Below, piece by piece: positions 1 to 64,000 of a stretch of DNA of 64,000 bases; position 1 is the first letter of the stretch, and the number at the start of each line of letters is the position of its first letter. Origin of the DNA: a virus; IMG/VR virus record IMGVR_UViG_3300042868_011225, positions 43,007-107,006 of that record, one strand, 5' to 3'. The notes beneath the pieces were generated by a model, which made no database searches, was not told the origin of the DNA, and was given only the letters and a program-made list of their open reading frames with translations. Both the position numbers and the translations under genes were made by a program.

Positions 1-1920
1 TTTGATTATTTTGGATGGTGTTCACTCAAAGACATTTATCTTTTGAAAACAAAGGACGGTCAATTGGTTGAAAGACCACAACAATTATATATTCGTGTTG
101 CTCTTATGGTAACTAATAATGCTGAAGATTTTATAGAAAAATATAATGATTTAAGCAATCAAAAAGAATCTCCAGCAACACCAATTAAAATCAATATTGG
201 AACAAAGATTGGTCAAATTGCATCATGTAATTTATCAATTGTTCCAGATGATTCAACTGAAGGGTTATTAGGAATGTTAGGTAGAATATCTATTTCATCT
301 TCTAAAGCTGAAGGAATTGGATTAGCAGTTTCAAATATTCGTTCTAAAGAAACCAATGTTGGTAATTCTGACGGTAAAGCAGGTGGTATATTCAAATATC
401 TTAAAGTAGTAAATGAAGCACTTAGATTCTGGAACCAACGTGGTAAAAGACCTGGTTCATGTGCTATTTATATAGAACCATGGCATAAAGATATCTTTGA
501 TGTGTTGGATATGAGAAAGAAAACTGGTGATGATACACTTAGGGCTAGAGATTTATTTTCAGCACTTTGGATTCCAGATAATTTCATGAGAGCAGTAGAA
601 GCAAATTCTGATTGGTATTTATTTTGTCCCCATGACATCAAAGTAGCTGGTTTAAAACCATTTTACGAAATTTACGGAGCTGAATATGAAGAAGAGTATA
701 ATAAAGCTGTAGAGATGGGTATTGGTACCAAAATCAAAGCACATGATTTGTGGTTGAAAATACTTGAAGCACAAATTGAAAGCGGAATGCCTTATATGTG
801 TTTTAAAGATTCAGCAAACATCAAATCGAACCAAAAGAATATGGGTGTTATTCACTCTAGTAACTTATGTAGTGAGATTATGGAAGTAACAGATGCCAAC
901 ACAACAGCTATTTGTACACTTACTAGTATTCCAGTACAAAAATTTGTTGTTGATGGGGAGTATGATTATAGCGAATTAGGTCGTGTTGCTCGTTCAGTAA
1001 CAAAATCACTTAATATCGCTATTGATGTAAACGAATATTCTACCGAAGAAGGTCGTAAGGGTGGTTTAGAGCAAAGAGCTCTAGGAATTGGTATCCAAGG
1101 TTTAGCTGACGTATTTGCGTTGCTTAAATTGCCTTTTACAAGTCCATTAGCTAGAACGATTAATAAAACAATCTTCGAAACGATTTATTTCAATGCGTTG
1201 AGACAATCATGCGACTTGGCAAAAGAAACTGCTTTAACTTATGATGGTTACGAAGGTTCACCGATATCGCAAGGTATTTTCCAATGGGAAATGTGGGGTT
1301 TAACTGAAGCTGATTTATCTGGAATGTATGATTGGAAAACATTAAGAGAAGACATTTTAATTTATGGGGTTAGAAACTCTTTGGTTACAACATGCCCACC
1401 AACAGCAAGTTCTGCACGTGTAATTGGGTCAAATGAAGCTTTCGAACCATTCACATCTAACTTATATGTTCGTAGAGTAACTGGTGGTGAGTTTGCAATG
1501 GTGAATAAACACTTGGTTAGAGAATTAGAAGAAGAAGGAATTTGGAATAGAGAAACACTACAAGAATTGATGAAAAATGATGGTAGTGTTCAAAACATAC
1601 CAACAATTAATGAAGATATTAAAGAGAGATATAAAACAGTTTGGGAAATATCACAAAAATCTCTTATTGAAATGTCAGCTGAGAGAGGGCCATTTGTAGA
1701 CCAGTCACAAAGTCTTAACATTTTCTTTTCTACACCAACAGTTGGGAAGTTAACTACTTCACATACACTAGCATGGAAATTAGGGCTTAAAACAGGTCAA
1801 TATTATTTGAGAAGTGAATCAGTCGATAACAAAGCGAAACACTTAGCAATCGATATGGATAAGAATAAACCAGAAAAACCGCAAGACAGTCAATTTGAAT
1901 GCTTCGGTTGTTCATCATAA
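1..1920 (+). CDS. nrdA: Ribonucleotide reductase class Ia alpha subunit (5'-truncated; frame is open from base 1)
   Basis: SNLCSE catalytic motif, PPTAS, QYYLR tyrosine pair, C-terminal CxxC (CFGCSS), NQRGKRPG specificity loop. Confidence 0.97.
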   Translation, partial: FDYFGWCSLKDIYLLKTKDGQLVERPQQLYIRVALMVTNNAEDFIEKYNDLSNQKESPATPIKINIGTKIGQIASCNLSIVPDDSTEGLLGMLGRISISSSKAEGIGLAVSNIRSKETNVGNSDGKAGGIFKYLKVVNEALRFWNQRGKRPGSCAIYIEPWHKDIFDVLDMRKKTGDDTLRARDLFSALWIPDNFMRAVEANSDWYLFCPHDIKVAGLKPFYEIYGAEYEEEYNKAVEMGIGTKIKAHDLWLKILEAQIESGMPYMCFKDSANIKSNQKNMGVIHSSNLCSEIMEVTDANTTAICTLTSIPVQKFVVDGEYDYSELGRVARSVTKSLNIAIDVNEYSTEEGRKGGLEQRALGIGIQGLADVFALLKLPFTSPLARTINKTIFETIYFNALRQSCDLAKETALTYDGYEGSPISQGIFQWEMWGLTEADLSGMYDWKTLREDILIYGVRNSLVTTCPPTASSARVIGSNEAFEPFTSNLYVRRVTGGEFAMVNKHLVRELEEEGIWNRETLQELMKNDGSVQNIPTINEDIKERYKTVWEISQKSLIEMSAERGPFVDQSQSLNIFFSTPTVGKLTTSHTLAWKLGLKTGQYYLRSESVDNKAKHLAIDMDKNKPEKPQDSQFECFGCSS

Positions 1921-1927
1921 CAAAATC

Positions 1928-1955
1928 AAAGGGACCTAAATGGTCCCTTTTTTTA
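1928..1955 (+). terminator. Intrinsic terminator
   Basis: aaagggacc-taaat-ggtcccttt hairpin followed by a T tract, right after the nrdA stop. Confidence 0.9.
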
Positions 1956-2014
1956 TTTGCCATATTTACTTATAAAAATAATTTATTATCATATTTATCT
2001 AAAAAAGAATAAGT

Positions 2015-2392
2015 ATGAAATATATTAATATAAATTACCCATTTAAAGACAGTCCTAAAGGGTTTTTTTTAGATTTAAATTCTGATGATGCATCAGCTAT
2101 TAAAGCTGACCTTATGCATTTAGTTTTAACTAGAAAAGGACAAAGACTTTACAACCCAGATTTCGGAACAGATTTATTAAAATTTATCTTCGAACCCAAC
2201 GATGGTTTAACACTTGCAGATATTAAATCAGAAATAACTACAGTAATAAAAAGATATTTACCTAAACTAAGTGTTGATGGAATAACAGTAGTTGAATCCC
2301 CTGAAAGTGAATATGCTGCAGTAGTTACAATAAAATATACAATAACAGATGATGTCTTTACTACACAAGACTTAGTAATAATAAATATATAA
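2015..2392 (+). CDS. Baseplate protein, gp25/GPW-like
   Basis: LTRKGQRLYNPDFGTDL..FIFEP motif typical of the gp25 family; precedes the wedge gene. Confidence 0.9.
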   Translation: MKYININYPFKDSPKGFFLDLNSDDASAIKADLMHLVLTRKGQRLYNPDFGTDLLKFIFEPNDGLTLADIKSEITTVIKRYLPKLSVDGITVVESPESEYAAVVTIKYTITDDVFTTQDLVIINI

Positions 2393-4212
2393 TGGCAAAT
2401 ACAGGAATACAATATACCTCTAGAAACTTCGCTGAAATACGTAGCGATTTGGTGAATATGGTTAAACAATACTATCCAGATGTTTTTGGAGATTTTAATG
2501 ATGCATCGGTAGGTATGATGCTTTTAGAGCTTAATGCGGCTGTTGGTGATATGTTATCAACCAATACTGATAGAATGTTTCAAGAAACACAAATTGATTA
2601 CGCTAAAGAAAGAAAATCAATTCTTTCCATGGCTAGAACATTTGGGTTAAAAATACCAGGCAAGAGACCTAGTGTAACGATTGTAGATTTTTCAGTAACC
2701 GTTCCAGTGTTAGGTGATTCATTTGATATCTCATACGCTCCAATTATTAGAACAGGTTCCCAAGTTAATGGAGCTGGTAAAATTTTTGAAGTTAATAATG
2801 ATATTGATTTTAGTAATCCGTTTAATATAAGCGGAATACCTAATAGACTTATAATACCAAATGTTGATTCAAACGGTAATTTATCTAATTATACTTTAAC
2901 AAAAAGAGAAATTGTATCTAATGGTTCTTCTAAAGTTTTTAAAAGAGTTTTAACTAGTGCCGATGTTAGGCCATTTTTAGAGATTGTTTTACCAGAAGAT
3001 AACGTAATTTCAATTGAGTCAATCATTACATTACCAGGAACTAACTTTACAAAGTTGCCAACACTTGATGATTTTTTAAACTTAGATAATAGATGGTTTG
3101 AAATGGATGCTTTAGCTGAAGATAAAGTTTTTATAGAAGATAATTCTAGAATTACCGATAGTACTAGTGTAAGACCAGGAAAGTATATTTCAACAAATAA
3201 AAAATTTATTAGAGAATATACAGATTTAGGTTTTACCAAGATTATTTTAGGTGGTGGTAATCAAGATACTAGTAGTCTTTGTGATTTTGATACAAATATT
3301 GCTTTGGTTAATCAAATTGGTGATTTTATCAATAATATGTCTTTAGGTGTTACACCAACAGCTAATACTACTATGTTTATCAAATATAGAGTGGGTGGTG
3401 GTTCAGAAAGCAACGTTGGGCCAAACGTATTAACTAGTGTAGGGTTAATAAACATGAATGTTAACGGCTCTAAACCATTGATAAATGCAGCTGTTAAAGC
3501 TTCTCTTACAGTTAATAACGCATTTCCAGCTTTAGGTGGTAAAAATGAACCTAGTGTTGAAGAAATTAGAAATCTTGTAAGATATAATTTTGCTTCACAA
3601 AATAGAGCTGTAACCATTAAAGATTATCAAACTAGAATAGCTCAGATGCCTGGTAACTTTGGTGTACCATTCAGATGTGGTGTTTTTGAACAACAAAATA
3701 AAATTAAAGTTTACATTCTTAGCCTAGATGCTCAATCTAAATTAACAAACAATTCAACTAGTGTTCTTAGAGAGAACATAGCAAATTATTTAGCTGATTT
3801 TAGAATGATTAATGATTACGTTGAAATCACCAATGGTAGAATAATTAATTTAGGTTTTCAAGTTGATTTAATGGTTGATAAAAAACAACCACAAGGTCAA
3901 ATCATTAGTCAGGTAATTTCAGACATACAATCGTATATGGATATAAACAAATATCAAATGGGTGATAATATTTATCTATCATCATTGATAGAAACTATTA
4001 ATAATGTTGCTGGTGTATTAAACGTAATTGATTTGAGAGTTTATAATAAAGTGGGACAAGGTAAATATAGTCTTAATGAAATTTCCCAACCATATTCTGA
4101 CGTTAATACTAGACAAGTAGATATTATAACGGATTATACCCTTTTTGGTGAACCGATTAGTATGTTTGAGATTAAAGACCCAACTACCGATATCATAGTT
4201 AGAGTAAAATAA
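2392..4212 (+). CDS. Baseplate wedge protein (T4 gp6/baseplate J-like)
   Basis: YTSRNFAEIRSDL N-terminus, GG.NEPSVEEIR and QNRAVTIKDY motifs. Confidence 0.9.
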   Translation: MANTGIQYTSRNFAEIRSDLVNMVKQYYPDVFGDFNDASVGMMLLELNAAVGDMLSTNTDRMFQETQIDYAKERKSILSMARTFGLKIPGKRPSVTIVDFSVTVPVLGDSFDISYAPIIRTGSQVNGAGKIFEVNNDIDFSNPFNISGIPNRLIIPNVDSNGNLSNYTLTKREIVSNGSSKVFKRVLTSADVRPFLEIVLPEDNVISIESIITLPGTNFTKLPTLDDFLNLDNRWFEMDALAEDKVFIEDNSRITDSTSVRPGKYISTNKKFIREYTDLGFTKIILGGGNQDTSSLCDFDTNIALVNQIGDFINNMSLGVTPTANTTMFIKYRVGGGSESNVGPNVLTSVGLINMNVNGSKPLINAAVKASLTVNNAFPALGGKNEPSVEEIRNLVRYNFASQNRAVTIKDYQTRIAQMPGNFGVPFRCGVFEQQNKIKVYILSLDAQSKLTNNSTSVLRENIANYLADFRMINDYVEITNGRIINLGFQVDLMVDKKQPQGQIISQVISDIQSYMDINKYQMGDNIYLSSLIETINNVAGVLNVIDLRVYNKVGQGKYSLNEISQPYSDVNTRQVDIITDYTLFGEPISMFEIKDPTTDIIVRVK

Positions 4213-4275
4213 TCTTTCCTTATTCATTATTTAGGTTATATTAATCCAAATAATAAAAATTAAAAAAATAAAAGT

Positions 4276-4665
4276 ATGAGTTGCGGATGTAAAGCAAAAA
4301 AAGGTGAAGGAACACCAACTAACTTGTTAGATAATAATGAAAATAAACCTAAAGTATCTATAACAACTAATATTATTCATTATTCAATGAAAATGATAGG
4401 TTTTTTAGTTGCTATGGTTTTATTACCTATTATAATGGTGGCAATTGCTTACTATATGTTTAATTTAATAGTAATGACCAAGGAAATAGATATCAAACCA
4501 TTATTTATTTCATTATCTAAATTTATGAAAAAAGTAGCTAAAGATAATGCTGACGATGATGATGACGATGATGACGATGATGATGATGCAGAATGGGAAG
4601 ATATTGACCCAGATGAATTTGAATTAATAGGTGTAGATGATATAACAAATAAAGAGAATAAATAA
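4276..4665 (+). CDS. Small membrane protein with N-terminal CGC motif and poly-Asp tail
   Basis: MSCGCK start, one hydrophobic helix, 12 consecutive Asp (4552-4587). Confidence 0.75.
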   Translation: MSCGCKAKKGEGTPTNLLDNNENKPKVSITTNIIHYSMKMIGFLVAMVLLPIIMVAIAYYMFNLIVMTKEIDIKPLFISLSKFMKKVAKDNADDDDDDDDDDDDAEWEDIDPDEFELIGVDDITNKENK

Positions 4666-7600
4666 TGTCAAAAGCGATAAGAATAAGAACAACACCAAAT
4701 GGTGGTGATAACTATATTAAGGTTAAACTAGAACAAGATTTTGATTTTCTAGAGATATTATCATTGAATATAAATCAAGAAGATGTTTATAAACGATTTT
4801 CTTCTGATTATGGTGTCATCGTTGGTAGAGTAATTATCAACGGTGGTTTTGGTGTTCCAAATGCAAAAGTAAGTGTTTTTATACCGTTGGATAACATTGA
4901 TAAAAATGATGTCTTAAAAAGAGGTTTATATCCTTATGAAAAAATCAATGATAAAAATAGTGATGGTATCAGATATAATCTATTAACTCAAGATTCTCAA
5001 TCACAAAATGAATGTTTTACATCAATTGGTACCTTCCCAACAAAAAGAGAAGTTTTAGATAATGATGTTATGTTAGAAGTGTATTGTAAATATTATAAAT
5101 TTACAACGACTACTAATCAGGCTGGTGATTTTATGATTTTTGGCGTACCACTAGGTAATCACAATGTTCACTTGGATGCAGATATTTCAGATATTGGTAT
5201 TGCATCACAAAGACCTTATGATATGATTTCTAAAGGTGCTAGTATCTCTAGATTTGATTCAACTACTAAATTTTCTACTGGAACCAATTTAGATAAATTA
5301 ATGCAAGTAAAAAGCTTGGATGCAGGTGTAAACGTACAACCATTTTGGGGTGATAAAGAAAGTTATGAAATAGGTATTACTCGTTTAGATTTAGATTTAA
5401 ATTATGACATAACACCAGCGGCTATCTTTATGGGTAGTATATTTGGTGATAAAGATAAACATAGTGTTAACAAAAGATGTAGACCTAGAAAAAAATTGGG
5501 TCTTTTAGACGAACAAATGACCAATGAAGGTACTATTCGTATGATTAGAAAAACCCTCGATAATAAAATTGAAGAATTTAATGTTGATGGGTCAGAACTT
5601 ATTGATGATAAAGGTGCATGGGCATACCAAGTTCCAATGAATTTAGATTATATGGTTACCGATGAAGAGGGTAATCTTATTTTATCTGACGACCCTGATA
5701 AAGGGATTCCAACAAGAGCTAGAGTAAGATTTAACATTGGTATGACTAATGATGGTGGTTTAGGTAGGCTTAGAACAAGGGCTAGGTATTTAGTACCTAA
5801 TAACCCTAAAGTTCTATCTGAGATTGACTATGAGTTTGGTGCTAAAACAAAAAACACTAGTTTTAGAGATTTACATTGGAATAAAATATATACTGTTAGT
5901 AATTATATTAGTAGGTTCCAAAGAAATAACGTATTTACTGGTGCTTTAACTAGAGCAGCAACAGGTATTAAAGATGTTGAAAACACTGGCAAAGTGGCTT
6001 TTCCTTATAATAGAGTAAATACTGAAAATAACCCTATATTTTTTATTATTTGTTTAATTATGTGGATTCTTATCCTTGTAATTTTCTTTATGAATTATAT
6101 TGTTTTTCCTATTATTAATTTCTTTTTAGGTATTGTTAAAGATTTTTTCAAAACTCTTTGCCGTATTAAGATATGGAAGTGGAGACCATTCCGTTTTGCT
6201 TGTCGTATTGCCGATAGTATTAATTTTGTTGCGTGTATTGCAGTATCATGTCCATTTGATGATGGTTATAGTTATTCACCTGGTTGTTATAGTAGTAGTA
6301 GAGGATTTGGTGCTTTATGTGACGAAAGTGGTTGTCCTACTTACTATCCTGGTGATAGTTTCGGTCATGGTACTCCAGATTGTGGGTTAAGTGATTGTAT
6401 CGCTTTTGAAATGGCTAGAACACTAAACTTATTCCAATTTGATTTTTATAATGATTGGGTTAATGGTAGTTTATTTAGTTATTTATTAAAATATAAAAGA
6501 AGAAAAAATAAATCAGAAAAATTCTGTGAATCAAATTGTGAAGATATTGCAGGTGGTGGTGTTGATGGAAATAATAATGGTACTGCTGATAATAAGTGTT
6601 ATAGTAGTTTATTGATGGACACCTGTTTCAGAAGTGGTAAAGATTCACAAAAAAATACTAGAGGTATTGGTATTAATGAAGGGGTTATCAAAAAAGTTGG
6701 TACTGAATTTTATTACGCTGCAACAAATAGAAGTACTGACCTTAGACTATTTTCAACTGAAATAGTTAATTTAGGTTCAGTATTTGAATGTGATTGGCAA
6801 GGTATACCTAAAATACAAAAATTATTAATACCTACAACATTTAAAGTACCACCAGATACTCAAGAATTAACCGATGATAAAACACAGGTAGAAACTACTG
6901 GTATGGTTGATATTGGTGGTAATACGTGTGGTAATTTTTTCGATATTAATTGTTTAGGTCTTCATGTTGACCCTAGACAATGTGTCAATGTTAGACATAT
7001 TTGTGAAATGGGTGTTGATATTGACGAAGCAACGTTTTCCCCAACTGATAATAATACTTTAACTAATCAAGCTGATTGCATTATTGGTAAGTTAGATATT
7101 GATGATAATTTTGGTAAATGGACTAGAGATGTTTTCTATGGTTTAAACCAAACAGCCACACCATGGATTGGATTAACTAGTTTAACTATACCACCAGCAG
7201 GATTTTCAACTGACTTTAATCTACAGAATGCAGGTGACTACAATCAAACTGCTGTTGGACCTAATGGTGCTGATTATGTTAGTTTTAGAAATATAAGTAT
7301 TAACAATGCACCTGCTAGTGATAATACTTTTGGTCAATCAGACCACTCATATTATTTTTATTTTGGATTAGAACCAGGTAGTACTGGTTTGGATAAAATG
7401 AATAAAAAATTCTTTGCTGCTTGTATTAAACCAGAAAGAAATAGTATTGTAATTGAATCAAATTCTATCCCAGATATATTAAGTGGTGGTTCTGGTTGCA
7501 TTAATTTTTCATTTATTGGTGGTACTGGACCATTCAATTACACAATCACTGGACTAAATGACCCACAAGGTAATCCGTTAAATATAACACCACAAACAGG

Positions 7601-9170
7601 TTCTGTACCAAATAGTAACACTACTACGCCAAACATATGTGGTTTTTATCCTGGAACTTATTTAATTTCGGCAACAGACGCATTAGGTACACCAATTACA
7701 GATACTATTTCAGTCAATGGGGCAACACCTTTATACTGTTATAGTTTTGTTTCTAAATTGTTAAGTATTGATACCGCAACAGATGGTGAGATAACGATAG
7801 GAAATGCTGGTGGTGGAGTCGCACCATTACGTTACACACTTAAAACTTCACAAGGTGTTACTGTTCCTGGTGTTGGTGGACCTGCTCTAGCAACGACAAA
7901 TTTGGTTTTAGGTGGGTTAGCTAGTGATTTGATTGGTTATACATTGAGAATTTACGATTCAGCAGTACCACCTGCTGAATGTATAACAACTGGTTTAACA
8001 ATAACAGGTCCTAGTGTTATAAATATTAGATACACTGGAACAAATATACATTGTGCTGGTGAAGATACTGGTGCCATTAAGTTAGAAATTAATGGTGGTG
8101 TTCCACCATATACAACAAATATTGTTGGTCCAGATGGTTATCAAAATACTAGTTTAAATTTAGCTGGTTTAGCACCAGGGTCATATACGGTAACAGTTGT
8201 TGATTCTGTTGGTTCTGCGGCAACACAAACATATTCACTAATAGAAGAAAATCCACTATTAACAATACTTAGAGCAAATGCTACTGACACCTCAAAACAA
8301 TGTGACCCATTATTCCATAATATACCTTTTGATATTACTACTGGAGGTCCTCCTGGATTTCAAGCAAATGTTCAATATAGTCTAGATGCTGGTGATACAT
8401 GGGTAGATATTCAATTATCACCAACATCTGGTGTTAGATATGTACTATCAATAGGTCAGGGATTAGTTACTACAGACGGAGTTTTAATTAGATTTTGGGT
8501 TGATAATTTCCCTCGTCCAGGTATAGACCCTTGTTATTCTGAGGAATTAGTGTATGAACTTGATGAAATAAGACTACCACCTATGATTCCTGCTGGTAAA
8601 GCATATATTATGGATGGTTTACTTACTCAATACACACCAGCACTAGAAGCTATTTATAACAACAAAAGACAATGTAATGCTAACACTGGTACTTATACGT
8701 TTAGTTTAGCTCATTTAGATATGGGCTTTACTAGCAGAGCACCTTATACTATTGATTATAAAGTAGATTCTACTGTTGCAACTACACAAACACTAACTCA
8801 TTACAATGGATTAGTAACACTTACAGGTAGTAAAGGACCTGGTGATAATAACGTTGATTTTTACGTTAGAATAACTGATAACAAAGGTTGTACGTTCCCA
8901 GCTAACGCAACAAATGCCGCAAATACATGGTATAATGCTAGGGTTGCTTTACCTGCAGCTACATTGGCCTTAACCTCAATACAAACAACAGGACCTAGTA
9001 GTGGTAATTATACACATATATTTACAGTTACTGGTGGTATAGCTCCCCTAACACTTGGTGCCAGTACTCCAATAAGTTCTGGTGTGCCACGTACAATTGT
9101 TAACAATAGTTTGGTTTATGTTAATACGGTTACCGATGCTAATGGTTGTGTAATTCAAATTATAGGATAA
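4665..9170 (+). CDS. Large tail/baseplate-associated protein with internal hydrophobic segment and C-terminal SprB-like repeats
   Basis: 1501 aa in the structural operon; GG.PPY...L.GL.PG.YTVTV.D..G repeats; hydrophobic stretch near 6030-6130; Cys-rich middle. Confidence 0.7.
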   Translation: MSKAIRIRTTPNGGDNYIKVKLEQDFDFLEILSLNINQEDVYKRFSSDYGVIVGRVIINGGFGVPNAKVSVFIPLDNIDKNDVLKRGLYPYEKINDKNSDGIRYNLLTQDSQSQNECFTSIGTFPTKREVLDNDVMLEVYCKYYKFTTTTNQAGDFMIFGVPLGNHNVHLDADISDIGIASQRPYDMISKGASISRFDSTTKFSTGTNLDKLMQVKSLDAGVNVQPFWGDKESYEIGITRLDLDLNYDITPAAIFMGSIFGDKDKHSVNKRCRPRKKLGLLDEQMTNEGTIRMIRKTLDNKIEEFNVDGSELIDDKGAWAYQVPMNLDYMVTDEEGNLILSDDPDKGIPTRARVRFNIGMTNDGGLGRLRTRARYLVPNNPKVLSEIDYEFGAKTKNTSFRDLHWNKIYTVSNYISRFQRNNVFTGALTRAATGIKDVENTGKVAFPYNRVNTENNPIFFIICLIMWILILVIFFMNYIVFPIINFFLGIVKDFFKTLCRIKIWKWRPFRFACRIADSINFVACIAVSCPFDDGYSYSPGCYSSSRGFGALCDESGCPTYYPGDSFGHGTPDCGLSDCIAFEMARTLNLFQFDFYNDWVNGSLFSYLLKYKRRKNKSEKFCESNCEDIAGGGVDGNNNGTADNKCYSSLLMDTCFRSGKDSQKNTRGIGINEGVIKKVGTEFYYAATNRSTDLRLFSTEIVNLGSVFECDWQGIPKIQKLLIPTTFKVPPDTQELTDDKTQVETTGMVDIGGNTCGNFFDINCLGLHVDPRQCVNVRHICEMGVDIDEATFSPTDNNTLTNQADCIIGKLDIDDNFGKWTRDVFYGLNQTATPWIGLTSLTIPPAGFSTDFNLQNAGDYNQTAVGPNGADYVSFRNISINNAPASDNTFGQSDHSYYFYFGLEPGSTGLDKMNKKFFAACIKPERNSIVIESNSIPDILSGGSGCINFSFIGGTGPFNYTITGLNDPQGNPLNITPQTGSVPNSNTTTPNICGFYPGTYLISATDALGTPITDTISVNGATPLYCYSFVSKLLSIDTATDGEITIGNAGGGVAPLRYTLKTSQGVTVPGVGGPALATTNLVLGGLASDLIGYTLRIYDSAVPPAECITTGLTITGPSVINIRYTGTNIHCAGEDTGAIKLEINGGVPPYTTNIVGPDGYQNTSLNLAGLAPGSYTVTVVDSVGSAATQTYSLIEENPLLTILRANATDTSKQCDPLFHNIPFDITTGGPPGFQANVQYSLDAGDTWVDIQLSPTSGVRYVLSIGQGLVTTDGVLIRFWVDNFPRPGIDPCYSEELVYELDEIRLPPMIPAGKAYIMDGLLTQYTPALEAIYNNKRQCNANTGTYTFSLAHLDMGFTSRAPYTIDYKVDSTVATTQTLTHYNGLVTLTGSKGPGDNNVDFYVRITDNKGCTFPANATNAANTWYNARVALPAATLALTSIQTTGPSSGNYTHIFTVTGGIAPLTLGASTPISSGVPRTIVNNSLVYVNTVTDANGCVIQIIG

Positions 9171-9171
9171 A

Positions 9172-11010
9172 ATGGATATAGAAAGATTAAAACAAAGACT
9201 CAACGCATTTACATCTAAAAAAGATGTAAATGATGACACGTATTTAAAAATCAACATTAATAACAAAGAAAGGTTATTACCACCTGACGAAAAAAATAAA
9301 ACTGTCAACGCTGGTGATAGATTTGATGTTGAAAGAAATCGCAGTAGTTATTATAGAATTGTTGGGTCGATAAACCCAACAGTTTCAAATGCGTTATTTA
9401 ATTTAAACGATTCATCTAATTTTAACGCATTTACATGGTCTACATTTAACGATTTGGCATTTTTGGACACATCATATCCAAAAGATAACGATGTTGCTGA
9501 TAAAACGGATTACACGTATCAATTATCATTAAAAAATAATTTGGTTGATATTAATGGATGGTTTGGTCATTTTAATCCAGACAAAACACGTTCTGGTTTT
9601 TGTGATTTTTTTGATATGGAACCAAAAAGACAACGTTTTTCGTTTATTCCAGATACGGCTCCTTTTCAAGCAACACCTGCACAACTTAGTGATGCAACAA
9701 CACAAATAAAAAATTGGGAATTAACAATAACTTATCCAGCATCTGCAGACACAACCCATTACATGGTTTACAGTCCAACAACTGGAAATGGGTTATTGAT
9801 AGTTGATAAAGTTGCAAGTACTATTGCAACTAGACCCATGACTGGTTTTGGTGTTCCATGCAAACATAACCTTAAAATAGGTGATATTGTTAAAATTACT
9901 GGTAGTACTGGTTTTGATGGGGAACACGTTGTTATTAGAACAGGATTAGATAATGGTGATTTAAAAGATAATTATTTTGTTTTAGATTTACCAAATACAG
10001 GTGTTATTGATTTTGATACTAGAATGGTTAAAGTAATAAATGGTATTGATTCTAAGTATTATTTTAGAAGATTTAAAAAAATAAAAACCAAACAAGCACC
10101 AGTCATTGAAACAGATGATTATGAAACATATGCGTTAGGTTTTAGTGAAAATATATACTACGATAAAATTACACAATTTTCTTTTAATGAAGATATTGAT
10201 GTTAGTGGGTTGGTTGACAATTTAGGAAGACCATTAAGTGAGATATTTTTAACTATTATTAAAACAGATAGCAACGGTTTATTTACCAGAGTATCATCAG
10301 GGATAGAAACTCCGTTTGTAGAAAATTTTAACAATAATGGAAGTGGTTTTAATTATTTAAGAGCTTTACCAGTTATCAATAAAATACACAACGGTCAACC
10401 ATCAACACTTGGTACACCATTACCCTTTGTTTCTTACACGCCTTTAGAATCTAATGTTTTAATTACTAATAATTTATTTTATGGTGATTTGGTTGAATTT
10501 AATTCAAATACTTTGTTAGAGGTTGTTTTGGCTGATGTTCACCACAGATTTAATACCGTAAATAGAGAAACACCAGCTACTTTACAAGCAGTAAATATGC
10601 TTCAAGTTTCTGTACCACCATCAATTACTGAAAATGTAACATTAGGGCCAAGACAAGAAGGTTATTATTATAAATCACACCACCCTTTTAAAATTAGAGA
10701 TTTTTCTAGTTATATTGAAACGGGTGATGCTGGAACCGTTGATATGCCAAGTTATGCGATTGATTTAGGTGATGGGAGATTTGTTTGGAGAGATTTGTTA
10801 GATTTAGGTTTTTCTGAATCTAGCATTAAACCTTTGGATTATCCATTTCTTAATGGTACACATTATTTATACGATAATTTTTGTTTTTATTTAAAAAGAC
10901 AAGACCCATTCAATACGTGGGATTTATTTCATACAGATTTTCCAGCAGACCCAATAGGTGAAAAAATAACTGATAACTTTACAATTAATTCAGAAGAAGA
11001 TGTTTGTTAA
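9172..11010 (+). CDS. Putative virion structural protein
   Basis: 612 aa ORF tightly coupled within the tail operon. Confidence 0.6.
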   Translation: MDIERLKQRLNAFTSKKDVNDDTYLKININNKERLLPPDEKNKTVNAGDRFDVERNRSSYYRIVGSINPTVSNALFNLNDSSNFNAFTWSTFNDLAFLDTSYPKDNDVADKTDYTYQLSLKNNLVDINGWFGHFNPDKTRSGFCDFFDMEPKRQRFSFIPDTAPFQATPAQLSDATTQIKNWELTITYPASADTTHYMVYSPTTGNGLLIVDKVASTIATRPMTGFGVPCKHNLKIGDIVKITGSTGFDGEHVVIRTGLDNGDLKDNYFVLDLPNTGVIDFDTRMVKVINGIDSKYYFRRFKKIKTKQAPVIETDDYETYALGFSENIYYDKITQFSFNEDIDVSGLVDNLGRPLSEIFLTIIKTDSNGLFTRVSSGIETPFVENFNNNGSGFNYLRALPVINKIHNGQPSTLGTPLPFVSYTPLESNVLITNNLFYGDLVEFNSNTLLEVVLADVHHRFNTVNRETPATLQAVNMLQVSVPPSITENVTLGPRQEGYYYKSHHPFKIRDFSSYIETGDAGTVDMPSYAIDLGDGRFVWRDLLDLGFSESSIKPLDYPFLNGTHYLYDNFCFYLKRQDPFNTWDLFHTDFPADPIGEKITDNFTINSEEDVC

Positions 11011-11884
11011 TAGATACCAAATAAATTTAAGTTCAATAAGTAGTGCCGCAACAGCGACTACTATAAACATACCTGTTAGTTTAGAAAGCCAAGAAATTGG
11101 TCAATCTGAACTAATTGACAAAATATTTGTTGACGTACAAGTTGAAAACGCAATCAATCCAATTTCTGATTATGATAAGGTTAGATTTTTACCTTTGGGT
11201 ACCAATAATAAACCTATTGTAACAATTTCATATAATTTAGATTTAACTGGGTCAACAGATTACAAAGCTATTGGTTTTGCTGATAATGATATAAAATATC
11301 TAAAAAGTTGTTTTAAAGAAAGCTTTGTTTATATGGCATTTTTTGATTCACCTAATCCAATGACACAAAGACTTATTAGTTATCAAACAATTTATTCTAA
11401 ATTAAATGATAATGATTTATTAGGTATTGAAAGTCAACAAATACAAATATATGGTTCAGTTATTGGTATACCTGGCCAACCAGTGCCAGCAAATGAAGTA
11501 AATTTACATTTTATTGTTAAAAATCCAATCCTAAAACCTTTAGGGTTTTCAGAAGGATATTATCTGTATGATTACAGAGATGAATTAAAAATTGGTGAAT
11601 CTAAGTATTTATATATGAGAGCTAGCTTCAAAAATGCTAAAACTGGTAAATCAACAAATTTAATGGTTGCCAACCCAGCATCACCTTTACAAATAGATAA
11701 AGTGGTTAATGAGTTATACACTAGATATATATTAACAAGAGATATTACAGGTTATTACTATAGAATAGATGAAACATACCATGGGAATTTAACTCCTTCT
11801 GGCAGTGTTGATACTAGTCCAAATAACGTATCACATGCTAGTAATGATGTGATTATAAATCTATATCAAATACAAGCACAATAA
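11000..11884 (+). CDS. Putative virion structural protein
   Basis: 294 aa ORF overlapping its neighbours in the tail operon. Confidence 0.6.
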   Translation: MFVNRYQINLSSISSAATATTINIPVSLESQEIGQSELIDKIFVDVQVENAINPISDYDKVRFLPLGTNNKPIVTISYNLDLTGSTDYKAIGFADNDIKYLKSCFKESFVYMAFFDSPNPMTQRLISYQTIYSKLNDNDLLGIESQQIQIYGSVIGIPGQPVPANEVNLHFIVKNPILKPLGFSEGYYLYDYRDELKIGESKYLYMRASFKNAKTGKSTNLMVANPASPLQIDKVVNELYTRYILTRDITGYYYRIDETYHGNLTPSGSVDTSPNNVSHASNDVIINLYQIQAQ

Positions 11885-12795
11885 TGGAATTAGTTAGAAA
11901 AACGATATTACTAGAAGATAGTACAGATAGAAGAGCTGTTGATTCAAATGGTAACCCTAATAAACAGTGGGGTAGAATGACAGCGACTACTTTTTACATA
12001 AATATTATGTTAACACAATCTATGGATAACATGGGTATTTTTGCAGATATGGAATTTTCAGCAAAAACTCAAAGTAGTTCAGTCCCTGATTATACAATTT
12101 TAAAACAAAAATTACTACCATTAAATGCAAGTTTTAATTTTATAAATGGTGATATAGTTACACTCAATCCGCTTAATCTAACAAGTAGGGAAATTGCAAC
12201 ATTAAGATTACCAAATAAAGGTGTAAGTCTTTATTATAATTATCCAGCCATTAACTCTTTAAATTTTAAAATTACGGGTTATACTGATAGTAAAATAGAA
12301 GACTTAAGGTCATATAAGGCTAGCAATCCTTTTCAAGTTGGTTTTGATATGGAAAGAGTTGAGTATTATAATTATGCCAACGCACTTGTTAAAGGTGTTA
12401 GCAGAATTCATTCAATGGCTGAACCTAGAATTTATGTATTTGATACACCTACTGGTGCAACCCTAGGTCAATCATCACAAATTAATGGATTGCAATATAT
12501 TGAGTATACAGGTAAAACTAGACAAGTAACATTAAATGGTTTAACAAGTGGAATTCCACTTACTCAATTTAGTTATGTTTGTGAAGGTATAAATATGAGA
12601 AATACTTCATTATCGGCAATAACAAAAGAAGAATATTTATTTGGTGTAATTTTTCAACCAGAAGTTAAAAGTGAAGTATTTATAGAAAGAGGTATAACTT
12701 CAGTTATGGACAAACATTTAAGGTTATCAGAAATAACAAATTTAAATGAATTTGCACGTTATGGTAATGGGTTATATACATTAAATAAACAATAA
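11884..12795 (+). CDS. Putative virion structural protein
   Basis: 303 aa ORF with TAATG coupling to the upstream gene. Confidence 0.6.
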   Translation: MELVRKTILLEDSTDRRAVDSNGNPNKQWGRMTATTFYINIMLTQSMDNMGIFADMEFSAKTQSSSVPDYTILKQKLLPLNASFNFINGDIVTLNPLNLTSREIATLRLPNKGVSLYYNYPAINSLNFKITGYTDSKIEDLRSYKASNPFQVGFDMERVEYYNYANALVKGVSRIHSMAEPRIYVFDTPTGATLGQSSQINGLQYIEYTGKTRQVTLNGLTSGIPLTQFSYVCEGINMRNTSLSAITKEEYLFGVIFQPEVKSEVFIERGITSVMDKHLRLSEITNLNEFARYGNGLYTLNKQ

Positions 12796-12818
12796 AAAAA
12801 AATTAATAAAAGAATAAA

Positions 12819-13745
12819 ATGGCAAATGGAACATACGGTATAGTAAGACCAGCAGATATAACACCAGAAGATGTAGAAATATTTTATCATTTTACTGCGT
12901 CTAGAGATAGTATTGGTAATGTAACGTTACAAAAATTATCACCAAGTAGTGATTATTTAATTAAAATTGATAACCCAAATAAAGTTCAATCACAAGTATC
13001 TGGTTTTGAAATTTTTGGTGGTATGTATACACTTAAACTACCTACAGATACATTTAATACCAAAGGTTTTTATACTATTATTATTAAACCAGTTGAAATT
13101 CGTACTAGGATTGTAGATGTAGGTGTGTTATCCGCATATCCAGACACCAAAGGTATTATATTTGACATTTCTAGTGTACCAACACAATTTACCAATAGAT
13201 TTGAAAATAATGGTTTGGTAGGTTATAGAATTGAATATATAAACAGCAATACATCAACAGCTGATGCGAAGATAAGTAATTTTTATAGAGTAATTACGTC
13301 TAATAACAGAGCAGAACCAGTTAATCAAAACTTAACTAACACGAGTCAAAAAGCCATACGTTATAGATTCAATGATAACTCTACACTTACATATTGTACT
13401 GTAACACCAAGTTCAGCAGCAAGTATCAACCCAAATGTATTTCCATTTATTGGACAACCAAATCAACAAGTCATTATTACCAATACATTTTTCAATCCTT
13501 TGATGATTGAAGTTGAAATGGTACAACATGATATTGAGACACTTGCATTTGCTATGTTTGGAAATCAATCAAAATCACTTGATGATGGAATTTATACTAT
13601 TTATAATTTTAATAATGATATTTATAAACAATACAACTTATACGAAATTAAAGACGTATATACTGGTACTCCGTTATTTGAAGTACGAGAAGAAAGAAAA
13701 AGTGTTGATTTTGATAAAGCATTTGATAAAGTAACAAAAATATAA
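12819..13745 (+). CDS. Putative virion structural protein
   Basis: 308 aa ORF in the tail operon, beta-rich composition. Confidence 0.6.
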   Translation: MANGTYGIVRPADITPEDVEIFYHFTASRDSIGNVTLQKLSPSSDYLIKIDNPNKVQSQVSGFEIFGGMYTLKLPTDTFNTKGFYTIIIKPVEIRTRIVDVGVLSAYPDTKGIIFDISSVPTQFTNRFENNGLVGYRIEYINSNTSTADAKISNFYRVITSNNRAEPVNQNLTNTSQKAIRYRFNDNSTLTYCTVTPSSAASINPNVFPFIGQPNQQVIITNTFFNPLMIEVEMVQHDIETLAFAMFGNQSKSLDDGIYTIYNFNNDIYKQYNLYEIKDVYTGTPLFEVREERKSVDFDKAFDKVTKI

Positions 13746-13754
13746 TTATAAATA

Positions 13755-16451
13755 ATGAGTGATAACCCTAGAGTTAGAGTAATACCTGGTTATGCAAAAA
13801 GAGAGCTTTTTGGTAATGGTATCGAATATAGAAATTTTAGTCCTGACCTAGTTGGTTTACAAATAGCCAGCGAAGGTGGTACTCCATTGTTTACAATGGG
13901 TAATTTCAATATTACCACAAATATGGACCCAAAAAGTGATAAATTTTTTATCACAAAGAAATTTTCTAATTTTATATCTTTAACTGATTTAGATTTAACT
14001 CTTGCTGATGCAAATAAGTTACTTACAGATAATGCAGGTGTTCTTCTTAACTTAGATAAAACTAACCTAAAATATAATGCTCAATTTGGTTCTTTAAGTG
14101 AATTTATTAGGATTTCATTAGAAAACATAATAACAAATTGGCCAGCATCTTTATATGTTACAAATTTTGCTTTAGATGCTACCAATAATTCAATAATTGG
14201 TAACACTTACGATAGTTACAAATACGATAATTTTAGTGATACCGCTTTTTTTAGAGTTAATACAACCTTCATCGTCAATAGATATCAATTAAATATACTT
14301 AAAAATGGTAGTATATTAGATACTTTTAATGCTGGTAATAATCTAAGAAATGTAACAGCTAATTATGCAGCTTATGCTGTTTTAATAAACAATACCGAGT
14401 ATTCAGTATTGAATTTTACTGGTGCAACATATTCTACAAATGATTATGTATATTTTAGTGTTAAAGGTGACCCATTTTCAGGTATTTCAACATCTAATAT
14501 TTCATATCATATAAAACCCAATAAAATTAAAGAAGAAACATTTTTTAATGAACTACCAGATTTTGAAGCTAATTTATTAAATAGGTTAGTAATGCCTAAA
14601 TATACTTCAAAATTTAATTATTCAATTAAATCTGATGGTGGTGTTGTTGTATATGCTTCTGATTCGGTAACTTGGCCAACTAGTGATGGTTATAATATTG
14701 ATTTTGATACCAGCAGTTATGTTGATTATGCAACACAATTATTAAATATAGCAACAAATAACGATTTATCTACTAGTGATTTAATGAATAGAGTTTTGGT
14801 ATCTGATTCGATATCATCATTTGATACTGCTCCAATGAATTTATATGATTTGGACCAAGATTCAACTGGGCAAAAAGTAACTAAAACATTAAGAATATAT
14901 GGTAGAAATTTTGATGAAATAAATAATTTTATTGAAGGAATTTCATTTGCAAATACAGTTTCTTATAATAAATTAAATAATATCCCAGATATTTACGTTA
15001 AAAACTTAGCTAGAGTTCTAGGATGGGAATTAATGACATCAGTGGTTGAAAATGGTTTATTGGCTAGTTATGTTAAAACTGCTAAATCTACATATGAAGG
15101 GCAATCAGTTGGTTTAACACCAGTTGAAGCTGATATTGAATTATGGAGAAGACTTATATTAAATTCACCATGGTTATGGAAATCAAAAGGTGCCCGTAAA
15201 TCAATAGAATTTTTACTTAAATTCATTGGTGCACCAGGAGGTTTAGTTACATTTAATGAATATATCTATAAAGCAGAAGCACCAATAGATATTGATTTAT
15301 TTAAAATTGCTTTGGATTTAAATGGTTTAGATAACACAGATTTATCAATATATCCTATTGATGGAGATGGTTATCCTTACCCGTTGGCTGATACTGGTTC
15401 TCTTTATTATCAAAACTACGGTCTTTGGTTTAGAGAAACAGGTGGTGCTAATTCAACACAGGATATCCTTACAGGTAATAATCCTCACTTAGGGCCATAT
15501 GACGGTGGGTTTGCATATATTAATCAATTTAAAGGGTTAATACCTAATTTTTCTGCAGTTACACTTACTGCAGAAACAATAACAACTGGTACAACTGCTT
15601 TATTTACAAATTATGACATTGGTACTATTACTAATTATACTGGACCATTATATGTTGATACAATGAATGATGATGGTACTGATATTGGTAACTGTCTTAT
15701 TGTAACAAGCACAATTATACCAGACCCAATGCCACAACCATTAGTATCTGATTGTGGGTGCAGCAATCCTGACGATGATGATGCGTTAAGTATATGCGTC
15801 AAAATTATAGCTGGGGAAGAAACTGCAAATTGTGAAAATGTGGCTGGAATAAAAGAAAGTCCCTTGGGTTATAATTATTTTATATATTATAGTTATAATA
15901 CAGAAGGTGATTTTATATATGATGGTGACGGTAATCCATCGACATATCAAAGTATTTATGCAACTAAAGAATGTTGTAAAGCAAAAGGTGGGATACCAAC
16001 TATTTATAGTACAATGAATGACGATGGTAAACTATCAAATACTGGTTATGTGTGTTGTCGTGTAGGTGACATAAAAGGAAGTGTATGTGGTTGTAATGTA
16101 GCGTGTAAATGGAAGTTAGTATTTGACCCAATAATATTAAGTGGTGTTAAATATTTAGAGTTTATAAAACCTGATGGTAGTCTAGGTATTACCACTCCAG
16201 ATGGGTCACATTGTCCAGGTGTACCATCAGTAGCGTTCTTAACTGAATTAGCACCTAATATAACAGACCCGTATACTGGTGAAGTAGGGGTTGCATGTAG
16301 ATTAACCCAAGATGGTTTACAAGATTTAGCACAAGGTAATTTTGGTACCATGGCTATATGGATTAAACAAAAAATAGAAGGTAAAGTTAAGTGTTGCGAT
16401 GTTGATATGGAAACATATTTGAAATATGCTGAAGCAATAGGTCTTAAATAA
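13755..16451 (+). CDS. Baseplate wedge protein with P2 gpI/tail-I-like segment and Cys-rich C-terminus
   Basis: LARVLGW...ELWRRLILNSPWLWKSKG.RKSIEFLLKFIG resembles the tail protein I motif. Confidence 0.65.
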   Translation: MSDNPRVRVIPGYAKRELFGNGIEYRNFSPDLVGLQIASEGGTPLFTMGNFNITTNMDPKSDKFFITKKFSNFISLTDLDLTLADANKLLTDNAGVLLNLDKTNLKYNAQFGSLSEFIRISLENIITNWPASLYVTNFALDATNNSIIGNTYDSYKYDNFSDTAFFRVNTTFIVNRYQLNILKNGSILDTFNAGNNLRNVTANYAAYAVLINNTEYSVLNFTGATYSTNDYVYFSVKGDPFSGISTSNISYHIKPNKIKEETFFNELPDFEANLLNRLVMPKYTSKFNYSIKSDGGVVVYASDSVTWPTSDGYNIDFDTSSYVDYATQLLNIATNNDLSTSDLMNRVLVSDSISSFDTAPMNLYDLDQDSTGQKVTKTLRIYGRNFDEINNFIEGISFANTVSYNKLNNIPDIYVKNLARVLGWELMTSVVENGLLASYVKTAKSTYEGQSVGLTPVEADIELWRRLILNSPWLWKSKGARKSIEFLLKFIGAPGGLVTFNEYIYKAEAPIDIDLFKIALDLNGLDNTDLSIYPIDGDGYPYPLADTGSLYYQNYGLWFRETGGANSTQDILTGNNPHLGPYDGGFAYINQFKGLIPNFSAVTLTAETITTGTTALFTNYDIGTITNYTGPLYVDTMNDDGTDIGNCLIVTSTIIPDPMPQPLVSDCGCSNPDDDDALSICVKIIAGEETANCENVAGIKESPLGYNYFIYYSYNTEGDFIYDGDGNPSTYQSIYATKECCKAKGGIPTIYSTMNDDGKLSNTGYVCCRVGDIKGSVCGCNVACKWKLVFDPIILSGVKYLEFIKPDGSLGITTPDGSHCPGVPSVAFLTELAPNITDPYTGEVGVACRLTQDGLQDLAQGNFGTMAIWIKQKIEGKVKCCDVDMETYLKYAEAIGLK

Positions 16452-16480
16452 AAAAGATAAAATAAAAATAAATATAAATA

Positions 16481-19400
16481 ATGGCGGATATAAAAGCGGT
16501 AGCAGACATAAGAATAGCTAAATGTCTTACTAAAGATGAAATAGCAAAAACCACTGATGGAAAGGGTTTAGTATTAAATTCTGATGGAACAGTCAGTGTG
16601 TACTATAATAACCCTGACTTGGGGTTATATCCTGTGCAACTAACTCTTGAATGCTGTAAACTATTAGACCCTACTTATACTTTTGATATAAACACTCAAA
16701 CATGTAGATGGGGAAAACCAAAAAATACATGTGGTTTTAGTGAACCTATTAATCTTATTATTAACCCTAAAGAAAATGATGGGACATTATTTTTTATTGA
16801 TGATTTCCAAAAAGAAAAATGTGATTTAAAAATTAGTTTTGATTACTTATTAAAAATTAAATGTGAAGATTTATTAAATATTGCTAACCCAACAGTAGTG
16901 ACCTATCTTAGAGAAGAAACTAAAACAACTATAGTTAAAACACAAATGGAGATTGAATCTATCAATGCAGATATAGAAACACTTACCAGTGAGATTGTTA
17001 AACTTAATGAAGAATATTTAGGTACACCATATTCCTTGGAATGTGCTCAATTTCCTGTGGTAATAACAACACCTGACCCAGTAAATTGTCAAGTATCAGC
17101 ATGGAGTCCATTTTCTACATGTGTAAATGGTTTCCAAACACAAACTAGAACAATAATAACACAACCTGCTAATGGTGGTACACCATGTCCAGTACTAACT
17201 CAAACACAATCATGTACAGTTGTTGAAACAACTTGTGTACGACCAACTACAACACGAATAAATATTTATACAACAATAAATGGTGTTAATATAACTAATA
17301 GTGCTACATTAGCATGTGCAGCAGCAGCAGGAAATATATCCTCTAATTCTGGACAATCAGTAGAGGTAACTAATCTTGTGGATGGTGGGTATATGTATGC
17401 GATTAATGGAACTAATGATTGTACGTTTTTTTCTAATGGTTTTTATGTTGTGTTTATAGGAGCTACACGAAAAGCAATTCAAATAACAAATGGTGTAATT
17501 ACTATACTTAATTGTACGATAGATACATCAAGAACAACTACAACAACCAAAGCTGCAGCTTTTGATAAATCTGGTTTTAGTGAAATGGCAACTGACCTTA
17601 CAGCGAATTTAGATGTTTATCAAAAAGGTTCAACAACAACATACATATATGTTAATTACTGTTTAACTGACTTGGGTTTACAAGTTTGGGAAGGTATATT
17701 AAATGCTAGTGGTGGAAGCTACCAAGGTTTTATACTAGGTAATCCTAATTCATATACATGTGCTGACGTTATTGCTTTAGCAAATCAAAAAAATGCTGCT
17801 GACTTATTTAGAGATTGTAAAGTCCCTTTTGGAACCAAATCAGAAATATTGGTTCAAATAAATGAATTAATGTCGCAGTTAAATACATTGCAAACACAAT
17901 TAACTACATTAAATGGTGAACTTGTTATATTGAGAGAAACTTTTGAAATACAATCAACTTCAACAAAAGGTTGTACATCAATGATTGATGCTTTAGAATC
18001 ACTAGATGTAGAAATGCATTTAGATATTGTAAATGCCGATAATTCACTTACTAGTGTATTTTCAGCAGCAACATTCCAAGCAATTGATTCAACAACCAAT
18101 TTATATGATTATTTAATAAATAATCCTAACAGTGGTTTTTATATTTGTGGTGACCCTTCAAAAGATAATGTTGGTCTATCTAATTGTACTACTCTATCTT
18201 TAGATGAGGATGTTGAACCAAATGTTGATAGTTGTAATTCAATAGTTGAAGATTTGATTGATGCTTTAAGTTCAGTACCTGGTGCGGATATAAATAATAT
18301 TCCGTATAATGCTTTTGCTTCTCAATGGTTAACTTATTCAACAGTTATTAGCGACCCAAAAATAATAGGTTTAATAACGAATAAAAAAATAAAAATTAGT
18401 TTTAAGATTAATTTTTCATGTGTTGATTTTTGTCTATTATTAGATAATTTAGTATTGGATAAATCATGTAGAAGTGTTGACAGAAACGACATAACAATAT
18501 CACAAAATCCAGGATTTGATTTACAAAGAGTAATCGATAATAAAAAATCATGGATAGACAACACATCACCAACCAACAGAGAGTTCCTTATTTCAAAAAG
18601 CAACGGAAACAATCCTATTAGACAAACTGATTATGATGTAAATGATGAAAGACTTGTAATCAACTCAAAAGAAATTGATTTGGACATATGTGTTGCTTCA
18701 GCTATAGAAACTGACGTATGGTGTTATTTAAATGACAATCCATGTGCTTTGACAGATGAATGTACTAGTACAATAGCTAGCACAGACAATAATCCATATA
18801 TAGATGGGCAAACAATAGTATTCTCAGGAACACCTATAACAATAGCTGATTGTACTGATTATAATGGTATATTAGCAAATACAATGGCTGAGTTTATTCA
18901 AACGACTGAGTGTGGTACTATTTTACGTTTTAAATTTAAAACAACAGCAGGATTCCCACCAGCTTTAATTGTTTATTATTATTGGTTAGTGCAACAACCT
19001 AATGGTGATGTAGAATTTTATTTTCAAAATTCTACAACATTTACCAACCTATCTAACGTATATCAAAATGGTAGAGAGTGTTGTGAGTATTTAAATATAG
19101 ACTTAAAAACCTATAATAAAGCTGCTAGCCAACCTGATGACTTTGAAGTTTATTGGGATGAGGATTGTCAAAGATGTAAAGTTCAAAAAGCTAAATGTGG
19201 GGATGTTAATTTAAATTTACATACACTTGTTACAGAACCTATTTCAGGTGTTACAACAGTTGAACAATTTGAAAATCTTATGACTGGTCAATTTATTGAT
19301 GCTAAAAACAGACAAACAATATCATCATATCCAACACTTAGAGCAATTTATGAAAGATATTTAAATAGTTCAGAGCATTGTAGTACAGTTAGTTCAGCAT

Positions 19401-21763
19401 TTGATTATCAAAATATGGATAGATTTTCTAATCTAATTGGAAACTATTGGATTGATTTGATTGAACAAGTAGTTCCATCAACAACTATTTGGGGTAGTGT
19501 TAAAATATATACAAACACAATATTTGATGAGCAAAAATTCAAATATAAATCATACAGTACTTTATTATGTAACAACCCATTTATTGGTGAACACGTATTG
19601 AGTCCAATCAATGGAGTTAATGGTTTATCTCAAGGGGTTAATGTTATATCTACGGATTTAAGGGGTAGTAAAAAAGATACCCCTGATTGGTATACGTCTA
19701 ATTCTGCTGGTGAACTAGTATTGTTACCAGCATCAGAACGACCTACACAAGCAATACCAAGCGGTATTGTTTTAGATGAAATTAGACCTAGACCAAGAAT
19801 TAAGAATCCTGTAAAAGTATGTAATAATATGTATATTGCACAAATGAATTCTGGTTCAGAATTTATAAGTTATTTTAATATACCACAACCAATAATTGTA
19901 GACCCTGAAGAGCCAGTACCATGTGTTTATTGTACTGATAAAAATATTGATTTATTAAGTCAACAGCGTAATTTAGGTTACATGGTTAATAGTTCAAACA
20001 ATACTAAGGTATATGTTATTGATTTTGGTGGTGAGGTTTTAGTTATTGACACATTAACAAATACTATTACTAATACAATAACAGGACTTGGATATGGTAC
20101 TCCTTATATGGTGTGTCACCCAACAAATAATAAATTATACGTTATTAATAACAATAATGGTACGGTTATAGTAATTAATACCCTTACTAACACAGTAATA
20201 GGTTCACCTATTACTGTAGGAAGTTATCCTAGGACAGGTATGTATGTAACATATAATAATTACATTTACGTTACAAATTCACAGGACGATAATGTTAGTG
20301 TTATTAACACAGCAACTGATTCAGTAATTGCAACAATTCCTGTAGGTATTGGTCCAGATAAAATGGTTTATAATTCTGATTTAAGGTTATTATATGTTAT
20401 AAATACAGGAGGTGACGGGGTTAATGAAACAATAACTGTTATTGATGTAGTAACTAATTTAGTTATTACAACAATATTAACAGGAGGCGTAGGGTTTATG
20501 AATACTTTATCGGCTATTTATGTAGCATACAATCAACATTTGTATGTTTATAATAAACTTGAAGGTAGAATATTTGTAATTGATACAACTACTAATAATA
20601 TTATTAACACAATAAATGTTGCTGATATTACCTCAGATGAATTTATTTATAACCCATCAAATAAAAATTTATATTTAACTGGTGGAGATGATTTGTATGT
20701 TATCAATACAGTAAATGATACAATATTAACTACACTAAATGTAGGTGGTTCGGGTGGTGTTTATGCACCATCAAACAATAATGTTTATATTGGTTATGGA
20801 GAATTAACGAGAGTAGATAATTCAAATACAATTATTGAGGTTAAAACTTTATATCCTAAAGCTGTATATGGTATATTTAACCCTAGTAACGAATCAATTT
20901 ATGTTTCTGGTCAATTTGGTATCAACATAATTTGTGTTGGTGATAAACCTACATCACAAACAAATATAACAGAGTGTACTTTAGAGGTTGCAATTATTAA
21001 TAACGGTGATAATAACGGTCAGATACTTTTAGTTGCACAAACAGTTGGTGGAACTTTACCATTCACATATACGTGGAGTAATGGAGCAACAACAAGAGAA
21101 ATATTAGTAAATGACCCAAAAGATTATAGTGTCGTAGTAACTGATGCAAATTGTTGTGGAGCATCTGCTATATATAGGGATTTACAACCTAAAAAAGCGT
21201 GTTGGTATACAATGCCAGAAAATGGTGTACAACTTATGGTAACATATATGTGCCAAATACTTCCTAGTGACGAGAATACACAAATCCGAATTGATAGTTT
21301 AAGAGTAAATGATAGTGATGATTACATAGGAAGTGATGCACCATATATATCTTTAAATGCTGAAAATTTAGTGTGGATAGATGCAAACACAACGAATTAT
21401 TTAGGATGTGACTCTGCTAGACCTGCTAAAACATATACTAATTTTGTTACATTCTTAAATGCACTTTTCCTTCAGTATGGTCTAACAGGTTATAAAGCTC
21501 AAAATTCATTGATAGATAAACCATATGGTGACCTATTAATATCAAATAATGCAAGTTGTGGTATGTATATAATAAGCCCAATTAATGATACGTTTAGCAT
21601 TAAAATAACAACAAAAAGTGCCGCACAAGGTCAAACAACCATGACATATACTCATGATACTGTATATGATGAAAATGATAACCCATGGATGTATGGTCTG
21701 TATAAAAATATTATATGTGACGGAATAAATTACAATGCGGCAACAAATAGCGTTATTGAATAA
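16481..21763 (+). CDS. Large mosaic tail/receptor-binding protein (TSP1-like domain, YVTN beta-propeller, SprB-like repeat)
   Basis: CQVSAWSPFSTC...QTRTI...P.NGGTPCP.L...C at 17081-17215; YVTN/YVIN...VID repeats at about 19970-20940; GGTLPFTYTWSNGATT repeat. Confidence 0.75.
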   Translation: MADIKAVADIRIAKCLTKDEIAKTTDGKGLVLNSDGTVSVYYNNPDLGLYPVQLTLECCKLLDPTYTFDINTQTCRWGKPKNTCGFSEPINLIINPKENDGTLFFIDDFQKEKCDLKISFDYLLKIKCEDLLNIANPTVVTYLREETKTTIVKTQMEIESINADIETLTSEIVKLNEEYLGTPYSLECAQFPVVITTPDPVNCQVSAWSPFSTCVNGFQTQTRTIITQPANGGTPCPVLTQTQSCTVVETTCVRPTTTRINIYTTINGVNITNSATLACAAAAGNISSNSGQSVEVTNLVDGGYMYAINGTNDCTFFSNGFYVVFIGATRKAIQITNGVITILNCTIDTSRTTTTTKAAAFDKSGFSEMATDLTANLDVYQKGSTTTYIYVNYCLTDLGLQVWEGILNASGGSYQGFILGNPNSYTCADVIALANQKNAADLFRDCKVPFGTKSEILVQINELMSQLNTLQTQLTTLNGELVILRETFEIQSTSTKGCTSMIDALESLDVEMHLDIVNADNSLTSVFSAATFQAIDSTTNLYDYLINNPNSGFYICGDPSKDNVGLSNCTTLSLDEDVEPNVDSCNSIVEDLIDALSSVPGADINNIPYNAFASQWLTYSTVISDPKIIGLITNKKIKISFKINFSCVDFCLLLDNLVLDKSCRSVDRNDITISQNPGFDLQRVIDNKKSWIDNTSPTNREFLISKSNGNNPIRQTDYDVNDERLVINSKEIDLDICVASAIETDVWCYLNDNPCALTDECTSTIASTDNNPYIDGQTIVFSGTPITIADCTDYNGILANTMAEFIQTTECGTILRFKFKTTAGFPPALIVYYYWLVQQPNGDVEFYFQNSTTFTNLSNVYQNGRECCEYLNIDLKTYNKAASQPDDFEVYWDEDCQRCKVQKAKCGDVNLNLHTLVTEPISGVTTVEQFENLMTGQFIDAKNRQTISSYPTLRAIYERYLNSSEHCSTVSSAFDYQNMDRFSNLIGNYWIDLIEQVVPSTTIWGSVKIYTNTIFDEQKFKYKSYSTLLCNNPFIGEHVLSPINGVNGLSQGVNVISTDLRGSKKDTPDWYTSNSAGELVLLPASERPTQAIPSGIVLDEIRPRPRIKNPVKVCNNMYIAQMNSGSEFISYFNIPQPIIVDPEEPVPCVYCTDKNIDLLSQQRNLGYMVNSSNNTKVYVIDFGGEVLVIDTLTNTITNTITGLGYGTPYMVCHPTNNKLYVINNNNGTVIVINTLTNTVIGSPITVGSYPRTGMYVTYNNYIYVTNSQDDNVSVINTATDSVIATIPVGIGPDKMVYNSDLRLLYVINTGGDGVNETITVIDVVTNLVITTILTGGVGFMNTLSAIYVAYNQHLYVYNKLEGRIFVIDTTTNNIINTINVADITSDEFIYNPSNKNLYLTGGDDLYVINTVNDTILTTLNVGGSGGVYAPSNNNVYIGYGELTRVDNSNTIIEVKTLYPKAVYGIFNPSNESIYVSGQFGINIICVGDKPTSQTNITECTLEVAIINNGDNNGQILLVAQTVGGTLPFTYTWSNGATTREILVNDPKDYSVVVTDANCCGASAIYRDLQPKKACWYTMPENGVQLMVTYMCQILPSDENTQIRIDSLRVNDSDDYIGSDAPYISLNAENLVWIDANTTNYLGCDSARPAKTYTNFVTFLNALFLQYGLTGYKAQNSLIDKPYGDLLISNNASCGMYIISPINDTFSIKITTKSAAQGQTTMTYTHDTVYDENDNPWMYGLYKNIICDGINYNAATNSVIE

Positions 21764-21764
21764 T

Positions 21765-22088
21765 ATGAAGACAATATCATACAAAAATAGGGAACGATTA
21801 GTTAGAGGTCAATTGCAAGATTTTAATGACCTGCCAGAATTTGCTAAAGAAAATTTTATAAAAATAAAAAAATTTTTTGACGAATACTATGGCAAATCAG
21901 TTGATGTATATGTTTGGGGTAGTTTCCATCATGGTTTTTGGGATGAATTTTCTGATTATGATGTACTTATATATGAAAGTAACAATAGTGTTAATTTCAC
22001 GGGGTTAATTCAAAACGCTTTAGGTATTAAAGTTGATGTTTTAATTCAAAAAATAAAATTGGATTATTATAAAATCTTAATCCCTTAA
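21765..22088 (+). CDS. Minimal nucleotidyltransferase (MNT/Pol-beta superfamily)
   Basis: VYVWGS......SDYDVLI motif and a downstream KVDV aspartate; start reassigned to the ATG at 21765. Confidence 0.8.
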   Translation: MKTISYKNRERLVRGQLQDFNDLPEFAKENFIKIKKFFDEYYGKSVDVYVWGSFHHGFWDEFSDYDVLIYESNNSVNFTGLIQNALGIKVDVLIQKIKLDYYKILIP

Positions 22089-22103
22089 CTAATATTTATA
22101 GAT

Positions 22104-22346
22104 ATGCCACAATTAATTAAAAACATACAAGCAAGTGTAAAGCCATATTTTATAGGGAACGTCTATTGTATAACAAATATAATAGGACAAATTCAGCAAG
22201 AGGATTATATCAATTTACGTGGTTATACTGCGTATTTACAAAACCTTATGCAAACAGAAGATACTCAATCTATTATCAGTCCATTAAGTTATGGGTTAAA
22301 AAATTTAGATAATATAGATATGCTTACATTACAAATAGACTACTAA
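22104..22346 (+). CDS. Hypothetical protein
   Basis: 80 aa ORF after a TATTTATA motif, coupled to the next gene. Confidence 0.6.
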   Translation: MPQLIKNIQASVKPYFIGNVYCITNIIGQIQQEDYINLRGYTAYLQNLMQTEDTQSIISPLSYGLKNLDNIDMLTLQIDY

Positions 22347-23818
22347 TGAGATACCAAGAAAAAATATACGTACAAAACAACAATAGTGCTTTGAGAAACA
22401 GAAATGATGTTAATATTAACATGTCTTCTGATATCTGTGTATTTAATGCACCTTTGTTTAATGTAAGTGGTGCAACTAAAATAAATTGTACTGGTTCAAC
22501 TACTGGTGGTACGTATGTAATAAGTACAGCTACTACAATACCTTTAAGTTTTGATTTTACGGGAAATACTAGTAGTTTTTTAACAACCAATGCAAAATTT
22601 AAATATGAAATTTATCCATATTTAGATTCAGTTAGTTCTTTTGATAACACACCAGTTTATAAGTCAGATAAGATAGAATATTCAACGTTTAGTGGTACAA
22701 ACAGCACAATACAAGACATACCAATAAGTGGTTTGTCTTTAGATGGTGAATACTTGATTAAAGCGTATTATGATTTTACTATTTGTACTGATTTTATCAG
22801 CAGACTTGGAAAAAATATCGATACATTATTTTATAAAACTGGTAATGAGTTTGGTTTATATGATGGAAATACTGATTATTATTTTAAAGCAATAAAACAA
22901 CCTGATAAACCTTTATTTTATCTTAATGGTACAAATAATCTACCATCAAATTCATTACAACAACAAACAATTTTAGGTAAAGAACCAGTGATTGAACTTG
23001 ATGAAGATGGTAATGCATTACCACCAAAACCATACAGAACATTTGCTATAAATGGTTATTCTGGTACTTTTGTTGTAACATTAAATGGTTTGGTGTTGGC
23101 ACCTATAGAAGACTACACTTTTTCAGGAACCGTAGTAACTCTTAATGATGATATTCTTCCTGACGATATAATTACAGTATTACATACTGCTAACGGTGAA
23201 GGAAATAGTTTAATGTCAGACAATATTTTTGTTAATGCACCAACAATAAGTGGTAATACGGGTAGTGAAGGTGAGAACAAATATTATTATAACAATGATT
23301 CTAATAAATTTGAAATATATACTAGTGTGGAACCTACTGACTTTAGTACAGTTATTGTAATGATTAATGGTGTAACACTTGCAAATCAAATCGATTATTA
23401 TCAATCTACTTCTAATAAAAAAAGACTTATATTGGAAGGTGATTTAGTTGTTGGTGATGTTATCACTATAGCATATTTTCCACAAGCTTCAGTAGTAAAC
23501 GGTATTGTATCAACTAACCCATTGGTAAGTTTTTCAATAGAAACACCACCACAAAAAGCGAATGGGTTATTTACGTTAGAAATTAGTGATACAGCATTGT
23601 TTGATAATACAGTATTTACTGCGTCAACTGATTATTTAATTGGAATAACAACATACGGAATTCCATTTAGTGTTAGTGGAAAAGTTGGGACTCAATTATA
23701 TTATAGAGTTAAAAATGAGAAAAATTACATAACATTTTGTGGTAATTCTATAAGTGCTGCAACATATAGCGATACTATACCAATAATTATTCAAACAAAT
23801 TCTATTAATAGTTATTAA
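22346..23818 (+). CDS. Putative tail fibre/baseplate protein with two V.NG..L....DY repeats
   Basis: VTLNGLVLAPIEDY...DDIITV and VMINGVTLANQIDY...GDVITI repeats, common in phage fibre proteins. Confidence 0.6.
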   Translation: MRYQEKIYVQNNNSALRNRNDVNINMSSDICVFNAPLFNVSGATKINCTGSTTGGTYVISTATTIPLSFDFTGNTSSFLTTNAKFKYEIYPYLDSVSSFDNTPVYKSDKIEYSTFSGTNSTIQDIPISGLSLDGEYLIKAYYDFTICTDFISRLGKNIDTLFYKTGNEFGLYDGNTDYYFKAIKQPDKPLFYLNGTNNLPSNSLQQQTILGKEPVIELDEDGNALPPKPYRTFAINGYSGTFVVTLNGLVLAPIEDYTFSGTVVTLNDDILPDDIITVLHTANGEGNSLMSDNIFVNAPTISGNTGSEGENKYYYNNDSNKFEIYTSVEPTDFSTVIVMINGVTLANQIDYYQSTSNKKRLILEGDLVVGDVITIAYFPQASVVNGIVSTNPLVSFSIETPPQKANGLFTLEISDTALFDNTVFTASTDYLIGITTYGIPFSVSGKVGTQLYYRVKNEKNYITFCGNSISAATYSDTIPIIIQTNSINSY

Positions 23819-23874
23819 TATTATTTACTATTGTATATTTATTATTAAAATAAAGATAAAACATATTTATAAAC

Positions 23875-26013
23875 ATGAGTTACATTATAAACAGCACAAA
23901 CCCTTTTGTTAGTATAAAACTAACAGAAATTGGTAGACAACTATTAGCATCAGGACAGCTAAATTTTTCTTTTTATGGAATTGGAGATTCCGAAATAAAT
24001 TACGCTAGGGAATCTATCGTTGATGCTAACCCTACTAGTCCAATATTATCAGCAACAACTAGAGTACTTAGACCATTTGACCAACAACCAAATTTAAAAT
24101 ATTTCATTACTCCTAGTAATGATTTAACACCTTATAGACCTTTAACAAATGCTGATAAACACGTAATCAAAGCAGTTGTAAACAATCAAGCAAAAGAAAG
24201 AGGGTTTTTTGATAGTTATGGTGGAACATATAAAACACTTACTGGTGCTACGTATACACCGTATGTTCAAACATTATTTAATACCAAATTAACTGGTGGA
24301 ACTACATTAGATTTAAGTGCAACTACAGCATTTTCTGTGGGTGATTTAATCCTACTTAAAGTTACCAATACAAAATTAGGTAATATAGCTTCCGATGAAT
24401 CAACAAAGGCAATACCTAATTTATGGTTTAAAATTCAAGATAAAACAGCTACAAACGTAACTCTAGATAGAAAATTACCTAATTATTCAGCTCAAACAGT
24501 TACATCACAAGTTATTGTTTACAAGGGTGGTGAAGTTTATAACACGATAGCAACAGGTAACACTACAGCTTATTGGGATACAGGTACTCTTTCATTCCAA
24601 GCCAACGATAATATAACATGTCACGATATTCCAGTTTGGAATATGAATAATGTATGGAGAGAAAACCCAGCAGGTATTAGTGATTTAGTTACCTACGAAG
24701 ATTTTACTAAATTTGGTTCTTATCCGTTTTTAGGTTTTATGTATCCTTACAGTGAATATCTTCCAGACGTATCAGATGATACAACAACAAATTATTGCAA
24801 CACCAACGGTGTTAGTTATTTAGATGGTGTTAAAAAATCTATATCTATTGTTCATTTTACAAACAATAGCATATCTAACTTATATGGTGAATATTTATAC
24901 ATTGATGCAACTAAAAACAAACAAGTTGAAGTATTTTTACCAGAATTGATGTACCATAGAAGAAATTACAGAACAGCTAGTGGAACAACTATGGGTATGA
25001 AATTTATTGCTTCAGGACGTACAAAAACAATAGGAACTAGTAGTATTCAATACATCGATTTATTGGAAGATTCTACTATGATATCTTCAGGGTTAACTGC
25101 TACATCAGTTGGAAAGGTTTTCCCACAATTAAAATTAATAGTATTTGATAATGATGAAATTGTTTCTGCATTATCATATAAATCAAATAGAAACTGGACA
25201 CTTCCAGAATTGTCAGCTAATTTATCAGCCCCAAGTGGTGGAACTTCAACAGGTGTATTAAATGTTAACGAAACAATGTACTTAACATATAGTTTAGAAA
25301 ATATTAACAGCGTAAGTGGTTTAACTACTAGTATTCCATGTCAATCATATGTTAAAATTACCAATTTAACATCAGGACCTAAAGATATCGATTTTAGATT
25401 AATAGGTACAGATTTATTGCCGTATATGCGTAAAATTGAATCGGCTAATTATGATGGATACGGTTTCCATGCACGTAATTTTAAATTGGTTTACCAAAAA
25501 GTTTCTGACCCTTCGATTAGACCAGCTACAAATGCTTGGAAAACTTTTAATTTTACATCTACCGCAATAACTGGTGTTGCTGGTCAAACAATTGACCCTA
25601 AATTATTAGAAAATCAAACACCAGTAGTTAATGGCTTTGTTTTAAATAAAATAAATGATGCGTTAGCAACTACATTCGATATTACAGCATCGATGTCAAT
25701 GGCACCAAATGTTGATTCTAGTATCTTACAATTTGGTGATGAAAGATTATTCTACGGAAATATAAACACTTATATTGGTGCTACAATTTACAAAACGATA
25801 TTTGATATCAGTGTAGATTCTGGTTTATACAACGCCACATCCAATCCAACTAGAAGCAAAGATGCGGCAACAAATCCAGCTAACATTAAAATAAGTGAAG
25901 TTGGTATTTACGATACAAATAAAAATCTTGTATGTATCGGAAAACTTAGCAATCCAGTTGCTTTATTACCTGGAAGTAGTACAATAATGTTAGAATTAAG
26001 CATGGACTTTTAA
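23875..26013 (+). CDS. Tail-collar/fibre-attachment-like structural protein
   Basis: N-terminal KLTEIGRQLLA and C-terminal ISEVGIYD..KNLVCIGKL motifs. Confidence 0.65.
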   Translation: MSYIINSTNPFVSIKLTEIGRQLLASGQLNFSFYGIGDSEINYARESIVDANPTSPILSATTRVLRPFDQQPNLKYFITPSNDLTPYRPLTNADKHVIKAVVNNQAKERGFFDSYGGTYKTLTGATYTPYVQTLFNTKLTGGTTLDLSATTAFSVGDLILLKVTNTKLGNIASDESTKAIPNLWFKIQDKTATNVTLDRKLPNYSAQTVTSQVIVYKGGEVYNTIATGNTTAYWDTGTLSFQANDNITCHDIPVWNMNNVWRENPAGISDLVTYEDFTKFGSYPFLGFMYPYSEYLPDVSDDTTTNYCNTNGVSYLDGVKKSISIVHFTNNSISNLYGEYLYIDATKNKQVEVFLPELMYHRRNYRTASGTTMGMKFIASGRTKTIGTSSIQYIDLLEDSTMISSGLTATSVGKVFPQLKLIVFDNDEIVSALSYKSNRNWTLPELSANLSAPSGGTSTGVLNVNETMYLTYSLENINSVSGLTTSIPCQSYVKITNLTSGPKDIDFRLIGTDLLPYMRKIESANYDGYGFHARNFKLVYQKVSDPSIRPATNAWKTFNFTSTAITGVAGQTIDPKLLENQTPVVNGFVLNKINDALATTFDITASMSMAPNVDSSILQFGDERLFYGNINTYIGATIYKTIFDISVDSGLYNATSNPTRSKDAATNPANIKISEVGIYDTNKNLVCIGKLSNPVALLPGSSTIMLELSMDF

Positions 26014-26014
26014 T

Positions 26015-27223
26015 ATGGGATTTAATAACACAACACCGTCAATTAACTTAGTAGCTAAGTTAACACCTTTAGGTAGAAAAAGATTAGTTTCTACCAATAA
26101 TGCTTTAATAACATCATTTAGTCTTGGAGATTCAGATGCCAATTATAATGCAGCATTTTCTTTGAGTAGTGGAGATATTCCAGCATTGGCTGGTAATATT
26201 GGGCCAATGAATTCAATTGGTAATGGAGTTACAGATAATGTATATTTAAAAAGTTTACTTTATGTAAATAGAAATGGTATTACGAAAAAAAGTGTTGAAA
26301 AACAATCTTCAACTGTTGTAACTGAAATGATATCTAATGGTTTTACTACTGTTAGTGGTTCAAATATAACTAGGTTGGTTATTGATAGAAATACTTTTAG
26401 TACAAATAACCTAGTTAATTTATATTATTCTTTTGGATTACCTTTAAATTCAAACGCTGATAACACATATACAGCTACAACTAACACTAATGGTGGTTAT
26501 AGTGACACTGCGTTTAGCGGCTTAGCGGCTACCAACATTGCAGTTTTTGGAATTAACAATGCAACATACGGTGAAGTTATAGATGGTAAAAGTATTAAAA
26601 TGGTTGTACCAACAACAGGTGGTACTTATACGATTTATAGTACATTCCAAAATAAAAATATCCCATTAACTACTGAAGATGCTAATTATTATGATAAATC
26701 AGTTAATGCTCAAGTAATTGAAACCAACGTAGCGTTTTTATTTTCTGATGATATTAAAAAACCTAATGGTAATCCAACATCATCATGGGGAACTGGATGG
26801 AATACAAATAAACCATTTAGTCTTAACGGAAAATCATTATTTAATTTCCAAACCAATAGCAACTTGGCTCTTACGGCTGATACTATTGTTGGCGTTGCTT
26901 ATTTAGATAAAGGTATTATCGTATTAACGCACCCAACAATTATTAACAACATGGGTGTATTAAGTACTGGTGCTACAACTGCTAGTACAATAACTTTTAA
27001 TAGTGTATCAACAGATATTTATCAAAACGTTACATGTATTGCTGATAGAGGTGAATTTGGTACGTCAACAAATTCAACAATAGGTTCTACTGATAGCCCT
27101 AGAATTAGTGAAGTTGGGTTATACGATGATTTAGGTAATCTTATTGCGGTGGCTAAAACTGACCGTCATATTGTTAAAAATGTTAATGAATTTATTGCGT
27201 TAGGCATAAAAATTAGTTTATAG
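26015..27223 (+). CDS. Tail-collar/fibre-attachment-like structural protein (paralog of the upstream gene)
   Basis: KLTPLGRKRL...LGDSD.NY start and ISEVGLYD..GNLIAVAK end. Confidence 0.65.
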   Translation: MGFNNTTPSINLVAKLTPLGRKRLVSTNNALITSFSLGDSDANYNAAFSLSSGDIPALAGNIGPMNSIGNGVTDNVYLKSLLYVNRNGITKKSVEKQSSTVVTEMISNGFTTVSGSNITRLVIDRNTFSTNNLVNLYYSFGLPLNSNADNTYTATTNTNGGYSDTAFSGLAATNIAVFGINNATYGEVIDGKSIKMVVPTTGGTYTIYSTFQNKNIPLTTEDANYYDKSVNAQVIETNVAFLFSDDIKKPNGNPTSSWGTGWNTNKPFSLNGKSLFNFQTNSNLALTADTIVGVAYLDKGIIVLTHPTIINNMGVLSTGATTASTITFNSVSTDIYQNVTCIADRGEFGTSTNSTIGSTDSPRISEVGLYDDLGNLIAVAKTDRHIVKNVNEFIALGIKISL

Positions 27224-27270
27224 TATTTATTTTTTAGAATTCTGGTTTAGATTTATATAAAAATTTTTAT

Positions 27271-27909
27271 ATGAAGAAAGAACCAGAATTTTTATTAGCA
27301 TTAGACGTATCTACATCTACTATTGGTATTGCATTATTTGAAGATGATGGGACCAAAGGTGTTTTAAAATTACTTCACCATGTTAGTCCTAAAGTAAAAC
27401 CACTTCCAACTAGTAAGATGGAAGAATTATTCCGCAAGGTAGAAATTTTTGAAGAAGAATTTCTTAAAAACTACGCAAATTTTAATATCACTACTGTTGT
27501 AATTGAAGAACCTCTTTTACAATCAAATAACGTTTATACAATCGCAACCCTTTTACGATTTAATGGAATGATATCTAAATCAGTCTATGACACCCTAGGG
27601 GTCGTTCCTAGCTTCATTTCTTCATATGATGCTCGTAAGTATGCTTTTCCAGATTTGATGGCTGTAAGGACCTTTAAAAAGGATGGAACAGAATTAGATG
27701 CAAAAGCAATAGCTAAAAATTCACCAGTTCTTTTTGGAGCACATCCATTTGATGTTGATAAAAAATATGTTCTTTGGGAAAAAGTTGCTGAACTTGAACC
27801 ACAAATCACTTGGTTTTTTGATAAGAAAAACAAACTTAAAAAAGAAACATTTGATATGTCAGATGCCTATGTATGCGGCTTGGCATATTTTAATCAAAGA
27901 AACTTGTAA
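27271..27909 (+). CDS. RuvC-like Holliday junction resolvase
   Basis: LALDVS..IG, VVIEEP and D.SDA acidic catalytic motifs. Confidence 0.8.
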   Translation: MKKEPEFLLALDVSTSTIGIALFEDDGTKGVLKLLHHVSPKVKPLPTSKMEELFRKVEIFEEEFLKNYANFNITTVVIEEPLLQSNNVYTIATLLRFNGMISKSVYDTLGVVPSFISSYDARKYAFPDLMAVRTFKKDGTELDAKAIAKNSPVLFGAHPFDVDKKYVLWEKVAELEPQITWFFDKKNKLKKETFDMSDAYVCGLAYFNQRNL

Positions 27910-27927
27910 ATATAAAATAATTATTCG

Positions 27928-27935
27928 TACCTTTG
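27928..27935 (+). promoter_or_regulatory. Bacteroidota-type sigma70 -7 element (TAnnTTTG); first of about ten copies
   Basis: TAccTTTG here; also at 28927, 34947, 46753, 47411, 52455, 53994, 54974, 56762 and 61230, each just upstream of a gene or RNA and usually with a TTG about 20-25 nt upstream. Confidence 0.8.
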
Positions 27936-27939
27936 CGGA

Positions 27940-28896
27940 ATGAGTAGTTTATTAGTTAACATATTAGAGTCATTTTTAGGTGACCACAGAAAACACAATG
28001 AAGACACAGGACAAATAGCGTTTGATTGTCCTGTGTGTTCTGCTGAAAAAAACTTACCAGATGGTGATGGAAAAGGAAACCTAGAAATAAACTATAATAG
28101 AAATATGTTTAAGTGTTGGGCTTGTCCTGATACCAACCACATGCATGGCCCAGTAGTTAAGCTACTTAAAAAACATGCAACACCCAAAAACCTTAGAGAT
28201 TATTTACTGGTAAAGCCAGATGCTGACGTTATGCTTAATAGTGAACGTGAAGAAATAATCGTTACTCTACCAGAAGGTTATCAAAAATTATCAGAATGTA
28301 CTGGAAAAGAGTATAACTACTATGCCGCTATAAATTATTTGAGAAGCAGAAAAATCAATGATTCTATTATTAAAGAATTTGATATTGGGTTTACAACCAA
28401 AGGACCTTTTTATAACAGAATAATAATACCATCTTATGACATTGAGGGTAAATTAAATTATTTTATTGCTAGATGGTTTCCTAAAGAATATAATAAGTTA
28501 AAGTATATCAACCCTACCGCTGAAAAACAAGAAATTATCTTTAATGAAGGTAAAGTTAATTGGGATGCAACAATTTATATTGTGGAAGGTGTTACCGACC
28601 ATATTGTTACACCAAATTCAATCCCATTGCTAGGTAAATTCATATCAAATAAATTAATTGAACAACTACATGACAATGCACAAGGTCTTATCGTGATACT
28701 ACTTGATGGTGATGCTTATGAAGATGCTAAAATACTCTACAGAAAATTAAGCTTCGGTGATTTGATGGGTAGAATTCGTATTTGCGTACCACCAGATGAC
28801 TATGACCCATCAAAGATATTTGAAAAATTAGGTAACGGAGGTATTGTGAAATTACTAAAAAGTGCACATAAATTAGGTCCTATGGATTTTTATTAA
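27940..28896 (+). CDS. DNA primase (DnaG/gp61-like)
   Basis: Zn finger CPVC...CWAC, RIIIP, Toprim IVEG..D and LDGDA. Confidence 0.9.
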   Translation: MSSLLVNILESFLGDHRKHNEDTGQIAFDCPVCSAEKNLPDGDGKGNLEINYNRNMFKCWACPDTNHMHGPVVKLLKKHATPKNLRDYLLVKPDADVMLNSEREEIIVTLPEGYQKLSECTGKEYNYYAAINYLRSRKINDSIIKEFDIGFTTKGPFYNRIIIPSYDIEGKLNYFIARWFPKEYNKLKYINPTAEKQEIIFNEGKVNWDATIYIVEGVTDHIVTPNSIPLLGKFISNKLIEQLHDNAQGLIVILLDGDAYEDAKILYRKLSFGDLMGRIRICVPPDDYDPSKIFEKLGNGGIVKLLKSAHKLGPMDFY

Positions 28897-28946
28897 AATT
28901 ATGTTGTTATGTTGGTAATTATTTAGTAAGTTTGCAAGAAAAATTT

Positions 28947-29729
28947 ATGAGTTTAGCGAAATTATGGGAAGGCCCAGTCTATTTAGAGCCTATTGAACAC
29001 AAATACCATCATAGAGTTACTGGTAAGATATATAAATCAGTAACTACCACATTATCATCTATTGAACCACACTTTGATTCAGAAGCTGTGTCTGCGGCTA
29101 TTGCCCAGCAACAAGATATTAACAAACAAGAACGATATATCGGTTTAACACAACAAGAAATACTAGATTATTGGCAAATGCTTAATGATGAAGCCAATAT
29201 TTACGGTACTATGGTGCACGATATTGTTGAACGTTATTTATTGGCTAATAAATGGTATTTTCCAGCCGACAATGAAGAAGGTCAATTTGAACAAAAAGTA
29301 ATTGATGGTTATAATTCCTTGGAAATTGATGAAGGTATTGCTGTATGGCCAGAACGTATTCTTTTTTCTGAAGAATATGAATTGGCTGGTATGTCGGATT
29401 TAATTATCGATATCGATGATGTTTATTTCGATGTTCTTGACCACAAAACCAATAGAGTATTCAATTTCTTTAATCCTTATGGATATGAGACACTACACAA
29501 ACCATTTGACCACTTACAATCGTGTCAATGGTCGATATACACGCTACAATTAAGTGTTTATGCTTATATGTACGAATTAGAGTTTCCAAAGCGTAAATGT
29601 CGTCAAATCGTCATTTTATATTGGGATAAAGTAAAAGAATCATTCGAAAAGATTCATGTAATGTATTTGAAACATGAAGCTAAAAAGCTAATTGAAATGC
29701 ATCACTATAACATAATGAAAAATAAATAA
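28947..29729 (+). CDS. PD-(D/E)XK exonuclease (Cas4/RecB-like)
   Basis: SVTT, GTMVH, E.ILF..., AG.SDL, DHKT and Y.LQLSVYA motifs; start moved to the ATG at 28947. Confidence 0.85.
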   Translation: MSLAKLWEGPVYLEPIEHKYHHRVTGKIYKSVTTTLSSIEPHFDSEAVSAAIAQQQDINKQERYIGLTQQEILDYWQMLNDEANIYGTMVHDIVERYLLANKWYFPADNEEGQFEQKVIDGYNSLEIDEGIAVWPERILFSEEYELAGMSDLIIDIDDVYFDVLDHKTNRVFNFFNPYGYETLHKPFDHLQSCQWSIYTLQLSVYAYMYELEFPKRKCRQIVILYWDKVKESFEKIHVMYLKHEAKKLIEMHHYNIMKNK

Positions 29730-29735
29730 ATAAAT

Positions 29736-31115
29736 ATGAACGAACAATTTTTAGTATTACCAGAACTGGTCAAAGAACAACAAATTGCAAAGGTGGTTAC
29801 TAGTAATGTTGAGCCAGATGTCTCAATGTTAAATGAGGAACAAAAAGAGATATTTGATAAAATTACCAATATTCCATTGCGTACTTTTTCTCAAAGTCTT
29901 TTAACTGGTTATTCAGGAACTGGTAAAACCTTTTTAGTAACAAAAATAATTGAAGCTATTCTTTACAAAAACAAAAGCATTAGAATAGCGATTACTGCAC
30001 CAACCAATAAAGCGGTGAGAGTATTAAAAAACCTATCTTCAATTTGTGAAACACACTCTAGAGTAGAGTTTAATACGCTTCACTCATTGCTTGGGTTAAA
30101 AAGAGTAATAACTCATGAAGGTAAAGAAGAATACAAAGCAGAATTTGGTGGTGGGACTATTGACGAGTTTGATGTTGTTTTGGTGGATGAAGTATCGATG
30201 TTAGACAATGAATTATATGAACAATTATTAGATAGTTCACAATACAACAAAATTGTATTGTTATTCATTGGTGATAGAGGGCAAATACCACCAGTAAACG
30301 GTGGTGAATCTAGATTATTTACTGAAGAATTGGAAAATAATTTTAATTTAACCAAAATCATTAGACAAGCTGGTAATAACCCAATTATTCAAATTGCACA
30401 GAAAATTAGAACCAACGAAGAGATTAAAGAAGAAACTTTAGTTGATGAGGAGAATAATGGTGTTATCTTTTTGAAGATAAATACCGAAATGCCATTATTA
30501 GAGAAGTATTTTAAATCAGAAAACTTTAATAAAAACCCTAACTTTGTTAAGGTCTTAGCGTGGACCAACAAAGCTGTTGATTATTACAATGATAAAATCA
30601 GAGCAATGATTTATGGTGATAAATGTGGTATTTTAAATATTGGTGAAAAAATGGTTTGCAACAAACCAATCACGGATAGTAAAAAAAGAGTTTTATTGAA
30701 CAACAATGATGAGTTTGAGGTTCTTTCATATGAAATGAAAACTGAAACAACTGGTTTTAGATTTTCATACTATGCTGTTAAAGTTTTATCGAATGGTACG
30801 ACACATGTAATAAAATTACTGGCAGAAAAATCTGAAAATGCTTACCAAAAAGAATTAAAAATATTAAAAGATAAAGCAGCTAAAGCACCACCAATGTTAA
30901 GAAGAAATGCGTGGGTTAAGTACTTCAATTTATTGGGTAAATACGCTGATGTGAAATATAACTATGCTTTAACGGTTCATAAATCGCAAGGTAGTACATT
31001 TGATAATGCTATCGTAATCAATTGCGATATCAAACGTATTATGGACAAAAAAGAAAGAAATAAGCTTTTGTATACAGCTGTAACTAGAGCAAAAAATAAA
31101 TTATTTGTAATATAA
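29736..31115 (+). CDS. Dda/RecD-like SF1B helicase
   Basis: GYSGTGKT, APTNKA, DEVSM, GD..QIPPV, YALTVHKSQGST, LYTAVTRA. Confidence 0.95.
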   Translation: MNEQFLVLPELVKEQQIAKVVTSNVEPDVSMLNEEQKEIFDKITNIPLRTFSQSLLTGYSGTGKTFLVTKIIEAILYKNKSIRIAITAPTNKAVRVLKNLSSICETHSRVEFNTLHSLLGLKRVITHEGKEEYKAEFGGGTIDEFDVVLVDEVSMLDNELYEQLLDSSQYNKIVLLFIGDRGQIPPVNGGESRLFTEELENNFNLTKIIRQAGNNPIIQIAQKIRTNEEIKEETLVDEENNGVIFLKINTEMPLLEKYFKSENFNKNPNFVKVLAWTNKAVDYYNDKIRAMIYGDKCGILNIGEKMVCNKPITDSKKRVLLNNNDEFEVLSYEMKTETTGFRFSYYAVKVLSNGTTHVIKLLAEKSENAYQKELKILKDKAAKAPPMLRRNAWVKYFNLLGKYADVKYNYALTVHKSQGSTFDNAIVINCDIKRIMDKKERNKLLYTAVTRAKNKLFVI

Positions 31116-31927
31116 TGATAAAAAAAGTAGTACATATAGCCGATATCCATATCAGAACAATGAGGCTTCATGATGAATACAAAACTGTATTCATCAAGTT
31201 GTTTTCAGACCTAACTGATTTGTTAGCTGATTATAAAAGAGAAGAAGTGAGAATAGTTGTTGCTGGTGACCTTGTTCATCAAAAAATTGTTATTTCTAAC
31301 GAACAATTATTGTTAGGGACATGGTTTCTACGTAAACTAGAAGAATTTGGTTCTGTGGTTGTTATTGCAGGTAATCATGACCTTTTAGAGAACAACAAAG
31401 ACCGTATGGATTCGATTACTCCAATGGTTCAGTTCTTGCCAGATAAAGAAATAAATTATTTCAAGGAATCTAAGTGTTATTTGGATGATAATATCGTATG
31501 GTGTGTTTATTCAATCTTTGAAGAAAACAAAAGACCAGATATTGAAGCGGCCAGAGCACAATTTGGTGATGATAAGTCATATGTTGGGTTATATCACGCT
31601 GCCCTTATGAATGCTAAGACAGATATTGGGTATGAGATTGACCACGGAGCTGGGTTAGAGATATTTGAAGGGTGTGATATGGTAATGCTTGGTGATATTC
31701 ACAAAAGACAAACATTTAATCATAAAGGTACGGTAATTGCGTACCCAAGTTCATTGATTCAACAAAACTTTGGTGAGAATGTTACCAAACATGGTTTTTT
31801 ACTATGGGATATTGAAACTAAAACATTTACAGAACATGATGTTGAAAATAACTCACCGTTCTATCAATTTAAAATAAAATCCCTCGAAGATTTAGATGAA
31901 GGGAAAGAAGTAATAACAAATTTATAA
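31115..31927 (+). CDS. SbcD/Mre11-like metallophosphoesterase nuclease (gp47-like)
   Basis: HIADIH, AGD, GNHD and LGDIH motifs; lies upstream of SbcC. Confidence 0.9.
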   Translation: MIKKVVHIADIHIRTMRLHDEYKTVFIKLFSDLTDLLADYKREEVRIVVAGDLVHQKIVISNEQLLLGTWFLRKLEEFGSVVVIAGNHDLLENNKDRMDSITPMVQFLPDKEINYFKESKCYLDDNIVWCVYSIFEENKRPDIEAARAQFGDDKSYVGLYHAALMNAKTDIGYEIDHGAGLEIFEGCDMVMLGDIHKRQTFNHKGTVIAYPSSLIQQNFGENVTKHGFLLWDIETKTFTEHDVENNSPFYQFKIKSLEDLDEGKEVITNL

Positions 31928-31929
31928 TT

Positions 31930-32187
31930 ATGACACTAGGAGAATTAAAAATATTCATAAATTCAATACCTGAAGATATGGACCATTTCGAAGCAGTAAA
32001 CGGTGAGTTTTGTTTAGATAAAGATGGAAACACATTCATTATGAAAAATAATTCAATAATGACTATTTATGTTGACCAGAAGAACAATGATGTACAATTC
32101 CTTCACCAAACAGATGAAGATGTTAAAAATATTTTGTTGAGTGATATGGAACCATTAAACCTTGAAGAACATGGAGATACCGAGTAA
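31930..32187 (+). CDS. Hypothetical protein
   Basis: 85 aa ORF coupled in the operon. Confidence 0.65.
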   Translation: MTLGELKIFINSIPEDMDHFEAVNGEFCLDKDGNTFIMKNNSIMTIYVDQKNNDVQFLHQTDEDVKNILLSDMEPLNLEEHGDTE

Positions 32188-32584
32188 AATACAAGATGAG
32201 ATTTGGGATTATTGCAGAGCCAATAAAATCACCAACATAGATGAATTTACAGTCACCTTAATCAAACAAGGTTTTACTGTAGAAAAATTTGGGGCAACAC
32301 CAAATATAATTGAAAAAGTTGTTGAGAAAATCGTTGAGGTTGAAAAGATTATCGAAGTTGAGAAGATTGTCGAAGTTGAAAAAGTGGTTGAAAAGAAGGT
32401 TATGGTTTCCGATAACAAAGGGAATAAAAAATTAACTGACGAGATTACTAGATTAACAAAATTGGATGAAAGCAACGTTGAAAAACTCAAGGTAGCCAAA
32501 GAAGAAAATGATATGTTAAACGCTAAGATAAAAGAGTTAACAGAAGAAAATAATAAAAAGAAAAGAGACATTTATGGCGAATAG
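32171..32584 (+). CDS. Coiled-coil protein with VEK(I/V) repeats
   Basis: IEKVVEKIVEVEKIIEVEKIVEVEKVVEK repeat; start moved to the ATG at 32171. Confidence 0.7.
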   Translation: MEIPSKIQDEIWDYCRANKITNIDEFTVTLIKQGFTVEKFGATPNIIEKVVEKIVEVEKIIEVEKIVEVEKVVEKKVMVSDNKGNKKLTDEITRLTKLDESNVEKLKVAKEENDMLNAKIKELTEENNKKKRDIYGE

Positions 32585-34922
32585 TACAATACCACCATAT
32601 TCTAAGGTAAAAGTAGAATGGTTAGATAGGTCAGAAAATTACAGTAGAACAAATAAAACTAGGGTTATAAACCACTTTGCAAATAAGTATGGAATCCCTA
32701 AAACCAACATCACCGTTAACTTCAAAGCGGTTAAAAAGAACGCCAAAGGGGATATTATTGAAGTAAGTGGTGCTGGTATTGAAAACATCATGGACATCAA
32801 CTATCAAAGAGCCCTTATGAAGGAAGTTATTGAAAGAGATGGTAAAGTGGTAGATTTTAATCGTATATTAGCATTGGATGACAAAGTTAATGGTGAATTA
32901 AATGTTGATTTAAATGATTCACAACATCGTTCATGGTCTATCAAATGGGTTATGGTTGATAACTTCTTATCCTTTGGTGAAAATAACTATGCTCCTTTTA
33001 GCAAGCTCAGAGGTTTAACAATAGTAAATTCTATACCAGCAAATCAAGGTGGTAAAACAACTCTTACCATTGATGCAATTAAATTCTTATTGCATGGTAC
33101 AACAACAAAAACAGATAGAAACGAAGAAGTATTCAACCTTTATACGGATAAAAATGAACTTACTGTACGTGGTATGATTGACATTGAAGGTGAAGAAACA
33201 ATCATTGAACGTAAAATGAGACGTTCCGCTAAAAAAGGTGGTGGTTGGACAGTTACCAATAAGTTAAACTATTATAAGTTGCTTCCAGATGATACTGAAG
33301 AATTACAAAATGAGGAAGATGCTAAACAAACAACTAAAAAGCTTAGAGAAACAATAGGTACGGAGAAAGATTTCGAAATGCTAGTATTGGCTACTGAAAA
33401 AAACTTAGATGATTTGATAGGGTTGACTACTACGGAGTCAGGTAAGGTATTAACTAGACTTATAGGTTTAGAGATACTGGAACTTAAAGAAGCTGCTGTT
33501 AGAAGTATGTATAATGAGTTTGCTAAGAAAAAGAAATCCAACACCTATGATGTAATTACGCTAGGTGAAGAAATTGTTGACCATAAAGAAAAGATTGTGT
33601 TAGGTAATGAGTTAAAAGCTACTTTAACAGAAACTCGAAATGCTGCAATAAAACAAATGTCTGACCTTAGCGATGAAAACGACAGATTGCTTAATAGCAA
33701 AGAAAGTGTTGATGTTACTATCTTCGAATTAAACCCATCCAAGTTGGATACTGATATTGTTGATTTAACAGCAAAGGGTGTTGCTATTAGTGTGAAATGT
33801 AATGAAATAAAAGCTAAAATTACTGGTATTGGCGAAGTTGATTTTGATGAGGATAGACACTATATCCTAACCAAAGAATTTAACAAAAAAACAACTGATA
33901 ACGCATTAAAAGCTAGTGAAGTCGCTAGACTTGAAAAAGTTGTTAGTGGTTTGGTTGCTGGTGGTATATGCCAATCATGTAACAGAAAATTAGATGATGT
34001 CGATAATTCAGAACACATAGCAAAACATGAATTAGAGATAGAAAAACTAAATGGTGAGATATTTATTATAAATGGTGAGCTTAAAACTATCCAAGATGAA
34101 ATCAATGCTATAAATAAAACAAAGACTTTGGTTGATGAAAAAAATAGACTTGAATTAGACAAAGATAGAGCTGAAGTGGAAATGGGTTCTTTGAGAAATA
34201 GTATTTTATCAAAAAGAAATGATTTAAAAAAATATAATCTAAATCTAGAGGCTATTGAGTTGAATAGAAAAATTGATTCTGAAGTTGCTAAGGTTAAAAC
34301 GGATATTAAGGTTGCTGAAGTTACGAAAACAGATAGTATTAGTAAATTAGAAAGAGTTAGTTCTGATATTGAAATAAACACAACCAGTATTGATACTAAA
34401 ACGAAATTAATAGAAGCAATCAAAAAAGAAGAAGAAGTTGATAAGATTTACAAAATCTATATTGATTTAGTCGGTAAAAAGGGGATTAGTAAATTGGTTT
34501 TACGTTCTGTTTTGCCAATTATTAATTCTGAAGTACAAAGACTATTGGAAGACGTTTGCGACTTCGAGGTTGAAATATTTATGGATGACAAAAACGAAGT
34601 TCAATTCTTAATGATAAAAGATGATACAACAAAACGCTTAAAAGCTGGTAGTGGGTTTGAGAAAACAGCGGCTAGTCTTGCGTTAAGATGTGTATTAGGC
34701 AAGATATCAACACTTCCTATGCCTAATTTCATCACGTTTGATGAAGTATTGGGTAAAGTAGCACCAGATAATTTAGAGAAGCTTAAAATACTATTTGATA
34801 AGATTAAAGACATGTATGAGATAGTATTCTTTATCACACACAATGACCTTGTTAAGGATTGGGGTGATAACGTGGTGACTGTCAGCAAACCAGGTAACGT
34901 ATCAAAAATAACAATAAAATAG
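32574..34922 (+). CDS. SbcC/Rad50-like ATPase (gp46-like)
   Basis: NFLSFG, NQGGKTT Walker A, coiled coil with CQSC zinc hook, SGFE signature, FDE Walker B, FITH. Confidence 0.92.
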   Translation: MANSTIPPYSKVKVEWLDRSENYSRTNKTRVINHFANKYGIPKTNITVNFKAVKKNAKGDIIEVSGAGIENIMDINYQRALMKEVIERDGKVVDFNRILALDDKVNGELNVDLNDSQHRSWSIKWVMVDNFLSFGENNYAPFSKLRGLTIVNSIPANQGGKTTLTIDAIKFLLHGTTTKTDRNEEVFNLYTDKNELTVRGMIDIEGEETIIERKMRRSAKKGGGWTVTNKLNYYKLLPDDTEELQNEEDAKQTTKKLRETIGTEKDFEMLVLATEKNLDDLIGLTTTESGKVLTRLIGLEILELKEAAVRSMYNEFAKKKKSNTYDVITLGEEIVDHKEKIVLGNELKATLTETRNAAIKQMSDLSDENDRLLNSKESVDVTIFELNPSKLDTDIVDLTAKGVAISVKCNEIKAKITGIGEVDFDEDRHYILTKEFNKKTTDNALKASEVARLEKVVSGLVAGGICQSCNRKLDDVDNSEHIAKHELEIEKLNGEIFIINGELKTIQDEINAINKTKTLVDEKNRLELDKDRAEVEMGSLRNSILSKRNDLKKYNLNLEAIELNRKIDSEVAKVKTDIKVAEVTKTDSISKLERVSSDIEINTTSIDTKTKLIEAIKKEEEVDKIYKIYIDLVGKKGISKLVLRSVLPIINSEVQRLLEDVCDFEVEIFMDDKNEVQFLMIKDDTTKRLKAGSGFEKTAASLALRCVLGKISTLPMPNFITFDEVLGKVAPDNLEKLKILFDKIKDMYEIVFFITHNDLVKDWGDNVVTVSKPGNVSKITIK

Positions 34923-34975
34923 TTTGGTTAATCAAATTGTTTGTTGTATATTTGTTAAAATTAAAAGATAAAAAT

Positions 34976-35467
34976 ATGAAGTTTAGAAACTATTGTGTAG
35001 TTATTATGGGTGATACTAAAAATGTATTGCCTGAAATTGAAAAAGTAAGTGAAACCAAAGTAAACGTATTGGATGCCAAGGGTATACTAATCGCTACTTT
35101 TTCTTCTAATTTTGAACCATGTGAAATGACAGATTGGTTCAATGATAATAAAAGAAGTTTTTTATTGTTTGATTTGAATTCAGAAAATTCTGGGTTTAAC
35201 ATAACTAAAAAAGATGTTCATGATGGTTTGTTTTCATTCTTGAATGAGGTTGATTTAGAAGAAAAAGCCAGAGAATTATTACACACTATTGAAGATGCTA
35301 AAATAGTGAGTAGAATGAAAAGTCGTCAAGTTAAAGAAATAACAATTGAAGAAGTTATGAAATTAACACTTAGCGAAAAGAAAGAAATGTTCGATAAAAT
35401 CTTGGATAAAGGTGCCGATAATTTCACTGATAATGACAAAAAAATAATGCCATTTTTAGTAAAATAG
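34976..35467 (+). CDS. Hypothetical protein
   Basis: ORF downstream of TAtaTTTG; start moved to the ATG at 34976. Confidence 0.7.
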   Translation: MKFRNYCVVIMGDTKNVLPEIEKVSETKVNVLDAKGILIATFSSNFEPCEMTDWFNDNKRSFLLFDLNSENSGFNITKKDVHDGLFSFLNEVDLEEKARELLHTIEDAKIVSRMKSRQVKEITIEEVMKLTLSEKKEMFDKILDKGADNFTDNDKKIMPFLVK

Positions 35468-35554
35468 TTAGTCAAAACACTTGACTTTTAGAGGTTTATA
35501 TCGTATATTTAATAGTATTAACATAACAAAAAAAGAAGTAAAATGAAAAAGTAA

Positions 35555-36385
35555 ATGAGTCGTAAGTATGTAAATTTTGATGTTGAGGACAACATTGGAA
35601 AATATTTTAAAGATGTAAGAAAATCAATTATATTAACTCCAAGTGAGGAAATTAGATTAGCGGAAAGAATAAAAGAAGGGGATGATAAAGCGGTTGAACT
35701 GTTGGTAAACGCAAACCTTAAATTCGTAATATCAGTTGCAAAAGAATACCAAAATCAAGGATTACCGTTATCAGATTTAATCAGTGAAGGTAATTATGGG
35801 CTTATTAAAGCTGCAAAGAGATTCGACCACGAAAAAGGGTTTAGATTCATATCTTACGCTGTTTGGTGGATTAGACAATCAATATTACAAAGTCTTAATG
35901 ATAATGCTAGAATGGTTAGATTACCAGCCAACATCATCAATAAAATAACATACTTAAACAAAGAAATTTCTAAATTTGAGTTTATCAATGAAAGAGAACC
36001 AGTATATGGTGAAATTTTTGATAAAGACAAAGAAGTTATGGACTTGATTTATTACCCAAAGTGTTTATCTTTAAATGAAACAATAAATGAAGATGGTGAT
36101 GAGTTAATCGAATTGATTCCAAATCTAGATGATGAAGAAAACCAATTAGATATTGATAATAGAGTTAAAGATGAGCTTCAAAAAACACTTAGTGTGTTGG
36201 ATGAAAGAGAAAAAGAAATCATTGAAAACTATTTTGGTATCAATACTAATTTAGAACCAATGACGTTAGAAGCTATCGGTGAAAAATACGATTTAACAAA
36301 AGAAAGAATACGTCAAATAAAAGAAAAAGCGATTAGAAAATTAAGACACAATGCTAACGGATTGTATAGCTTAATTAATGAATAA
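35555..36385 (+). CDS. RNA polymerase sigma-70 factor (RpoD-like, lacking region 1.1)
   Basis: ANLKFVISVAK, DLISEGN.GLIKA..RFD, FISYAVWWIRQ, TLE.IG....LTKERIRQI. Confidence 0.95.
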   Translation: MSRKYVNFDVEDNIGKYFKDVRKSIILTPSEEIRLAERIKEGDDKAVELLVNANLKFVISVAKEYQNQGLPLSDLISEGNYGLIKAAKRFDHEKGFRFISYAVWWIRQSILQSLNDNARMVRLPANIINKITYLNKEISKFEFINEREPVYGEIFDKDKEVMDLIYYPKCLSLNETINEDGDELIELIPNLDDEENQLDIDNRVKDELQKTLSVLDEREKEIIENYFGINTNLEPMTLEAIGEKYDLTKERIRQIKEKAIRKLRHNANGLYSLINE

Positions 36386-36387
36386 AT

Positions 36388-36411
36388 AAGATGGGCTTTA
36401 TGCCCATTTTT
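36388..36411 (+). terminator. Intrinsic terminator
   Basis: atgggc-tttat-gcccat followed by a T tract. Confidence 0.75.
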
Positions 36412-36422
36412 GTTTTATAAGA

Positions 36423-36430
36423 TATTTATA
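36423..36430 (+). promoter_or_regulatory. Putative phage late-promoter motif TATTTAT(A); representative copy
   Basis: Same motif shortly before starts at 1992, 22093, 23864, 39565, 41126, 43139, 46249, 54044, 58177 and 62397, mostly structural or lysis genes. Confidence 0.6.
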
Positions 36431-36433
36431 GAT

Positions 36434-37603
36434 ATGAAAATAAAATTTAGGTATGTAATGTTAATGATGGCCCTAGCAGTTGCTGGTTGTGCCGCATATT
36501 TCTCCGTTTGGGGACTTAGCCAATTATTTGCTGGTGCTAGTGTGGCTGTAATTATTATGGCATCAGTGTTAGAGGTTGGTAAATTGGTTGTAACAACGGC
36601 TTTACACACCTATTGGGATAAATTGTCAAAACCGCTTAGGGTTTATTTATCGATTAGTGTTGTTATTCTTATGTTTATAACATCTGCTGGTATCTACGGT
36701 TTCCTCTCAAATGCTTATCAAAAAACTGCAAACAAACTAGAAATTCATGAAGGTGAGTTAAGTGTATTAGACGGTAAAAAAGGTATCTTCCAAAAAAATA
36801 TTGATGATAACCAAAAGATTATCGACACAAAAAATAAACGTTTAGACCAATTATCAGGTCTTAGAACTTCGCAAGAAAGCAGAATAGACGGGTCAAAATC
36901 AAATAGAGATAGAAATTCAGTAAGAGGTGATATTGCTTCAGCAAATTCTGAAATTCAAAAACTATCACTTGAAATTGACAATTTAAACACTAAAAACGCT
37001 GTATTATCTGATTCAATAGGTAAATACAATGTAAAAGCACTTGAAATGAAATCAGGTAGTGATATTGCTGGTGAAGTTGGACCATTGAAATATATAGCAG
37101 AACTAACAGGTGTTCCAATGGCAAGTGTTGTTAATTACTTGATACTTTTACTTATTTTCGTATTTGACCCACTAGCGATATCGCTAGTATTGGCAACAAA
37201 CAAAGCTTTTGATTTAGCTGGTGAAAGTACACCTTTGGAACCTAAAAAAGATTCAACAAAAGAAGTCACGAAAGAATTAAAAGACGAACATGAGGGAGTA
37301 AATGAAGAAAATGAGGGAGTAAACGTAAACCCTGAAACTGGAGAATTTACATTCCCAGAAGAAGAATTACCAATAGAAACTGATATTTGGATACCTGAAG
37401 CAACAGTTGATATGCCAACAAATAATCCAATTATGTCTTCAGGTAAGATAGCGTTGGAAGATATCAAAGAGATTAAAGAAGGTCAAAGAGGTTATTCAGT
37501 AAATGTACCACAACCTAAAAGCAACAACAATATTGAAAGAGTTGGAAGTAATAAAATAATCAAAGATGGAAATAACAATAGATTTTTTTTTAGACGTGAT
37601 TAA
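36434..37603 (+). CDS. Membrane protein with coiled coil
   Basis: Three N-terminal TM helices, coiled coil, fourth TM (LLLIFVFDPLAI), acidic tail. Confidence 0.75.
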   Translation: MKIKFRYVMLMMALAVAGCAAYFSVWGLSQLFAGASVAVIIMASVLEVGKLVVTTALHTYWDKLSKPLRVYLSISVVILMFITSAGIYGFLSNAYQKTANKLEIHEGELSVLDGKKGIFQKNIDDNQKIIDTKNKRLDQLSGLRTSQESRIDGSKSNRDRNSVRGDIASANSEIQKLSLEIDNLNTKNAVLSDSIGKYNVKALEMKSGSDIAGEVGPLKYIAELTGVPMASVVNYLILLLIFVFDPLAISLVLATNKAFDLAGESTPLEPKKDSTKEVTKELKDEHEGVNEENEGVNVNPETGEFTFPEEELPIETDIWIPEATVDMPTNNPIMSSGKIALEDIKEIKEGQRGYSVNVPQPKSNNNIERVGSNKIIKDGNNNRFFFRRD

Positions 37604-38208
37604 TGGAAATTAACCAATCTTACATATTATCTAAAGATAACTATACCCGTATTGAAAGTATTAAAAAACAAATAGTTATTGGTAACACAAATAACCACGA
37701 TATGAAACACTATATTGGTTGGGTTAATCGTTATAATGGTAAATATAAAAAAACTGCCGCATTTACGATTGATATTCATGGGACAATATATAAACACTTT
37801 GAACCTAAATACCAATCGGAATATTTTAAAGATTTAGAACAAAATAATAAAAGTATTGTTATTTTATTGGAAAATGATGGTTGGTTAACAAAAAATGATG
37901 AAAAAAATAGTTTTCTTTCATGGTTAGGTTATATTTATAAAGAGCAAGATGTATTTGAAAAGAAATGGAGAGCCAATAACTATTGGGCCCACTATGGAAA
38001 AGAACAAATAGATTCAGCGGTCAAGTTAGTTAAAGAATTATGTAACGAATTTTATATCCCTTTAACTGCAATGACACATAATGTTAAAATGAATGATTTA
38101 GAAGATTATACTGGTATTCTATATAAAAGTAATATTGAAATGTATTATACTGATTTATCACCAGCATTTGATTTTGAATACTTTATAAATAATATTGAAC
38201 TAAAATAA
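37603..38208 (+). CDS. N-acetylmuramoyl-L-alanine amidase (Amidase_2)-like protein, probably inactive
   Basis: Fold pattern KKQIV...AFTID..GTIY..F...SI.I.LEN...Y..EQI.S...LV..LC..F.IP is retained, but the Zn-ligand His and catalytic Glu positions appear substituted. Confidence 0.65.
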   Translation: MEINQSYILSKDNYTRIESIKKQIVIGNTNNHDMKHYIGWVNRYNGKYKKTAAFTIDIHGTIYKHFEPKYQSEYFKDLEQNNKSIVILLENDGWLTKNDEKNSFLSWLGYIYKEQDVFEKKWRANNYWAHYGKEQIDSAVKLVKELCNEFYIPLTAMTHNVKMNDLEDYTGILYKSNIEMYYTDLSPAFDFEYFINNIELK

Positions 38209-38213
38209 AAACA

Positions 38214-38771
38214 ATGAAAGAATCAATTAATGAGCATGATATGACCAAAAAAATGATGCAAGTCATGAGAGGTGGTTATAGGCCTTTACTTAAAGAAGAG
38301 GAAGAACCAGATATGGGAGCTATAGACCCAAATGAAAACCAAGAAACAAAAGCAAAACAAGGGACAGCTAAACCGCCACGTGAAGGTCGTGCATCGCTAA
38401 TACAATTAGATGGTTCATATTTTGAACTAGATAAAAACGACCATCGTTTTAAAGCTTTACAAAAAGTTTTAACTGATAGAGTATCACAAGCTAAAATTAC
38501 TAGTATTTATATTTCTGACCCAGAAGGGTTAGTAATAAATGGTGTTGCTTTAAATTTCAGTGACAATTCTGGTTTATATTTTACATTAGCACGTTCTGAA
38601 CCTAACATATTAGTTAGTAGTGAGAATGTCCAAGGTAAATTAAACATTGAAGTTCAAACTAACTTACAATTATTTTGGGATGGTATATTAGCTGACACTA
38701 TGGGTACTAGCCAATATTTATATAACGAAAGAGATGATAAACAAGCAAAAGATGCCAACGAACAAAACTAA
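38214..38771 (+). CDS. Hypothetical protein (possible head-packaged protein)
   Basis: 185 aa; N-terminal leader ending LLKE. Confidence 0.65.
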   Translation: MKESINEHDMTKKMMQVMRGGYRPLLKEEEEPDMGAIDPNENQETKAKQGTAKPPREGRASLIQLDGSYFELDKNDHRFKALQKVLTDRVSQAKITSIYISDPEGLVINGVALNFSDNSGLYFTLARSEPNILVSSENVQGKLNIEVQTNLQLFWDGILADTMGTSQYLYNERDDKQAKDANEQN

Positions 38772-39147
38772 TTTTTTTGAGATTAAGAACATGTTGATAA
38801 TACTATTAGGTATTATGGTTGTTGGTATGTTTTTATTCGGTAAAAATGTTATAAATAAACATGCTACTGAAATAAAAGCATTACAAACAGAAAACACTAC
38901 TCTATTAAATAAAAATGAATCATTAAAGAAAGATAATGATAAATTAGACATTATTTTAGGTCAAATAGACTTAAAATTATCACAAAATAACAAAGATACT
39001 GACGCTGTATTATCAGAGTTAGATAAATTAAATGGAAAGAAAAATGAAATACCTAATTACGTTAATTCTTTGTCTGCTAACAGTACAGCAGATGCACTCG
39101 CAAAATACCTTGAAAACAGAACCAAGGGTGACGGTAGTAAACACTAA
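38752..39147 (+). CDS. Putative i-spanin-like protein
   Basis: N-terminal TM helix then coiled coil; overlaps the next gene by about 100 nt. Confidence 0.5.
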   Translation: MPTNKTNFFEIKNMLIILLGIMVVGMFLFGKNVINKHATEIKALQTENTTLLNKNESLKKDNDKLDIILGQIDLKLSQNNKDTDAVLSELDKLNGKKNEIPNYVNSLSANSTADALAKYLENRTKGDGSKH

Positions 39148-39505
39148 AACAGATACTCTTATTCAAGTAAAAGTAAACGATGCTAAAATACTCCTTAAAG
39201 ATGTTTTGGATAAAGTAGTTTGTGATGAAATGGTTGTTAAATTAAATGATTTAGATTCATTAAGAATTGAAACCATCTTATATCAAACTAATAAAATTGA
39301 AGTTTTGGAAAATAAGATATCAAATCAAGCAATGATGGTTGGAAATTTAGAAGCGGTTCTTCAAAATAAAGATACTGAATTGGCTTTATTAAATGACATT
39401 ATTAAAAAACAAAGTAGAGAAATAAACAAACAAAAAGTTTTTAAAATCGCTGGGTTTTCATTGGCATTAGCATTACCAATAACATATTTATTACTTAACA
39501 AATAA
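39044..39505 (+). CDS. Secreted coiled-coil protein with C-terminal TM (spanin-partner-like)
   Basis: Signal peptide MKYLITLILCLLTVQQMHS|Q, coiled coil, C-terminal hydrophobic helix. Confidence 0.5.
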   Translation: MKYLITLILCLLTVQQMHSQNTLKTEPRVTVVNTKTDTLIQVKVNDAKILLKDVLDKVVCDEMVVKLNDLDSLRIETILYQTNKIEVLENKISNQAMMVGNLEAVLQNKDTELALLNDIIKKQSREINKQKVFKIAGFSLALALPITYLLLNK

Positions 39506-39528
39506 CAAAATAGAAATATTATCAAAAT

Positions 39529-39551
39529 AAAGCCCTTAATGGGTTTTTTTT
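39529..39551 (+). terminator. Intrinsic terminator
   Basis: aagccc-ttaat-gggttt followed by a T tract. Confidence 0.75.
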
Positions 39552-39585
39552 GTTTTATATAATATATTTATAATAAACTAAAAAG

Positions 39586-41097
39586 ATGAAAAAACTTATT
39601 ATAACAAAAGAACAATACAATGGTTTAGTTAGAGCTGGATTGATTAAAGAATCAGCACCAATGGTTAAAGGTGGAATTAATAGAATCCAAAATGGGTTCA
39701 ACAAAGAATTTGCTGGTAAAGATATTAAAGCGGTAACTGAAGACGGACAATTTAATATCAAAGCACCTAATTCTGATTTACCTAGAGGGCCACAAAAACC
39801 CAAAAAACAAACAAAACACATCACTGAAAACGAAAAAAGTGGTAATAATAAAATTAGTAAAGAAATTACTGATTTATTGAAACACTTATATGGTAAAGAT
39901 GACCAATTTAATTCAGACTACTGGGTTGGTGAAAAAGGTAAATCTTGCCAAGAAATTGAAGAAGTTTTAACTGACAAAGGTCTTATTGTTAAAAAAGGTC
40001 GTAACTATATAGTACCTAAAAGTCTTGGTGCTAAAGAAGAAGCTAAAGCGGCTATTGAAGATTGTATAAGAGAATTTATTGGTGAGCCAATGGAAGAAAT
40101 AGAAGAAGATTATCCATTAGGGGCTGAACATGACCCTAACGCACCATATAACCAAGAAGACCCAGAACCAATTTATAATCACACAGATTATGATATTTTC
40201 GTATATAATGACGGTATTGCTGTTCTTAATGAAGGAACTGAATTCTTTTTGTTGGATTTTGGCGATAATGGTGTTGATTATGAAGGTTATGAAATGACTG
40301 AAGATGATATTAATTTATTTCTTAATAATAATGAAACACAATTACCAAAAATTCTTATTCCTTTGGATATTGACTTGGTTAATGAATTAAGTGAAATGTA
40401 CAATTTAAACACACATTTCATGAAAAAACTTGAACAAATAAAAACTATTTTAGGTGGTGTGAGTGAAGGTGTTGATTGGTCTAAGGCTTACCCTAGAGAA
40501 AAAGCTAGACCTAAAATGAATGATGTATCACCTAAGAAAAGAACAGGACCAGAAAATCAAGCAATAATAGATAAGGTTAAGGCGTTAAGACAAAGAGAAT
40601 TAAGTACCAGACCAGAGATGAAATCACAACATCCAACGGACCAACCAGAAGAATTAGATGAAACTGGATGTGCAAGTGCAATGGGTGCTGGTTCACCAGT
40701 TGTTCCAATGGGTACTCCTATTAAAAGAGATATTAAAACTGTTTATGAAACACTAAGTGTTGCTGGTGCTGGAAATTTCCAATATGATAGTCCAGGTCTT
40801 GCAAATGTAGGAAGAAATGGTGAATTTAAAAAAGGTGGTAAAAAAACAAAAGCTGAAACAACCCCACAATGGGCTGGTGGTGCTTTTGTTGAACAACCAG
40901 AATGTTCTAAACCTAATAATAATAAAGAAGCTCAAAATGGTGGTTGTAATTCAGGTGCTAGTAGTCTTAAAATGAAAAAAGCTTCAGGTTCTGTAAATGC
41001 ACCTTCTTTAGCTGAAAATAAGATATTTGAAGAAATCGCTAAAAGAACGGGTAAAACAATAGAAGAAGTTAAACAAATAATTTCGAATAAAAAATAA
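39586..41097 (+). CDS. Acidic putative internal head/scaffold-type protein
   Basis: MKKLIITKEQY...LIKE leader, multiple [ILV]xE sites, late motif upstream. Confidence 0.6.
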   Translation: MKKLIITKEQYNGLVRAGLIKESAPMVKGGINRIQNGFNKEFAGKDIKAVTEDGQFNIKAPNSDLPRGPQKPKKQTKHITENEKSGNNKISKEITDLLKHLYGKDDQFNSDYWVGEKGKSCQEIEEVLTDKGLIVKKGRNYIVPKSLGAKEEAKAAIEDCIREFIGEPMEEIEEDYPLGAEHDPNAPYNQEDPEPIYNHTDYDIFVYNDGIAVLNEGTEFFLLDFGDNGVDYEGYEMTEDDINLFLNNNETQLPKILIPLDIDLVNELSEMYNLNTHFMKKLEQIKTILGGVSEGVDWSKAYPREKARPKMNDVSPKKRTGPENQAIIDKVKALRQRELSTRPEMKSQHPTDQPEELDETGCASAMGAGSPVVPMGTPIKRDIKTVYETLSVAGAGNFQYDSPGLANVGRNGEFKKGGKKTKAETTPQWAGGAFVEQPECSKPNNNKEAQNGGCNSGASSLKMKKASGSVNAPSLAENKIFEEIAKRTGKTIEEVKQIISNKK

Positions 41098-41149
41098 TAC
41101 TAGACAACTTTATTAAAAAGTTAGATATTTATAATAAAATCAATTAAAG

Positions 41150-42724
41150 ATGGATAAAAAAATAATAAAAAATCAATTGAATGCTAGATTCTTAAACGAA
41201 GAAAGCACTCCTGGTATTGATGTAACCAAAAAAGTCAACAAAGAATCTGGAAAGATTAATAAGACTGCGGTTAAAGACATGGACAAGGGAGCTGCTGACT
41301 ATGAAAAAGCTATCGTGAAAACTGATAAATCAACCAAAATGCCAACTAATAAATTCAACTACAACAATGATGCTGAAAAAGTTTATCATGATGAAATGGA
41401 AATTAGAAATGGCCAAGAAATGATTCAATATGATAGAGACCCAAACAAAGAATTTAAAGATAGAGCTGAAGAAGCTATTGCTGGTAGTTCTAGAATGGGT
41501 AACAACCCAGAATGGGCAAATGTTGTTGCAAAAGGACAAGGTGGTGACCCTGAATTTGGTAAAAACTTAGTTAAAACCATCAAAGCTGCTACCAAAAAAA
41601 GACAAGATGCTGAATATGCAGTAATGAGCTTTGGTGATGATATTGAGACTCTTCCTAAAGGTACTAAACCAATGTCTAGACATGGTGCTTTATCTGAAGG
41701 TGAATTAGAAAAAGCTAGTAAAGATATTGAAAGTGGAAAACCATATGGTACTGAAGACGAATACGAATTTAACAATAGCGATGATGCTAAAGAACCATCA
41801 AAAGAAGAAAATAATAATAATAAACCAAAAATAAAAGAAGGAATGAAAAGACTTAATTTCAAAAAAGAATTCAATGGTGTTGGAAACGCATTGAAAATGA
41901 TACCTGAATCATACAAAGTAGACAACAAAGTCTTCGAAATGACTGATGGTAATGAATCATACAAAATCCGTTGGGAAGGTACACTTTCTGAAGGTAAAGC
42001 AACTATATTAACTGCATCAAACAAAACTATGGTTAATGAAGATATGCAAAAAATGAAACACCTTATGGGTTATAAATCTGAGAAAACTCTTGGTCTTGTA
42101 AAAGGAAATGCTAGACTTGATGAAAATGTAATTTTCACTGATATCTATGCTAAAACTAAAGCTCTTTTAGAAGGTGAAGATATTGATGGTCAAACAGCAC
42201 CAGAAGGTAATTTGGAAGACATCAAAAAGAAATCAAAAGAAGCAACTAAACACGTTGAAGGTACTACTTCTACTGATAAAGGAACACAAGCTCCAAAACC
42301 TAAAACAGGTAACTTTGAAGAAGTTAAGAAATCAGCTCCAGAAGCAACTAAACATGTAGAAGGTTCTGCATCAACAGACAAAGGAACACAAGCTCCAAAA
42401 CCTAAAACAGGTGCATGGGATGATATTAAAACATCAGCTCCAGAAGCAACTAAACACGTTAAAGAAGGTGTTGAAAGTGAAGGAATGGGATTAGGTGACC
42501 AATCAGAAGGTGAAGGCGAATGGGACCAAATAGATGTACCACAAGCAGCTGCTCATGGGAATCCATCAAGTACTACTTATGCTCCAGCACCAAAAACAGG
42601 TGAATGGGATAAAGCAAAACCAGCACATGCTGCAGATGCTAAAAAACACATAAGTATGAACGAAGGTATTACCTTAGGTGGTATTTTATTCGAACCAATC
42701 GAATTAAAAAAAAAAGTAAACTAG
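41150..42724 (+). CDS. Charged putative internal head protein with 34-aa repeats
   Basis: 524 aa, EATKHVEG..STDKGTQAPKPKTG repeats; ends in an A10 run (KKKVN*). Confidence 0.7.
   Translation: MDKKIIKNQLNARFLNEESTPGIDVTKKVNKESGKINKTAVKDMDKGAADYEKAIVKTDKSTKMPTNKFNYNNDAEKVYHDEMEIRNGQEMIQYDRDPNKEFKDRAEEAIAGSSRMGNNPEWANVVAKGQGGDPEFGKNLVKTIKAATKKRQDAEYAVMSFGDDIETLPKGTKPMSRHGALSEGELEKASKDIESGKPYGTEDEYEFNNSDDAKEPSKEENNNNKPKIKEGMKRLNFKKEFNGVGNALKMIPESYKVDNKVFEMTDGNESYKIRWEGTLSEGKATILTASNKTMVNEDMQKMKHLMGYKSEKTLGLVKGNARLDENVIFTDIYAKTKALLEGEDIDGQTAPEGNLEDIKKKSKEATKHVEGTTSTDKGTQAPKPKTGNFEEVKKSAPEATKHVEGSASTDKGTQAPKPKTGAWDDIKTSAPEATKHVKEGVESEGMGLGDQSEGEGEWDQIDVPQAAAHGNPSSTTYAPAPKTGEWDKAKPAHAADAKKHISMNEGITLGGILFEPIELKKKVN
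42239..42470 (+). repeat. Tandem coding repeat, period 102 nt (about 2.3 copies)
   Basis: gaagcaactaaaca recurs at 42239, 42341 and 42443; aaaggaacacaagctccaaaacctaaaacaggt occurs twice. Confidence 0.9.
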
Positions 42725-42738
42725 TTAACGAAAACTGG

Positions 42739-43086
42739 ATGGAAGAAGATATGTACAATGAAGGTATGTATGAAGAAGGTTATGGTGATGATAATGTATT
42801 AAACAAGTTAGCTCCAGAAGATAGAGAAGAGAAATTAAAAACTCAACCTGTATATTCTGAGGAAGAAGATAAAGAAGATGACTTATTTCGTAAATTTTTC
42901 ATTACTAGATTTGAAAGACAACCAGAGCAAGACCCTGGTTATTTTGAAACATGGAAAGAAAGATTAAGCAAACCTAACCCAGAAGGATACATGGATTCTA
43001 AAAGTAAAGAAGTTTGGGATATGTTAAAACGTCAAGACAGTGATAGATTTATCGATTCTGTTCCTTTTCCACCACACGGATACTAA
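42739..43086 (+). CDS. Acidic protein, possibly the -1 frameshift extension of the upstream gene
   Basis: Frame stays open upstream through the A10 run at 42706-42715. Confidence 0.65.
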   Translation: MEEDMYNEGMYEEGYGDDNVLNKLAPEDREEKLKTQPVYSEEEDKEDDLFRKFFITRFERQPEQDPGYFETWKERLSKPNPEGYMDSKSKEVWDMLKRQDSDRFIDSVPFPPHGY

Positions 43087-43096
43087 TATTATAAAT

Positions 43097-43128
43097 AAAA
43101 AAAGCTACTCATTCGGGTAGCTTTTTTT
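43097..43128 (+). terminator. Intrinsic terminator
   Basis: aaaaaagctactc-attc-gggtagcttttttt. Confidence 0.9.
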
Positions 43129-43189
43129 ATTTATAAGATATTTATTAAATGAATAATAATAATAATAATAACTTTTTAAAACAAAAACT

Positions 43190-43804
43190 ATGAGTTTATC
43201 AAAATTACAAGAAAAAATAGGTGTAACTGCTGATGGGGCTTTTGGACCTGCAACACTTAAAGCTGCAATGGCTTACTACAAATTAACACCAGCTAGGGCT
43301 GCACATTTCTTTGCACAGTGTGGACATGAAACAGGTGATTTTAAAGTATTTACTGAAAATCTTAACTACTCAGCAAAAGGATTACAAGGTATCTTTGGAA
43401 AATATTTCCCAGGGAACTTAGAAGAGTCTTATGCTCGTCAACCAGAGAAAATAGCATCTAGAGTTTATGCTTCTAGAATGGGTAATGGGGATGAAGCTTC
43501 AAAAGATGGATATAAATTCCGTGGTAGAGGTGCAATCCAATTAACTGGTAAAGATAACTATAAACAATTTTCTGAAAGTCTTAAAAGACCTGATATATTA
43601 ACAAATCCTGATATTGTAGCTACTGAATTATCTTTTGAATCTGCAAAATTTTTCTTTGACAAAAATAAATTATGGTCAATCTGTGATTTAGGAGTTAACG
43701 ATGCTTCAATATTAGCATTAACTAAAAGAGTTAACGGTGGTACACACGGTTTAGAAGATAGAGCAGCAAAAACTAAAAAGTACTACGGTTGGTTAACAGC
43801 TTAA
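43190..43804 (+). CDS. Endolysin, glycoside hydrolase family 19 with N-terminal peptidoglycan-binding motif
   Basis: LQ..IGV.ADG.FGP.T, FFAQCGHET, ENLNYS, FRGRGAIQLTGK.NY, TKRVNGG. Confidence 0.92.
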   Translation: MSLSKLQEKIGVTADGAFGPATLKAAMAYYKLTPARAAHFFAQCGHETGDFKVFTENLNYSAKGLQGIFGKYFPGNLEESYARQPEKIASRVYASRMGNGDEASKDGYKFRGRGAIQLTGKDNYKQFSESLKRPDILTNPDIVATELSFESAKFFFDKNKLWSICDLGVNDASILALTKRVNGGTHGLEDRAAKTKKYYGWLTA

Positions 43805-43853
43805 CTATTTATTTTTTGATTCTTTTAAGTATAATTATAAAAAAGAATAATTA

Positions 43854-44321
43854 ATGAATAAATTTAACAAAAGTAGTTTCTTGGGTTACATCAACAATCC
43901 AATTACCAAAGAGGATATGATGTTATTCTACAAAGAAAACAACATTAAATATGAGAAGTGCGAATTATATAGTGATTTCGCACTTTCTCTTATTATGACT
44001 ATTTTTGATACTTATATGGGTGACGATGTTACCTCGTTGGATGACCAATTCAAACACTTCGAATGGGCATGGCAAAAAACAATACTTAATTTTGTTGAAG
44101 AAGGTTTAGATTTTGAAGGTAATCTTTTATATGAATATTTCTTAGAATTTATGCTGGAAGTTTATTACCCAATAGTAAACAAGAACGAAATAACAATTGA
44201 CAAAAAAATATCTAAATTATGGTTGGATATTTTTGATTATCATAGAATTAAAACTAATTCTGATATAGATGCATTAATAGAAATCTACGCTATTTTTGAA
44301 AAATCGTTAAAAATCATATAA
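43854..44321 (+). CDS. Hypothetical protein
   Basis: 155 aa ORF with typical codon usage. Confidence 0.7.
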   Translation: MNKFNKSSFLGYINNPITKEDMMLFYKENNIKYEKCELYSDFALSLIMTIFDTYMGDDVTSLDDQFKHFEWAWQKTILNFVEEGLDFEGNLLYEYFLEFMLEVYYPIVNKNEITIDKKISKLWLDIFDYHRIKTNSDIDALIEIYAIFEKSLKII

Positions 44322-44373
44322 AAAAAACCCTTTTACTATTTAGTTTTATAAAATATGTATTAGTTTTACAATT

Positions 44374-44598
44374 ATGGGAACAAATAGATTTATGCAAATT
44401 ATGGTTATGGAGTTAACTTCAGATATTCTAAAAGCAGAAGAAGCTTTGGAAAAAACCATTAACTCTGACGATGTGTTAGATATCAAAATAATTAATGCTA
44501 AGCATCAATTAACAAACTTGTTAGTTGCTGAAAATAAATTAGCAAAATTTAATAGTATGTTTACTTCGGAAGACACAAACAATAACAATAACAATTAA
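44374..44598 (+). CDS. Hypothetical protein
   Basis: 74 aa helical ORF. Confidence 0.6.
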   Translation: MGTNRFMQIMVMELTSDILKAEEALEKTINSDDVLDIKIINAKHQLTNLLVAENKLAKFNSMFTSEDTNNNNNN

Positions 44599-44611
44599 AA
44601 AAAAAGAAAAA

Positions 44612-44782
44612 ATGGAAAATTTTAATGATTTAAAAGCATTAGTAGCTAGTATGGAAGAAGACGTAACGAAATTTTACGAAAAAGACAATAAAGCTGCAGG
44701 TGTAAGAGTTAGAAAAGCCTTACAAGAAATTAAAGGACTTGCTCAAACAATGAGAAACGAAGTTTCAGCTAAAAATAAATAA
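44612..44782 (+). CDS. Histone H1-like (Hc1-family) DNA-binding protein, absent from the ORF track
   Basis: Translates MENFNDLKALVASMEEDVTKFYEKDNKAAGVRVRKALQEIKGLAQTMRNEVSAKNK; NKAAG.R.RK is the Bacteroidota Hc1 signature. Confidence 0.88.
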   Translation: MENFNDLKALVASMEEDVTKFYEKDNKAAGVRVRKALQEIKGLAQTMRNEVSAKNK

Positions 44783-44791
44783 AAAAATATT

Positions 44792-45007
44792 ATGTTAATA
44801 GAAATATCTAATAAAATTTTGATGATTTGTTTCTTTTTGTCTTGTCTAACAACACTTAGACATGGTTATTATTTTATTCAAACATTCTTATCATCCACTG
44901 AGGAAACACCAGTTAAGTACAGAATTTCAAAAATATCTTTAATTTTATTGGGTATTTCTATTGCGTATATTTTATCAACTTTATTTACAGGTATAACACT
45001 AAAATAA
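44792..45007 (+). CDS. Small two-TM membrane protein (holin candidate)
   Basis: Two hydrophobic helices in 71 aa, about 1 kb from the endolysin. Confidence 0.5.
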   Translation: MLIEISNKILMICFFLSCLTTLRHGYYFIQTFLSSTEETPVKYRISKISLILLGISIAYILSTLFTGITLK

Positions 45008-45016
45008 AAAATAACT

Positions 45017-45787
45017 ATGAATATACAAAAGACTCTTGATTCACTTCAACCGTATGTAATTGGGATTCGATACTTAGAGGGAACTCCTTTAGTTGATGTC
45101 GTTTTTAAAGAAGGTTGGAATGTCCCAGAAGACCCAAAAATCAAAAAGATTAAGGGTAATGATGATATGAATTATTTCATGTTGTTGAGTGAAATTCCTG
45201 GTGTTGGTCTTGATGAATTATTAGCTTTTGTTGAAAAAACAATTAAGCTTAATATTGAAAGAGAAAAGAAACATGATTTACTCAAGGTTAAATTTGCTGA
45301 ATTAAAAGAAGTCTTTAAAGGGACATCTCTAGAAAAGCTTAAAAACCTAAAATTTGTATTTGGTGAAGAAGATTTGGTTCCACCATTAAATGAATTTGAT
45401 ATGGATGATTTTGATGAAGAAGAATTACTACCACAACCCCTACCACCAGAAAGTTTAGTTCCAGAAGAATATAACGTTTATGATGAATACGAAGAAGCCG
45501 AATCAACTCCAATCAGTGTTGACCATGCAGCGTATTTAGATGAAAATGGTAACCCAATTGAACTAACTGAAGATGATATGGAATTATTAGCTGAAGAAGC
45601 TAGAGCTGAAAAAAATCGTCAATACCTAGATAGTAAAAACAAAAAAACTACTACTAAAAAAATTGCAAATAAAGTGGAACTTCCACCAAAACGTAAACCA
45701 GTGCTAGAAACAACTCTTGATTACGGTGCTGATTGCGAATGTGGGCCAGATGAAGCTTGTGATAAGTGTATCGATTCAAAATACTAA
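45017..45787 (+). CDS. Hypothetical protein with acidic region and C-terminal Cys cluster
   Basis: 256 aa; ends CECGPDEACDKC. Confidence 0.7.
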   Translation: MNIQKTLDSLQPYVIGIRYLEGTPLVDVVFKEGWNVPEDPKIKKIKGNDDMNYFMLLSEIPGVGLDELLAFVEKTIKLNIEREKKHDLLKVKFAELKEVFKGTSLEKLKNLKFVFGEEDLVPPLNEFDMDDFDEEELLPQPLPPESLVPEEYNVYDEYEEAESTPISVDHAAYLDENGNPIELTEDDMELLAEEARAEKNRQYLDSKNKKTTTKKIANKVELPPKRKPVLETTLDYGADCECGPDEACDKCIDSKY

Positions 45788-45789
45788 AC

Positions 45790-45820
45790 AAAAAAAGAGC
45801 CTTTTTAAGGGCTCTTTTTT
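45790..45820. terminator. Bidirectional terminator
   Basis: aaaaaaagagccttt-tt-aagggctctttttt between convergent genes. Confidence 0.85.
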
Positions 45821-45842
45821 ATTTAAGGGTATTAGTATGTTA

Positions 45843-46175
45843 TTAATCGTTTGAAATCGATTCTAAAGCTTCCTGTAGCGTGTGGATTAACCAAACACCA
45901 CCAGTTGAAACCAAACCATTCATAAAAATCATTAACCATGGTAAAGTAATAGCACCCATAGGTGTTAAACTAGAAAAACCAAAGTAATAAAGAATACCAG
46001 ATACCGCAAATCCCATCCATGTACCTAAACACATAAAACATGTGAATAATTTGTACAAACTGTAACCACCAGTACCAAATTTTGCTAAGAAATCTCTATA
46101 TCCTTGGAATAGAGAACCATAAATTAAATTGTTACATGCTCCGTAACAAATAAGGATAAAAATAAGTGTTGTCAT
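45843..46175 (-). CDS. Membrane protein, DUF1360-like
   Basis: Three TM helices with a CFMCLGTW motif. Confidence 0.7.
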   Translation of the reverse strand: MTTLIFILICYGACNNLIYGSLFQGYRDFLAKFGTGGYSLYKLFTCFMCLGTWMGFAVSGILYYFGFSSLTPMGAITLPWLMIFMNGLVSTGGVWLIHTLQEALESISND

Positions 46176-46270
46176 AATTTTTATTCAAATATACGGTTTA
46201 TAATGCCATTTGTAAATATTTATATTGACAAAACGGTTTTTTTCCTTATATTTATAAAAAAAAATAAACT

Positions 46271-46498
46271 ATGTTAATAACAAATAAAGATGAGTTAAGC
46301 TTAGAGATTAAAGAAACTCAGAAAGAAAAAGTTTTGATGGCTCAAAACAACGATAAAAGAAAAAGAGAACTAATCACTGAGATAAAAACAGGGTTAGGTG
46401 AAGAAATTAAAAAAAATCCAGGTAGAGCCAAAATAATCAAAAAAACCAGACGTGAGAAATTCATGATATGGTTAAAGAAAATATTTACTAAATTTTAA
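46271..46498 (+). CDS. Hypothetical basic protein
   Basis: 75 aa ORF. Confidence 0.6.
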   Translation: MLITNKDELSLEIKETQKEKVLMAQNNDKRKRELITEIKTGLGEEIKKNPGRAKIIKKTRREKFMIWLKKIFTKF

Positions 46499-46499
46499 T

Positions 46500-46730
46500 A
46501 TGACATACGATAAACTAATAGAAACTGTTTCCCTAATACTAGAGAACGACAATATACACAAAGATGGGTTAACATTAACTTATGTATTAACACCTAAAAA
46601 ACATAAAACAATGAATGAACAATTATTTTATAAAACAAACCCACCAAACGTTAATATGATACTAACTGATGAATTTGAAGTTGAAATTGAAGGTATCATA
46701 ATCAAATTCATAAAAAAAGAGGAAGAATAG
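46500..46730 (+). CDS. Hypothetical protein
   Basis: 76 aa ORF. Confidence 0.65.
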   Translation: MTYDKLIETVSLILENDNIHKDGLTLTYVLTPKKHKTMNEQLFYKTNPPNVNMILTDEFEVEIEGIIIKFIKKEEE

Positions 46731-46764
46731 TTGTTAATTTAGAATCTTTACGTAACTTTGCAAA

Positions 46765-47370
46765 ATGAAAGACAATAAAATTCTAGAATATGCACCAGCA
46801 AAATACACTGATTTAGACTATATAGTAGGTTTAGATGAAGTGGGTAGAGGCTGCGGAGCTGGTCCAGTGGTTACAGCTGCGGTTATACTACCAAAAGGGT
46901 TTTCTTCTCCATTATTACGTGATTCTAAAAAACTAACCGAAAAACAACGCAACACAGCATATCAACTTATCTTAGATAATGCTATTTCTATTGTTTGTCA
47001 TGCTGGTTCAGTTACAGACATAAATGAACTTGGTATAAATGCCGCCACGTTCAAAACTATGCATAGATGTTTAGATGATTTAACCACAACACCTGAACAC
47101 ATATTAGTTGATGGAATCGTATGGGAAGAATACAATGATATTCCAGTTACAAAGGTTCCTAAGGGTGATGACACTTATATGTGTATTGCGGCAGCTGCTA
47201 TTATTGCAAAAGTAAGACGTGATGAGTATATGGTTAAGCTTCATGAATTGTATCCAATATATGATTGGGATAGCAATAAAGGGTATTTATCACCAGCACA
47301 CATTGCTTCAATTAAAGAAAATGGTGTATGTAAGTACCATAGAAATCAATACGTTAGAAATTTTATTTAA
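46765..47370 (+). CDS. rnhB: Ribonuclease HII
   Basis: GLDEVGRG..AGPV, DSKKL, LVDG, KGD, AAAAIIAKV.RD, NKGY. Confidence 0.96.
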   Translation: MKDNKILEYAPAKYTDLDYIVGLDEVGRGCGAGPVVTAAVILPKGFSSPLLRDSKKLTEKQRNTAYQLILDNAISIVCHAGSVTDINELGINAATFKTMHRCLDDLTTTPEHILVDGIVWEEYNDIPVTKVPKGDDTYMCIAAAAIIAKVRRDEYMVKLHELYPIYDWDSNKGYLSPAHIASIKENGVCKYHRNQYVRNFI

Positions 47371-47455
47371 ATTTTTTTAAAAAAAACTTGGTATTAGAAT
47401 ATAAATGTAGTAGATTTGCACTCAATTAAAAACAAAGATTAAAAAATTAAACGTT

Positions 47456-48895
47456 ATGAAAAATTCATTATTATCTGCTATGCAAACAAAAGATTCACAA
47501 ACTGAAAACGGTATGGTTACTAACTCGTCATCATTAAACCACTGTGTAGATTTATTCTTCCAGATTGGAGCAATGAGAGGAGCTGACAAAACTCGTCTTA
47601 TAAATGTGTTTACGAAAGCATTTGGAGAAAATCCATTGACTGCCATGCGTTTATTATTTTGGGCGAGAGATGTACGTGGTGGTGCTGGTGAAAGACAAAT
47701 CTTTAAAGATATTATTTCTTACTTGGCTGAAAACCGTACAGAAACTCTTGGTAAAAACTTACACCTTATTTCAGAGTTCGGTAGATGGGATGATATGTTA
47801 GTATTGTTCGGTACTCCATTGGAGAGCCAAGCATTAGCATTAATCACTGAAGCTTTGAACGCTAAAAATGGTTTAACAGCAAAATGGATGCCACGTCCAA
47901 ACGTAGCAAACCGTGATGCTAAAAGACAAGCCAACACGCTTAGAAAACACTTAGGTTTATCTCCAAAGGATTACCGTAAGTTACTTGTTGAAAACTCTAA
48001 CACAGTTGAGCAATTGATGTGTGCTAGAGAATGGTCTAAAATTGAATACTCTAAATTGCCTTCAAAAGCAATGAGTGATTTGATGAAAGCCTTTTCTAAA
48101 AACGACTTAGCTCGTTTCCAAGAATACTTGGGAAGTGTTGAAAAAGGTGAGGCTAAAATCAATGCTGGTGCTTTGTACCCATATGATGTCATCAAAAACC
48201 TTAACCAAAACAACGTGAAAGGGGCTAACGCTCAATGGAACGCATTGCCAAACTTCTTGGAGTCTAACAATGAAAGATTCCTTCCAGTTGTTGACGTTTC
48301 TGGTTCAATGTCATGTCCTGCAGGGACATCACAAACCGTTACTTGTATGGATGTAGCAATCTCATTGGGATTATACATTTCTGAAAGAAACGTAGGTGCA
48401 TTTCAAGATGCATTTATTACTTTCTCGAACAATCCACAATTACAAATCCTTAAAGGTTCTCTTTCTGAAAGATACAATCAATTGCAAAGAGCTGCATGGG
48501 ATATGTCAACCAACGTTGAAGCGGTATTCAAGTTAATCTTGAAAAAAGCTGTGGACAACAATGTTCAAGAAAGTGAAATGCCAACAATGATTCTTATCCT
48601 TTCGGATATGGAATTCAATGCTGGTACTAGAGGAAATTGGAACTCTACTGCTCAAGAAATGTTCGAAAGAATGTACGCTGAAGCAGGTTATGTGATGCCA
48701 AAAATTGTTTACTGGAATATCCATTCTAGAAGCGACTCTAACAAACCAGTTCAATTCGACAAGAATGGGACTGCGTTGGTGTCTGGATTCTCACCTTCAT
48801 TACTAACTAACTTGTTAGGTGGTAAAGAAATGACTCCATACTCAATGATGATGAATGTAATCGATTCAGAGCGTTACGCTGCGATTACAGTTTAA
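47456..48895 (+). CDS. DUF2828-type TROVE/Ro60-like protein with C-terminal vWA domain
   Basis: TENG N-terminus, LFWARDVRGGAGER, GRWDD, AKWMPR helical region; MIDAS DVSGSM...T...SDMEF; IVYWN, VSGFSP. Confidence 0.8.
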   Translation: MKNSLLSAMQTKDSQTENGMVTNSSSLNHCVDLFFQIGAMRGADKTRLINVFTKAFGENPLTAMRLLFWARDVRGGAGERQIFKDIISYLAENRTETLGKNLHLISEFGRWDDMLVLFGTPLESQALALITEALNAKNGLTAKWMPRPNVANRDAKRQANTLRKHLGLSPKDYRKLLVENSNTVEQLMCAREWSKIEYSKLPSKAMSDLMKAFSKNDLARFQEYLGSVEKGEAKINAGALYPYDVIKNLNQNNVKGANAQWNALPNFLESNNERFLPVVDVSGSMSCPAGTSQTVTCMDVAISLGLYISERNVGAFQDAFITFSNNPQLQILKGSLSERYNQLQRAAWDMSTNVEAVFKLILKKAVDNNVQESEMPTMILILSDMEFNAGTRGNWNSTAQEMFERMYAEAGYVMPKIVYWNIHSRSDSNKPVQFDKNGTALVSGFSPSLLTNLLGGKEMTPYSMMMNVIDSERYAAITV

Positions 48896-48899
48896 AAAA

Positions 48900-48959
48900 T
48901 AGTAGGTGCGTGGGCGTGTGTATACGAGTCCATGGTAAATGTGTCAAGACAGCCTGTTA
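48900..48959 (+). ncRNA. Putative three-way-junction RNA element A
   Basis: tagtaggt/gcctgtta closing stem enclosing two hairpins; GC-rich island in an intergenic region. Confidence 0.4.
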
Positions 48960-48966
48960 TAATATA

Positions 48967-49117
48967 TTTGTTCAAAAAGATAAGTGCTGCAACCAAACAC
49001 ACAAAAACAATTATCTAACTTAAGCAACGTAGGAACCCAATCCTCTAACAATTTTATTTAATGGGAAAACTTCTCAACAGGGTTATTGAAGTAAATGCCC
49101 CCCTATCTTGGAACAAA
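48967..49117 (+). ncRNA. CWGCAA end-stem RNA, copy 1
   Basis: TTTGTTC-AAA-AAGATAAG-TG-CTGCAA ... CCTATCTT-G-GAACAAA. Confidence 0.7.
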
Positions 49118-49118
49118 G

Positions 49119-49151
49119 AAAAAAGAAACTCACAGAAATGTGGGTTTTTTT
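49119..49151 (+). terminator. Intrinsic terminator closing the DUF2828 + RNA unit
   Basis: gaaactcaca-gaaa-tgtgggtttttt. Confidence 0.88.
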
Positions 49152-49212
49152 CGTTTATACCCTTTACACATAATTTTATTTTCAGTAACTTTAAATATTA
49201 AAAATAAAAACT

Positions 49213-49455
49213 ATGAAATCAATACTTATTAAAGAATCTGACAGATTATTCAGTAAAATACATAAAAACAAATATGTTCCTGTGTATTTGATTTACTTAA
49301 TTGAAAATGACGTTAAATTAGAGTGTTACAGCGAACTTGGGGCTGAAAATAAAGCAATGAGAGTAAATGAACTTATCGTGGCTAATTTCGACCTAGATAT
49401 AGCTGTAGAAGATATAATCCAAGAAGTTACATTTGAGGAATTTAAAAACAATTAA
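49213..49455 (+). CDS. Hypothetical protein
   Basis: 80 aa ORF. Confidence 0.6.
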   Translation: MKSILIKESDRLFSKIHKNKYVPVYLIYLIENDVKLECYSELGAENKAMRVNELIVANFDLDIAVEDIIQEVTFEEFKNN

Positions 49456-49458
49456 AAA

Positions 49459-49812
49459 ATGGCAGAAGAAAAACAACATCCATTAGTGCTTGTATTCTAT
49501 TTAGATATAGAATTACTTAGCAATAGAGAAATTGCACAACCATTCGTTGATATGGTTAATGACGTAATAGCACAGAAAGATGCTAACGCAATCGCATTCT
49601 TTTTACCAACACGTGGTGAAGAAAGAATAGAATGTATCAATCCAATAATCATGAAAGAAGCTGATATGGAAAAGGTTAATAAAATGATAGAGGATATCAA
49701 AGAACAGTTTTCAATAGCTGCTGAGATGGAACTTTTGGATGAAGAAATAACACCTGATGATAACCCATGTGAATGTGGTGGAAATTGCAAATGCGACAAA
49801 CAAAATGACTAA
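49459..49812 (+). CDS. Hypothetical protein with C-terminal Cys cluster
   Basis: 117 aa; ends CECGGNCKCD. Confidence 0.7.
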   Translation: MAEEKQHPLVLVFYLDIELLSNREIAQPFVDMVNDVIAQKDANAIAFFLPTRGEERIECINPIIMKEADMEKVNKMIEDIKEQFSIAAEMELLDEEITPDDNPCECGGNCKCDKQND

Positions 49813-49993
49813 CGAAAACAAAGCATTAATCTATGACGAATGTCTTAGAGAGAGTGACCATTTACAAAGAGTAAATTCAAAGATAAAATCAGAATACGCT
49901 GGGAATATCCCACCTGAACAACAATTAATTCTAGATAGAAACAACGAAAGAATTAGCTATCTAGTAAAAAGACTTGAAGGTTTATTTAGCTAA
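49805..49993 (+). CDS. Hypothetical protein
   Basis: Start moved to the ATG at 49805; coupled on both sides. Confidence 0.6.
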   Translation: MTNENKALIYDECLRESDHLQRVNSKIKSEYAGNIPPEQQLILDRNNERISYLVKRLEGLFS

Positions 49994-50667
49994 TGGAAGA
50001 AAATCAAATGGTAATTAATTATCTAGATAGATATTATAGGATTATCAATAATAAATGTATTAATGGTGAGGGTAATATTGTAACTGGTGATAAAATAGTT
50101 AAAAATATGGTTACTATATTTACTCTTTCAGAAGACGTGTGTGTAAATATAGTAAAAGAATGGGCTGAAAGAAATGGATTGGAAAAATCAGTTTCTGATG
50201 AAATAAAATGGGTTATACCAAAAAAAGTATATCCACCTGTAAATAGAGATATTAATCGACATATTGCGTATGAACCAAAGAGGCAAAATCGATTTTTGGT
50301 AAATATGCCAGAAGAATTTGAGATACAACAATGGGTAATACAAAGAGCTAGCAGACCATCAACATATATTTTAAGAGATGGTCCTGATGGATGTGAAATT
50401 CGATATGACCCAATGACATTGGTTTTTAATGACCCTATTGGTCCATCGATAGCACAAAGGTTAAATATAATTTTACGTGAAAGAGCAGCAGACCCATTTG
50501 ATTTTTCAATTGACCTGCTTGACCCAACTGGTGTTGTTGTTGAACAATGGATTTTTACTAATTGCTATTTCGAATCAATGGATTTTGGTCCTTTAGATAT
50601 GAGTGCAAATGATATTGTTACCTGTGCGGTAACAATAAGTATTGGTAATATGATTTTAAATTTTTAA
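49993..50667 (+). CDS. Protein with C-terminal T4 gp19-like tail tube domain
   Basis: YEPKRQNRF...I..ASRP...F.DPI.PS.AQ...LLDPTGVVVEQW......DFG.LD....I motifs of myophage tube proteins. Confidence 0.75.
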   Translation: MEENQMVINYLDRYYRIINNKCINGEGNIVTGDKIVKNMVTIFTLSEDVCVNIVKEWAERNGLEKSVSDEIKWVIPKKVYPPVNRDINRHIAYEPKRQNRFLVNMPEEFEIQQWVIQRASRPSTYILRDGPDGCEIRYDPMTLVFNDPIGPSIAQRLNIILRERAADPFDFSIDLLDPTGVVVEQWIFTNCYFESMDFGPLDMSANDIVTCAVTISIGNMILNF

Positions 50668-50690
50668 ACCCACTATATGTGGGTTTTTTT
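50666..50690. terminator. Bidirectional terminator
   Basis: aaacccac-tatat-gtgggtttttt between convergent genes. Confidence 0.8.
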
Positions 50691-51348
50691 ATGGTCTTGT
50701 ACTAGTACGTCTTATTTTGGTATATGGCCAGCCAGTGTTATCATGAATTACATCATACATCCTACCAATGTTAGCTGGACTAGCAGTACCCATAAACAAT
50801 AAACTCTTAATCTTTTGTTTTTTAGCAATTTTGGCTAGTGTATGGTGTAATCGTTGAGCATCTTCCAATTTCTTACAAATAACCATATCAAATTGGTCTT
50901 CGTTGTGTATTATCAATTTATTATATACAACAATTATTTGTTTAACCATTTTTTTACCATGAGCACCTATCATAAGTCTTTTTACTACTTCAGATACGTT
51001 AGGTCTATCTTTATTATTCTCTAATCCGTAAATCCAAAAAGTTTCTTCAATATTATAATCAGCTGAAGCTAGTATAGTCCAATCACCTAAAGGTTCTTCG
51101 GTATATAATTTACCGTACCCATCTCTAAGAATACGAAACGTATCACCTTCTTCGGTGATTTTAGTTACGCATATTTGATATTTTACTGGTTTCAACCCAT
51201 TAGAGTTGATGAATTTCCTAGGGAACATAATATTGTTATTTTCTTCCCTCAAAGAATGAAAATTGATGTATGCTGTTTCGCTAGTTTTGCTTCTATGTAA
51301 AGTCTTCTTATATTTACCGTTTACCAATAAAACTACTCTGAATACCAT
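50689..51348 (-). CDS. Hypothetical basic protein
   Basis: 219 aa ORF filling a gap with no + strand ORF. Confidence 0.8.
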   Translation of the reverse strand: MVFRVVLLVNGKYKKTLHRSKTSETAYINFHSLREENNNIMFPRKFINSNGLKPVKYQICVTKITEEGDTFRILRDGYGKLYTEEPLGDWTILASADYNIEETFWIYGLENNKDRPNVSEVVKRLMIGAHGKKMVKQIIVVYNKLIIHNEDQFDMVICKKLEDAQRLHHTLAKIAKKQKIKSLLFMGTASPANIGRMYDVIHDNTGWPYTKIRRTSTRP

Positions 51349-51407
51349 AATTTATTTGTTTATATCAATAATTATACGTAATATTGCAAAAATATAAATA
51401 CATTACT

Positions 51408-52451
51408 ATGAATAAAAAAGATTATTATGAAGTTTTAGGATTAAAAAAGGGTGCTAATGCCAGTGAAATCAAAAAAGCCTATAGAACTCTTGCTAAAGAA
51501 TTACACCCTGACAAAGGCGGTGATGAAAATGCATTCAAAGAAGTTAGCGAAGCATATGAGGTTTTATCGGATACTGATAAGAAAAATAGATACGACCAAT
51601 TTGGTCACGAAGATTCTGGCGGTGGTGGCGGTGGTCATGACCCATTCGGGTTCAATGCATTTCGTAATGGATTTGGTGGATTTGGTCGTCCACAACAACC
51701 AGCAGAACGCATTGGTGACAATATGAATCTGCTTATTAAATTAACACTAGAAGAAATTTATACTGGTGTTAAAAAAACTTACAAATACTCCAGAAATGGT
51801 ACTTGCACGACATGTAGTGGTCATGGGGGTACAGATATCGATGATTGTAGTACATGTAATGGTAGTGGTGTTTATACTAGGATTCTACAAACACCAATAG
51901 GTATGATGCAACAACAAATGCAATGTCCAACGTGTTCTGGTTTAGGTAAATCATACAAGGTTCAATGTGGTGTGTGTAATGGTCAAGGTACCAAACCTAC
52001 TGAAGAAACAATTGAAGTTGATATCCCATCAGGTGTAGCTGAAGGAATGACATTTGTTATGTCTGAAAAAGGACAAGGTATCAAAGGTGGTAAATGCGGT
52101 AATTTACTTATCAACATCCAAGAAATCAAACATAAACAATACCAAAGAAGTGGAAATGATTTGAAACTTAATTTAAAGGTTAATTATCCTTTGCTTATTT
52201 TAGGTGGTAAGGTTGAAGTGGAACTTATTGAAGGTACTAAAATTAGAGTTTCAGTACCAGAATATAGTGATGTTGGTGGACATTTAAGGATACAAGGTAA
52301 AGGTATGAAATTCTTAAATCAAGACCAAAGAGGTGATATACTTATTACGTTAGGTGTTGAAGTACCTAAAAATTTAGATGATGATACCAAAGCAGTTTTA
52401 ATAGATTTAAAAGAAAAACTAGAAAAAAATGTTGGTACTATAGAAAATTAG
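51408..52451 (+). CDS. dnaJ: DnaJ chaperone
   Basis: [13 protein letters not shown]-rich linker, four CxxCxGxG repeats. Confidence 0.96.
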
Positions 52452-52507
52452 TAGTAAGTTTGCTAATATTAAAAATAACAATTACTTTATAAATTAAATT
52501 AAACAAG

Positions 52508-52918
52508 ATGGCAAAATTTGACGAACCATTTGAGGACACCCAAGCATTATATGACGAAAAAATCAAGGCTGTGGGGTTGGACCAATTCATTAACATTACC
52601 GTTGTTGTAAACAACACTGCGAAAGAACTTTTCAAGGTTAACAAAGCAAACGATTTATTGAAATACCGTACTGGTGACGATGTATTAATCGTTTTGAACG
52701 AAAAGATTTTCGAACAATTAACTGATGCTCAAAAACACATAGTTGTTGAAGATTCATTAGCTAGCATCCATTTTGATAGTGAAAAGGATAGACTAGTAAT
52801 AACAAAACCAGACGTAATTGCATACTCTGGTATCCTTTCTAAGTTCACGTTTGAAACTTGGAATGTGGTTAGAGAGTCCATTAAAACTCTTTATGCTGCT
52901 GAAAAATCCGAAGCTTAA
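52508..52918 (+). CDS. Hypothetical protein (weak resemblance to phage metallopeptidase fold, no HExxH)
   Basis: D..I.LNE..F..L...QK..V....L..I.........KPDV pattern. Confidence 0.55.
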   Translation: MAKFDEPFEDTQALYDEKIKAVGLDQFINITVVVNNTAKELFKVNKANDLLKYRTGDDVLIVLNEKIFEQLTDAQKHIVVEDSLASIHFDSEKDRLVITKPDVIAYSGILSKFTFETWNVVRESIKTLYAAEKSEA

Positions 52919-53217
52919 TGACTCGTGATGAAATAGCAGAAATTAATCCAGAAGCGTTATTGTGTGATGGATTCGATGAAGCAATTATAGGCATGGCCGA
53001 GAGAATTAACCTCGGCCCTGTTGTTGCTTATGATGTTGAAAAAATTATTGAAATTCTAATGAAAGATATGGAGGTTGAACCAGAAGATATCGAAGAAGGT
53101 CAAACAGAAGAAAGTGTTAAATATAGTATGGCACTTGAATATTTCGACTATAACATTATCGGTGCATGGATGGGTGAATTTACACCAGTATTCATAACCA
53201 CAAATTTAAATTATTAA
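52918..53217 (+). CDS. Conserved phage hypothetical protein
   Basis: DGFDEAIIG...VAYD..KII..L...A.EYF.YNI.GAW.GE.TP pattern. Confidence 0.75.
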   Translation: MTRDEIAEINPEALLCDGFDEAIIGMAERINLGPVVAYDVEKIIEILMKDMEVEPEDIEEGQTEESVKYSMALEYFDYNIIGAWMGEFTPVFITTNLNY

Positions 53218-53232
53218 AATTAAAACAAAAAT

Positions 53233-53952
53233 ATGAATTTAACAAATGACTTTAAACAATATGCCAAAGAGAATTTCGGTGTAACTGATTATGAATTCAA
53301 TACATGGGAAGGTATTCAACAAATGATTTACAACCCAACAGTATTATCTGGATTCCAAGGTGCCAATGCATCTTTAACACCATATATTCTTGAAGAAAGA
53401 GAAATGCGTGTAACACAAATGGATATTTTCTCTCGTTTGATGATGGACCGTATAATTTGGTTAGCTGGTCCAGTTAATGATAGAATGAGCACAGTAGTTC
53501 AAGCACAACTTATGTTCTTGGATAATTTAGAAGTAAAAGACATTACACTTCATGTTGACACACCTGGTGGGTCAGTTAAATCTGGGTTATCGATTGTAGA
53601 TGTCATCAACTACGTAAAATCTGAAATTGTTACAGTTAACACTGGTATGGCAGCAAGTATGGGAAGTATTTTATTGGGTGCTGGAACAAAAGGGAAACGT
53701 TATTCGTTGCCTAATAGTAGAGTAATGCTTCACCAAGTATCAACTGGTGCTTCTGGAAACATTCAAGATATCAGACGTTCAATTGCAGAAGGTGAAAAAT
53801 ATAATACTAAATTGTTTGCGTTGTTAGGTCAATATTGTGACAAAACACCAGAACAAGTGCTAGAAGATGCAAGTCGTGATTTATGGTTAGATGCTGAAGA
53901 AGCAAAAGCATACGGAATCATTGACGATATAATAACAACAAAGAAAAAATAA
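53233..53952 (+). CDS. clpP: ATP-dependent Clp protease proteolytic subunit
   Basis: DIFSRLMMDRII, PGGSV, GMAASMG (Ser), MLHQ (His), RDLW (Asp). Confidence 0.97.
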   Translation: MNLTNDFKQYAKENFGVTDYEFNTWEGIQQMIYNPTVLSGFQGANASLTPYILEEREMRVTQMDIFSRLMMDRIIWLAGPVNDRMSTVVQAQLMFLDNLEVKDITLHVDTPGGSVKSGLSIVDVINYVKSEIVTVNTGMAASMGSILLGAGTKGKRYSLPNSRVMLHQVSTGASGNIQDIRRSIAEGEKYNTKLFALLGQYCDKTPEQVLEDASRDLWLDAEEAKAYGIIDDIITTKKK

Positions 53953-54074
53953 AAATAATTACAAAAAAACTTGCATATAATAAAAAGATGTAGTACATTT
54001 GCACAAGATTTAAAGATATGTGGGTTTTTTAATGAAATCCACATATTTATAAATCACAAGTTCTTAAATATTAT

Positions 54075-54447
54075 GGGGATAAACGGTATCGACAGGGTAT
54101 GGTCGTAGATTGTAAGCATGTAGTGCTAGATTGGAAGCACTTTAATCTGTCTATTAAAAGATTGAATTGACAACGTATTTAACGTATCAGAAAATTTCTT
54201 GAACGAAGCATCAGTGTTTTCAACAAGAGAGTTAGCTGCAGCCTAAATGAAGCAAATGGTGGTAATCCACTTGATGGTGATAAATCACTAGAACCCACTT
54301 TCGTATGAGTGGTTAAGTCGGATACGGGTCATTATAGATATGGGACCAGCACTATCTTGAAAGATTGCCAGTTAAATGAATTGGATAAACATGTAGAAAG
54401 CCTTTTGTGAATGCTTTTGGACAGGGGTTCGACTCCCCTTATCTCCA
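54075..54447 (+). ncRNA. ssrA: tmRNA; tag reading frame 54169-54246 = (A)DNVFNVSENFLNEASVFSTRELAAA
   Basis: GGGGATA/TATCTCC acceptor stem with G3-U pair, GGTATCGAC 5' motif, T arm GGGGTTCGACTCCCC, tag ending LAAA-TAA; no encoded CCA. Confidence 0.95.
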
Positions 54448-54537
54448 CTCGTAATGATTCTGCTCAACAATAACCTTTGAGACAGAAATAACAAACCCCT
54501 GATAAGTCGCTTTTTCGGGGGTTAAATTTATCAAATA

Positions 54538-54560
54538 AAAAAAGGGCTTAATAGCCCTTT
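54538..54560. terminator. Bidirectional terminator
   Basis: aaaagggct-taat-agcccttt. Confidence 0.8.
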
Positions 54561-54562
54561 GA

Positions 54563-54613
54563 TTATTTTTTCGGTGGTTTACAACCACAACCTTTAGTGT
54601 TTTGTGTTTTCAT
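54563..54613 (-). CDS. Putative 16-aa peptide MKTQNTKGCGCKPPKK
   Basis: Has its own TATTTATA motif upstream (54645-54652 on the - strand) and a terminator right after the stop. Confidence 0.5.
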   Translation of the reverse strand: MKTQNTKGCGCKPPKK

Positions 54614-54687
54614 GATGTTAGATTTTAGATGATGTTATGTTATATATAAATACTTTACAAAATACATTTATATATTATATTTATATT

Positions 54688-54927
54688 ATGAATGAAATTA
54701 AATATACGGTGTCAATTCTAAACAGTAAATGGCATCCGATAAAAAGAAATGTAGAAATGGTTATCATCCCAAGAAGAGATGAATATGTCTATATGAATGA
54801 ACAATATTATGAAGTTCTTAATGTTGTTCATATGCTTAACGAAAAACAAGATATTTTTGTTATAGTTAAAGAAATGGTAAAAAATATTATACCACAAGAA
54901 CCTGAAAATCAGGACATTGAAAAATAA
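54688..54927 (+). CDS. Hypothetical protein
   Basis: Start moved to the ATG at 54688. Confidence 0.6.
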   Translation: MNEIKYTVSILNSKWHPIKRNVEMVIIPRRDEYVYMNEQYYEVLNVVHMLNEKQDIFVIVKEMVKNIIPQEPENQDIEK

Positions 54928-55022
54928 TTTAAAAATAGTTGCAAAAAAACTTGGAATATCATATATTTATTAGTAGATTTGCATATAATTAATAAAAACA
55001 CGTTCATACACATATTAAAAAA

Positions 55023-55241
55023 TATCTAAAAAGATGGTTTCTGCAAAAGAAACTAAAACAAACTAAATCAGATGAAGGAGTAAGGGTCTCCAGAGTTGTT
55101 CTTGAACCACATTGAAATAGCATGAGTTCATACATCCAACACGAAAGTGGCAAAATCCCAGATGTTGTGAGGGCATTTAAAATACTACTACCATGTACAC
55201 GCTAGTCAAGGAAAATAAAAGCGAACCACCATCTTGAGATA
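55023..55241 (+). ncRNA. CWGCAA end-stem RNA, copy 2
   Basis: TATCT-AAA-AAGATGGT-TT-CTGCAA ... ACCATCTT-G-AGATA; promoter element at 54974. Confidence 0.72.
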
Positions 55242-55247
55242 CACATA

Positions 55248-55315
55248 TTGACAAAAGAATCCGTTCAGCAATCAAACAACACTTTATTATGGAAAAACAA
55301 AGTGATTCTGGTCAA
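55248..55315 (+). ncRNA. CWGCAA end-stem RNA, copy 3
   Basis: TTGAC-AAA-AGAATC-CGTT-CAGCAA ... GATTCT-G-GTCAA. Confidence 0.7.
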
Positions 55316-55320
55316 CAATA

Positions 55321-55392
55321 TTATCGTGAGCACTAGGGAAGTGCGGCATCCATTGGGGGTGTTGGAAAAAGGTTCGAGTCCTTTACGATAGT
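55321..55392 (+). tRNA. Atypical tRNA/tRNA-like element, nominal anticodon TTG (Gln)
   Basis: Full cloverleaf: ttatcgt/acgatag, gcac/gtgc, gcatc-CATTGGG-ggtgt, aaagg-TTCGAGT-ccttt; but G8 and A33, and no CCA. Confidence 0.7.
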
Positions 55393-55409
55393 CTAATAAA
55401 ATTAAAAAC

Positions 55410-55727
55410 ATGTATAAAAACATTGAAGATAGACGAAGATGTGATGCAATTAGTAGACAAAAAAGAGTTGCAAAACAAAGAAAAGAAATCTTAGAGTTTT
55501 TAGGTGGTAAATGCATAGAATGTGGTTTTAATGATGATAGAGCATTAGCTATCGACCATAAATTTGGTGGTGGTACTAAAGAAAGGAAAGATATAGGCGG
55601 TGCTTATTATTCACATGTTCTAAAAAAATTAAAAGCAGGTACTGATGAATACCAAGTTCTTTGTTGTAATTGCAATCAAATTAAAAAGATTGTAAATAAT
55701 GAAGAAAGACTAAAAATACATAATTAA
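55410..55727 (+). CDS. HNH endonuclease (free-standing, homing-type)
   Basis: LGGKCIECG......IDH...YQVLCCNCN; sits between two tRNA genes. Confidence 0.85.
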   Translation: MYKNIEDRRRCDAISRQKRVAKQRKEILEFLGGKCIECGFNDDRALAIDHKFGGGTKERKDIGGAYYSHVLKKLKAGTDEYQVLCCNCNQIKKIVNNEERLKIHN

Positions 55728-55734
55728 AATATAA

Positions 55735-55807
55735 TGCGGAGTAGAGCAGTGGTTAGCTCGCAAGGCTCATAACCTTGAGGTCGGGGGTTCGATTCCTTCC
55801 TCCGCTA
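55735..55807 (+). tRNA. tRNA-Met(CAT), initiator type
   Basis: Cloverleaf with 1:72 mismatch (T:T), A11-U24 pair, caagg-CTCATAA-ccttg; CCA not encoded. Confidence 0.93.
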
Positions 55808-55811
55808 CTAA

Positions 55812-55875
55812 TTTTATTAGCAAACCCCCAATTTGGCGGTTTTAATTCCCATGAAACGGCATGGTGCTGGTAAAA
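55812..55875 (+). ncRNA. Putative three-way-junction RNA element B
   Basis: ttttattagca/tgctggtaaaa closing stem enclosing aacc..ggtt and ccatg/catgg hairpins. Confidence 0.45.
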
Positions 55876-55880
55876 GAAAT

Positions 55881-55946
55881 AAAGAATAGTTACAGCAAGT
55901 TAAAAAACTTTTAAATCTGAAAATTAAAACCAAACATGCTATTCTG
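55881..55946 (+). ncRNA. CWGCAA end-stem RNA, copy 4
   Basis: AA-AGAATAGT-TA-CAGCAA ... GCTATTCT-G; the outer stem is not evident. Confidence 0.65.
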
Positions 55947-55952
55947 AAACTT

Positions 55953-55982
55953 AAGAAGCCCATAGAAATATGGGCTTTCTTT
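55953..55982 (+). terminator. Intrinsic terminator closing the RNA cluster
   Basis: aagcccata-gaaa-tatgggcttt. Confidence 0.85.
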
Positions 55983-56012
55983 ATTAATAACAATAATTAA
56001 AAACAAAAACCA

Positions 56013-56694
56013 ATGGGACAAAAGATTCATTTAGAAATCCGTGATGCGGAAGGTGGAACAGATGCAAAGCTGTTGGTGGAACAGATGTTAGACATCTACA
56101 CCAAGACGGCAAGAATTAACAATTTAGAATGTAGCATAGTCGAAGAAAGAAGCGGCTTCGCCCATCTATGTCTTTAGCGGCCCAAAGGTAAAAGAGATAT
56201 TCCAGAATGAAGTAGGAAATCATCGTTGGCAAAGGGTCCCACCAACTGAAAAGAAGGGACGTGTTCACACCAGTTCAATTACCGTAGCAATAATGGAAGA
56301 AAACGATTATAAAGAGGTAGAATTATACCCTAACGAATATCGTTTAGAAACAACCAGAGGCACGGGAAATGGTGGCCAGCATAAAAACACTACAGATTCA
56401 TGTGTAGTAGTTACACACATAGCCACAAGCATCAAAGTAGTTCGAGATGGTAGAAATCAACACAAGAACAAAGAAGATGCGTTAAAAGAGCTTACAAAGC
56501 GTGTAAACGATTATTATAGAACAGGACACTTAGAAGAAAGCGTAGAAGAGCGAAGAGACCAAATCGGCAAAGGTGATAGAAGCGACAAACGTAGAACATA
56601 TAGAGTGAAAGATTCAATAGTAGTTGACCACATAACCAACAAAACAGCATCATTGAAAGATGTGCTTAGAGGTAAAATCGAATTACTATCATAA
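56013..56694 (+). CDS. RF1-like peptide chain release factor lacking domain 1, expressed via +1 frameshift at CTT-TAG-C (56172-56178); about 226 aa
   Basis: Frame 0 gives LEIR.AEGG.DAKL; the +1 frame continues NEVGNHRWQRVPPTEKKGRVHTS and GNGGQHKN..DS, ending RTY. Confidence 0.9.
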
Positions 56695-56699
56695 TTAAT

Positions 56700-56725
56700 T
56701 AAGTTCCCAATTTGGGAACTTTTTT
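56700..56725 (+). terminator. Intrinsic terminator
   Basis: aagttccca-att-tgggaactttttt. Confidence 0.88.
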
Positions 56726-56801
56726 ATTTTATAAAAGTTTGGTAGTTTAAAAAGTATTTCGTAAGTTTGATAAAATTATAAAAAAATAAAAATATAAAAT
56801 T

Positions 56802-57080
56802 ATGGCAGAAAAAAGAACATTTAAAGTATGTGCTACAGAATCATATTGTAGTTACATGATTAGAGAAGACATCACTATCAACGTTGATGATTATCCACAG
56901 TTAGAAGGTATGACTGATGAAGAAATTATAGATTACATTGAATCTAACTCAGAGGAGATGTTTAAAAATGGTGATGAAGAAAATGGTTCATTATGGGATG
57001 AAATGATAGAACAAGACATTAGACGTGATAAAATCACTGGTGAAGAATTTGGTGTAATTGTAGAAAAAGACGAAGAATAA
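56802..57080 (+). CDS. Acidic hypothetical protein
   Basis: 92 aa ORF after a host-type promoter element. Confidence 0.7.
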   Translation: MAEKRTFKVCATESYCSYMIREDITINVDDYPQLEGMTDEEIIDYIESNSEEMFKNGDEENGSLWDEMIEQDIRRDKITGEEFGVIVEKDEE

Positions 57081-57643
57081 TGAAGTATACTATAACATTT
57101 CATGGTCTAGGTTCAGAATTGACCATTGGCCATTTAGAGCAAGAAGAAAAAGAAATCATTAAATCGTTGATTGAAGATGAAGATTTATCTTTGGAAGAAA
57201 TTATGAATAATTCAGAAGACTATGGTATTGCACCATGGAATGAAATTGATGATGTTATTCATTTAACTGGACCATTTGCTGGGTTTATATTAACCGTTAC
57301 GGATGAGAATTCAAATGACGTGTTAGATATGTCTCATGAAGATTTAGATGAAGAATATCCAGAAGTTATTGATTACAAATATTTTGATGATGGCAACACT
57401 GATGAAGACATGGCTATTTGTTGTGTAACAACTGAAAAAGGTACTTTATTTGAAGCTGAATTTGAAGCGGATGAATTTGATATCAATAAATTAAAAATCG
57501 TTATGTATTCTGAAATACGTACAGATTTATATGAGCATGGTGACGTTGTTGATTCAGTAAGTTACGATGGTGTTGAATTGGATAACATCGGTGGTGATTC
57601 GTATGGAAAAGGGTTTGATGTTTATGTAAAATTAGAAGACTAA
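57080..57643 (+). CDS. Highly acidic hypothetical protein
   Basis: 187 aa, very D/E-rich. Confidence 0.75.
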   Translation: MKYTITFHGLGSELTIGHLEQEEKEIIKSLIEDEDLSLEEIMNNSEDYGIAPWNEIDDVIHLTGPFAGFILTVTDENSNDVLDMSHEDLDEEYPEVIDYKYFDDGNTDEDMAICCVTTEKGTLFEAEFEADEFDINKLKIVMYSEIRTDLYEHGDVVDSVSYDGVELDNIGGDSYGKGFDVYVKLED

Positions 57644-57644
57644 T

Positions 57645-58145
57645 ATGTTACCAAAATTACTTATTATAGGGAATATGAGACACGGCAAGGATACCTTTGC
57701 CGAAATTCTCAGAGATGAATTTGGATTAACCTTCATTTCATCATCACAAGCTGCAGCTGATATATTCATTTATGATGAATTAAAAGAAAAATACGGATAC
57801 ACAACATCGATTGAATGTTTTGAGGACCGTATGAATCATAGACAAGAATGGTATGAAATGATTTGCGATTATAACGTAGATGATAAAGCCAGACTTGCCA
57901 AAGGTATTTTAGAAATGGCTGATTGCTATGTTGGAATGCGAGATAGAGGTGAGATTGAAGAATGTATCAATCAAAACCTTTTTGATTTGGTTATTTGGAT
58001 TGATGCGAGTGAAAGACTTCCATTGGAAGATGTAAGTTCATTCAACATCGATAAATCATGTGCTGATATAATAATTGATAATAACGGTACAGAAGCCCAA
58101 TTTAGGGAACGAGTTAAAAGACTTGGAAAGATATTAAAAAAATAG
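57645..58145 (+). CDS. P-loop nucleotide (dNMP) kinase-like protein
   Basis: IIGNMRHGKDT Walker A, GMR...E, D.IIDNNG. Confidence 0.75.
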   Translation: MLPKLLIIGNMRHGKDTFAEILRDEFGLTFISSSQAAADIFIYDELKEKYGYTTSIECFEDRMNHRQEWYEMICDYNVDDKARLAKGILEMADCYVGMRDRGEIEECINQNLFDLVIWIDASERLPLEDVSSFNIDKSCADIIIDNNGTEAQFRERVKRLGKILKK

Positions 58146-58165
58146 GGCCTTATGGGCCCTTTTTT
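58144..58165 (+). terminator. Intrinsic terminator
   Basis: agggcc-ttatg-ggccct followed by a T tract. Confidence 0.85.
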
Positions 58166-58187
58166 ATTTTAATCGATATTTATTAGT

Positions 58188-60398
58188 ATGAAGAATATAA
58201 TTAAAGAAATACTAAGAGAAAGCCTTATTACGGAGATTACGGTTAATGATGCGTGGACTAAATTTTACTCAAATGTAGAAAAATTTCCAGCACTTAAAGG
58301 TGATGAATCATTATTCAATAAATTGAATGATTTATACCCTAGAAGAGGTGATAATTTTAACAAAGGTTATTTCACTTGGTTATACAATTTAATTAGAACA
58401 AATCAATTAAAAGAAGAAGATTTTTATAAAGCAAAAGAATACTTAAAACTTTTTGATAAATTCTTCAATAAAATACCAGTAGAATCCAGAGACATAAACA
58501 AATTTAAAAATCTTAATGATTTATATGATGTTGTAAAAGAATTTGAAGAAGGTGGCGATACAATGGCTACCAGCAACAAAGACGAAATTAGACAAATAAA
58601 ACAAAATGAGATTGATAAGGTTTATGAAGATGGGGAATGGTTAATTATGATTCCTAAAACTGAAAGAGCATCGTGTCTTATCGGTAAAGGTACTAAATGG
58701 TGTACTGCAGCTGATGAGTCCAACAACATGTTTGATAATTATAATTCTGATGGTCCGCTATACGTATTGGTTGATAAATACAATGATGAGAAATATCAAT
58801 TACACTTCGAAAGCAATCAACTTATGGATGCCACGGATAGACCAGTACCTGCTAGTTATTTTTTTGATAGCATAATGGATGGTTCTGGACCTTTTGAATT
58901 TTTAAAACAAGCTAGTGATAAATTCTGGGATTTTATATTGGAAACTAGTGTTGATGACATGGCTAGTGGTGGTTATAGTGAAGTTTTTGAAGAAGCTTTA
59001 ACTAGTGATGTAACACCAAGTGTTTTGAAAAAAACACTTGAGACTTTAAGATATGGTGAGGATAGTCGTGGGGTATATTTAGGTTATGTTTATGAAAAAA
59101 ATCCATATAACATCGATAAGTATGAAATAGAACATTTTTTTGACCATATTGACACTATGGATGAATATGATTTGGATGCTATTCTTAGACATTTAAATGA
59201 TATTGAGTACGATTTTGATGAAACAGATAATGTTAGTATAAAAACATTTGTTAATGATAAATTAGAATTAGAAAAGCATGGTGTAGAGTTAAATAATACC
59301 TATCAAATTGATAAAGGAAGAAAACTCATGGTAAATAGAGTCAATATAGGTGCTGAAAAACCATATAATGTAACTATGGATAATAATTCTGGTGATATGG
59401 ATTTAGATACGCTTTTAAATCTGTTGCACCATGGTCAATTATTTGAGAGTAAATTTACTATTAAAAAATTACTTAGAGAATCGTTAATCAATGAGATTAG
59501 AGTTATTAACCCTAATTACAATTATAATAAAGGTAAATTTACATCTATGGAAGATGAATCGCCTTTACATGATAATGAAACAATTAGAGTGTACCATGGG
59601 TTTAATAAATACGAAGATGCTATAATGGCAGCTAAATTTGGTTTAAGTGGTCAAGAAAAAGCCAGAAGAATTTATTCATACGAAAGCAATAATAACCCTA
59701 ATGGATTATTTGTAACATTAGATTATGAAACAGCTAAAAAATTTACATATCCAAGTGGTAGCAGAGGAATAAAAGTTATTATGGAATTAAGTGTTAAAGT
59801 AGGTGATTTAGAAGCACCTGTTTGGCCTGGTGGTTCATATACTGTTCAAGGTCAAATGTCCCAATATTGGAAAGATGCTGAAGATAGAAAAATAAATGGA
59901 ACCCTTAAAGCAAGGGATGAAGCTAGTAATAGTGCAATACCTTTTGTTAGAGATTCTGATAGACCAGAAGTGGCGGCAGCTCTAATGGGTAATGAAAGAC
60001 AAGCATTATTTGTAGGTAATATTAATCCAAATATGATTAAAGCAGTGTTTTTTGGTGAATCTGGTAAACATGGTTATAACCCAAAAACAATGGAACGTAT
60101 TTCTAGACAAGAATTTTTAAATAAATTTGAAAGTCATGAACCAGAAAGAAATTCAGATAATAGACTTTCAGATAGAGGTGAACAATATCATAAGAAAAAA
60201 GATATGTTATTTAAACCTAATGATGATTTTAATATGGAAATTTTTAATAAAGAATGTATTGACAATGAATGGGATAGTACAGGTATTGAAATGTTAAAAA
60301 AATTAAAAGGGTATAGATATTTAGAAAATTGGTTTTGGCCAAAACAAATAAAACAAATAAACGATTTATTAGAAAATTATGAGCAAGAAATTAGTTAA
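58188..60398 (+). CDS. Two-module protein: PcfJ-like N-terminal module and ADP-ribosyltransferase-fold C-terminal module
   Basis: IP.T..ASC..G.GTKWCTA...F..Y motif; second half VYHG...GL...GLFVT.D...AKKF...VIME; each module begins with IK..LRESL.E. Confidence 0.6.
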   Translation: MKNIIKEILRESLITEITVNDAWTKFYSNVEKFPALKGDESLFNKLNDLYPRRGDNFNKGYFTWLYNLIRTNQLKEEDFYKAKEYLKLFDKFFNKIPVESRDINKFKNLNDLYDVVKEFEEGGDTMATSNKDEIRQIKQNEIDKVYEDGEWLIMIPKTERASCLIGKGTKWCTAADESNNMFDNYNSDGPLYVLVDKYNDEKYQLHFESNQLMDATDRPVPASYFFDSIMDGSGPFEFLKQASDKFWDFILETSVDDMASGGYSEVFEEALTSDVTPSVLKKTLETLRYGEDSRGVYLGYVYEKNPYNIDKYEIEHFFDHIDTMDEYDLDAILRHLNDIEYDFDETDNVSIKTFVNDKLELEKHGVELNNTYQIDKGRKLMVNRVNIGAEKPYNVTMDNNSGDMDLDTLLNLLHHGQLFESKFTIKKLLRESLINEIRVINPNYNYNKGKFTSMEDESPLHDNETIRVYHGFNKYEDAIMAAKFGLSGQEKARRIYSYESNNNPNGLFVTLDYETAKKFTYPSGSRGIKVIMELSVKVGDLEAPVWPGGSYTVQGQMSQYWKDAEDRKINGTLKARDEASNSAIPFVRDSDRPEVAAALMGNERQALFVGNINPNMIKAVFFGESGKHGYNPKTMERISRQEFLNKFESHEPERNSDNRLSDRGEQYHKKKDMLFKPNDDFNMEIFNKECIDNEWDSTGIEMLKKLKGYRYLENWFWPKQIKQINDLLENYEQEIS

Positions 60399-61206
60399 AG
60401 AATTACTTAGGGAAGGGTTAATGGGTGAAGAATACGATGCATCTGCAGACATGTTATTTGGTTATCATATTACATCTGAATCAAACGTAGAAGCTATTAA
60501 AAAAACTGGCTTAAGAATTGGTACTAGAAATATGCAAGGTGGTGGTTTATACGCTTTTTATGATTATAAACACGCAATGCGTTACCTAATGAAAGGTGAA
60601 GTAAATAACCCAGTAATTGTTAAATTTAACATCACAAACCCAAGTCGTTTATTATATTTAAATATGGATATTGCCAAACAAGTGTTAGGTGATGAATATC
60701 ACTTGGTTGACCAATGTGAAAATTATTTTTACAATGGTATTGATGGTCTATTAGAAGAAGTAAATAAAACAGGATTGGACTTTACTCGTGATAAATTAGT
60801 TAGTATTCTTAATGATATTGAAAATGATAATTCCGAAAGTAATCAAAGAAAATTTTGTTTTAGTTTAATACCTGGTACTTTAAATGATAGATTAAGTATT
60901 GTTTGGAATGGTAACTATGGTTTAGAATATAGAATAAATAATCTTAACCTTGTAAATGTTATTGGGATTACAAAAATAGATACATTAACTGGAAAGGAAA
61001 TTAATCACCATCAAATTTCACAAATAGATAAAATACCAGATACAGAAGAATTTAAACCACTTAAACAATATATGATTGATAACAATTTAGATGATATAAC
61101 TAAAACTAGACATATATTAAATAATATGCAAATGAAGGTTAGAAATAATAGAGATTTTCAATATTATAGTGATTTAATTGACATATTAGATAATTTACCA
61201 AAATAA
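60379..61206 (+). CDS. ADP-ribosyltransferase-fold (Tpt1/PARP-like) protein
   Basis: GYHITS..NV..I.K.GL....G.GLY.F.D...A..Y.......IVKF pattern. Confidence 0.6.
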   Translation: MSKKLVKELLREGLMGEEYDASADMLFGYHITSESNVEAIKKTGLRIGTRNMQGGGLYAFYDYKHAMRYLMKGEVNNPVIVKFNITNPSRLLYLNMDIAKQVLGDEYHLVDQCENYFYNGIDGLLEEVNKTGLDFTRDKLVSILNDIENDNSESNQRKFCFSLIPGTLNDRLSIVWNGNYGLEYRINNLNLVNVIGITKIDTLTGKEINHHQISQIDKIPDTEEFKPLKQYMIDNNLDDITKTRHILNNMQMKVRNNRDFQYYSDLIDILDNLPK

Positions 61207-61256
61207 TTTTGTAATTAAAAATTTTATCATATCTTTGCAGTCAAATTATAGAAATT

Positions 61257-62372
61257 ATGACACAGAGAGTAAAATTTAATATGCAACTACCACAAGATAT
61301 CCTTACTATTAAAGATATCTTCAAAGCTAACAGTTTCCAATTATTCGTAGTTGGTGGAGCTGTTCGTGATGCTGTGCTAGGCAAAGACCCTAAAGATTTT
61401 GACTTGGCTACCAACGCAAAACCAGACCAAGTGGAACAAATGATGCAAGATGCTGGATTTACCACACTTGCAACTGGAAAAGCTTTCGGTGTAATCAATG
61501 TATTCACTGATTCAGGTGATTTTGAAATTGCAACATTCAGAAAAGATATCGGTTCAGGTCGTAGACCAGATTCAGTAGAATTTACTACTATCGAAGGTGA
61601 CGTTTCAAGACGTGACTTAACTATCAACGCACTTTTCTTCGATATTGAAGCTGGTGAAATTGTTGACTTGGTTGGTGGACTTGAAGACCTAAGAAATGGT
61701 GTAATCAAAACCGTTGGCTCAGCCAAAGATAGATTCTCTGAAGATAGACTTCGTATCCTACGAGCAATTAGGTTTGCTGAAAGGTTTGGTAGTGATTTGG
61801 ATAATGATATTTTATGGGCTTTGAAAGAAGATTCTAGTCTTGAAGGTATAAGTCATGAAAGAATTAGAGATGAGTTCTTAAAAGGTCTTAAATCGGCTAA
61901 GTCGATAGGTGAGTTTTTATTTACTCTAGAGATTTTTCATTTATTTGATTGGATATTTCCAGATTTGATAGTTAATCATAGATTCATTATCCAAGATGAC
62001 CCGATTGTTGTTATGGCATCATTACTTAAAAGTAACGATAAAACATTCTTGCCAAAGCAATTGAACAAATTGACATACTCAACAGATGAAATCAAAGCCA
62101 TCATGTTTCTTATCTCTTTGAAAGAGTTGGATGATGATACTGCGGTTGAAATCAAGAGAAAACAAAAGAACTCAGGTGTTACAACTGACCAAATACTTAA
62201 CTTTACAACTCGTGAAGGTGTACCATCACAATTGGTGGATTCTTTCTTGGCTTTTGAGTTGAGTGTAACTGGTGATGATGTAATGAGAGAAAAAGGTTTG
62301 AAACCTGGTCCAGAATTGGGTAAAGCCATCCTAGAGATTGAAACTGAAAACTTTAAAAAGATAATAGTATAA
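61257..62372 (+). CDS. cca: tRNA nucleotidyltransferase (CCA-adding enzyme, class II)
   Basis: VGGAVRD..LG..PKDFDLAT, RRDLTINA, EDRLRILRAIRF, S.ERI. Confidence 0.9.
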   Translation: MTQRVKFNMQLPQDILTIKDIFKANSFQLFVVGGAVRDAVLGKDPKDFDLATNAKPDQVEQMMQDAGFTTLATGKAFGVINVFTDSGDFEIATFRKDIGSGRRPDSVEFTTIEGDVSRRDLTINALFFDIEAGEIVDLVGGLEDLRNGVIKTVGSAKDRFSEDRLRILRAIRFAERFGSDLDNDILWALKEDSSLEGISHERIRDEFLKGLKSAKSIGEFLFTLEIFHLFDWIFPDLIVNHRFIIQDDPIVVMASLLKSNDKTFLPKQLNKLTYSTDEIKAIMFLISLKELDDDTAVEIKRKQKNSGVTTDQILNFTTREGVPSQLVDSFLAFELSVTGDDVMREKGLKPGPELGKAILEIETENFKKIIV

Positions 62373-62418
62373 ACTTTAGTTTTAATAATTTACGCATATT
62401 TATTATAAAAAAGTAATT

Positions 62419-63039
62419 ATGCGTAAATTTGATAAAAAATTAAACATTATTAAAGCAAATATCCTATCAGAACAAAGGTATTTAGCCACTAAAGGGTTAA
62501 TAAAAGAAACCATTGATGAAGAATATTTTGAAAGTAGAAAACCAGTTAATGGTTATGTTGATGCCGAAGAGCTTTTAGGTGAAACAGTTTGGGTACATAC
62601 AAATTTTACCCATAGAAATCATGGTCAAAATGGTATGGTAGGTATATATAGACCAAATTCAGTTGGTTATAAAACTGGTTCACCAATAGGATATACGAAT
62701 GAAATTAGAATAAGTGGTTCTTTAGTCTTTGAACAAAGCGAAAAAGCAGCAAAAAGAGTTAAAACAACTCAATTAAAACAAGTTATTGCTGGTGTTTCTG
62801 GGGTTGTAATACCGACAGATGCTGGAAACACATCAGGAATGGATTTAGCTGTTTATAACGCAAAAGAAGGTTTAGGTTATTTCCATTTAGCTAATGGTTT
62901 TACTGATATACCTAAAAAAATAATAGGTGGTGATGAAGTTTATTTTTTTGGTAATGAAGCTGGTAATTATTCTTTTTATGTCAAAAACCCTATATTTGAA
63001 GGAAATGATGAGGAAGAATTTAATAATAATGAGTTATAA
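62419..63039 (+). CDS. Hypothetical protein (possible head-packaged protein)
   Basis: MRKFDK..NI.KANIL.EQRYL...LIKE leader; late motif upstream. Confidence 0.65.
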   Translation: MRKFDKKLNIIKANILSEQRYLATKGLIKETIDEEYFESRKPVNGYVDAEELLGETVWVHTNFTHRNHGQNGMVGIYRPNSVGYKTGSPIGYTNEIRISGSLVFEQSEKAAKRVKTTQLKQVIAGVSGVVIPTDAGNTSGMDLAVYNAKEGLGYFHLANGFTDIPKKIIGGDEVYFFGNEAGNYSFYVKNPIFEGNDEEEFNNNEL

Positions 63040-63090
63040 AATCTTTATTTTAGTTTTAAACTTATTATATTTACATAAAAATTATTAATA

Positions 63091-63465
63091 ATGGCAAAAT
63101 ATTTGGCAAAATTTAGTAGCATGGTAAATGAAATCGAAGTTAGTGGTTTCATAGTCATGAACGACAGAGAAGTTGAAAACTTTGAAGAATTAGCATTAAG
63201 CATTACATGGGATTTCGTATACGAATTCGGTGAGGATAAAGAATTTCAATTAGAATTTTCTGATGGTGAAGATTTATTATCTAGAGTTGAATTTAAAGAA
63301 ATATCCTTAGATGAAGCAAAAGCATTAAAAAGATTGTTTAACAATGAATTTGGAACTTTTATAGGTGAGGGGTTCTTAGAACAAATCATAGGTGAAGAAG
63401 ATTCAGACTTCGATGATGAAGATGAAGATGACTATGATGACATTAATTATGAAACAGACTATTAA
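63091..63465 (+). CDS. Acidic hypothetical protein
   Basis: 124 aa ORF. Confidence 0.7.
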   Translation: MAKYLAKFSSMVNEIEVSGFIVMNDREVENFEELALSITWDFVYEFGEDKEFQLEFSDGEDLLSRVEFKEISLDEAKALKRLFNNEFGTFIGEGFLEQIIGEEDSDFDDEDEDDYDDINYETDY

Positions 63466-64000
63466 GCATTACACACAACCAAACGGAATTAGCTGCGGAC
63501 CAACATGTATTATGATGGCTTACGAAGCACTTCCACAAAATCCTAAAAAACAGCATTACTCAATCATGGAAATTTGTGATTTATGTGGTACTGATAATAT
63601 TACTGGTACCCCACCAGAAAGACTTGAAAAAGGTATGAATTCATTGGGTATGACATATACTCACCATGTAAATTCACAAGAACCATTCCAACATTTAAAA
63701 TCAGTTATAGACAGCGGTAATTTACCAATTGTTAGAACATTTACTCACGGTATTCCACATTGGATTATTGTAAGCGGTTATGAAAACGATAAATTCTTTA
63801 TTAACGACCCATGGCAAGGTGAAATACAATATACAATTCAACAATTAAATGATGTGTGGGTTGGAAGACACTATGAATTTTATGAAGTTGAAATGCTTGT
63901 GATAAAACAAGGTATTCCAAAAGAAAGACTCAAAGAAATAATGGAATGGTCATTTCCTTACTTTACACACGTTATTGGTGAAGGTTATTTTCAAATTGTT
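63449..64000 (+). CDS. Peptidase C39-like cysteine protease (3'-truncated; absent from the ORF track)
   Basis: Translates MKQTIKHYTQPNGISCGPTC...GT....L...PHWIIVSGY....F.INDPW, giving the Gln/Cys-His-Asp pattern; open to the window end. Confidence 0.8.
   Translation, partial: MKQTIKHYTQPNGISCGPTCIMMAYEALPQNPKKQHYSIMEICDLCGTDNITGTPPERLEKGMNSLGMTYTHHVNSQEPFQHLKSVIDSGNLPIVRTFTHGIPHWIIVSGYENDKFFINDPWQGEIQYTIQQLNDVWVGRHYEFYEVEMLVIKQGIPKERLKEIMEWSFPYFTHVIGEGYFQIV

Follow-up and report, generated by a model that had tools for sequence, protein, structure and literature searches.

We report a short RF1-type release factor gene, in a jumbo phage genome fragment, whose full reading needs a +1 slip at CUU-UAG-C. 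The evidence makes it quite probable that this gene specifies a release factor lacking domain 1, that the factor is made via a programmed +1 frameshift, and that the shift site serves as a sensor of RF1 activity within a negative-feedback loop. In textbooks and recent surveys, release-factor frameshift autoregulation is held to be peculiar to RF2. Judged from its sequence, the gene described here appears to be an RF1-type gene equipped with an amber version of the prfB cassette, conserved among relatives and belonging to a family in which frameshift and readthrough gates interchange.

Layout of the gene and its surroundings

The gene lies in what we call the window, i.e., the whole stretch of 64,000 nucleotides that was analysed, which corresponds to positions 43007-107006 of a 107-kb viral record (IMGVR_UViG_3300042868_011225). 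The features of the gene, in window coordinates, are as follows:

55955..55988, + strand: terminator-like hairpin and T-run (10-pair stem, then CTTTATT), upstream of the release factor gene and downstream of tRNA-Met (55735-55808)
56013..56174, + strand: ORF1, frame 0, codons 1-54 (Met1-Leu54), start of release factor domain 2; Pfam PCRF over residues 4-91; under purifying selection
56169..56178, + strand: shift cassette TGT CTT TAG C, comprising the E-site Cys codon, the P-site CUU (predicted to slip onto UUU), the A-site UAG and a weak-context C
56175..56177, + strand: frame-0 UAG stop, the sole TAG-C among the stops of the 107-kb record
56176..56694, + strand: ORF2, +1 frame, codons 55-226 (remaining domain 2, domains 3 and 4), followed by a TAA stop at 56695-56697
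56239..56247, + strand: PPT tripeptide (PxT-type stop-codon reader), residues 76-78, from the sequence and the RF1 alignment
56371..56379, + strand: GGQ motif (peptidyl-tRNA hydrolysis), residues 120-122, from the sequence and the RF1 alignment
56701..56729, + strand: terminator-like hairpin and T-run, right after the stop codon of the release factor gene

All coordinates of the initial annotation held: from the ATG at 56013 the gene runs for 54 codons, the last being CTT (56172-56174), and is then interrupted by TAG (56175-56177) followed by C (56178). If T56175 is skipped, reading continues in the +1 frame as AGC GGC CCA..., giving the protein SGPKVKEIFQNEVGNHRWQRVPPTEKKGRVHTS...GGQ...RTY, which is open up to the TAA at 56695-56697; the joined product (P0001) has 226 residues, the approximate length that had been proposed. 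The initial annotation had also remarked that only the last 133 aa appear in the ORF track, and indeed a 133-aa ORF (56293-56694) is the only table-11 ORF listed for the downstream part. Reading through the TAG in frame 0 meets a TGA ten codons on and is thus unable to yield the protein, and the +1 frame is open only from 56140, which confines the shift to 56140-56177. The gene is flanked on both sides by terminator-like hairpins with T-runs.

The cassette is the prfB heptamer with UAG replacing UGA. Within the window the decamer occurs once, versus 0.13 occurrences expected by chance, so that rarity alone does not set it apart from a chance occurrence and the weight lies on its position and conservation. 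As the initial annotation had stated, no SD-like run was found near the shift site in the window. Stimulatory RNA structure was likewise not detected: RNAalifold predicted 0 pairs across 12 sequences, and z was -0.03 for the fold of the window's site. Given that no stimulator beyond the decamer was found, the shift efficiency may be only a few percent. The SD core is present in 3 of 89 genes of this phage, which equals background; its leaders are rich in A and have A at -3, which is the pattern of Bacteroidia. In a phage without SD usage, a missing SD stimulator at the shift site is to be expected. This Bacteroidota-like lack of SD usage is also the sole hint as to the host, and the initial annotation's ideas of a Flavobacterium host and of host RF1 being depleted or attacked are speculative. 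The named phage collection returned, as DNA-level relatives of the window, a tRNA match only. For F. johnsoniae, prfB frameshifting of ~7% without SD-ASD pairing has been reported, with an SD-less natural site being equally effective (PMC10798248).

The release factor gene closes a translation and protein-quality-control cluster (window 51384-56694), which includes:

51384-52451: DnaJ
52508-52918: phage metallopeptidase
53233-53952: ClpP
54075-54450: tmRNA (Rfam, 90 bits)

Past the tmRNA, the order is tRNA-Gln(UUG), an HNH/EndoVII-like ORF, tRNA-Met and the release factor gene. The tag peptide that ARAGORN gives for the window's tmRNA is odd; the tags of relatives end in ...GELAVA. The gene may help to explain why jumbo phages bring along a termination factor of their own beside tmRNA, ClpP and tRNAs. 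That the source is a jumbo phage, as first proposed, fits with the size of the relatives (230-362 kb) and with the record being ~30% complete at 107 kb.

Identity of the 226-residue product

We compared P0001 with domain and family profiles. It matches Pfam PCRF (5e-18, residues 4-91) and RF-1 (1.5e-22, residues 101-206), and its NCBIfam E-values are 1.6e-58 for prfA, 1.3e-30 for prfB, 7e-22 for prfH and 9e-5 for ArfB. More specifically, P0001 scores 198 bits against prfA (cut-off 400) and covers profile positions 104-333 of 347; all its NCBIfam scores fall below the equivalog cut-offs because only these positions are covered. The protein aligns unbroken across the shift site with solved RF1 chains in the PDB (residues ~112-340, E 3e-39), and its WQRVPPTE...GRVHTS pairs with RVQRVPATE...GRIHTS of E. 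coli RF1, i.e., with the PxT and the flanking Gln and His-Thr readers. The GGQ motif is invariant across the family. These results agree with the RF1-type assignment made in the initial annotation from the PPT motif.

P0001 starts at RF1 residue ~112, and the entire family begins at the same point. Neither P0001 nor the sequence upstream of the gene was found to encode domain 1, whose absence, already noticed at the outset, is evident from Pfam, the RF1 alignment and Foldseek alike. An AlphaFold2 model of P0001, built on 29 family sequences, has a pLDDT of 89.2. Its top Foldseek matches are ribosome-bound RF1 structures (TM 0.80-0.82, E 1e-21), on which it superposes over its full length, whereas RF2 fits more poorly and PrfH poorly (TM 0.60). 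On the strength of sequence and modelled fold, we take the gene product to be a class-I release factor of RF1 type that lacks domain 1 and has a predicted UAA/UAG specificity.

Two other families were considered and rejected. PrfH (RF-H) resembles P0001 in having no N-terminal domain 1, in keeping the codon-recognition and GGQ domains and in its length (~200-226 aa); however, P0001 scores only 77.9 bits against prfH (cut-off 166.65) versus 198 against prfA, its model reaches TM 0.60 with PrfH versus 0.8 with RF1, and no RtcB gene lies among the neighbours of the release factor gene (ClpP, tmRNA, tRNAs and the HNH-like gene). To our knowledge, PrfH carries neither a PxT motif nor a recoding gate. 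ArfB/ICT1, the GGQ-only rescue factor, is matched at 22 bits (cut-off 100), and P0001 retains the PCRF/PxT domain.

Conservation of the cassette and gates of the family

To collect relatives, we scanned IMG/VR with P0001 and then with the family alignment, which gave 425 stretches that encode relatives, and the best 80 of these 425 were examined. Among them, 10 other distinct sequences carry TGY CTT TAG C at the same codon (L039, L048, L051, L053, L057/58, L059, L077/78, L080, L090 and L099), as does one 1.6-kb MAG contig (L175), so that the prfB-style +1 site proposed in the initial annotation proved to be conserved in position. L061 has TGT CTT TGA C at the cassette position. The cassette carriers are 48-92% identical to P0001 at the protein level, and in a 12-sequence nucleotide alignment TGY-CTT-T-RR-C is the only invariant block. 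Both halves of the gene are under purifying selection: in each, pS is 0.5-0.9 (near saturation) versus a pN of 0.04-0.4, and dN/dS, where computable, is 0.08-0.3 for ORF1 in frame 0 and for ORF2 in frame +1. All cassette carriers end in TAA, and frame-0 readthrough dead-ends within 2-10 codons. Residues 55-93, including the invariant PPTE, are strongly conserved and have no start codon in the +1 frame. Genome-wide, the 107-kb record (G000) and its 233-kb closest relative (G001) each gave a single CTT-stop +1 candidate that has long open frames before and after it, namely the release factor gene. Because the same decamer stands at the same codon in diverged relatives whose synonymous sites are near saturation, with purifying selection on both halves, the shift is best read as a programmed +1 frameshift and not as an error.

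The gate count covers 75 distinct sequences, comprising the window, IMG/VR (best 80 of 425) and named huge phages. Approximately 70 of the 75 carry a stop-codon gate at codons 38-55, which is either an in-frame TGA/TAG or a CTT-stop +1 site:

In-frame TGA without a shift (one or two, at codons 38-53): 46 of 75 distinct sequences
In-frame TAG, with or without TGA: 4 of 75
+1 site of the window's type: 12 of 75
+1 site ~17 codons upstream: 8 of 75 (5 clear, 3 probable)
No gate: 5 of 75

TGA is never present in codons 56-226 in the family, and Trp73 is always TGG, which marks the internal stops as gene-specific gates rather than signs of a general alternative code. ORF statistics from 3-kb flanks alone were too noisy for use. 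Stop usage was also assessed genome-wide. The 91 non-overlapping ORFs of the 107-kb record end in TAA (80) or TAG (11) and never in TGA, which is nevertheless common out of frame (2,417 occurrences); every stop of the fragment is thus readable by an RF1-type factor. Translation of 11 other genes of the record truly ends at TAG, 8 of them with TAG-T, and the gate is the only TAG-C. In relatives, TGA stops are in use: the complete, 362.5-kb genome G005 has 373 TAA, 61 TGA and 42 TAG stops (TGA ~13%), and G001 has 295 TAA, 29 TAG and 19 TGA (TGA ~5%). We therefore rejected the idea that the relatives' in-frame TGAs stem from a genome-wide use of code 4, since G001 and G005 stop with TGA and ORF coverage barely changed under code 4 or 15. 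For the window's phage, readthrough of TAG or use of code 15 was likewise rejected, in view of the frame-0 TGA ten codons on, the 11 genes for which TAG is a true stop and the lack of ORF merging with TAG as sense.

In a quick tree, the window falls in a well-supported five-member clade, all five with the CTT-TAG-C frameshift. Gate types are intermixed on this tree, and the FS2_TAG type needs at least 4 changes; from this quick tree we make no claim as to a single or repeated origin of the CTT-TAG-C gate. At window positions Cys40 (56130-56132) and Cys53 (56169-56171), the codons of the frameshift clade are TGT/TGC for Cys rather than TGG for Trp, and most relatives have an in-frame TGA there; E. 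coli RF1 has Trp at the first of the two (codon 40).

The family extends to cellular genomes. Bacterial and archaeal genome records contain 105 stretches encoding relatives; at all frameshift sites among the 80 loci examined, a count that includes the window-type contig L175, the stop contexts are TGA-C (31), TAG-C (21), TGA-G (8), TAG-G (2), TAA-C (1) and TGA-A (1). A GC-rich, ~40%-identical branch, mostly Myxococcota and including complete chromosomes, carries an upstream site of canonical geometry, GGAGG-N3-CTT-TGA/TAG-C. An internal SD 3 nt before CUU is found in no site-II (window-type) member and is present as GGAGG-N3 in this site-I branch. The named huge phage L001 (LR745208.1, ~1700-1760) has an upstream SD-CTT-TGA-C site, but its PxT loop is wholly missing (QRTSNGRIHSS). 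In another subfamily (L004, L005, L062, L066, L071-L074, L079, L081 and L086-L088), the Gln of WQR-PPT is replaced by Val/Ile/Leu and HTS by QTS; these changes resemble the third-base reader of RF2, and such factors might read UAA only.

Proposed mechanism, alternatives and known parallels

In prfB, slow decoding of the A-site stop allows peptidyl-tRNA-Leu to leave CUU and pair with UUU, and a C after a stop codon weakens termination. In the phage gene, the branch point would be reached once CUU (Leu54) occupies the P site and UAG, in its weak UAG-C context, has entered the A site. Termination by RF1 activity would then give a 54-aa dead-end peptide; alternatively, peptidyl-tRNA-Leu would slip from CUU to UUU, AGC would be read next, and the rest of the factor would be made in the +1 frame. 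As UAG is read only by RF1-type factors, i.e., the host's and presumably the phage's own, the yield of full-length factor should track UAG termination inversely, rising when it is slow and falling when it is fast. The site would thereby constitute a sensor and negative-feedback loop for RF1 activity, an amber counterpart of prfB autoregulation that would work without an SD stimulator, as in Flavobacteriia. The architecture of the gene, its homology, the conserved cassette and the purifying selection are observed; the P-site slip, the dependence on RF1 level and release on UAA/UAG are what we infer. Relatives encode tRNA-Leu(AAG), and G005 also tRNA-Leu(GAG), both of which read CUU. Among the tRNAs called by ARAGORN are unusual A34 species, namely Leu-AAG in G001 and G005 and Gly-ACC and Pro-AGG in G001. 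Such a gene would provide a natural SD-less +1 site for dissection in Bacteroidota, where a reporter system exists.

Of the functions considered, RF1-sensing feedback appears the most likely for the window's gene. The initial annotation had gone further and treated the match of stop codon to the specificity of the factor as telling. The pairing of UAG with PxT does fit the window's clade, but it is not a family rule: PPTE is near-universal whatever the gate type, L061 combines it with CTT-TGA-C, and self-sensing is not the general logic of the family, because the gate of most PPTE relatives is UGA, a codon that a PxT factor is not expected to recognise.

The possibility that the gene is broken, by mutation or an assembly indel, or that it yields a 54-aa peptide and, from the ATG at 56293, a separate GGQ protein of 133 aa, is highly improbable. 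Gene callers and RefSeq do split such genes, and the 133-aa ORF is the only one listed downstream; however, the same extra base and decamer recur in 11 independent assemblies whose flanking sequences have diverged, pN is much lower than pS in each half of the gene, and the conservation of residues 55-93 is hard to reconcile with a second product, given that this segment lacks a +1-frame start. Transcriptional slippage is argued against by the T3 run, which is too short. A gate that is programmed, but in which the identity of the stop is secondary, is less easily set aside and overlaps with RF1-sensing feedback rather than excluding it, although we consider it on the whole unlikely as the main explanation. 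Such a gate may report host termination capacity or merely hold expression low, acting as a generic attenuator of a potentially toxic release factor or tying its synthesis to weak host termination. The mostly UGA-type gates of ~70 of the 75 distinct relatives, which share the same PPTE, together with the intermixed gate types and the at least 4 changes of FS2_TAG, favour this proposal, as does the lowered fitness of B. subtilis upon release factor overexpression (PMC12421855). The window's clade, in contrast, invariably has UAG followed by C, which is the one RF1-specific choice, and a plain attenuator needs no CTT-stop-C geometry.

The tRNA genes of the relatives bear on a further proposal, in which the gate is half of a switch with an amber-suppressor tRNA: tRNA(CUA) would decode UAG in frame 0, translation would run into the nearby stop, and RF1 synthesis would be off during UAG suppression. 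A tRNA with anticodon CUA and a normal 7-nt loop, often accompanied by tRNA-Cys(GCA), lies 1-3 kb downstream of the release factor gene in many relatives (L007, L008, L010, L013, L014, L018-L021 and L029), including the closest one (L015/L039 = G001; L039 6410-7837), and frame-0 readthrough always ends within 2-10 codons. In several close relatives this tRNA would decode UAG in frame 0 to a dead end, which also counts against RF1-sensing feedback. We nonetheless regard the switch as improbable, because G005, a complete genome, combines the CTT-TAG-C gate with a lack of any suppressor tRNA, and neither G000 nor G001 shows genome-wide in-frame use of TAG. No suppressor tRNA was found in the 107-kb record either, which at ~30% completeness is uninformative as to the whole genome, and the tRNA(CUA) block is missing at the syntenic position (58091-58138). 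ARAGORN also reported tRNA-like genes with 4-base (CCUA, AGAC) or 2-base anticodons (L050 2487-2563; G001 180238-180311 and 77076-77149; G005 25456-25530). On a wider and doubtful view, the short RF1-type factors of jumbo phages and Myxococcota would form a large, almost always stop-gated family, in which frameshift (CUU-UAG-C, CUU-UGA-C) and readthrough (UGA/UAG) gates interchange at nearly the same codon, host RF1 or RF2 activity is read separately and termination is taken over; the window's phage, with 0 of 91 TGA stops, would then rely wholly on RF1-type termination, e.g., with host RF2 disabled or bypassed.

Among known systems, bacterial prfB (SD-N3-CUU UGA C) likewise has a short ORF1 ending in CUU, a stop and C, and encodes the functional body in the +1 frame; its stop is readable by the encoded factor type, as is predicted for the phage gene, the arrangement is conserved across relatives, and an SD-less form works in Flavobacteriia (PMC10798248). 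In contrast to prfB, which encodes RF2, uses UGA and has its site at ~codon 25 in domain 1, the phage gene encodes an RF1-type (PxT) factor without domain 1 and has UAG at codon 54/55 in domain 2, with no SD and with a Cys codon (UGY) always before CUU. Prince et al. (2025) surveyed >12,000 genomes without finding a convincing prfA frameshift, and TAG occurred in 0 of their 8,164 prfB motifs (PMC12421855). According to Atkins et al. (2016), neither a UAG/RF1 counterpart nor an organism in which readthrough takes the place of release factor frameshifting is known (PMC5009743). The largest study of shift sites in E. coli used CUU followed by UAG as its context (PMC5009743). Our literature search found no description of frameshift-gated RF1-type genes.

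The nearest viral parallel is provided by Mimivirus R726 and Megavirus mg280, in which UGA-C readthrough is followed by CUU UAG C or CUU UAA C, respectively, in eRF1-type genes (Jeudy et al. 2012, PMC3521657). These are also virus-encoded class-I release factors with recoding, and G005/L053 has the same pair, i.e., TGA at codon 40 and then CTT-TAG-C, in a bacterial-type factor. However, the factors of these viruses of amoebae are of eRF1/aRF1 type with an unrelated fold, whereas here a phage encodes a bacterial-type RF1, and the copy in the window has the frameshift only. Papers on huge and recoded phages list RF1/RF2 genes without recoding (Al-Shayeb et al. 2020, PMC7162821; Borges et al. preprint 10.1101/2021.08.26.457843). 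The RF1 of the TGA-recoded 'Jade' phages and the RF1/RF2 of huge phages resemble the window's gene in lying beside tRNAs and translation genes, but they are described as standard-coded and uninterrupted, with no frameshift or stop gate reported, and the genome-wide recoding of 'Jade' phages is not seen here.

Recognition of the gate would also correct the annotation of such genes, whose two parts now appear separately, one as a small hypothetical protein and the other as a 'release factor-like' fragment. The homologue on Variovorax sp. WDL1 plasmid 2 (L253, NZ_LR594690.1, 2465-3694), which has an in-frame TGA at codon 49 and is directly followed by secB, is annotated in RefSeq as two CDS, i.e., a 56-aa hypothetical protein and a 172-aa 'release factor-like protein'. 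In a 362-kb relative (L043/L044, 2960-3163), a second, partial N-terminal release factor copy (residues 4-76), with TGA at codons 40 and 53, lies ~1 kb upstream of the full gene.
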